DNA of 24,000 bases from Sphingobacteriales bacterium 46-32 (GTDB lineage Bacteria > Bacteroidota > Bacteroidia > Chitinophagales > Chitinophagaceae), in the NCBI GenBank assembly GCA_001898485.1, contig MKTY01000018.1, positions 209,421 through 233,420 of the forward strand. Reading direction: 5' to 3'. The position numbers and the translations under genes were made by a program. Below, in pieces: positions 1-24,000 of the stretch. The notes under the pieces were generated by a model. That model was given only the letters and a program-made list of their open reading frames with translations, had not been told where the DNA came from and ran no database searches. The stretch's first letter is position 1, and the number at the start of each line of letters is the position of its first letter.

Positions 1-366
1 ACCCTGCTGCCGCAAATCGCTGGTTATTTTTTCAAATTCACTTACAGGCAGACGAAAAGCCAGGTGTTGGGTGCCACCTGCCGGATGGTTTGACAAATAA
101 TCCTGAAACATGCTTTGACCGGAGAGGGGTTGTACCAGTTCAATGAAGCTGCCGCCATTGAAGGTCTGTGTGGTTAGCCACTCCGCGTCTGCAACCTTAC
201 CATGATAGGTCATATGCAGGTCCTGGGCACGCACATGCTGTGGCGGAGGAAAGCCGGTTATGCCCAGCGAACCTTCCAGAAATTTTACGGCAGCGTGGAT
301 ATCAGGCACCACCCAACCAATCTGGGCCAGTTCCAGACCGGCGAGAATTTTGTTAACATCGTTCAT
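1..366 (-). CDS. VOC (glyoxalase/bleomycin-resistance/extradiol dioxygenase) family protein; N-terminal 122 codons only, 3' end runs off the window
   Basis: Absent from the ORF track because no stop codon lies in the window. The reverse complement from CAT at 364-366 reads MNDVNKILAGLELAQIGWVVPDIHAAVKFLEGSLGITGFPPPQHVRAQDLHMTYHGKVADAEWLTTQTFNGGSFIELVQPLSGQSMFQDYLSNHPAGGTQHLAFRLP... and stays open to position 1. The IGWVVPD and ELVQP...GGxQHLAF pattern is typical of VOC modules. Confidence 0.75.
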   Translation of the reverse strand, partial: MNDVNKILAGLELAQIGWVVPDIHAAVKFLEGSLGITGFPPPQHVRAQDLHMTYHGKVADAEWLTTQTFNGGSFIELVQPLSGQSMFQDYLSNHPAGGTQHLAFRLPVSEFEKITSDLRQQG

Positions 367-431
367 GGTAATTGATTGTAGAATTTAACGGAGTAATAAA
401 GATAAAGTGAAGGTTTTTATGTTACCGGGGC

Positions 432-1640
432 TTATTTTTTACGAATACGCCGGCCGGGACGTATAATTTGTGTGTTACCTTTCGTGTCTGTCAGCTGAAT
501 GATAAATTTCTTTTTCCGGAATACAGCCATAGCTGTATTGACAAGTTCTTTTTCACTCCTGATCTCAATGATATCAATTGGTATGACCATGTTGTCGATA
601 TCGTTCTCTGTAAAATAGACTTTTGCCAGAAAAGGATAGGATACCTGCACAGAATCTTTATTTAATAAGTAGGCCATTTTGCCATTTTCAAAAGTCCAGT
701 GCGGCCGGTTATAGATATAACGGGTAGGAGGGGAAAAGAGCAGGGCATCTACTTTTTTATCGTCGAATCGCTTATTGAAAGCATTGTTCTGTCTGTCTGC
801 TAATATAGCATACTGTTTTGCTTTTATGAGATTGAAATAGGGATTGTTGAGTGTATAATCTGAATGTTCCGATAATACAATCTGGTCTACCGTATAGGGA
901 TCTATTCCGGTCAGTTTTTTTAGCTGGGCTGCCATAGGTGTAACCCAGTCTGCTATCGAATCTTCCATGATATGATCAAAACCACAATAGATAACCACCT
1001 TGCTGTTGGGCAGGCTATCGAGTAGCCGGGCGAGGTTTCTGGCCTGTCCGTTTTCTCTTCTCCATTGATTACCGCCTGAGGTATGTTCGTATGGATACAG
1101 TACATAATTCAGCTCATTGGCCGCCCGCATCAGGTTGCCAAACTCCGGTTCCATGGTGTAATAACCACTATTAAGATTAGGGTAGCGGCTGTTTTCTTTG
1201 AACCCCGGCCGGGTAGAAAATGTTTCTGCCGCAAAATAGTTGTAGCCGATCTTTTTAAGATCTTTCAGCATGGAGGTGACAAATACCCGGTTTCGCGGAT
1301 TATAATGCGCTTCATTAAATATAAGCACCCTGTTTTCCCTGGCCTTTTGCAGAATAAACTTTCTGGCATCTGCCGCCCGGTAATTTTTTATGAAGTCAAT
1401 ACTGTCTGCTTCGGAAATTTTTCGTCGGGCAGGTCTGGCTTTATCCCACTCCTGCAGAGCTTCTTTGTATAATCCGATAAAAGATAAGTCAGACGAGGTC
1501 ACACCGCCACGCCAGGAGGCGGAGTCTGTTTTTATCTTTTCATAAATACTGGAAGAGAATTTGTAGGGGAATGGGTCGATAATCTGCGCTTCTGCTTTTT
1601 GTATAAAAAGCAGAAAGAGCAATAATAATGTTTGTCTCAT
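432..1640 (-). CDS. Secreted protein of unknown function, possibly ChaN/Tiki/erythromycin-esterase-like superfamily
   Basis: 402-aa ORF with an N-terminal signal peptide (MRQTLLLLFLLFIQKAEA/Q). The stretch VLIFNEAHYNPRNRVFVTSMLKDLKKIGYNYFAAETF resembles the GxxH...E core of ChaN/Tiki-type proteins, and a later CGFDHI supplies a second His. Coding status is solid. The family call is tentative. Confidence 0.7.
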   Translation of the reverse strand: MRQTLLLLFLLFIQKAEAQIIDPFPYKFSSSIYEKIKTDSASWRGGVTSSDLSFIGLYKEALQEWDKARPARRKISEADSIDFIKNYRAADARKFILQKARENRVLIFNEAHYNPRNRVFVTSMLKDLKKIGYNYFAAETFSTRPGFKENSRYPNLNSGYYTMEPEFGNLMRAANELNYVLYPYEHTSGGNQWRRENGQARNLARLLDSLPNSKVVIYCGFDHIMEDSIADWVTPMAAQLKKLTGIDPYTVDQIVLSEHSDYTLNNPYFNLIKAKQYAILADRQNNAFNKRFDDKKVDALLFSPPTRYIYNRPHWTFENGKMAYLLNKDSVQVSYPFLAKVYFTENDIDNMVIPIDIIEIRSEKELVNTAMAVFRKKKFIIQLTDTKGNTQIIRPGRRIRKK

Positions 1641-1720
1641 GGCTGATGCAGGCTGTCAATAATTTTGGATGACAGCTCTATTTATCTGTTAAAATACGAA
1701 TATCTGATCAATGAAATAAC

Positions 1721-1754
1721 AAATCCGCATACATCATGCGATCTATGCGGATTT
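1721..1754 (-). terminator. Hairpin terminator candidate downstream of the SRPBCC gene
   Basis: Perfect 11-bp inverted repeat: aaatccgcata (1721-1731) pairs with tatgcggattt (1744-1754), with a 12-nt loop. It lies 24 nt after the SRPBCC stop (1778-1780) in the direction of transcription. The flanks are A/T-rich. Confidence 0.55.
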
Positions 1755-1777
1755 TTATCAGACAGATATGTGCTGAG

Positions 1778-2227
1778 TCAGGCATCAGGGATCTCGGGTT
1801 CTACCAGCTTTGCCAGTTTTTCGAGCGACTCCTGCCAGCCGAGGTAGCACATTTCTACAGGTATTACAGATGGAATGCCTTCCTGAGTAATATTAACTTC
1901 TGTACCTGCAATGGTTTTCCGGAGTTTGACGGTAGTGGTCATCTCTCCCGGCAGGTTGGGGTCGTCAAATTTGCTGCTGTATTTAAGGAGCTCGCCGGGC
2001 TTCAGCTCCAGAAATGTACCACCAAATGAATGTCTGTTGCCGGTGGAGAAATTCTGGAACGACATTTTATAAGTACCGCCTTCAACTGCATTTATGTCGT
2101 GAACGATACCCAGAAATCCGTAGGGAGGCAGCCAGGCTGCCCAGGCATTGGCATCGGTAAATGCGCGGTATACTTTCTCCGGCGATGTCTTGAGCATCCG
2201 GTGTAGGGTTACAGTATTATTGGCCAT
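1778..2227 (-). CDS. SRPBCC superfamily protein (AHSA1 / activator of Hsp90 ATPase homolog-like)
   Basis: TLHRMLKTSPEKVYRAFTDANAWAAWLPPYGF...GGTYKMSF...GGTFLELKPGELLKYSSKFDDPNLPGEMTTTVKL...GTEVNITQEGIP...GWQESLEKLAKLVE is the typical AHSA1/SRPBCC layout. The ORF track extends to 2299. I prefer the internal ATG (CAT at 2225-2227, MANNTVTLHR), which gives the usual ~149-aa length. Confidence 0.85.
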   Translation of the reverse strand: MANNTVTLHRMLKTSPEKVYRAFTDANAWAAWLPPYGFLGIVHDINAVEGGTYKMSFQNFSTGNRHSFGGTFLELKPGELLKYSSKFDDPNLPGEMTTTVKLRKTIAGTEVNITQEGIPSVIPVEMCYLGWQESLEKLAKLVEPEIPDA

Positions 2228-2428
2228 AAAAGAAAAAATTTTACTCCTACTCATCTGGCTTTTCGGTGCCGCCCGTTTTTGAAGTGGTTGCTGCTCCACC
2301 TGTCTGTTGTTGCTGCTTCATTGCATCAGCACAACAAAGATGCCGGGAAAAAACGATTCCGGAACTGGTGGAAAGTGCCAATTTTATGGGGGAATTGCGA
2401 CAGATCGGGCTTAAATGTGGCAGGTGCG

Positions 2429-3913
2429 CTATATTGCTGACCGTGAAAACTGGGGCAGCTCAAACCAGAATGCAGCACCATTGCCGGGAGTACTTGTCAC
2501 CTGTATGGATGACTGATGCAGCTCCAGAATTTTTTTGACGATAGCCAGACCAATACCCATTCCCTTTTTGGGTAATTCATCGTTATGCAATTGTTTGTAC
2601 CGTTCAAAAATATACGCCTGATCTTCGGGCGCAATACCGATACCGGTATCTGTTACCTGTACCTGTATGCCAGCGTGTAAAGCCTTAAGCCGGATAGTAA
2701 TGCTGCCTCCGTCGGGGGTAAACTTGAAAGCATTGTCGATGAGATTTTGCAATACCCGTTCAGTAAGTGCAATATCCGCAAATACCGGAGGCAGGCCGTC
2801 TGTGCACTCGAGGGTAAGTGTGATGTTGCGTTCCCGTGCTTTGAGCTGGTACGCAGAGAGTATATCTGCCACCAGCTCATTGAGCAGAAATTGTTCTTTT
2901 TCGGGGCTTACCTGATTGGCTTCCAGTTTGGCATATTGAAACAGCTGCTCTACGAGTACGGACAATTTTTTCGAACTCTCCTGTACTATTGTTAAATATT
3001 TTGTTTTTTCGGCATCGCTCAGGTTATCTTTTTTTATAAGCAGGGTTTCAGAGTAGCCCTGTATAATAGAGAGGGGAGTGCGCAGGTCGTGTGAGATATT
3101 GGCAATGAGTTCCTGTCGGAATTTATCAGTGGCACTGATCCTGTCAAAATTATCGACAATCACATCGGCCATTTCGTTGAAGGTAGAGGTAAGCATACCG
3201 AGGTTGCCACGGGCATGCCCTTCTATACGTGCGCCATAGTCGCCTTCTTTGAATTTGCGTACCACGCCGGCAATCTGGCAGATACTGTCTGTGATGAGAA
3301 AGAAGGTAATGATACCTACAATGAGCGCAATCAGCAATACGGAAAGAAAAAGGTATTTGCCCAGGCGAAATGAAAGATCGCTATTGAGGGTATTCAGGAT
3401 TTCTTTCTGCTTTTCGCTGGATAATACAGCATAGACGTACCCCATTAATACGCCATTTTCATAGAGCGGGGCTGCAGAGAAAATACTGGCTTCACCGGGC
3501 TGTTTGGGGTTGTCGCCCATAGGCTTTTCGCCGTCTTTTACAGCAAGCCATTCTTTTACCCGGCTGATGTTGACCTGGTGCTGCTGCACGGATTTGTCAG
3601 GTACTACAAAGTCGGTGATCCTGCCCGTAGTATCCAGCAGATAGACCTCCACACTCGGATTGGCTACCATCATGGAGTGTATGATATCGTGTGTGACGGT
3701 TGTATCGGGCTTCCCATTCTTCAGCGGATGAGTAACATTGGCCAGGTGGGAGGCCACATTGCCATACAGCTCCTGGTGTGCCCTGGTATAATAGGAGCGT
3801 GACAGTTTTGAGCCAATTACCATATACACCACTCCCAGTATGACCAGCAATACAGAAAATACAGCAGTTATTTTCCAAAACAACAGGTTGCCTCTTATAG
3901 TTTTTACAGACAT
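2429..3913 (-). CDS. Sensor histidine kinase (two TM segments, ~150-aa periplasmic sensor, HAMP, HisKA, HATPase_c)
   Basis: TM1 is LLFWKITAVFSVLLVILGVVYMVIG and TM2 is YLFLSVLLIALIVGIITFFLI. A HAMP-like region follows (VVRKFKEGDYGARIE...TSTFNEMADVI). Kinase boxes are present: H-box ELIANISHDLRTPLSII, N-box LQNLIDNAFKFT, G1 VTDTGIGI, G2 KGMGIGLAIV. It starts 12 nt after the response-regulator stop. Confidence 0.93.
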   Translation of the reverse strand: MSVKTIRGNLLFWKITAVFSVLLVILGVVYMVIGSKLSRSYYTRAHQELYGNVASHLANVTHPLKNGKPDTTVTHDIIHSMMVANPSVEVYLLDTTGRITDFVVPDKSVQQHQVNISRVKEWLAVKDGEKPMGDNPKQPGEASIFSAAPLYENGVLMGYVYAVLSSEKQKEILNTLNSDLSFRLGKYLFLSVLLIALIVGIITFFLITDSICQIAGVVRKFKEGDYGARIEGHARGNLGMLTSTFNEMADVIVDNFDRISATDKFRQELIANISHDLRTPLSIIQGYSETLLIKKDNLSDAEKTKYLTIVQESSKKLSVLVEQLFQYAKLEANQVSPEKEQFLLNELVADILSAYQLKARERNITLTLECTDGLPPVFADIALTERVLQNLIDNAFKFTPDGGSITIRLKALHAGIQVQVTDTGIGIAPEDQAYIFERYKQLHNDELPKKGMGIGLAIVKKILELHQSSIQVTSTPGNGAAFWFELPQFSRSAI

Positions 3914-3925
3914 ATATACGTTGCT

Positions 3926-4630
3926 TTATAATTCTTCATTGAAACGGTATCCGACTCCCCAGGTGGTCAGAATGAAACGGGGTTTTGAAATGTCTTCTTC
4001 AATTTTTCCGCGCAAGCGGTTTATATGCGAGTTGACGGTATGTTCATATCCCTCGAAGTCGTATCCCCAAACCAGGTTGAGCAGGCGTTTTCGGCTATAG
4101 CTTTTACCGGGGTTGGAAGCCAGTAGCGTGATCAGGTCAAACTCTTTTGGAGACAAATCCACCCTGTTTTCATGGAGCATAACCTTTCGTTTGTCTGTAT
4201 CAATCACCAGGCCCGAAAACCGGATGATTGAAGAAGCCGGTAAAACCTCCTGCGCAGATCCATAATCTTCTTTTCGCCGAAAGATCACTTTTACGCGGGC
4301 TATAAATTCTCTTACACTGAATGGTTTGGTGAGATAATCATCGGCTCCTGTTTCCAGTCCCAGTACTTTATCAATCTCTTCCGATTTGGCAGACAGTATC
4401 AGGATAGGGGTATGCCGGTCTGTTTGCCGGATGCGCCGGCATACATCCATTCCATTCATACCGGGCAGCATAAGGTCCAGGATCACCAGGTCAAATGATT
4501 GTTCCAGTACCGCGGTCAGCCCCTCCTGGCCATTCGCTACGGCTACAACTTCGCAGCCCAGGTCGTGCAAATGGATACTAAGCAGTTCCACAATATTGGC
4601 ATCGTCTTCCAGTAGCAATACCCTGTTCAT
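3926..4630 (-). CDS. OmpR/PhoB-family response regulator (receiver plus winged-helix DNA-binding domain)
   Basis: Receiver motifs are present: RVLLLEDD, DLVILDLMLPGMNG, PILILSAK. The C-terminal winged helix reads LSPKEFDLITLLASNPGKSYSRKRLLNLVWG...VNSHINRLRGKI...LTTWGVGYRF. I chose the start at the internal ATG (CAT 4628-4630, MNRVLLLEDD) instead of the track start at 4660. Confidence 0.92.
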   Translation of the reverse strand: MNRVLLLEDDANIVELLSIHLHDLGCEVVAVANGQEGLTAVLEQSFDLVILDLMLPGMNGMDVCRRIRQTDRHTPILILSAKSEEIDKVLGLETGADDYLTKPFSVREFIARVKVIFRRKEDYGSAQEVLPASSIIRFSGLVIDTDKRKVMLHENRVDLSPKEFDLITLLASNPGKSYSRKRLLNLVWGYDFEGYEHTVNSHINRLRGKIEEDISKPRFILTTWGVGYRFNEEL

Positions 4631-4695
4631 AGATTCCTGATTGAGATAAATGTTTTTCAAAATTCAGTAAAAAAAACCATCCGCTCTGCGCTGTG

Positions 4696-4715
4696 ATACT
4701 TTTGTTATACTTCTG
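4696..4715 (+). promoter_or_regulatory. Candidate Bacteroidota -7 box (TACTTTTG, 4697-4704) inside a tandem direct repeat ATACTTTTG / ATACTTCTG spaced 11 bp apart
   Basis: Exact match to the Bacteroidetes sigma-A -7 consensus TAnnTTTG, about 65 nt upstream of the spondin-like gene ATG at 4770. The 9-mers at 4696-4704 and 4707-4715 are identical at 8 of 9 positions. They start one helical turn apart, which is the usual geometry for OmpR/PhoB-family binding sites. The site sits in the divergent regulator/spondin intergenic region. Confidence 0.35.
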
Positions 4716-4769
4716 CGACCCCTTTGGGATATCGTCTCCGTTTCTTTGACCTGTCAAAAAAACAAGAAG

Positions 4770-6065
4770 ATGAAACAGAACAATTTAAGAGCTTTAACTG
4801 CACTGTCGCTCAGCCTTTTTTTCGCATCCTGTCAGAAAGATGATGCGGTAGTGCCCCAATCCGGTACCATTAGTATCGAAAATGTACTGGATAGTAAACC
4901 ACTGGTTCAATCGGGTACTTTTAAAGGCACAGGCACCCCGCCGGTAATTTTTCCCGGCCAGTCGGTTTCCTTCACTATTTCTGCCGCAAAAAACCAGCGC
5001 CTCACGTTTGCAACGATGTATGGATGGAGTAATGACCTGTTTTTTGCGCCTGCCAATCCCGGCATTCAGCTATATGAAAATGACGGAACTCCTATCGTCG
5101 GCGATGTTTCGGCCGCGGTAAAATTATGGGATAATGGTACCCGCGTCAATCAGGCGCCGGGTATGAGCGTGACTCATCCAGGCACATCGGAAGCTACCGT
5201 TAAAAACATAAAAGAGGTGACGGGGATGGATGATTATGGTAATACCTACCTGCCAGCCTCCCAGCTTATGAAGGTATCGCTGGCTTATAATGGCAATTCC
5301 ATGTTTACCGTGACTATTATGAATAACTCGGGTGGTACCGCGAATGAGACACCTTTTAGCCCCGGTGTATGGGCTATATCCTATGTGGCAGGAGGCAATC
5401 TGCTGTTGCCTGAGCCAATCTATTCATCGGGCAAGCCAACGGCCAATGGTCTTACAGCTATAGCAGAAGCGGGTGACAATGCTGCGATGAGTGCTTACCT
5501 GACCGAAGAGACCGGCATTTTTACCCCCCTGTCTCCTGTGCTGGTAGTGGTGTACAGGGGCAGTGTCAATCCTTTTTATAAAACTGGAGAGAACGATCGT
5601 GGTGAAGGATTAAAAGAACTGGCACAAAAAGGCAATGCAGATATACTCGCTGCTGCGCTGAAAACGAAGTCAGGGGTTAAAAATGTATATGTATTAAAAG
5701 AATCTGTCAGTACGGTCTTGCTTCCGCGTATCAACGGAGCCGATGGGGGTAAGGTTTCGCAATTGCTTAGCATCGTTCCCGGCGACAGAATAGCCATTGC
5801 CACGATGTACGGTTTTTCGAACGACTGGTTCTTTGCTACTACCGGCAATGATATAGACGCTACACAAAAAGGAGATGTATCAGCCGCTATTGGATTGTTT
5901 GATGACGGCACTGCTATTAATCAGTTCCCCGGTGCAGGCATTACCCAGTTTAACCTGGCCGGTACGCCACTCAATGAAAGTAAGGCGATCGAAGCTGTGC
6001 CCAATCCCAATGCCTTTACCAGCTTGCCGGCATTGACCAATATTATTAAGGTGACGCTGCAATAA
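4770..6065 (+). CDS. Lipoprotein with two tandem spondin_N-like domains
   Basis: Lipobox LSLFFAS-C, followed by QKDD. There is an internal duplication: ATMYGWSNDLFFAP...GDVSAAVKLWDNGTRVNQAPG versus ATMYGFSNDWFFAT...GDVSAAIGLFDDGTAINQFPG. With FSPGVWA between them, these resemble bacterial spondin_N (F-spondin N-terminal) domain proteins. The start is set at ATG 4770; the track's TTG at 4746 adds 8 residues before the signal peptide. Confidence 0.8.
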   Translation: MKQNNLRALTALSLSLFFASCQKDDAVVPQSGTISIENVLDSKPLVQSGTFKGTGTPPVIFPGQSVSFTISAAKNQRLTFATMYGWSNDLFFAPANPGIQLYENDGTPIVGDVSAAVKLWDNGTRVNQAPGMSVTHPGTSEATVKNIKEVTGMDDYGNTYLPASQLMKVSLAYNGNSMFTVTIMNNSGGTANETPFSPGVWAISYVAGGNLLLPEPIYSSGKPTANGLTAIAEAGDNAAMSAYLTEETGIFTPLSPVLVVVYRGSVNPFYKTGENDRGEGLKELAQKGNADILAAALKTKSGVKNVYVLKESVSTVLLPRINGADGGKVSQLLSIVPGDRIAIATMYGFSNDWFFATTGNDIDATQKGDVSAAIGLFDDGTAINQFPGAGITQFNLAGTPLNESKAIEAVPNPNAFTSLPALTNIIKVTLQ

Positions 6066-6074
6066 AGAAATAAA

Positions 6075-6128
6075 CATGCCCGGAGCGACAGGGAGGGTTG
6101 GTGGTTTAAACTCCGGGTATGTTTTCTC
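6075..6128 (+). terminator. Hairpin plus U-tract terminator candidate after the spondin-like gene
   Basis: catgcccggag (6075-6085) pairs with ctccgggtatg (6111-6121) as an 11-bp stem containing one G-U pair. It is followed by ttttctc (6122-6128). The 25-nt G-rich loop is unusually large, which weakens the call. Confidence 0.45.
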
Positions 6129-6235
6129 ACTTAGCGAATACAAATCCGGCTATACAACTGCATTTATTGGCCGATGGGCCTGCAGAAAGAGACGCAGCAG
6201 GTATTCCGTAGTTTATTTAAATAAAACAGTAAAAG

Positions 6236-6703
6236 ATGAAAAGTATTATCTCTACACTGGCACTGCTGGTTTTGTTAAGCTGTCAGCTGTTTGGCCAGTC
6301 GGCAGATGTGCGCAGGAAGCAATTTAATCTCAGCAAATCAGGTCTGGCCATAGATGGTTACGATCCTGTTGCCTACTTTATAAGCAATAAAGCCATTGAG
6401 GGCCGCAAAGATATCAGCACGGCTTATGATGGCGTAACCTATCGGTTTGCCAATACGCAGAACAGAGACGCCTTTGCCGCCAATCCTGCAAAATATGAAC
6501 CGCAGTATGGCGGCTGGTGCGCCTATGCGATGGGCGCCAAAGGAGAGAAGGTGGAGGTTGATCCCGAAACGTTCAAGATCGTTAATGGTAAACTATACCT
6601 TTTTTATAACAGTTTTTTTAATAACACACTCAAAAGCTGGAATAAAGACGAAAGCCGCCTGAAGTCTAATGCAGATCAGAGTTGGACCAAATTTATCCGG
6701 TAA
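6236..6703 (+). CDS. YHS domain-containing (seleno)protein family member (Cys form), probable lipoprotein
   Basis: Signal/lipobox MKSIISTLALLVLLS-C. Family motifs are GYDPVAYF, YDGVTYRFAN..NRDAFAANPAKYEPQYGGWCAYAM and NGKLYLFYN. Confidence 0.85.
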   Translation: MKSIISTLALLVLLSCQLFGQSADVRRKQFNLSKSGLAIDGYDPVAYFISNKAIEGRKDISTAYDGVTYRFANTQNRDAFAANPAKYEPQYGGWCAYAMGAKGEKVEVDPETFKIVNGKLYLFYNSFFNNTLKSWNKDESRLKSNADQSWTKFIR

Positions 6704-6745
6704 TACAGAAGCATTAATTAGTCATCAATAAATGGAAACACAACA

Positions 6746-7189
6746 ATGAGAAATGTATTTTTTGCAGCAGCGCTTATATTTTTTGCATCATGCAGCACAA
6801 CGGCCCAGAAACAGGAAGTTTTTACTGTAGATGGAAAGGCGATAAGAGGGTATGATCCGGTAGCTTTTTTCAAAGAGTCGAAACCTGTAAAGGGTGTTGA
6901 CAGTCTTTCGTATGTGTATAAAGAGGTGCTATGGCTGTTTTCGTCAGCAGAAAACCTGGCAGCATTCAAAGCCGACCCCGATAAATATACCCCCCAGTAT
7001 GGAGGCTACTGTGCTTATGGCACTGCAGATGGCCATAAGGCACCTACGCAGCCCGAGACCTGGACGATTGTAAATGATAAACTCTATTTCAATTATAACC
7101 TGAAAGTAAAGCAATCGTGGGATAAAAATCGTGCAGCCCTGATAGAGAAAGCAGACGAACAATGGCCGGCTGTAAAACAACAGAAATAA
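6746..7189 (+). CDS. YHS domain-containing (seleno)protein family member (Cys form), probable lipoprotein; tandem paralog
   Basis: Lipobox ALIFFAS-C. Motifs are GYDPVAFF, LWLFSSAENLAAFKADPDKYTPQYGGYCAYG and NDKLYFNYN. It has the same architecture as the upstream gene, 42 nt away. Confidence 0.85.
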   Translation: MRNVFFAAALIFFASCSTTAQKQEVFTVDGKAIRGYDPVAFFKESKPVKGVDSLSYVYKEVLWLFSSAENLAAFKADPDKYTPQYGGYCAYGTADGHKAPTQPETWTIVNDKLYFNYNLKVKQSWDKNRAALIEKADEQWPAVKQQK

Positions 7190-7226
7190 TATTCATAATC
7201 TCCATTTTACCTTATTAAACCGAAAT

Positions 7227-7634
7227 ATGAGTGCCAGATCAAAAACTGTCATTGCCTGGGTATGCCGGATCATAGCAGCGGCAATTATGTTGCAGACACT
7301 GTTTTTCAAATTTACGGCAGCGCCGGAGTCGGTCTATATTTTTTCGGCACTTGGCATGGAACCCTGGGGCAGAATAGGTACGGGTATACTGGAGTTGACC
7401 GCTTCGGTGCTTATACTACTGCCTGCTGCTACCGTTTATGGGGCGGTACTTGGTTTGGGGTTAATGGGAGGCGCACTTTTTTTTCACTTTACACGGCTGG
7501 GTATAGTAGTACAGGATGACTCAGGACAACTGTTTATATACGCCTTACTGGTGTTTATCAGTTGCCTGGTATTGCTTATGCTGTATAAAGAACAAGCTAT
7601 CCGGTTGGTAACGATTTTTAAACGGAGCAAATAA
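7227..7634 (+). CDS. DoxX family integral membrane protein
   Basis: 135 aa with four hydrophobic helices (IIAAAIMLQTLFFKF, GILELTASVLILLP, VYGAVLGLGLMGGALFFH, IYALLVFISCLVLLML). Size and pattern are typical of DoxX-like proteins. Confidence 0.8.
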   Translation: MSARSKTVIAWVCRIIAAAIMLQTLFFKFTAAPESVYIFSALGMEPWGRIGTGILELTASVLILLPAATVYGAVLGLGLMGGALFFHFTRLGIVVQDDSGQLFIYALLVFISCLVLLMLYKEQAIRLVTIFKRSK

Positions 7635-8128
7635 TGAGTCAGCAAATAGGTCAACCTGCCACAGCATTGATATACCAGCTGATCACATTACTGGAAAATC
7701 TATCTGATGAGCAGTATGTGAGAAAAATTTCATTATTGTCGAAAGCATCTCTTGGGCAGCATACCCGTCATATTATCGAGTTTTTCCTGGAGCTGGAAAA
7801 AGGGTATAATACTGGTATTGTCAATTATGATAGCAGGGAGCGCGATCGTGTTATAGAAACGAAGCGCCATTTTGCGATAGAAACTTTGCTGTATATTAAT
7901 GCCGGTATTGAAAAGCCCGACAAACTTATGGCGCTGAAGACTGATTATGAATCAGAAAACAGCATCTCTACCAGCTATCATCGTGAGCTGCTTTATGCGA
8001 TGGAGCATACTGTTCATCATATGGCCCTGTTAAGGATAGGAGTAGGGATCATATCAAATGTAGTATTGCCAGAAAACTTTGGTGTGGCGGCTTCTACTAT
8101 CAAATACCGGAATCAATGTGCACAGTAA
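7634..8128 (+). CDS. DinB-like (DinB_2/YfiT-type four-helix bundle) protein
   Basis: 164 aa with a candidate His triad: GQHTRHIIEFF near the N-terminus and MEHTVHHMALL near the C-terminus. The start ATG overlaps the DoxX stop (TAATG at 7632-7636). Confidence 0.75.
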   Translation: MSQQIGQPATALIYQLITLLENLSDEQYVRKISLLSKASLGQHTRHIIEFFLELEKGYNTGIVNYDSRERDRVIETKRHFAIETLLYINAGIEKPDKLMALKTDYESENSISTSYHRELLYAMEHTVHHMALLRIGVGIISNVVLPENFGVAASTIKYRNQCAQ

Positions 8129-9906
8129 CGTATATACCAACATCTAAGGGGGCCTATCTCACATCCAACAGAGATGAAAGTACACAGCGTGGCAGGGCCC
8201 TGCCACCGGCACAGTATGATTGCAATGGTGATAAACTCATTTATCCGAAGGATCCGGATGCGAACGGTAGCTGGATTGCACTGAAGCAAAGCGGCGATGC
8301 TGCGGTATTGCTCAACGGAGCCTTTATCAGGCATGAGCGGCAACAGGTATACCGCAAAAGCCGTGGATTGATTTTTCTGGAAATAATGGCCGGCAGCAAT
8401 CCCCCCGATCATTTTTTACAAATAGTGTTGGATGGAATCGAGCCCTTTACACTGATACTTTTTAATAGCAAACAACTCTGGGAATGCCGCTGGGATGGGT
8501 ACAAAAAGTATAAGGTTTTGCTGAATGCATCAAGGCCTTATATCTGGTCTTCTGCCACGCTCTATCACAGGGATGTGACGGAGGAAAGAAAACGCTGGTT
8601 TCTGCAATGGCTTTCTTCTGCCCGTGAGTTGAATACCGCAAAGATCATGACGTTTCACCAGTCTGCGGGCAAAGGTGATTTATACAATGGATTAGTGATA
8701 AACAGAGCGAATAAAATGCGTACAGTGAGTATTACTTCCGTTAAGATAAATGCAGATAAACCTGCTATGAGTTACCAGGATCTGGAAGAAGGAACCAACA
8801 CGGTAAAAATATTTGACCGGACTTCGGCTGGCAAAGACAGTCGCTTTTTAACAAATGCAAACTGGTTTATCCGCAAACTGAAAATCCGGATCACGAATTG
8901 GGAATACTGGCCCTCGCAGCTGGTATATGGGCCTCTTTATTTGTACTGGCTCTGGTTAAGCCTGAAAGCAAGGTCTTTCTTTTTCTTTAGTGCGGCTAAC
9001 CCCGGCCTCCAGTATGCGGGTTTTATACACGAGAAAAAAAGTGATATCTACCCTTTAATTCCCCAGCAGTATTATCCGCGAACAAAGCTTTTCAAAACAG
9101 GCGAACTCCCCGTTGTAGTGATGGAGGAATTAAAAAGAGCGAAGCTTGTTTTTCCCTTAATAGCCAAGCCGGATATTGGGGAAAAGGGAAAACAGGTAAA
9201 GCTGCTGCATACGGAAAATGAACTGTTTCAGTATATCGGTCGCAGTAAGGTCGATTTTTTGGTACAGGAACATATCGGTTATGAGCAGGAGGCAGGTATT
9301 TTTTATTATCGTATACCCGGTGAAGCAAGCGGACATATTTCCGGTATCGTGGGAAAAGAATTTTTGTCAGTCACTGGCGATGGTAAGTCCAGTATCCGTG
9401 ATTTACTGAAAAGAGAAGATCGTTTCCTGCTGCAACTGCCGGCGCTTCAGTATACATATGGCTGTTTACTGGACAAGGTACTGGCAGATGGCGTAAAGCA
9501 TATACTCGTTCCTTATGGTAACCATAGCCGGGGAGCAAAGTTTGTTGACCTGAAACATAAAATTTCGGATGCCCTTACTGATACGATTGATGCCGTTTGC
9601 CAGCAGATTCCGGGCTTCTATTATGGCCGGCTAGATATACGGTTTAAATCCTGGGAAGAACTGGCCGAAGGCAAAAACTTTAGTATTATCGAATTGAATG
9701 GTGCAGGCAGCGAGCCAACTCATATGTACGATCCCGGGCATTCGCTTTTTTATGCATGGGGAGAGATCTGCCGGCACTGGCGGCTTCTTTACCGGATCAG
9801 TCAGTTGAATGTACGCGATAAAAAACTTCCCCTGATGACTACCGGTGAGGGGATAAAGATGTACAGGGACCATCGCCAGTATTTAAAGCAGATCGTAAAA
9901 GTATAA
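8116..9906 (+). CDS. Fusion protein: N-terminal NRDE/TANGO2-like domain, hydrophobic linker, C-terminal ATP-grasp ligase domain
   Basis: 596-aa uninterrupted ORF. The N-terminus MCTVTYIPTSKGAYLTSNRDE carries the Met-Cys start and the NRDE motif that names the family. The linker is WEYWPSQLVYGPLYLYWLWLSLKARSFFFF. ATP-grasp motifs appear in the canonical order: FPLIAKPDIGEKGKQVKLL, FLVQEHI, GRLDIRF, SIIELNGAGSEP. The ORF overlaps the DinB stop by 13 nt. Confidence 0.88.
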   Translation: MCTVTYIPTSKGAYLTSNRDESTQRGRALPPAQYDCNGDKLIYPKDPDANGSWIALKQSGDAAVLLNGAFIRHERQQVYRKSRGLIFLEIMAGSNPPDHFLQIVLDGIEPFTLILFNSKQLWECRWDGYKKYKVLLNASRPYIWSSATLYHRDVTEERKRWFLQWLSSARELNTAKIMTFHQSAGKGDLYNGLVINRANKMRTVSITSVKINADKPAMSYQDLEEGTNTVKIFDRTSAGKDSRFLTNANWFIRKLKIRITNWEYWPSQLVYGPLYLYWLWLSLKARSFFFFSAANPGLQYAGFIHEKKSDIYPLIPQQYYPRTKLFKTGELPVVVMEELKRAKLVFPLIAKPDIGEKGKQVKLLHTENELFQYIGRSKVDFLVQEHIGYEQEAGIFYYRIPGEASGHISGIVGKEFLSVTGDGKSSIRDLLKREDRFLLQLPALQYTYGCLLDKVLADGVKHILVPYGNHSRGAKFVDLKHKISDALTDTIDAVCQQIPGFYYGRLDIRFKSWEELAEGKNFSIIELNGAGSEPTHMYDPGHSLFYAWGEICRHWRLLYRISQLNVRDKKLPLMTTGEGIKMYRDHRQYLKQIVKV

Positions 9907-9939
9907 ATATATCAGGCCGCTGGAAGCGGCCTGATATAT
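9907..9939. terminator. Bidirectional hairpin terminator between convergent genes
   Basis: Perfect 14-bp stem: atatatcaggccgc (9907-9920) pairs with gcggcctgatatat (9926-9939), with the 5-nt loop tggaa. It begins immediately after the TAA at 9904-9906 and lies 36 nt from the stop of the convergent TPR gene. The flanks are A/T-rich on both sides. Confidence 0.8.
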
Positions 9940-9974
9940 TTATACCTGTATGTGAAGTTAAAATTTATTCCAGC

Positions 9975-11708
9975 TCAATCAGCGATACTGGAGGAAGACG
10001 TAATCTTATTGTCTGCATATTGCCAGGCTTCCTCAAAAGCCAATTTTGTTTTTTCTGCTTCAGCGTTCTTTTTTTGCAATACCTGTGCGTTATATAATCC
10101 GATCAGTGCCCATCCATTTCTGCGCCAGGTTTTCAGGTCCTGATTATATACATTTTCCGCTTCAGCATATTTGCCTGCTTTAAGTAATACAGCGCCCAGG
10201 TGATGTCTGATGGAGAAAAACCAGTCAGGCGGCTCGTTATAGTTGAGATTGTCTTCCAGAGCAACGGCTTCCTGCAGCAGGGAGATAGACTGTGGGAATT
10301 GCCCCTCTCTGGCAGCGATACCACCGGCAAGAACCCGCGATGCGATTTGGACAAGGTCTGCTGTAGTATTGATATTCCAGATGGTTATGTATTTAAGGGT
10401 GGTGTCGGCGGCAAGTACACGCAGGCTGTCCATTTCTTTCCGGGCTTTTGCTACATCATTTTTTCCGAGATAGGCCATGCCTCTCGCATAATGCCAGATG
10501 GCGCGGGGGTATACGAGATCATTTGCCGGAGGCGTAATGGCCAAAATTGTGTCCCACATAGATAGTTTAACGGCGGTGTAGTAAGGAATGGTGTAATAAT
10601 GCTGCAGCGTTCCCCAACCGGGCATCCGCATTACTTCTTTGGCCGTATGCTCCTGCAGTTTCCGGGAGGTTTCCCAGGCCAGCCGGGAGTTGCCTTCGAG
10701 TGCAGCTGTTGCTACCAGGAAGTGATTGTTGTGCGGGTAATAACCCAGGGGATAGGCTCCCTGTGCATGGCAGGTTGTTGTATACACGCTATCTATTTTT
10801 GCGGCTTCTATATTTGATAATGTGCCGGCATGATAGTCGCCTGTATTGATATAAATATGCGAAGGCATATGTAGCAGGTGTCCTGAGCCTGGTACCAGAG
10901 TTTCGAGCAATTTGGCACTGGCCATGGCTTTTTCGGGAGTGGCGGAAGATTCCAGTGCATGAATGTAAAAATGGTGAGCACCAGGATGTTTGGGATTAAC
11001 CTTCATCAGGTGCTCGAGTGTAGCCAGTATTTCGGGTGTCCAGGGACGAAGCGCCTTTGTTTTTTTATCGTACAAATCCCAGGGGTGCAGGTCCATCATA
11101 GCTTCGGCATAGAGCGCGCCGATGTCGGGATCGTCAGGAAATTTGGTAAATACTTTTTTCATAGCTGCCGCGTAAGCGATGTCGAGCGAACTGCGGTCGG
11201 TGGGGGGCTGTGCTGCATAGCGGGTCGTTAACGCATCAATCAGGGCTGCCTCTTTGGGTGTACAATTTTTGATGAGTGCTTTGGCTTTGCTGGCGGCCTC
11301 ATAAGCCCGTTGAAAGTTATCTTCTTCCATACCTGCGTTATAGTTTGGCCCGAGCACATAGGCAAAACCCCAGTAGGCCATAGCACAACCGGAATCGATG
11401 CGGGAAGCTTCGTAAAAAGAACGTGCTGCCTCTGCATGATTAAACCCGTAGGCCAGCATCATACCCTGGGCAAAATACGCCTGCGCCTCTTTGCTTGAAG
11501 TGGTAATGCGGAACTCAATACCTTCCAGGCCAGGCAGTTTGGGTGCCTTCTTTCCTGAACTATACCAGGCTTTGTCGTTGGTAGCCGGAGTGGCGCAACC
11601 AATGGCCTGACTGTTTTTGCCAGACTCCTGTTTCTCCCTGCTATCATTATTATTGTTGCAGGCGATAAGCAGCAGACTGCTCAGAACTGTTAAAAGCTGT
11701 GGGCGCAT
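9975..11708 (-). CDS. Tetratricopeptide-repeat lipoprotein of unknown function
   Basis: Lipobox LLLIA-C followed by NNNND. It has TPR-like helical repeats throughout (AQAYFAQGMMLAYGFNHAEAARSFYEA..., GKYAEAENVYNQDL...) and conserved-looking His clusters (HPGAHHFYIHALE, GSGHLLHMPSHIY). Confidence 0.85.
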   Translation of the reverse strand: MRPQLLTVLSSLLLIACNNNNDSREKQESGKNSQAIGCATPATNDKAWYSSGKKAPKLPGLEGIEFRITTSSKEAQAYFAQGMMLAYGFNHAEAARSFYEASRIDSGCAMAYWGFAYVLGPNYNAGMEEDNFQRAYEAASKAKALIKNCTPKEAALIDALTTRYAAQPPTDRSSLDIAYAAAMKKVFTKFPDDPDIGALYAEAMMDLHPWDLYDKKTKALRPWTPEILATLEHLMKVNPKHPGAHHFYIHALESSATPEKAMASAKLLETLVPGSGHLLHMPSHIYINTGDYHAGTLSNIEAAKIDSVYTTTCHAQGAYPLGYYPHNNHFLVATAALEGNSRLAWETSRKLQEHTAKEVMRMPGWGTLQHYYTIPYYTAVKLSMWDTILAITPPANDLVYPRAIWHYARGMAYLGKNDVAKARKEMDSLRVLAADTTLKYITIWNINTTADLVQIASRVLAGGIAAREGQFPQSISLLQEAVALEDNLNYNEPPDWFFSIRHHLGAVLLKAGKYAEAENVYNQDLKTWRRNGWALIGLYNAQVLQKKNAEAEKTKLAFEEAWQYADNKITSSSSIAD

Positions 11709-12102
11709 AAAACTCTTATTTACTTTTTGGTTAGGTAAAAGTTTTGGATACCGGGACGGATGCTACTGTTAGTAATCAGGCGCAGATCGGGCGGGAGGGA
11801 TGGTCTGCTGAAGATAATCAAAAAGTGTAAATGTCAAAACAAAATTGAAGGCTGTGTTGTGATGCTGTTTAAAATCTGTTCGGGAGCAGAACGGCAATAT
11901 CTTCGGAAACTTTGCCGGCGAAGGAGCAGAATACCGAAAGTTTGACTTCCGGGAATGCAAAAATATGATTGACGATTTGAGGATTACTAGTGTCCGGCGA
12001 AATAGTAGAAAAACCGTTGCTTTTATGTTACGCCTGCTTTTCGTTCTTTGCAATATCTCATCAGCACATCAGCACATTCTTCTTCATTGCCAAAAAGGCT
12101 GT

Positions 12103-14337
12103 TTATCGCAGTACATAGGTGAGCTGCACAATATTCCACAGCATATAATTAAATGAACCCTGTCCGTTGCAACGGCTGCATTTGATCTGCTCTTCGGTGG
12201 TATAGCCCTTTGTGGTGGTAGTTTTGGTAGTGGTGGTTTCTTTTGACCCGCGCACTTCTTTGTAGCTGTTGGTTGTTGGATCCCAAACTCTTTCCCAGGT
12301 TGGTGTGGTATTGCTCGAAGTCTCGGTCTTTGAAGTTCCATTTACCTTTCTGCTTATTGTAGTATAGCCGCTTCCTTCGCAATCGGGGCACCTGTGCTGA
12401 TCTGTAGTTTTGAAATCAATTTTATAACCTCCCAGGGCAATGGCGTCAAACGATATTTTCGCGCCATTAATTTCACCGAAGATCTTGTTCCCTTTTAATT
12501 CTATTTTCTCAAAGACGGGATAAAGCAAGACCTTATCATCGGTGGTTTTTAACCCCCATCCGGCTGGTCTGTTTCTGAACTGATGTTTGTATAGCACTGC
12601 CTCTCTGCCGGGCAATTGCATAGTACCTCCGTTTGCACCCTCCAGCCAGTTATGGGGTTTACCGGTAGCAAGATCAAGGTAGGTATAAAAATTATCGGCC
12701 CGGTTTTTTGCGGTAACCATGTTTTCTTTGCTTATACTATACATGGTATCGTAACTACACGAAACAATAAAGTTATTTTCGCTGTCCAGTATACCTGTTT
12801 TATTGTTGATGACAATACGCCTGTAAGTTCCTTCTTCATCCATAAAAAAGCAGGGTGTTTCCTTTCCCGATCTGTCCAGCAGCGCATATCGGCCGTTATC
12901 TGATAGCTGTACAACAGCCCTTCCATTTTTAAATATCCCGGCTTTTTTATATAAAGTACTAAAGCCATTACCTGTAGAATCTATGTAAATATATTTTTCA
13001 TACCTGTCGCCGACCACCGCCAGACCTTCGGAGAAATCGCTGGCAGAGGCATACATGGGAGAGATAATTTCTCTACCGGTTTTGTCGATGTACCCATACA
13101 GGTTATTGATTTTTATCCTGGCCCGTCCATTGCGGAAACCATAGGCTTCGTCGTATTTAAATGGGATAACAATTTTGCCTGCCTGATCAATAAAACCATT
13201 TTTGTTTTTGAATCTTACCTGTGCCAGTCCGTCCGAAAAATCGGAGGCGTCTTCGTAAATGGCTGAAACGATTGTACTGCCTGTGCGGCTAATGAATCCG
13301 TAGGCACCACTTTGTTTTATACGGGCCCGGCCGTTTGAGAATGGGTACGCTTCTTCAAAGGTTGCAGCAATAACCTCTTTTCCGGTTTTATCTATAAATC
13401 CCCAGGTGCCGCCACTGCTGCTACCGGGGTAGGCAACCATGGGCGTTTGTACAGCTGCCAGGCCTTCTGTAAAATTGCGGGCCATTGTGTATTTGGCCGG
13501 GATCACTATCTGTCCGTTTGCATCCCTGAATCCATAGTTATAGAAATCCTTGTAGAGCGTATAATTTACCTGTTCCGGTTGAAGTATAACCTGGCGGCCT
13601 GTTTTATCGACATAGAACTCTGCTTCATCTGATGCTACTTTGGCCCGTCCATCTTTGAAATTTTCGGCTGAGGTATACAGCGCCGAAATGATCTCTTTTC
13701 CGGTCTTATCAATATAGCCATAATGCAAGCCGGACAATACCCTGGCCATATCATCCGAAAAATCGCTGATATAGCCGTATTCCGCAGACTTTTTGTTGCC
13801 TGACTGATCAATTAGAAAATAACTGTCTTTGAGCGCTACAATAGCGACGCCCTGGTCAAAATCCCTGGCCTCTTTGTATATTACCGGTATAACTTCTTTC
13901 CCTGTCTTATCTATGAATCCCCATTTTGCATCTTTCCCTTTGCCTGCCGAAATCCGGTACAGGCCATCTGCATATTTTCCTATATAATTATATTTAACGG
14001 GAGTTATCTCTTTTCCGGATTTGTCCAGTAGTCCCCATTTGCCATTTATTTCCACCTGGGCAATATCTCCTGAAAAATTATCCGCTCCATCATATTTTAA
14101 GGGTATAACCAGTTTTCCCGTTTTGTCAATAAATCCCCTTTTGTTGTTGAGAATAACAAGGGCCATGTCGCCTTCGAAAAGAAAAGCCATATCGTACTGT
14201 GGCTCAACGATGATCTGGTCGTTGGCATCACGGTAGCCCCATTTGCCGTTCACAACAAACGGTTTAAGCTGCTGGCTGGCTGCACTTAGTATGCCGGCAA
14301 AAAAAATACAGACTGTTATAAGTGTTGATTTAATCAT
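12103..14337 (-). CDS. Secreted WG (KWG)-repeat protein with a C-terminal pair of DnaJ-type CxxCxGxG motifs
   Basis: Signal peptide MIKSTLITVCIFFAGILSAASQ. It has roughly 15 repeats of the WG motif (KWGFIDKTGKEVIP..Y..A..F..G.A.V type). The C-terminus carries CPDCEGSG (from nt 12390) and CSRCNGQG (12157-12180), separated by a Thr/Ser/Lys-rich spacer. Confidence 0.9.
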   Translation of the reverse strand: MIKSTLITVCIFFAGILSAASQQLKPFVVNGKWGYRDANDQIIVEPQYDMAFLFEGDMALVILNNKRGFIDKTGKLVIPLKYDGADNFSGDIAQVEINGKWGLLDKSGKEITPVKYNYIGKYADGLYRISAGKGKDAKWGFIDKTGKEVIPVIYKEARDFDQGVAIVALKDSYFLIDQSGNKKSAEYGYISDFSDDMARVLSGLHYGYIDKTGKEIISALYTSAENFKDGRAKVASDEAEFYVDKTGRQVILQPEQVNYTLYKDFYNYGFRDANGQIVIPAKYTMARNFTEGLAAVQTPMVAYPGSSSGGTWGFIDKTGKEVIAATFEEAYPFSNGRARIKQSGAYGFISRTGSTIVSAIYEDASDFSDGLAQVRFKNKNGFIDQAGKIVIPFKYDEAYGFRNGRARIKINNLYGYIDKTGREIISPMYASASDFSEGLAVVGDRYEKYIYIDSTGNGFSTLYKKAGIFKNGRAVVQLSDNGRYALLDRSGKETPCFFMDEEGTYRRIVINNKTGILDSENNFIVSCSYDTMYSISKENMVTAKNRADNFYTYLDLATGKPHNWLEGANGGTMQLPGREAVLYKHQFRNRPAGWGLKTTDDKVLLYPVFEKIELKGNKIFGEINGAKISFDAIALGGYKIDFKTTDQHRCPDCEGSGYTTISRKVNGTSKTETSSNTTPTWERVWDPTTNSYKEVRGSKETTTTKTTTTKGYTTEEQIKCSRCNGQGSFNYMLWNIVQLTYVLR

Positions 14338-14411
14338 TTTTCGGAATTAGGCCGGTGTCTTCTTATCATGGATTAAACAACCCCAATAATATCACATCTG
14401 TAAATGATTTT

Positions 14412-14431
14412 AATACCCTTTGCCGGGTATT
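14412..14431 (-). terminator. Weak hairpin candidate downstream of the FAD oxidoreductase gene
   Basis: aataccc (14412-14418) pairs with gggtatt (14425-14431), with a 6-nt loop. It lies 32 nt past the stop at 14463. There is no clear U-tract. Confidence 0.3.
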
Positions 14432-14462
14432 TATACATGTTGTCCAAAGCTGTAGCCAGCCT

Positions 14463-15668
14463 TTATCTCCCAAATGCAAAATAAGGGGTCAGCAAATGCT
14501 TTTTACCCCTGAGCCATAAAGACACCATTTCCATACCCGTTGCCGAAAAGGTGATGCCGTTGCCGCCAAATCCGAGTACGAAGTAGGCATTTTTAAAGTC
14601 TTTATGTTCGCCAATATAAGGCAGGCTGTCAGCAGTGCTGCCAAAAGTACCAGCCCAGGCAAAATCTGAGCGGAACGTATGTGAAGGGAAATATTTTTCA
14701 AACAAGCGGATTAATCGCTGTTCCTTTTTTTCTATCAGCTTATCGCGCCTCACGGGATCTCGGAAAGGTTCATCTGCACCACCGATGAGCATGCGGCCAT
14801 CGTCTGTCGACCGCATGTAGATATATGGATCGGCCGTGTTCCAGATGAGCAGATCTTTGTACTGCCGGCTCATGGCTGGTGCTATTTCTGATACAATGGC
14901 ATAAGTGCTCAGGAGGTCGACAAATTTTTCCCTGATCAGTTGTGCACTCTCATAACCTACACAGTATATAATCTTTTTGCAGCGGATAGCTGCGCCTGTA
15001 TGCACCCGGGCTTCGTTGCTGCGATGACCATGGATTACTTCAGTCAGCTCTGTTTTATCATATACCCGTAATCCTTTTTTCTGATTATAATGCAGCAGTT
15101 CATGCACAAACCGAAACGCATCAATACTGGCACCCTGGCGGGAAAGAATGCCACCCCAGGTTGCCTCCAGATCATAGGTATTTGCGATCTCATCGGGTTT
15201 CAGCCAGCGTACTTCAAAACCTGCCAGTTGCCGCGACTGCAGTTCCAGCCGAAGGCTTTTTATTTCTTTTTTACGGTCAGCAAAGTAAAGCGACATCTTT
15301 TTCCTGAATCCGGCCTGTGATCTTATTTTCCGTGCAATGGCGCCAATCTGGTCAATAGCCCGGTAGCAGGACTTATAGGTGGCAAGTGCAGCTTTTTCAC
15401 CTATTGTTTCTTTAAGCTGATAAAGCGGTTTATCCAGCTCATACTGCAACATAGAGGTAGTAGCAGAAGAGCTGCCATGAGCAATCTCCCGTTTATCGAT
15501 CAGTATTGTCTTATACCCTTCCGCAACGCATTGGTGAGCGATCAGGCTGCCGGTGATACCAGCACCTACTATCAGCACATCGCACTCCTTATTCTCGTGC
15601 AAAGATGGATAAGAGGTGAGCAGCCCGTTTTTTATTAACCAGAATGGTTCATTTGACTTCAGGTCCAT
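14463..15668 (-). CDS. FAD-dependent oxidoreductase (DAO/glycine-oxidase-like family)
   Basis: N-terminal Rossmann dinucleotide motif CDVLIVGAGITGSLIAHQCVAEGYKTILIDK. Overall length and the C-terminal GFGGNGITFS are typical of DAO-family flavoenzymes. I chose the start at the internal ATG (CAT 15666-15668, MDLKSNEPFW), because the track start at 15722 adds 18 hydrophobic residues of doubtful reality. Confidence 0.85.
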   Translation of the reverse strand: MDLKSNEPFWLIKNGLLTSYPSLHENKECDVLIVGAGITGSLIAHQCVAEGYKTILIDKREIAHGSSSATTSMLQYELDKPLYQLKETIGEKAALATYKSCYRAIDQIGAIARKIRSQAGFRKKMSLYFADRKKEIKSLRLELQSRQLAGFEVRWLKPDEIANTYDLEATWGGILSRQGASIDAFRFVHELLHYNQKKGLRVYDKTELTEVIHGHRSNEARVHTGAAIRCKKIIYCVGYESAQLIREKFVDLLSTYAIVSEIAPAMSRQYKDLLIWNTADPYIYMRSTDDGRMLIGGADEPFRDPVRRDKLIEKKEQRLIRLFEKYFPSHTFRSDFAWAGTFGSTADSLPYIGEHKDFKNAYFVLGFGGNGITFSATGMEMVSLWLRGKKHLLTPYFAFGR

Positions 15669-15964
15669 GTAAACAATAATAAAAATGTATACTAATCTTA
15701 CAGGCAACAAAGAAGCGAACAAATGGGACGCTTTTCTGTACCTGATAAATAAATCCTGGCGGCTTGTTTCTGCTAATTTTTGCCGGGCATTGCTTCCGGC
15801 AGCTACAGGTGGTTACCAAATATAGCGATAAAATGCTACCGGCGCGGTGACTGTGCCAGTGGTTTAGTCCCGGGCTGATTGTGCTGATCACGTTCAGTAA
15901 AAAGCCTGATGGCTGTCATTATATGAGCCTTCCTGTAGTTGTTACTTTGAATAAATAAAATCAG

Positions 15965-16435
15965 GTGTTTGGAAAATTAACCATAAGCGAGATCGATGAG
16001 TTGCTGGCAAAACAGGTGGTGGGTCGCCTCGGATGCCACGCAAACGGCGTGACCTATGTGGTACCGGTAAGCTATGCTTATGATGGACATTTTATTTATG
16101 TACGGAGCTTTGAGGGTATGAAAATAAAGATGCTGAGACAAAATCCTGGTGTTTGCTTCCAGGTAGACGATACCAGGGATTTTTCGAACTGGAAAAGTGT
16201 AATCTGCTGGGGTGTTTTTGAAGAGCTGGAAGATAAAAGTAACCGGGATGCCGCCATTGAAAAATTACATTCCCGGCCGCTGCCATTAGTGAGCAGCGAA
16301 ACCATGCATGTGTCGCCGATCTGGCCTTTCACTGATGATACAGAACAGGTGCATGGGGTTGTATTCAGCATAAAGATTACAGAAAAAACGGGACGATTTG
16401 AAAAGAGTGCGGAAGTTGAGTTCTACGCCAGTTGA
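15965..16435 (+). CDS. Pyridoxamine 5'-phosphate oxidase family (split-barrel flavin-binding) protein
   Basis: 156 aa. EIDELLAKQVVGRLGCHANGVTYVVPVSYAYDGHFIYVRSFEGMKIKMLRQNPGVCFQVD is the typical Pyridox_ox_2-type N-terminal barrel. It has a GTG start at 15965. Confidence 0.8.
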   Translation: MFGKLTISEIDELLAKQVVGRLGCHANGVTYVVPVSYAYDGHFIYVRSFEGMKIKMLRQNPGVCFQVDDTRDFSNWKSVICWGVFEELEDKSNRDAAIEKLHSRPLPLVSSETMHVSPIWPFTDDTEQVHGVVFSIKITEKTGRFEKSAEVEFYAS

Positions 16436-16442
16436 TGAAAAT

Positions 16443-16484
16443 GCCGGGTTGATTGTATTGAAACAAATTCAGCATCAATCCGGC
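16443..16484. terminator. Hairpin candidate between convergent genes
   Basis: gccgggttgat (16443-16453) pairs with atcaatccggc (16474-16484) as an 11-bp stem with one G-U pair. The 20-nt loop can extend the stem by tgaa/ttca. It lies between the PNPOx stop (16435) and the stop of the lipoprotein gene (16511). Confidence 0.4.
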
Positions 16485-16510
16485 ACCGCTGGCGTCTGGG
16501 TGTTGTAAAT

Positions 16511-17143
16511 TCAGTTTTTTACAGTAGTTCCGTTTTTACCGAATATCTTTCTCAGTACTGCTTTTGACACAGCCTGTATGGATTCTATCCCTGCAGCCGG
16601 ACGGTAGTTTCGTGTTTGCAGAACATATTTGGGTCTCAGCTCGCGGAGGTCAAACAAAATACTTTCCCATTCGTACAAACAACTGCCAGGCCCGTCAATA
16701 CTGCATAGGCCTTCCTGCATTTGCTGGTAATGCCAGATCCGGTCATAATAATAAACCCCGGTATATTCATTCAGCATTTTTCTGCGATCAGCTCTTTTCA
16801 TATTCTTATCAATCATTGCCAGGATCAGTACAGCATCAATTTCCCTGTCACAGAGCTCTCTGTAGGTATTTTCTTCGCTTAAATTTCGTAAACCGTTTTC
16901 GCCAAACTCATCGGCGGCAGCAACTGCATGGTATCCCCGGCGATTCAATTCAGTCGTTATTGATCTCTCCACGGCAGGGCGTATTGTATCTCCCTGTTCT
17001 TTTACAATCACAGCGATCATTATTCTGCGATAGGAGACCGGATAGCTGTGTTCTGCTTTCCATATCACCCGCAGATGTTTATGGCTGCATCCGGTAAGAA
17101 AAAGGATGAGCGTAAAGAAGAGGATTCTGCGATATGCAATCAT
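16511..17143 (-). CDS. Lipoprotein of unknown function
   Basis: 210 aa with lipobox LFLTG-C followed by SHK and ordinary amino-acid composition. The overlapping plus-strand ORF (16564-17097) is Arg/Cys/Gln-rich and was rejected. Confidence 0.7.
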   Translation of the reverse strand: MIAYRRILFFTLILFLTGCSHKHLRVIWKAEHSYPVSYRRIMIAVIVKEQGDTIRPAVERSITTELNRRGYHAVAAADEFGENGLRNLSEENTYRELCDREIDAVLILAMIDKNMKRADRRKMLNEYTGVYYYDRIWHYQQMQEGLCSIDGPGSCLYEWESILFDLRELRPKYVLQTRNYRPAAGIESIQAVSKAVLRKIFGKNGTTVKN

Positions 17144-17366
17144 CTGAAAGGAGTTTTATGGTAAGGCCCGCGGGGGCAGGGAATGCCTGCAAAAACTGTA
17201 CTACGCCCCTGATTTACCTGCAGCGATGTATACAAATATGGTGCAGATCCACGCTTTATCGGCTGAGAACGGTAATCTGGTGGTATGATTATCGTCAGCA
17301 GGCCTTTTTTGACCACAATCAGCTTTTTTTCTAATTAACGTCATGACAGGCGTTTTTTCGTACGGA

Positions 17367-17374
17367 TATTTTTG
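17367..17374 (+). promoter_or_regulatory. Candidate Bacteroidota -7 promoter box TATTTTTG
   Basis: Exact TAnnTTTG match ending 12 nt upstream of the USP ATG at 17387, which implies a very short leader. The motif is short, so a chance occurrence is possible. Confidence 0.35.
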
Positions 17375-17386
17375 AGAAAAGATTGT

Positions 17387-18226
17387 ATGGAAAAAATACT
17401 GATTGCAGTTGACGCAGCGGGAATGGAGAAGAATGCCGTTGAATTTGCCTGTTATCTGGGTAGATTGACCCGGTCGAAGATTACCGGTTTATTTCTCGAA
17501 AACATGCTGTCAGCCAATGACAGGGTTTTGCAGGAAGCAGCAGATTATGAGCATCAAAAACAGCCATTAGGTAACCGGATAGAGAACTATGAAAACAGAA
17601 AACAACTCATCGAAAAAAATATAAGTTTGTTTAAGGAAAAATGCATCAGCGAAGAAACCATATGCCATGTGCACCGCAACAGGGGTGTGCCTGAAAAAGA
17701 GGTGGTAATGGAAAGCCGTTTTGCGGATTTGCTGATCATTGACCCGGAAACCTCTTTTACCCCGAGTTATCGGGGAGCGCCCACTGCATTTACCAGGTAT
17801 GTGCTGAAGAATGCGGAATGTCCGGTAGTCATAGCCCCGAAAAGTTGCACGGAGGTGGAGGAAATTGTCTTTACCTATGACCGGTCTGCCTCATCCGTAT
17901 TTGCTATGAAACAGTTTACTTATCTTTTTCCGCAACTTCATAGTAAAAAGGTCACTATCCTGCAGGTGAGCGAAACCGGGCAATGGCAGGATGAAGACAA
18001 ATACATATTTTCTGAATGGCTGAAAGATCACTACAGGGATTTACATTTTGAAGCATTAAAGGGAGAAACCGATACTGCGCTGCTGGATTATTTGTTGCGG
18101 AGAAAACATGTTTTTCTGGTAATGGGTGCTTATGGCAGAAACTACCTGTCGCAGGTGCTTAAGCATAGCCGTGCCAGGCTGCTGATTGCCACTGTAAACC
18201 TGCCGATCTTTATAGCACATCGCTGA
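17387..18226 (+). CDS. Universal stress protein, tandem USP-domain type
   Basis: Two USP-like halves are visible: KILIAVDA...ADLLIIDPE...PVVIAP and EEIVFTYD...HVFLVMGAYGRN...LPIFIAH. The start is set at ATG 17387 (MEKILIAVD) and not at the track's TTG at 17372. Confidence 0.82.
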   Translation: MEKILIAVDAAGMEKNAVEFACYLGRLTRSKITGLFLENMLSANDRVLQEAADYEHQKQPLGNRIENYENRKQLIEKNISLFKEKCISEETICHVHRNRGVPEKEVVMESRFADLLIIDPETSFTPSYRGAPTAFTRYVLKNAECPVVIAPKSCTEVEEIVFTYDRSASSVFAMKQFTYLFPQLHSKKVTILQVSETGQWQDEDKYIFSEWLKDHYRDLHFEALKGETDTALLDYLLRRKHVFLVMGAYGRNYLSQVLKHSRARLLIATVNLPIFIAHR

Positions 18227-18264
18227 TCATCGCCTCTCAAGAAGAGGCTGACAATTCCGGGGCG

Positions 18265-19248
18265 CTATCTGGCTTTCTTTTTTTGTCTTTCCTGTTTTCT
18301 GAAATAACCCCGGAAAAGGATATTGTGCCGGGCAGCTTCCAGCAACTCATTGAAACTAGTGGTTCCTTTTTCAATGTTTTGGAGACTATTGGCAATATTC
18401 GCTGCCATTACTGAGTCTTTCAGCAGAGCGGCAACGGGTCCCTTGCCGGTGTTGACTTCGTTGTAGAGGTTGCCGACAGTCATATTGAGGTTCCCGGCCA
18501 GTTCGTAAGCCTCATCGCCAACCTGCCTGATTTTTTCAATGGCCAGGTTGAGGTTGGCTGCTAGTGATGTATCAGTAATAAATGCTCCCAGCGATCCTTT
18601 TCCTGCTTTGATATCTGTTACCATCAAATTGAGCGCATGTGTCATATCCCGGGCGTGCGCCGTTGCCAGTTGTATGTTTGTTGCCGATGTTCGGATATTT
18701 TCGGGAAGTGATTTGTCCTCGAGCAATTCCCAGATCACTTTACTGTTGCTGATTCTGTGCATGGTTATTTTCAGGTCTGCGGCAATATCTGAAATGTCTT
18801 CACTGGTTTTCGCAAGTTTCTGCAGCAGTCTGTCGGTATCAAAGGTTTCCTGGCAGGCCAGGATGTCTCCGTCCTGTACAGTGGCAGCGTTTCCTCTCAC
18901 GGGTATAATATTCACCACTTTGTTGCCCACCAGCCCATCGGTACCAATCGATGCCAGTGCATTTTTCCGGATATGTTTCTTTAAACTGCTCTTGATCAGC
19001 ATCACCACTTCAATAGTGGTGTCGTTCAGCACAGTTATTTCCCGGACGGTGCCTGCCTGTATACCAGAAAACCGGATATTATTGCCTGCGGTAAGCCCCT
19101 GTACATTCGGGAACCGTGCGCTGAGCTGAAAGTTGTCGCCAAAAAGATTTTGATTTTTGCCGATTACATATAACAGGATGATTAAAAAAAGCAGCCCTGC
19201 CAGTACGAATACGCCAAGTTTGATATTTCTTACCGATGTATTTCCCAT
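18265..19248 (-). CDS. mlaD: MlaD/MCE family protein (lipid-transport substrate-binding component)
   Basis: N-terminal TM anchor IKLGVFVLAGLLFLIILLYVIG. The MCE domain reads FPNVQGLTAGNNIRFSGIQAGTVREI...GLVGNKVVNI, followed by a long helical C-terminal region. It lies immediately downstream of the ABC ATPase and permease genes. Confidence 0.88.
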   Translation of the reverse strand: MGNTSVRNIKLGVFVLAGLLFLIILLYVIGKNQNLFGDNFQLSARFPNVQGLTAGNNIRFSGIQAGTVREITVLNDTTIEVVMLIKSSLKKHIRKNALASIGTDGLVGNKVVNIIPVRGNAATVQDGDILACQETFDTDRLLQKLAKTSEDISDIAADLKITMHRISNSKVIWELLEDKSLPENIRTSATNIQLATAHARDMTHALNLMVTDIKAGKGSLGAFITDTSLAANLNLAIEKIRQVGDEAYELAGNLNMTVGNLYNEVNTGKGPVAALLKDSVMAANIANSLQNIEKGTTSFNELLEAARHNILFRGYFRKQERQKKKAR

Positions 19249-19255
19249 AATGTGA

Positions 19256-20032
19256 TTATTCGAAAAATTTTTTCACTTTGGGGTCAGCAGATCGTTGCAA
19301 TTCTTCCATTGTCCCCAATGCATAGCATTTGCCTTCTATCAGCATGAGCACTTTATCGCTGGCCATTTTTACGCAGTTCATATCATGCGATATGATGATA
19401 GAAGCTGACCGGTATTTTTTCTGTATGCGTATCATCAGTTCGATGATTTCTTTTGCCGTTATGGGATCGAGTCCCGTAGTTGGCTCGTCATAAAGAATGA
19501 TATCCGGTTTCAGGATCAGTGTACGGGCCAGCGCTATCCGTTTTCTCATACCGCCCGATAGTTCGGCCGGCATCATATCGATGGTATGCTGCAGACCCAC
19601 GTCTTCGAGCGCATTCATGACCAGCGTATCCACTTCGTCCTGCCTGAGACGTATGGAATGACGGCGAAGCGGAAACTCCAGGTTTTGCCTTACACTCATT
19701 GAATCATACAAGGCATTGCTCTGAAAAAGAAAACCGATGCGTACCCTGATTTTATCCAGTTCCTCCATCGATAACTCCGGTATGTTTTGTCCCAGTACCC
19801 TGATGGTACCGCTATCGGGTTTTACCAGTCCAATGATACATTTGATAAGAACAGATTTACCCGAGCCGGATTTTCCCAGTACTACAATGTTTTCTTCTTT
19901 ATGCAGCAGCATGCTGAAATCAATCAAAACTTTATTACTTCCAAATGACTTGTACAGGTGCTCCACGGCAATAATCTCGTTGTCTTCGTCCGGCAGTGGA
20001 CTATTGCGTGTGTTATTGATTGTTTGCAGCAC
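19256..20032 (-). CDS. mlaF: ABC transporter ATP-binding protein, MlaF-like
   Basis: Walker A GKSGSGKS, signature LSGGMRKR, Walker B IILYDEPTTGLD, H-loop ISHD. The track ORF (to 20182) runs 142 nt into the permease gene and has no in-frame ATG there. I place the start at GTG (cac at 20030-20032), 8 nt after the permease stop. Confidence 0.85.
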   Translation of the reverse strand: MLQTINNTRNSPLPDEDNEIIAVEHLYKSFGSNKVLIDFSMLLHKEENIVVLGKSGSGKSVLIKCIIGLVKPDSGTIRVLGQNIPELSMEELDKIRVRIGFLFQSNALYDSMSVRQNLEFPLRRHSIRLRQDEVDTLVMNALEDVGLQHTIDMMPAELSGGMRKRIALARTLILKPDIILYDEPTTGLDPITAKEIIELMIRIQKKYRSASIIISHDMNCVKMASDKVLMLIEGKCYALGTMEELQRSADPKVKKFFE

Positions 20033-20040
20033 TTCTTTTT

Positions 20041-20811
20041 TTAATTTAATCCCAGTATATCGGTGATCTGTACAGCAACCAGGTCGATAAGGAAGATGAG
20101 TACAGAAGAAATGACCACGGCAGAGTTGGCTGATCTTCCCACTCCTTCGGTGCCTTTTGTGGAATAATATCCCCTGTAGCATCCGATAAGACCAACAGCA
20201 AAGCCAAAAAAGAATGATTTTACGAAAGCAGGAATTACATCGCCAAAGGAGAGGTTGCCAAGCACCTGGTTCCAGAAGAGATCAAAACTGGTAGTGCCCC
20301 TGATATTTACTCCCAGGAAGGAGCCATACAGAGAAATTGCATCACCGAGCATCACCAGTACTGGAAGCATAACTGTGCTGGCAAGCACTCTGGTCACCAC
20401 CAGGTACTTAAAAGGGTTGGTGCCCGACACCTCCATGGCGTCTATCTGTTCGGTTACTTTCATAGATCCCAGTTCGGCACCTATGCTGCTACCGATTTTA
20501 CCGGCAAAGATCAGGGCCACGATTACCGGACCAATCTCGCGTACAATAGCAATACCCACCATTGCCGGCAATTGCGATTCTACTCCATAATCAATCAGCG
20601 AGGGGCGTAGTTGCATGGTAAGAACCAACCCCATAATAAAAGCTGTCAGACCAATCAAAGGCAACGACCTGTATCCGATAATAAAACACTGCCGCAAAAA
20701 CTCGGCGATTTCATACCTGGGCCGAAAACATTGTGAAAAGAACCTGCCGGTGAACCTCAACAGGACACCTGTTTCTTCAAGAAAACTTTGCCAGGACCTT
20801 GATGGCGTCAT
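20041..20811 (-). CDS. mlaE: ABC transporter permease, MlaE-like
   Basis: Motifs are REIGPVIVALIFAGKIGSSIGAELGSMKVTEQIDAMEVSGTNPFKYLVVTRVLA plus multiple TM helices. The start is set at the internal ATG (CAT 20809-20811, MTPSRSWQSFLEE), giving 256 aa. The track start at 20943 would overlap the dodecin gene by 29 nt. Confidence 0.85.
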   Translation of the reverse strand: MTPSRSWQSFLEETGVLLRFTGRFFSQCFRPRYEIAEFLRQCFIIGYRSLPLIGLTAFIMGLVLTMQLRPSLIDYGVESQLPAMVGIAIVREIGPVIVALIFAGKIGSSIGAELGSMKVTEQIDAMEVSGTNPFKYLVVTRVLASTVMLPVLVMLGDAISLYGSFLGVNIRGTTSFDLFWNQVLGNLSFGDVIPAFVKSFFFGFAVGLIGCYRGYYSTKGTEGVGRSANSAVVISSVLIFLIDLVAVQITDILGLN

Positions 20812-20914
20812 AAATTCTGGTATATAATAATAGTTGGTTGCTGCAACAGGCAAATCGCTGATATATCCCGATGCTATTATGTAATTTTTCGTTCTGTAAG
20901 TTCTTTCGCTTATG

Positions 20915-21130
20915 TTATTTGCCGGCGGGCTTTTCGATTTCAAAGCTAATCTTTGCTGTGATACGGTAATCTGTAATCTTATTGTTTTTTACAGTTGCGC
21001 TGTGATCCTGCACATAAACAGACCGGATATTGTTCAGCGTACGACCTGCTTCTGTTACGGCCTTTTGGGCAGCATCTTCCCAACTCTTTTCTGAGTTGGC
21101 CATTACTTCGATTACTTTAAGAATTGCCAT
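20915..21130 (-). CDS. Dodecin family flavin-binding protein
   Basis: 71 aa. MAILKVIEVMANSEKSWEDAAQKAVTEAGRTLNNIRSVYVQDHSATVKNNKITDYRITAKISFEI fits the dodecin pattern (V.K.IE..G.S..S.EDA...A...A..T...I....V.......V......Y.V...V.F). Confidence 0.85.
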   Translation of the reverse strand: MAILKVIEVMANSEKSWEDAAQKAVTEAGRTLNNIRSVYVQDHSATVKNNKITDYRITAKISFEIEKPAGK

Positions 21131-21224
21131 TGTTGTAGAGTTTAAGGTTAACTGATCAGCAATGAAGGTACCGGGCAGCGATTAGGGCAAAGATGACTAT
21201 TGTTATGAAACCGGGTAATTGTAA

Positions 21225-21482
21225 TCAGGCCGGTGCCAGCCCTGCTCCTGGCGTATGCAGGCAAGTGTAACGGCTCATTCCGGCAAAAGCAATGATTTCC
21301 AGTAAAGTACTGCGGTTTGGATTCAATTCCAGCACGACTGAATATAATAATGTGGCCACAATAACAATGCCATGTAAGCCGGAGCGGACTGGTCGCATTA
21401 TTCCGTTTATTTTATACGTGATGTTGGAATGTCGCTTCTGCGCGAAATGAGTTCGGTCAGCGGTTTCGCTGATGACTGTCAT
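21225..21482 (-). CDS. Doubtful small ORF (85 aa) with one hydrophobic segment; possibly not a gene
   Basis: It is the only ORF in the 491-nt dodecin/BON intergenic region. I recognise no family motif. One hydrophobic stretch is present (LHGIVIVATLLYSVVL). It is listed only so the region is not left undescribed. Confidence 0.2.
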   Translation of the reverse strand: MTVISETADRTHFAQKRHSNITYKINGIMRPVRSGLHGIVIVATLLYSVVLELNPNRSTLLEIIAFAGMSRYTCLHTPGAGLAPA

Positions 21483-21621
21483 TTATGAGCACAGGTGCTG
21501 CAGAATATATTTGTGCAGTCCGGATACCTGCCGGTAAATGATATGCTGTTTTACCTGCAAAGGTGATTGCAGCGGTAGCCGGCGGTCAGTAAACCTGTTT
21601 AATCATATTAAATTTCAGATT

Positions 21622-22296
21622 ATGAAAAGCGATGTTCAGATTCAGAAAGATGTGATGGATGAGTTGAAGTGGGAGCCATTTCTTAATTCGGCAGAGATTG
21701 GGGTGGCGGTTAAAAACGGTATTGTTACCCTGTCGGGTCTTGTAGACAGTTATCCTAAAAAGCTGGCCGCCGAAAGGGCTGCAAAGAAAATAGCGGGTGT
21801 AAAAGCAATAGCAGAAGATATTCAGATTGGTGTATCTCCTTCGTTTCGAAAAAGAGACGACGAGATTGCAGAGGCGGTTCTTAATGCGCTGAAATGGCAT
21901 GCCGGCGTTCGTGAAGAATTGATTAAAGTGAAAGTAGAGAATGGAATTGTTCAATTGAGTGGCCAGGTAGACTGGGAGTATGAACGCACCAGTGCTGCGA
22001 CTGCTATCGAAAACCTGGGCGGTGTGAAATCGGTCATCAATCTTATTACGATCAGGCCGATGGTTACGGCAGCTGACGTGCATAAAAAGATTGATGCTGC
22101 TTTGCAGCGAAGCGCCACGATCGATGCAGGGCGTATTGTTGTAGAAGCCGTAGGCAGTAAGGTGATACTTAGTGGTTATGTTCGCTCATTTGCCGAAAAG
22201 GAAGATGCAGAAAGTGCTGCCTGGAATGCTCCGGGGGTTACGAAGGTGGAAAGCAAGCTGCTGATAGAAAGCCCTGAATATGCCTTTGAAGACTAA
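21622..22296 (+). CDS. BON domain-containing protein (three BON domains, OsmY-like), no obvious signal peptide
   Basis: Three repeats of the BON pattern are present: VAVKNGIVTLSGLVDSYPKKLAAERAAKKIAGVKAI; VKVENGIVQLSGQVDWEYERTSAATAIENLGGVKSV; VEAVGSKVILSGYVRSFAEKEDAESAAWNAPGVTKV. The start is set at ATG 21622 (MKSDVQIQKDV). The track's upstream extension (MICCFTCKGDCSG...) looks non-coding. Confidence 0.88.
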   Translation: MKSDVQIQKDVMDELKWEPFLNSAEIGVAVKNGIVTLSGLVDSYPKKLAAERAAKKIAGVKAIAEDIQIGVSPSFRKRDDEIAEAVLNALKWHAGVREELIKVKVENGIVQLSGQVDWEYERTSAATAIENLGGVKSVINLITIRPMVTAADVHKKIDAALQRSATIDAGRIVVEAVGSKVILSGYVRSFAEKEDAESAAWNAPGVTKVESKLLIESPEYAFED

Positions 22297-22325
22297 TAAA
22301 ACCCGCTTTAAAACCAGGTAAGGGT

Positions 22326-22367
22326 ATAATAAAAGCTGTCTTCCGCAGGTAAGACAGCTTTTATTAT
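22326..22367. terminator. Bidirectional hairpin terminator between convergent genes
   Basis: Perfect 17-bp stem: ataataaaagctgtctt (22326-22342) pairs with aagacagcttttattat (22351-22367), with an 8-nt loop. The A/T runs within the arms give a U-tract in either orientation. It lies between the BON stop (22296) and the deacetylase stop (22403). Confidence 0.8.
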
Positions 22368-22402
22368 GTACAGTAATACCAGGGATGATTGGGTAAGTCA
22401 AC

Positions 22403-23188
22403 TTAATTCGGAAAAATGATTTTTAGCTTCTGCATGAGCTCGTCCGGAGTCCAGGCTCCTGAAATCATCAATCGTTTCAGTGTGAACAATGCATCTGCAG
22501 AGCTCGGTTTGCCGGTAAGTTGAAAGGCCGCTCTGAAATGGCGGGCTTTTAACTGGCTGATAGCTGAATCGGTCCAGCTGCCGTAAGGATAGGCGAAGTA
22601 ATAAACTTGTTGGCCGGTAATTTTTTCGAGCTGTTGTCTGCTGTAGTCAAGCTGTTTATTCCAGTCTGTTTTTGCCGAAGCCAGGCTGGGATGGTCATAG
22701 GTATGGCAGCCGATAGTGTGTCCGCTGTCTGCCAGTATTCTTATTTCTTTTTCGGTGAGGTAATACTTTTTTCCAATAAAAGCGGTTGGAATAAAAAAGA
22801 CGGCTTTAAACCCATATTTGCTTAGCAAAGGCGCAACCAGCGAAAAGTGCTGTGCATGACCGTCATCAAATGTAATGGTCACAGCCTTCTGCGGCAGAGG
22901 GATACCGCTGGTGAAATGCTGGTAAATATCTTCCGGCAGCACAGTTGAATAGCCGCTATCGCGCAACATTTTAAGTTGCTGCTCAAGATGGTTAACACTT
23001 ATCCAGAGCTGATCTTCCTGCGGCGGCTTTACGTATATGTTATGGTAGCAGAGAATAGGTGGCTGATGCTTACGTGGAGTAAATGAGGTCGTATGCATTT
23101 TTTTGCTCACAACCATCGTACCGGCATTGTAAAGCGAAAAGATCAGGCAAAGCAGTAATCCACCTTTTATTGATTTGAGTAGCAGCAT
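22403..23188 (-). CDS. Polysaccharide deacetylase (NodB homology / CE4) family protein with N-terminal signal or anchor
   Basis: N-terminal hydrophobic segment GGLLLCLIFSLYNAG. CE4 motifs are ITFDDGH (Asp-Asp plus His) and GCHTYDHP (H-x-x-x-H type). Confidence 0.85.
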   Translation of the reverse strand: MLLLKSIKGGLLLCLIFSLYNAGTMVVSKKMHTTSFTPRKHQPPILCYHNIYVKPPQEDQLWISVNHLEQQLKMLRDSGYSTVLPEDIYQHFTSGIPLPQKAVTITFDDGHAQHFSLVAPLLSKYGFKAVFFIPTAFIGKKYYLTEKEIRILADSGHTIGCHTYDHPSLASAKTDWNKQLDYSRQQLEKITGQQVYYFAYPYGSWTDSAISQLKARHFRAAFQLTGKPSSADALFTLKRLMISGAWTPDELMQKLKIIFPN

Positions 23189-23250
23189 AGTTGTTTATTT
23201 TCTTCTGGTGCGGGCGGGCTGTCTGTGATAATCACATTTCGTTCAGAAAA

Positions 23251-24000
23251 TTACAGGCAGGCAAAAGATGCAGCGCCCCAGAGAGTAGTGTCGGGATTGA
23301 GTATAATACTGACTGGTATGCGGTCGAGCAGGTAATTCATACGGCCTGCCTGGCAAAAGCTGGCATTAAAAGAATACTGATGTAATAATGGACTGATATG
23401 GGGTACAATACCCCCGCCAATAAAAATGCCGCCTCCTGCATTGAATTTGAGGGCCAGATTGGCAGACTCGCGGGCAAGGTATTTTGTGAAAAGCTGCATG
23501 GTTTGTCCGCAGATTTCGGATTCATCCGTATGCTGGCTTATTACAGCAGCCATGTCGGCATTTGTCAGCTTTTGCTTTAACCATCCTGGTTCTGCCAGTT
23601 TCTTTTTATCCCGCAGAAAGCGGTAAATATTCTGTATGCCCGGGCCGGATACCAAACGCTCCCAGCTTACATGCGAAAACTGTTCTTTTAGTGCGAGCAA
23701 TAACTGATAGTCTACTTCGTCATATGGGGCAAAGTCACAATGCCCGCCTTCTGTTGCAAAGGGGTGATATTTTTCACCGTCCCGGTAAAGACCCGCTTCG
23801 CCCAGGCCGGTACCCGGGGCAATAATTGCGGCATTGCCGGCAAAGCCGTTGCCTGCATGCACGATCTCTATTTCATTGTCTGAAAGTAACTGCAGCCCAT
23901 AGGCTGTTGCTTCAAGATCGTTGATGATACATACTTCACGTGCACTGAACTGCTGTAGTAATTCCTGGTTGTCGATTGTCCAGTTGATGTTGGAGAGCCT
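23251..24000 (-). CDS. glk: Glucokinase (Glk family), C-terminal ~249 codons; 5' end runs off the window
   Basis: The reading frame stays open from 23862 up to 24000 (RLSNINWTIDNQELLQQFSAREVCIINDLEATAYGLQLL...). Motifs are NDLEA, IIAPGTGLGEA, TEGGHCDFAP, SWERLVSGPGI and GGIFIGGGI, as in Glk-type glucokinases. Confidence 0.8.
   Translation of the reverse strand, partial: RLSNINWTIDNQELLQQFSAREVCIINDLEATAYGLQLLSDNEIEIVHAGNGFAGNAAIIAPGTGLGEAGLYRDGEKYHPFATEGGHCDFAPYDEVDYQLLLALKEQFSHVSWERLVSGPGIQNIYRFLRDKKKLAEPGWLKQKLTNADMAAVISQHTDESEICGQTMQLFTKYLARESANLALKFNAGGGIFIGGGIVPHISPLLHQYSFNASFCQAGRMNYLLDRIPVSIILNPDTTLWGAASFACL

Follow-up and report, generated by a model that had tools for sequence, protein, structure and literature searches.

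Glutathionylspermidine/trypanothione synthetase/amidase carries a Cys-nucleophile amidase (N-terminal) and an ATP-grasp-type synthetase (C-terminal) on one polypeptide. In the E. coli enzyme (Gss, or GspSA), oxidation of the amidase Cys leads to product accumulation under oxidative stress. The mycothiol/bacillithiol cycle consists of an S-transferase (MST/BstA), an amidase (Mca/Bca), a Cys ligase and mercapturate export. The ergothioneine pathway uses a ligase (EgtA), a DinB-domain metalloenzyme (EgtB) and an N-terminal-Cys Ntn amidohydrolase (EgtC), which strips the handle that the ligase added. In the mycobacterial DoxX-SseA-SodA complex, a DoxX-family membrane protein is found in a thiol/oxidative-stress context. 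Human TANGO2 (PF05742, 276 residues) has an N-terminal Cys2, an N-R-D-E motif and an alpha-beta-beta-alpha Ntn fold. Its proposed catalytic residues are Cys2/Asn25-Arg26-Asp27, and its crystallographers favour fatty-acid derivatives as substrates (PMC13044924). Bacillithiol derivatives are predicted or shown in Bacteroidota (PMC6282198).

Herein, we analyzed a 24,000-nt stretch of Sphingobacteriales bacterium 46-32 (the window), in which one locus encodes two YHS-like proteins (YHS1 and YHS2), a DoxX_2 membrane protein, a DinB-fold protein (P4) and a fusion of an NRDE/TANGO2 domain with an ATP-grasp ligase. The amidase-synthetase pairing resembles that of GspSA. However, the GspSA amidase is a CHAP domain whereas that of the module has an Ntn/TANGO2 fold, GspSA has no DinB, DoxX, YHS or LysE partners, and no GspS structure was present among the 50 Foldseek matches listed. 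We treat this likeness as an analogy of logic, not homology. A metal-dependent transferase of DinB fold, an amidase, an ATP-dependent ligase and an exporter occur in the mycothiol/bacillithiol cycle and, by prediction, in the module as well. Mca/Bca are deacetylases of the LmbE family, unlike the module's Ntn hydrolase, MshC/BshC are not ATP-grasp enzymes, unlike its ligase, and the genes of the cycle do not form one overlapping operon. The ergothioneine enzymes are likewise similar in kind, but EgtB fuses its DinB domain to an FGE-sulfatase domain that P4 lacks, EgtA is a GCS2 rather than an ATP-grasp ligase, EgtC has a class-II amidotransferase fold, unlike the module NRDE domain, and neither a methyltransferase nor a PLP lyase was found among the module neighbours, unlike in the ergothioneine pathway.

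The module NRDE domain shares the N-terminal Cys2, motif and fold of human TANGO2 and is shorter, with about 235 residues. It matched 8sv7/9bwa with a target-normalised TM of 0.65, and a pairwise sequence search against the human TANGO2 chain gave no match. Unlike human TANGO2, it is coupled to DinB and has an ATP-grasp ligase either fused to it or encoded alongside. The first-pass annotation had also pointed to the mycobacterial DoxX complex. This analogy found no support, as rhodanese and superoxide dismutase genes are absent from the conserved neighbours; in addition, the module protein is a DoxX_2 (PF13564), unlike the DoxX proper of that complex. Targeted literature searches found no published account of the combination, in agreement with the earlier view that no described system has this composition, and the module appears to be undescribed.

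Five + strand ORFs occupy 6236-6703 (YHS1), 6746-7189 (YHS2), 7227-7634 (DoxX), 7634-8128 (P4) and 8116-9906 (NRDE::ATP-grasp), separated by gaps of 42 nt and 37 nt and then joined by overlaps of 1 nt and 13 nt. These coordinates and junctions are exactly those first annotated, and all five family assignments (YHS, YHS, DoxX, DinB, NRDE::ATP-grasp) stand. A hairpin had been proposed on each side of the genes. The upstream one (6072-6124, + strand), between the spondin gene and YHS1, is present, with arms at 6072-6085 and 6111-6124 (93% complementarity over a 14-bp stem, 25-nt loop; ΔG -23 kcal/mol, z = -2.5), and is a possible terminator or attenuator. The downstream one (9901-9945) was rightly placed but understated as a 14-bp terminator: its perfect stem is 21 bp (ΔG -33.2 kcal/mol, z = -8.8; 0 of 200 shuffles fold equally well, RNAfold), and it lies between convergent genes as a bidirectional terminator. 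Two internal spacers checked for folding gave no structure (ΔG 0). Because the spacers are unstructured, a strong terminator follows only the ligase gene and the sole + strand -7 box lies upstream of the spondin gene, we read the locus as one operon. Recurrence of the same order and 13-nt overlap across 80 loci from genomes and 80 from metagenomes puts the arrangement far beyond chance, and the comparisons support the five genes as one conserved, translationally coupled unit.

The operon had been described as five genes. Its coupling and conservation were borne out but not its extent, which probably also takes in an upstream spondin gene together with a conserved operator and the two-component system divergent from it. 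The spondin-domain protein (4746-6065, + strand; NF038123, 215.7 bits, cut-off 40) has a lipoprotein-type signal, and its true start is likely the ATG at 4770 (MKQNN...FFASC). Divergent from it lie an OmpR/PhoB-type response regulator (3926-4660, - strand; Response_reg and Trans_reg_C) and a sensor histidine kinase (2429-3913, - strand; HisKA and HATPase_c Pfam matches) without a specific NCBIfam equivalog at cut-off. The divergent regulator/spondin layout recurs in five further loci, and orthologues of the kinase (E 1e-210 to 1e-261) occupy the same place in locus L001 and in Dyadobacter loci L016, L026, L027 and L036. A promoter/operator element, GCTGTGATACTTTTGTTATA (4690-4713, + strand), contains a direct repeat, TGTGATACTTT/TGTTATACTTC, with a spacing of 11 nt and the Bacteroidota -7 box TACTTTTG at 4697-4704. 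Its 20-mer is unchanged in Chitinophaga arvensicola and four Dyadobacter loci, and a search of the + strand from 4705 to 9906 for TAnnTTTG found none besides the 4697-4704 box. The spondin gene adjoins the module in 7 of 80 loci, and in Dyadobacter there is a 4-nt overlap between its stop and the start of YHS1. We regard it as a lineage-specific first gene of the unit. On this sequence evidence, the transcription unit is probably larger than five genes, starting at the spondin gene under the divergent two-component system, and the kinase probably regulates the module in this lineage. The five genes would then be the 3' part of a conserved Bacteroidota module.

The ligase is carried by at least 597 species in four orders of Bacteroidota, and the order YHS-DoxX-DinB-NRDE-ATP-grasp recurs in Chitinophagales, Sphingobacteriales, Cytophagales and Flavobacteriales. 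The gene-neighbourhood comparison proposed earlier thus found the order kept well beyond close relatives. Of 80 genome loci anchored on the ligase gene, 78 have a P4 homologue upstream of it. In 63 metagenome loci anchored on P4, the gene that comes next is NRDE in 61 and ATP-grasp in the remaining 2. DoxX and YHS are found upstream in 57/80 genome loci and 24/37 metagenome loci, and a LysE-type exporter, absent from this window, stands directly downstream of the ligase in 38/74 and 22/29 loci, respectively. Accessory neighbours are of redox or envelope-stress types (MsrB, YceI, DM13, Crp/Fnr, ECF sigma), and no cysteine- or thiol-biosynthesis genes were found among the conserved neighbours. 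These comparisons show, at the level of predicted families, an invariant core of a DinB-fold metalloprotein, P4, translationally coupled to a putative ATP-grasp amide ligase. A predicted NRDE Cys-Ntn amidohydrolase almost always lies between the two, a LysE-type exporter usually follows, and one or two YHS-like proteins and a DoxX_2 usually precede.

P4 gave no match to Pfam or NCBIfam, and its DinB label comes solely from its homologues, 15 of 32 of which match DinB_2, and from its fold. The AF2 model (pLDDT 89) had DinB/YfiT/MST structures as top Foldseek matches, including mycothiol S-transferase 8f5v and YfiT 1rxq, with modest E-values (3.7e-4, TM about 0.6). In the alignment H43, R45, H46, E49, H125, H128 and H129 are invariant, and an H...HxxxH triad is conserved. 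Relatives number 3185 representatives at 50% identity (E<=1e-10), and the best 150 of these are all about 160-218 aa. We consider P4 a separate DinB subfamily. The 13-nt overlap (8116-8128, + strand), ATGTGCACAGTAA, is read in two frames, as the last residues of P4 (...CAQ*) and the first of NRDE (MCTV); it is unchanged in 54 of 80 genome loci, with mostly single-base variants in the others.

The NRDE domain (residues 1-235; 8116-8820, + strand) matches PF05742 with 37.5 bits (cut-off 22.6). Its Cys2 and N18-R19-D20-E21 are invariant and equal the proposed catalytic residues of human TANGO2 (PMC13044924), from which the catalytic roles were taken. Its Foldseek matches were human TANGO2, isopenicillin-N acyltransferase and bile-salt hydrolase. 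Two conserved aromatic helices follow (residues 241-293, WEYWP...FFFF; 8836-8994, + strand), modelled at 241-260 and 267-285 (AF2), with E263, Y264, W265, W278, W280, F290 and F291 invariant. This stretch had been called a hydrophobic segment, yet its KD-19 hydropathy stays below 1.3 throughout, and it is therefore not a classical transmembrane helix. The ATP-grasp domain (8995-9906, + strand) is labelled as GshB/cyanophycin-synthetase-like from fold and motifs. In profile searches against the PDB, a RimK-domain ATP-grasp, cyanophycin synthetase 2 (7ta5) and GshAB matched weakly, at E 0.009-0.03, and Foldseek matched 3ln6, 7ta5, 7wac and Ddl. K351, Q384, E392, R505, D507, E526 and N528 are invariant, and the fold with the invariant K/D/E-x-N most resembles GshAB and the G domain of cyanophycin synthetase, which both form peptide bonds. 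Among 80 genome loci, NRDE and ATP-grasp are fused in 22, split in 55 and without NRDE in 3, so that the fusion is lineage-specific rather than a defining feature. In the split loci, the aromatic helices form the ligase N-terminus.

YHS1, an exported YHS-like (seleno)protein-family member, and its paralogue YHS2 match NF041384 (YHS_seleno_dom, cut-off 70) with 143 and 154 bits (E 3.9e-42 and 1.5e-45), respectively. A second YHS copy is present in about 25 of 80 loci. The pair had been annotated as lipoproteins, but homologues carry ordinary type-I signal peptides (ending in A before a mature Q in 102 of 105), and the Cys in the window's YHS signal peptides is not conserved among them. With YHS1 predicted to be cleaved between ...FG and Q, as in homologues, both look like type-I-signal periplasmic proteins. 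A metal-binding role was not upheld either: the mature proteins have a single conserved Cys (GGWC in YHS1, GGYC in YHS2), no metal-binding Cys triad, and scores under the Pfam YHS cut-off. We consider a redox-active Cys/Sec likelier than a metal site; other members of the YHS family have Sec in place of Cys, and the YHS1 Cys codon is conserved and never TGA in module loci. The DoxX protein has four hydrophobic segments and scores 28.6 bits against DoxX_2 (cut-off 26.3) and 19.7 bits against the DoxX family proper (cut-off 23.6).

As the module combines a Cys-Ntn amidohydrolase with an ATP-grasp ligase, we infer that an amide-linked small molecule, made or recycled, is the most economical reading. 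Our preferred proposal, to which we give slightly less than an even chance, is that this synthetase/amidase pair and the DinB-type transferase handle an amide-linked small molecule that is exported, with a coupling to Cys/quinone redox proteins of the periplasm. Each chemical step is drawn from superfamily membership. The ATP-grasp enzyme would form an amide bond in a small metabolite of amino-acid type that possibly bears a thiol, and the N-terminal-Cys hydrolase would cleave or transfer the same bond type, together acting like glutathionylspermidine synthetase/amidase, with a balance that could depend on oxidation of the nucleophilic Cys2. P4 may use a His-bound metal for transfer or conjugation of the metabolite, as bacillithiol and mycothiol S-transferases do, and in loci with a LysE gene this exporter would carry the product or conjugate out. 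The YHS proteins, with their periplasmic Cys, and DoxX may tie the metabolite to thiol/quinone redox chemistry in the periplasm. In this genome, transcription would probably start at the spondin-gene promoter, with the OmpR-type system in control. NRDE is lost in some loci while P4 and ligase stay; a strict synthetase/amidase cycle is therefore not essential.

The locus could instead hold two independent neighbours, a periplasmic/membrane YHS-DoxX redox unit (with or without YceI and DM13) and an unrelated cytoplasmic DinB-NRDE-ligase(-LysE) unit. The core has no YHS/DoxX within reach in 13/80 genome and 11/37 metagenome loci, so the module can lack its periplasmic half, DoxX and P4 are split by additional genes (0.9-1.7 kb) in 9 of 59 loci, and YHS lies on the opposite strand in some Ferruginibacter-type loci. 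We nevertheless hold this separation to be unlikely, given that, over four orders, about 65-70% of loci have both halves together on one strand, the DoxX-P4 gap is at most 60 nt in 47 of 59 loci (a 1-nt overlap in the window), both independently picked close DoxX homologues sit in the same module, and the genes that at times come between DoxX and P4 are likewise of periplasmic redox type (YceI or DM13) and leave the gene order intact. A membrane-lipid/N-acyl-amide system, in which the TANGO2-like hydrolase cleaves or transfers a fatty-acyl amide and the ATP-grasp enzyme, held at the membrane by the helices, makes an N-acyl amino acid or lipid head group, also seems rather unlikely. LysE-family exporters typically carry small amino-acid-like solutes, the closest ATP-grasp relatives use amino acids or peptides as ligation substrates, the conserved neighbours include no acyltransferase or fatty-acid genes, and the aromatic helices are more conserved and less hydrophobic than a simple anchor would be. 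In its favour, acid ceramidase, NAAA and bile-salt hydrolase cleave or transfer fatty-acyl amides, and structural neighbours of the N-domain act on hydrophobic acyl amides; the conserved aromatic helices precede the ligase, and DoxX is an integral membrane protein. The fatty-acid derivatives proposed as human TANGO2 substrates (PMC13044924) fit as well.

Protein modification, with a RimK/TTL-like ligase adding amino acids, possibly to the P4 tail, and the NRDE hydrolase removing them, would fit the weak RimK and TTL(L) similarities of the ligase, the invariant pairing of P4 and ligase, and the conserved P4 tail FGVAxSTxKYR, flexible and of low confidence in the model. We find it improbable: the P4 C-terminal residue varies (Q, R, Y, A, E), ...CAQ* is conserved because it overlaps the MCTV start, P4 looks like an enzyme because it keeps the full DinB metal triad, and a LysE exporter favours a small product. 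In asparagine synthetase B, an ATP-dependent synthetase is preceded on the same chain by an Ntn domain with an N-terminal Cys, and the fusion in the window, with its invariant Cys2, recalls it. A glutamine-dependent amidoligase, with the Ntn domain feeding ammonia to the ATP-grasp domain for carboxylate amidation, is nonetheless very improbable, as the top folds are not class-II amidotransferases, the domains are mostly separate genes and NRDE is dispensable in some loci.

The proposed synthetase/amidase module would couple a bacterial relative of TANGO2, a human disease protein, to a putative amide ligase and a DinB-type metal enzyme.

The five genes of the module lie on the + strand at 6236-6703 (YHS1), 6746-7189 (YHS2), 7227-7634 (DoxX_2), 7634-8128 (P4, a divergent DinB-fold protein) and 8116-9906 (an NRDE, TANGO2-type domain fused to an ATP-grasp ligase domain). 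This ORF list reproduces the coordinates claimed by the first-pass annotation, and from it follow the same junctions, namely spacers of 42 nt and 37 nt followed by overlaps of 1 nt and 13 nt. Both internal spacers were without structure upon folding. An inverted repeat does follow the operon as claimed, but its stem had been given as 14 bp, which is too short. The hairpin at 9901-9945 has a perfect 21-bp stem (dG -33.2 kcal/mol, z = -8.8) and separates the operon from a convergent TPR gene. The hairpin noted upstream is also present (arms 6072-6085 and 6111-6124), weaker than the downstream one (z = -2.5). Past the TPR gene, the - strand at 12103-14337 encodes a 744-aa protein in which WG-containing beta repeats (PF14903, 10 stretches, E 6e-114) account for nearly the whole length; it has no relation to the module.

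Gene order was compared across homologous loci from genomes and metagenomes. Counting one genome per species, the ligase is encoded in at least 597 species. The best 80 ligase loci come from Chitinophagaceae, Sphingobacteriaceae, Cytophagales (Dyadobacter, Dawidia, Parachryseolinea) and Flavobacteriales (Flavobacterium, Maribacter). In this genome sample, P4 lies directly 5' of NRDE in nearly every locus, 57 of the 80 loci have DoxX plus one or more YHS genes upstream, and the gap from DoxX to P4 is no larger than 60 nt in 47/59. An independent set of metagenome loci anchored on P4 gave a similar picture: P4 is followed by NRDE in 61 of 63 loci and directly by the ligase in the other 2, the ligase is followed by a LysE gene in 22/29, and DoxX plus YHS lie upstream in 24/37. 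Two DoxX homologues picked through a DoxX search were both located inside the same module. The first-pass annotation had held that an order confined to close relatives would refute a common pathway. Since the order is kept in the genome, metagenome and DoxX-anchored loci alike, it is conserved beyond close relatives, across four groups. We consider it highly probable that these genes form one conserved functional module; the competing reading is that two modules are merely juxtaposed. Public MAG records with the module (L035; P0026/P0270) include entries titled "Brevundimonas vancanneytii" or "Citrobacter freundii", which are probably mislabelled or contaminated bins.

The 13-nt P4/NRDE overlap, ATGTGCACAGTAA, is identical in 54/80 genome loci and is dual-coding, providing the end of P4 (...CAQ, then stop) and the start of NRDE (MCTV). 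The NRDE::ATP-grasp fusion is real in the window but proved lineage-specific rather than general, with 22 fused, 55 split and 3 ligase-only loci in the genome sample. Among the split pairs of this ligase-anchored sample, NRDE and ligase are in one frame in 53/55, separated by 0-105 nt and always by a multiple of three, and the junction falls ~700-740 nt past the NRDE start (L011-L077). A programmed in-frame stop between NRDE and ligase was considered and rejected as a ranking artefact. The full-length tblastn query favours in-frame loci, the last three of the 80 being out-of-frame or ligase-only, and the P4-anchored loci show frames 2/1/0 in 28/17/4 cases. The Dawidia and Parachryseolinea ligases begin with MRTV at the 13-nt overlap (L067 7016-8107; L071 7031-8125). 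Comparison of the two starts indicates that MRTV is a remnant of MCTV and that the whole NRDE domain was deleted in frame from a fused ancestor. The absence of NRDE from these loci leaves P4 plus the ligase as the minimal core.

About half to three quarters of the loci have a LysE-type exporter gene immediately 3' of the ligase. Recurrent accessory genes near the module encode Crp/Fnr, ECF sigma/anti-sigma, DM13, YceI, MsrB and alpha/beta hydrolase proteins. No LysE, Crp, DM13 or YceI homologue was found anywhere in the window. In Panacibacter ginsenosidivorans, a 249-aa protein without a Pfam match (L161 6410-7159) is encoded between DoxX and DM13-YceI-P4, and related outer-membrane-barrel-like ORFs (cluster C24) occupy the same position in 9 loci.

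The NRDE domain matches PF05742 (37.5 bits vs a cut-off of 22.6, residues 15-138), and its homologues carry PF05742 under the NCBI name "NRDE family protein". Residues M1, C2, N18, R19, D20 and E21 are invariant among 23 sequences. NRDE Cys2 and N18-R19-D20 correspond to human TANGO2 Cys2 and Asn25/Arg26/Asp27, the proposed catalytic residues of a protein whose substrate was still called unknown in a 2026 structure paper (PMC13044924). By sequence, the domain had no meaningful match in the PDB. Its modelled fold resembles human TANGO2 (9bwa/8sv7; Foldseek E 1.8e-10, target-normalised TM 0.65) as well as isopenicillin-N acyltransferase 2x1d and bile-salt hydrolase 8blt, and is predicted to be an alpha-beta-beta-alpha Ntn-hydrolase fold.

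The modelled ligase domain is likewise predicted to have an ATP-grasp fold, with GshAB (3ln6), cyanophycin synthetases (7ta5, 7wac, 7lg5) and D-Ala-D-Ala ligases as its nearest solved relatives by Foldseek (E 3e-9 to 1e-6). A profile search against the PDB returned weak matches to these same enzymes. The domain scored below both RimK cut-offs (16.2 bits vs 21 for PF08443, 16.4 vs 143.4 for TIGR00768) and is not classed as RimK. Invariant positions are K351-P352-D353..G355..G358, R505-x-D507 and E526-x-N528; the Lys loop, Asp and Glu-x-Asn presumably take their ATP/Mg2+ roles by analogy to Ddl/RimK. The PF05742 score on one side and the fold with its invariant nucleotide/Mg residues on the other uphold the earlier NRDE and ATP-grasp assignments. 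The hydrophobic segment attributed to the fusion fared worse: the linker between NRDE and ligase consists of two highly conserved aromatic helices (WEYWP...FFFF), which fall below transmembrane hydropathy.

P4 itself has no Pfam or NCBIfam match at E<=0.01 and no meaningful match in the PDB by sequence. Its AF2 model (pLDDT 89) is predicted to be a four-helix-bundle DinB fold, the top nine Foldseek matches in the PDB being chains of the DinB/YfiT-type structures 2f22, 2qe9, 3gor, 3dka, 3qth and 6iz2 (probability 0.98-1.00, TM 0.47-0.68). In fold, the model also resembles mycothiol-S-transferase 8f5v and YfiT 1rxq, from the DinB-type thiol S-transferases (BstA/YfiT, MST). Among 32 sequences, the His triad reported for this protein was recovered as invariant: helix 2 contributes H43/H46, and the last long helix contributes H125-x3-H129 together with H128. 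This H ... HxxxH pattern is a predicted metal site of the DinB type. Homologues of P4 match DinB_2 PF12867 in 15/32 cases (best E 6.8e-6) and DinB PF05163 in 8/32, and source databases label them "DinB family protein". The subfamily comprises 3185 representatives at 50% identity (E<=1e-10), of which the best 150 listed are all ~160-218 aa long.

YHS1 and YHS2 match NF041384, "YHS domain-containing (seleno)protein", at 143 and 154 bits vs a cut-off of 70, and remain below the gathering score of the YHS/TRASH family PF04945 (25.6 and 25.1 bits vs 30.3). Each mature protein contains a single Cys in its translation, in a GG[W/Y]C motif. With a sub-threshold Pfam score, one Cys and no multi-Cys site, the proposed classical YHS/TRASH metal-binding domain is not supported. 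Other members of the YHS family carry Sec in place of Cys. Selenocysteine forms were ruled out at the module loci, where TGT or TGC encodes the GG[WY]C cysteine in 115/115 copies. The lipoprotein call for both proteins is unlikely, as the window signal peptides align to FG↓Q and TA↓Q with type-I ends; across the homologues, 102/105 have type-I signal peptides ending ...A↓Q and 3/105 a lipobox-like motif. These ends (window 6236-6300 and 6746-6815; 105 homologues, L001-L160), ...A↓Q or G↓Q, place Gln at the mature N-terminus, in agreement with the Bacteroidetes "Q-rule" reported for signal peptidase I substrates. The third protein is DoxX_2 (PF13564, 28.6 bits vs 26.3) with four hydrophobic segments, as expected for the four-helix DoxX membrane protein described initially.

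The lineage of the window has a gene for a spondin-domain lipoprotein preceded by divergently oriented genes for a histidine kinase and an OmpR-type response regulator. Chitinophaga arvensicola and four Dyadobacter loci share this arrangement, and their proteins are strongly similar; in Dyadobacter, the stop codon of the spondin gene overlaps the start of YHS1. The 20-mer GCTGTGATACTTTTGTTATA (4690-4709, in an element at 4690-4713) lies in the divergent response-regulator/spondin intergenic region and is identical in the window, in Chitinophaga arvensicola (L001 ~2669-2690) and at the four Dyadobacter loci (L016 ~3756-3775). It carries an 11-nt-spaced direct repeat together with the sole + strand Bacteroidota -7 box before 9906, and is likely the response-regulator operator plus promoter. 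No TAnnTTTG, the mark of a separate Bacteroidota-type promoter, was found right 5' of YHS1. The conserved element with its sole -7 box and the spondin/YHS1 overlap in Dyadobacter argue that the transcription unit probably starts at the spondin gene. The hairpin at 6072-6124 could then act as an attenuator or partial terminator. A heavy-metal two-component system was rejected, with no NCBIfam equivalog at cut-off and CopR/CopS-type models not the best matches. The kinase-regulator-spondin-YHS-YHS-DoxX-DinB-NRDE::ligase block is common to the window (2429-9906) and Dyadobacter loci L016, L026, L027 and L036 (kinase E ~1e-210). This suggests that the complete unit (~7.5 kb in the window) crossed between orders by horizontal transfer, with Chitinophagaceae on one side and the Cytophagales genus Dyadobacter on the other. 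A lipoprotein signal (...FFASC, window 4770-4840) in the spondin-domain protein is followed by QKDD, which we take to resemble a Bacteroidota lipoprotein surface-export signal; the protein may be surface-exposed.

Translational coupling ties together three proteins in the module: a Cys-Ntn amidohydrolase or acyltransferase, an ATP-grasp ligase of the peptide-bond type, and a predicted metalloprotein with a DinB fold. Its usual partners are an amino-acid-type exporter, periplasmic single-Cys proteins and a DoxX membrane protein. We give small-molecule amide synthesis/hydrolysis about an even chance of being its function. In that reading, ligase and hydrolase would form a synthetase/amidase pair whose substrate is a small amide-linked metabolite, and LysE would carry the product or one of its conjugates out of the cell. 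The DinB protein would be a metal-dependent transferase, as in bacillithiol and mycothiol systems, and the YHS Cys proteins with DoxX would provide a tie to periplasmic thiol/quinone chemistry. The closest logic is that of glutathionylspermidine synthetase/amidase, in which an oxidised amidase Cys tips the balance to product. That the metabolite is a thiol is possible, if rather doubtful; Bacteroidota are reported makers of bacillithiol derivatives (PMC6282198). Quite unlikely, taken in full, is a scheme in which the TANGO2-type Cys-Ntn hydrolase would be the amidase half of a redox-switched cycle and, with the DinB transferase, would make and turn over a Bacteroidota amide-linked low-molecular-weight (thiol) metabolite exported by LysE and used by periplasmic Cys/Sec YHS proteins and DoxX, so that the module would reveal the native enzymatic partners of the TANGO2 family.

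A lipid or N-acyl-amide system competes with the synthetase/amidase reading, as the Ntn neighbours prefer fatty-acyl groups and the aromatic linker helices also agree with it. The variable C-terminal residue of P4 weakens the case for RimK/TTL-like protein modification, as does the overlap, which explains the ...CAQ end. A glutamine amidotransferase-ligase is a further rival. Among known systems, the module stands outside GspSA, Mca/MST, Egt and the mycobacterial DoxX-SseA-SodA system because the partner folds that define those systems are either different or missing here. No PADLOC model for anti-phage defence matched any of the six proteins checked. Our literature search found no description of the NRDE/TANGO2, ATP-grasp, DinB, DoxX and YHS combination, and the text of a 2026 Bacteroidota fitness paper does not mention the module genes. 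Every module protein belongs to a known superfamily; what we rate as new is a putative small-molecule synthetase/amidase-transferase module that combines families in a way without precedent.

In humans, deficiency of TANGO2 is a metabolic disease. Here, phylum-wide conservation of the overlapping start and stop, along with gene fusion, locks a bacterial TANGO2 relative to an amide ligase of the ATP-grasp type and to a putative metalloenzyme of the DinB type. At least about 600 Bacteroidota species from soil and freshwater carry the module. Culturable carriers include Chitinophaga arvensicola, Dyadobacter soli, Pedobacter foliorum and Flavobacterium aquatile. Even as routine housekeeping, it would still annotate five "hypothetical/DUF-like" families together. 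One possibility is that the module marks a small-molecule (possibly thiol) pathway, so far unrecognised, that links the cytoplasm with periplasmic Cys/quinone redox proteins. It also makes the biochemistry of the TANGO2 family tractable in bacteria, including which bond the family cleaves.

Follow-up and report, generated by a model that had tools for sequence, protein, structure and literature searches.

The gene that fuses an NRDE/TANGO2-like domain to an ATP-grasp domain encodes one genuine polypeptide of three parts, a Cys-Ntn domain, an aromatic helix and an ATP-grasp ligase (Table 1). It is part of a conserved module, made up of a DinB-fold protein, the NRDE domain and the ligase, next to which a LysE-like membrane protein, a DoxX_2 protein and secreted single-Cys YHS proteins are usually encoded. 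By its sequence, the Cys-Ntn domain is a propeptide-free member of the NRDE/TANGO2 family in which the alignable part of the catalytic core is intact, and the conserved residues of the other half make up a complete ATP-grasp catalytic set of the cyanophycin-synthetase/GshAB/Ddl type. The two halves are tentatively interpreted as a pair of ligase and amidase at the cytoplasmic side of the membrane, which would make and trim an exported amide-linked metabolite, possibly thiol-related. In what follows, the window is the whole stretch of 24,000 nucleotides that was analysed.

Table 1. Features of the fusion gene and of the genes upstream of it.
Feature	Coordinates	Strand	Basis
YHS-domain (seleno)protein family member, 155 aa, secreted, single Cys in YGGWCAY	6236..6703	+	NF041384, 143 bits (cutoff 70)
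Second YHS-domain (seleno)protein family member, 147 aa, lipoprotein-like N-terminus (…FFASC), single Cys in YGGYCAY	6746..7189	+	NF041384, 154 bits
DoxX_2 integral membrane protein, 135 aa	7227..7634	+	PF13564, 28.6 bits (cutoff 26.3)
DinB-fold protein, 164 aa	7634..8128	+	shares its last 13 nt with the 5' end of the fusion gene (read from the sequence)
NRDE/TANGO2-like + ATP-grasp fusion gene	8116..9906	+	596 aa, Met-Cys start
NRDE/TANGO2-like Cys-Ntn domain, residues 1-235: Cys2, N18-R19-D20-E21, R25, N67	8116..8820	+	PF05742, TANGO2 fold match
Variable low-confidence linker, residues 236-254	8821..8877	+	pLDDT <50 at 237-242; variable columns with indels
Basic helix and conserved aromatic helix (WEYWP…SFFFF), residues 255-297, putative membrane-interface anchor	8878..9006	+	conservation, hydrophobicity scales
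ATP-grasp carboxylate-amine ligase domain, residues 298-596 and stop: K351, Q384-E385, R505-x-D507, E526-x-N528, SEPTH.YDP	9007..9906	+	profile, fold

Integrity of the fused gene

The first-pass annotation had described a 596-aa open reading frame with a series of motifs, and a script check located each of them at the residue given: SNRDE (17-21), AKPDIGEKGKQV (350-361), VQEHI (383-387), RLDIRF (505-510) and IIELNGAGSEP (524-534); WEYWP, in the aromatic stretch, is at 262-266. Its central claim, that both domains reside in one protein, is borne out by full-length homologs in many Bacteroidota: the best 120 homologs have 51-89% sequence identity, nearly all with 99-100% coverage and lengths of about 580-625 aa, and include proteins from several complete genomes as well as one 396-aa fragment. 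The annotation had also allowed that orthologous loci might carry two genes and that the single open reading frame might be due to an assembly or frameshift error. Two genes, with a stop codon in the linker, are indeed present at many related loci, but the error is not: the linker is in frame, both halves are clearly conserved, and the fused forms fall into what is essentially a single coherent, derived clade. An origin of the open reading frame as an assembly or frameshift artefact, or as a decaying gene joining two others, is refuted by the full-length homologs and the single fused clade and retains virtually no probability.

Distribution of fused and split forms

The NRDE domain and the ligase are fused in 26 of 84 loci and encoded by directly adjacent separate genes in 53 of 84, a distribution that agrees with the Rosetta-stone argument made from this one gene; 3-4 loci (L064, L068 and L077 among them) have the ligase only, and further coupling of NRDE to ligase is found at L086 and L088. 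At 48 of the 53 split loci, the two genes are in the same frame with an ordinary stop codon between them, and the junction sequences place this stop and the restart within the segment that corresponds to the linker (residues 236-254). Selenocysteine insertion or programmed readthrough at the in-frame stop was rejected as an explanation of the split forms: the codon is TAA in 43 of 53 cases, several loci have two in-frame stops, and a start codon follows. The NRDE domain is dispensable in some lineages, having been lost from the three ligase-only loci named above, and because the ligase is kept there, hydrolysis is not essential to the module.

The NRDE/TANGO2-like domain

Residues 1-235 had been assigned to the NRDE/TANGO2 family from the Met-Cys start and the SNRDE motif, and both the profile of this family and the predicted fold, which matches human TANGO2, agree with the assignment. 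PF05742 (gathering cutoff 22.6 bits) matches the whole protein with 37.5 bits (E=3.7e-9) and residues 1-235 alone with 40.8 bits. The match spans residues 15-138 only, corresponding to profile positions 18-139 of 257; a match to the whole profile was not obtained, and the second half of the domain can be recognised by its fold only. With the AlphaFold model of the fusion protein (pLDDT 86.4) as query, Foldseek matched the N-terminal half to human TANGO2 (8sv7, E 3.2e-9, target TM 0.58), 9bwa (E 2.3e-9), CV2077 (3gvz, E 1.5e-7) and isopenicillin N acyltransferase; no TANGO2 chain was among the PDB matches to this half by phmmer.

C2, N18, R19, D20, E21, R25 and N67 are invariant in the family alignment; all 80 NRDE open reading frames start with MCTV, and 73 of 80 contain [ST][SAT]NRDE. 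Alignment to human TANGO2 by hhalign pairs C2 and the NRDE motif (N25-E28 in TANGO2), R25 with R32 and N67 with N75, and the Cys-Ntn active-site set of TANGO2 (C2, N25, R26, D27, N75) is thereby matched by C2, N18, R19, D20 and N67. This alignment ends at residue 67; S146 and R158 are candidates, by conservation alone, for the equivalents of TANGO2 Asn157 (oxyanion hole) and Lys166 (nucleophile positioning). The domain has in common with TANGO2 (8sv7), CV2077 (3gvz) and Shewanella HtpA the Met-Cys start, the NRDE motif, the alpha-beta-beta-alpha Ntn fold and the R32/N75 equivalents. It differs from them in being shorter (about 235 aa), in matching the Pfam profile with its first half only, and in its fusion or adjacency to a ligase, of which no report was found for the characterised members.

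The aromatic helix and the ATP-grasp ligase

The aromatic stretch that had been described at residues 262-292 has 12 aromatic residues out of 31, compared to 12% across the whole protein. Several of its residues are highly conserved (W262, E263, W265, P273, W278, S287, F290, F291 and N295) and the helix is kept in standalone ligases; judged by its sequence, it is the conserved N-terminal part of the ligase module and not a linker. Its Kyte-Doolittle hydrophobicity is 0.35-0.64, its Wimley-White values are -12.7 kcal/mol (octanol) and -10.3 kcal/mol (interface), and in LysE-ligase and VTT-ligase fusions it comes after the last transmembrane helix. These scales and fusion partners suggest that the helix may be an anchor at the membrane interface.

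The assignment of residues ~300-560 to the ATP-grasp group stands by fold, by profile and by catalytic residues, but not by the thresholds of curated sequence models: RimK (PF08443) scores 16-17 bits (cutoff 21), and NCBIfam models score 15-20 bits on the C-terminal half (cutoffs 143-850), with TIGR02068, the cyanophycin synthetase model, at 15-17 bits (cutoff 850). A family profile of the ligase matched only ATP-grasp chains in the PDB, and Foldseek on the AlphaFold model matched the C-terminal half to CphA2 (7ta5, E 1.2e-9), CphA1, GshAB and many Ddl enzymes with probability 1.00 and E from 1e-9 to 1e-6. The residues K351-P-D-x-G355…G358, Q384-E385, R505-L-D507 and E526-L-N528 are invariant and align to CphA2; in a weak alignment, R505, D507, E526 and N528 also correspond to R255, D257, E270 and N272 of DdlB. 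The best structural and profile matches are the G domain of CphA1/CphA2 and the ATP-grasp domain of GshAB, with which the C-terminal half has in common the GDG.S.I..L insertion and the catalytic set of K, R-x-D and E-x-N. Unlike cyanophycin synthetase, of which the G-domain-like region alone aligns, it has neither the Mur-ligase-like M domain nor the N domain; unlike GshAB, it has no GshA domain; and the basic and aromatic helices stand in for the usual N-terminal subdomain. Ligase modules of this kind form a large family, mostly of standalone proteins, with 2,796 representative clusters, and no curated model captures these ~2,800 clusters. Other members are fused to LysE, VTT/DedA or alpha/beta-hydrolase domains, and one protein (P0374) is a four-domain fusion of NRDE, alpha/beta-hydrolase, VTT and ligase.

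The DinB-fold partner

The tightest partner of the NRDE-ligase pair is the DinB-fold protein. Its gene immediately precedes the pair in 81 of 84 loci, where it overlaps the start codon, and is also present at the distant loci L084 and L086-L089. PF12867 (DinB_2) is matched by 29 of 33 members of its family. The AlphaFold model (pLDDT 89.8) confirmed a four-helix-bundle DinB fold with conserved His residues as putative metal ligands: the top Foldseek matches (2f22, 3gor, 3dka, 2qe9, 6iz2, 8f5v, 1rxq) are all DinB/YfiT proteins, including mycothiol S-transferase, and H43, H46, E49, H125, H128 and H129 are invariant. Searches of the PDB with the DinB profile or with the sequence of the N-terminal half of the fusion protein yielded nothing meaningful, and fold searches alone succeeded. 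The partner has the fold and the invariant His residues of the thiol-dependent DinB/YfiT enzymes (bacillithiol and mycothiol S-transferases, MDMPI, the N-domain of EgtB), but its sequence similarity to the characterised enzymes is marginal. These characterised relatives are thiol-dependent metalloenzymes. A conserved Cys near the C-terminus of the DinB-fold protein was considered as a functional or tagging site and rejected, as the 13-nt overlap with the invariant MCTV codons accounts for it. An apparent DoxX-DinB fusion in Dyadobacter is an artefact of ORF calling, an out-of-frame extension through the DoxX gene.

Other genes of the locus

Of the 84 loci, 62-63 contain a YHS gene and 61 a DoxX_2 gene. 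The first YHS protein of the window has a hydrophobic, signal-like N-terminus and a conserved Cys motif; the single conserved Cys of the YHS proteins occupies the position of Sec in other family members. A LysE-like gene is directly downstream in 40 of 80 loci, and the window has none downstream of the fusion gene. In some loci, the gene directly downstream encodes DUF1223, a thioredoxin-like protein or MsrA, and LysE-thioredoxin fusions are among the locus neighbours. Genes of thioredoxin-fold proteins, MsrA or AhpC are found within 4 kb in 15 of 83 loci, which by a rough estimate of their frequency in Bacteroidota may be an enrichment of at most about twofold; the redox signal of the neighbourhood is modest. 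In Mucilaginibacter and Pedobacter, a CoaB-like cysteine-ligase paralog is located within the operon. Alpha/beta-hydrolase genes are within 4 kb in 11 loci, several of them directly downstream, and HAD genes in 8. OlsF-like or OlsB/OlsA-like acyltransferases adjoin two distant clusters, and a link to aminolipid genes (OlsB/OlsA/OlsF) was rejected with no occurrence in the 84 main loci. Identification of the two-component system as a metal sensor was also rejected, on generic OmpR/HisKA matches below every equivalog cutoff, as was assignment to a defence system, on zero PADLOC matches. A scan for sigma-70 promoters and terminators was uninformative for this type of organism.

Comparison with known systems

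In E. coli GspSA, as in the fusion protein, an N-terminal Cys-nucleophile amidase and a C-terminal ATP-dependent carboxylate-amine ligase form one polypeptide. The amidase of GspSA has a CHAP (papain-like) fold whereas the hydrolase here is of the Ntn type, and GspSA lacks both a membrane helix and any partner of the DinB or LysE kind. Neither CHAP nor GspS families were among the Pfam, NCBIfam, PDB-profile or top-50 Foldseek matches. The parallel is, by analogy, a likeness of logic and not homology. Oxidation inactivates the amidase of GspSA, so that the product accumulates under stress. Such oxidation-sensitive behaviour would fit a redox-themed operon.

Ergothioneine biosynthesis likewise uses such a trio, in which EgtA is the ligase, EgtB contains a DinB domain and EgtC is a Cys2 Ntn amidohydrolase, although EgtA and EgtC belong to other families than the ligase and the NRDE domain here. 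The Anbu operon (ATP-grasp, alphaE, transglutaminase-like protein and the Thr-Ntn protein Anbu) also pairs an Ntn-fold hydrolase with an ATP-grasp amidoligase (PMC6376114), but the Ntn families differ, that of Anbu being proteasome-like with Thr and that of the fusion protein being NRDE with Cys. The Anbu operon is without DinB, LysE and YHS genes, and alphaE and transglutaminase-like genes are neither in the window nor in the surveyed loci.

Predicted function

In the tentatively preferred interpretation, the ligase would be held on the cytoplasmic face of the inner membrane by its aromatic helix, where it would convert an amino-acid-like carboxylate to an acyl phosphate and couple this to an amine, yielding an amide-linked small metabolite. 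Cys2 of the NRDE domain would hydrolyse an amide, either of this metabolite or of one of its precursors or conjugates; the pair would therefore set the level of the metabolite, as in glutathionylspermidine synthetase/amidase. The DinB-fold protein may act on the same compound, and the LysE-like partner may export it toward periplasmic Cys/Sec and thioredoxin-fold proteins. The leading guess for the metabolite is a cysteine- or thiol-containing amide. Enzymatic activity of both halves is consistent with their invariant active-site residues, and joint action with the 26 fused and 53 adjacent loci and with the DinB gene at 81 of 84. Membrane association and export are suggested by the interfacial helix, the LysE-ligase and VTT-ligase fusions and the LysE-like gene downstream in 40 of 80 loci, and a connection to thiols or redox by the single-Cys YHS proteins, the LysE-thioredoxin fusions, the DUF1223, thioredoxin-like and MsrA genes and the CoaB-like paralog. 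Against this, redox genes lie within 4 kb in 15 of 83 loci only, the window has no LysE-like gene downstream, some ligase-bearing lineages are without NRDE, and the equivalents of TANGO2 Asn157 and Lys166 cannot be aligned. Amide hydrolysis or acyl transfer has not been demonstrated even for TANGO2 itself (PMC13044924).

The recurrent alpha/beta-hydrolase, HAD and VTT/DedA partners suit a lipid substrate at least equally. An unlikely alternative is that the membrane-anchored ligase works at the inner leaflet and amidates the free carboxylate of an amino acid linked to a lipid, or of another amphipathic acid, that the NRDE domain removes an N-acyl group, and that LysE or VTT/DedA flips the product, in a remodelling of lipid head groups. 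The interfacial aromatic helix, the fusions to VTT/DedA and alpha/beta-hydrolase domains (including that of NRDE, alpha/beta-hydrolase, VTT and ligase), the 11 loci with alpha/beta-hydrolase and 8 with HAD genes within 4 kb, and the Ols-like acyltransferases next to the two distant clusters would all be explained by it, and the N-terminal domain has a fold like that of the Cys-Ntn hydrolases of lipid amides (acid ceramidase, NAAA, bile-salt hydrolase, penicillin V acylase); a fatty-acyl pocket has been proposed for TANGO2 (PMC13044924). However, aminolipid acyltransferase genes are absent from all 84 main loci, the closest ATP-grasp relatives use soluble amino acids or peptides, and the DinB, YHS, thioredoxin-fold and CoaB-like partners are left unexplained.

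It is improbable that the ligase adds amino acids to a carboxylate of a protein or peptide, as do RimK, tubulin-tyrosine ligase and LysX and as has been suggested for the Anbu operon, with removal of the tag by the NRDE domain and the DinB-fold protein as a possible target. Such a system would be in keeping with weak sequence matches to RimK, LysX and TTLL7, with the precedent of the Anbu operon for an Ntn hydrolase plus an ATP-grasp enzyme (PMC6376114) and with the translational coupling of the DinB gene to the fusion gene, but the top fold matches are CphA, GshAB and Ddl, not RimK. Moreover, the overlap with the invariant MCTV codons dictates the Cys near the C-terminus of the DinB-fold protein, this C-terminus is not conserved at the distant loci, and no small precursor-peptide, alphaE or transglutaminase genes were seen in the window or in the surveyed loci.

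The chances are similarly slim that the NRDE domain is a non-catalytic module that binds heme or acyl-CoA and either delivers this ligand to the ligase or regulates the ligase. The bacterial homolog HtpA is reported to bind heme (PMC10470608) and acyl-CoA binding by TANGO2 is cited in PMC13044924 and PMC12782551, but the role in heme metabolism is disputed (PMC12782551, PMC13044924) and no heme or cytochrome-maturation genes are in the neighbourhood. That the N-terminal Cys, the NRDE motif, R25 and N67 are strictly invariant in both fused and split forms is the expectation for a catalytic Ntn site and speaks against a non-catalytic module.

Implications for the TANGO2 family

In humans, deficiency of TANGO2 is a severe metabolic disease, and the fusion protein is a testable lead on the function of the TANGO2/NRDE family. 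The biochemical activity of TANGO2 is disputed, with heme trafficking, acyl-CoA binding and Cys-Ntn hydrolase activity having been proposed (PMC10470608, PMC12782551, PMC13044924), and no paper was found that describes a link of NRDE/TANGO2 to ATP-grasp or DinB proteins. Repeated fusion and adjacency of NRDE and ligase, together with conservation of all alignable proposed catalytic residues, are independent comparative evidence for an enzymatic, amide-directed role. A broader extension of the ligase/amidase interpretation, possible although rather doubtful, is that the DinB-fold protein, the NRDE domain, the membrane-anchored ATP-grasp ligase and LysE/VTT constitute an unrecognised pathway that makes, trims and exports a new amide-linked metabolite (a low-molecular-weight thiol or an amphipathic amide) for redox or stress protection of the envelope in aerobic Bacteroidota and beyond; the NRDE component would then identify amides made by an ATP-grasp ligase, and not heme, as the class to which the native TANGO2-family substrates belong. 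The operon is present in cultivable, genetically accessible Flavobacterium, Chitinophaga and Pedobacter, which offer a tractable route to the native NRDE substrate.

Domain architecture of the fusion protein

A scripted position check of the fusion protein found each motif at its stated residues: SNRDE (17-21), WEYWP (262-266), AKPDIGEKGKQV (350-361), VQEHI (383-387), RLDIRF (505-510) and IIELNGAGSEP (524-534). Assignment of the N-terminal half to the NRDE/TANGO2 family was upheld by Pfam PF05742 (E 3.7e-9; 37.5 bits, cutoff 22.6), with a match limited to residues 15-138. Direct sequence search of the PDB with this half returned no TANGO2 chain; an AlphaFold model built on a 40-sequence family alignment, which also underlies the PDB profile search and the conservation calls below, has a mean pLDDT of 86.4 (below 50 only at residues 237-242), and its N-terminal half has a predicted TANGO2-like fold, matching human TANGO2 (8sv7, 3.2e-9), 9bwa, CV2077 (3gvz) and isopenicillin N acyltransferase in a Foldseek search of the PDB. 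The catalytic set proposed for TANGO2 in a 2026 structure paper is Cys2, Asn25, Arg26, Asp27, Asn75, Asn157 and Lys166 (PMC13044924). Profile alignment with a human TANGO2 sequence, checked at some 20 of the residues numbered there, equates C2 with C2, N18-R19-D20-E21 with N25-R26-D27-E28, R25 with R32 (a disease site), G51-x-W53 with G59-x-W61 and N67 with N75; C2, N18-R19-D20-E21, R25, G51, W53 and N67 are invariant in the family alignment. The alignment ends after N67, before Asn157 and Lys166, for which conservation by itself suggests S146 and R158 as candidate counterparts. MCTV opens the NRDE ORF in 80 of 80 related loci, and the ORF begins exactly at that Met in 76.

The claim that the C-terminal half is an ATP-grasp ligase stood by profile and fold but not by curated sequence thresholds. 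This half fell under every threshold of the Pfam and NCBIfam ATP-grasp models, but the family profile matched only ATP-grasp chains in the PDB (CphA2-like 7ta5 and 8fxh, 2pn1, GshAB, cyanophycin synthetase, LysX, TTLL7 and Ddl), and Foldseek returned CphA2 (7ta5, 1.2e-9), CphA1, GshAB and many D-Ala-D-Ala ligases, a set cleanly divided from the matches of the N-terminal half. K351 of 'iaKPdiG' pairs with CphA2 'vvKPviG' in the profile alignment, and G504-R505-L506-D507 and E526-L527-N528 pair weakly (E 0.078) with G254-R255-I256-D257 and E270-A271-N272 of DdlB; K351 and both of these fusion motifs are invariant in the family alignment. Because the aligned catalytic residues are invariant in each half, both halves look catalytically competent.

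The WEYWP helix, in the N-terminal part of the ligase module, contains 12 aromatic residues among the 31 at positions 262-292, versus 12% over the whole protein. Its Kyte-Doolittle values of 0.35-0.64 are not those of a classical transmembrane segment; on the Wimley-White scales the helix is strongly membrane-seeking (-12.7 kcal/mol octanol, -10.3 kcal/mol interface). Used as the query of an exhaustive search, residues 251-596 retrieved 2,796 representative clusters at E<=1e-3, of which 1,071 reach E<=1e-30; the majority are standalone proteins, 330-385 aa long, in which this helix is present. Other architectures are LysE-ligase, VTT/DedA-ligase and abhydrolase-VTT-ligase; where LysE or VTT is the fusion partner, its last transmembrane helix is followed by a basic linker and then the aromatic helix. 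The helix is a putative monotopic anchor that would hold the ligase, and hence the NRDE domain, at the membrane, on its cytoplasmic face because ATP-grasp domains, like an N-terminal Cys freed by Met removal, require the cytoplasm. One metagenome protein of 1121 aa (P0374) joins NRDE, alpha/beta-hydrolase, VTT/DedA membrane domain and ligase; a DinB_2 gene lies upstream of it, and OlsF-like acyltransferase and TMEM164-like genes adjoin.

Coordinates of features in the window and in surveyed loci of other genomes (L-numbers)
Feature	Locus	Position	Strand	Match or remark
OmpR/HisKA two-component pair	window	2429-4660	minus	divergent, upstream of operon
Spondin-domain protein, 439 aa	window	4746-6065		NF038123, 216 bits; upstream of operon
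Tandem YHS-domain paralogs	window	6236-6703, 6746-7189		NF041384, 143-154 bits
DinB-fold protein, 164 aa	window	7634-8128	plus	
Fusion protein, 596 aa	window	8116-9906	plus	Met-Cys start
Overlap of the two genes	window	8116-8128		13 nt
Linker; junction in split loci	window	8821-8877		
WG-repeat protein, 744 aa	window	12103-14337	minus	PF14903, E 6e-114, 10 stretches
MlaD / ABC ATPase / MlaE set	window	18265-20943	minus	BON-domain protein adjoining
CoaB-like protein	L002	6358-7041		
CoaB-like protein	L003	6403-7071		
LysE-thioredoxin-like protein	L002	9785-10882		
Ligase only, Dawidia	L064	10016-11107		
Ligase only	L077	9998-11071		
P0374, four-domain protein	L084	1790-5155		

Distribution of fused and split forms

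The best 120 homologs of the fusion (51-89% identity, nearly all full-length, named 'NRDE family protein' by NCBI) include proteins from completely sequenced Chitinophaga, Puia, Pedobacter and Mucilaginibacter, so the fusion is genuine; relatives occur in at least 591 species-representative genomes of Chitinophagales, Sphingobacteriales, Cytophagales and Flavobacteriales. According to ORFs called in 84 loci, the halves are fused in 26 (among them the window, Chitinophaga, Puia, Pedobacter, Mucilaginibacter and most Dyadobacter), split into adjacent genes of 224-277 aa (NRDE) and 344-359 aa (ligase) in 53 (for example in Flavobacterium, Maribacter, Ferruginibacter and Sediminibacterium), and reduced to the ligase in three or four (Dawidia, Parachryseolinea L068 and L077). 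The question raised earlier, whether split halves are neighbours elsewhere, is thereby answered, and the Rosetta-stone logic is borne out: the distribution is a classic Rosetta-stone pattern, and genomic coupling of NRDE and ligase, by fusion or adjacency, is obligate.

The split ORFs share a reading frame in 48 of the 53 loci (within L013-L083), far exceeding the one in three expected of independent genes. Their spacers comprise a stop codon (TAA 43, TGA 7, TAG 3; doubled in some) plus 0-117 nt (0, 3, 6, 9, 12, 15, 18 and onward to 117; 0-18 in most), with a restart codon just ahead of the basic helix. This is an ordinary two-gene arrangement and not obviously one of readthrough, although low-level readthrough is possible; the same-frame excess probably reflects descent through stop gain and loss within the tiny spacer. 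Selenocysteine decoding was rejected, the stops being mostly TAA, sometimes doubled, and followed by a start codon. A neighbour-joining tree built on the ligase domain places the in-frame split form, which is widespread, at the base and gathers the fused form into what is essentially a single derived clade (five parsimony changes); thus, the lineage of the window gene lost a linker stop. The ligase-only loci fall within the fused clade, so NRDE was lost secondarily in these Cytophagales, which keep YHS, DoxX, DinB, ligase and LysE genes.

The DinB-fold partner and other neighbours

The tightest partner is the 164-aa protein, encoded always directly upstream, in 81 of 84 loci; its gene is likewise upstream in each of the five distant loci surveyed (L084, L086, L087, L088 and L089). 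PF12867 is matched by 29 of 33 family members, and the AlphaFold model (pLDDT 89.8) has a DinB fold, its top Foldseek matches all being DinB/YfiT structures, with mycothiol S-transferase and YfiT itself among them; His43, 46, 125, 128 and 129 are invariant. Where the genes overlap, ...CAA TGT GCA CAG TAA at the DinB-like end is read as ATG TGC ACA GTA in the fusion. The overlap accounts for the conserved C-terminal 'C-A-Q', and the near-invariant Cys is a side effect of the fusion's invariant M-C-T-V codons, which lie in the other frame.

In the window and in L001-L003 the genes run from two members of a secreted YHS-domain (seleno)protein family, through a CoaB-like ligase paralog (Mucilaginibacter and Pedobacter only), DoxX_2, the 164-aa protein and the fusion, usually to a LysE-like membrane protein. 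The N-termini of the YHS paralogs are of signal or lipoprotein type, and each paralog has one Cys, in YGG[WY]CAY, that is about 98% conserved among 89 homologs. A LysE-like gene is directly downstream in 40 of 80 loci; other occupants of this slot are DUF1223, a thioredoxin-like protein, MsrA, HAD hydrolase and alpha/beta-hydrolase, and in the window a convergent TPR gene. In L002 and L011 the LysE-like protein (365-367 aa) is extended by a further hydrophobic segment and a domain resembling thioredoxin/DsbD-gamma. The CoaB-like standalone protein (222-232 aa) lies inside the operon in L002, L003, L011, L020, L021 and L022, six of the 84 loci, and is similar (E 4e-60) to the half of CoaBC that acts as phosphopantothenate-cysteine ligase. 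A pantothenate/CoA link reported for TANGO2 makes this neighbour intriguing.

Possible function

The two intact active sites, the NRDE-ligase coupling, the universal DinB-fold partner and the recurrent membrane-protein partners, all of which the analysis shows, may tentatively be read together: the ligase, at the membrane, would form an amide-linked metabolite, the LysE-like protein would export it, the NRDE domain would hydrolyze this product or a related amide, and the DinB protein would act on the same compound. A thiol/redox theme, modest in numbers (15 of 83 loci), draws on the single-Cys/Sec YHS proteins, the LysE-thioredoxin fusions, the thioredoxin-fold and MsrA neighbours, the CoaB-like cysteine-ligase paralog and the chemistry of characterized DinB-fold enzymes. 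Lipid head-group remodelling is the main alternative: it would suit partners of the VTT/DedA, alpha/beta-hydrolase and HAD types, and related Cys-Ntn enzymes are specific for lipid amides. Aminolipid genes, however, occur in none of the 84 loci, and this alternative is considered unlikely. Protein tagging of a RimK or Anbu-like kind, and a non-catalytic NRDE domain that binds heme or acyl-CoA, are lesser alternatives to the amide-metabolite reading.

In its logic the NRDE-ligase pair comes closest to glutathionylspermidine synthetase/amidase, to which neither domain is homologous; as an operon that combines an Ntn hydrolase with an ATP-grasp enzyme, the functionally uncharacterized Anbu operon is its closest precedent (PMC6376114). 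The pair would resemble known pairings of ligase and amidase in one polypeptide or one operon, and its family members are deposited in public databases with generic names. Full-text literature searches found no paper joining NRDE or TANGO2 with ATP-grasp or DinB, and NRDE + ATP-grasp or NRDE + DinB architectures are not a topic of the paper on bacterial HtpA. The value of the link is as a lead toward the function of TANGO2, which is unsettled (PMC12782551, PMC13044924).

Other genes of the window

The core genes matched no defence-system models, and base composition is even along the window. Eight loci, such as those of Chitinophaga and Dyadobacter, have the spondin gene alongside the operon, and about 20 have the two-component pair; both may regulate it. 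These, like the rest of the window, are ordinary chromosomal genes; the rest includes those for a DAO oxidoreductase, polysaccharide deacetylase and glucokinase. Proteins named from Chitinophagaceae MAGs are among the closest homologs (89-94% identity). The MlaD/F/E lipid-transport set is ordinary envelope housekeeping without a link to the fusion. The WG-repeat protein consists almost wholly of WG-containing beta repeats, and in L064 and L068 the gene for a large protein resembling it follows downstream of the cluster.
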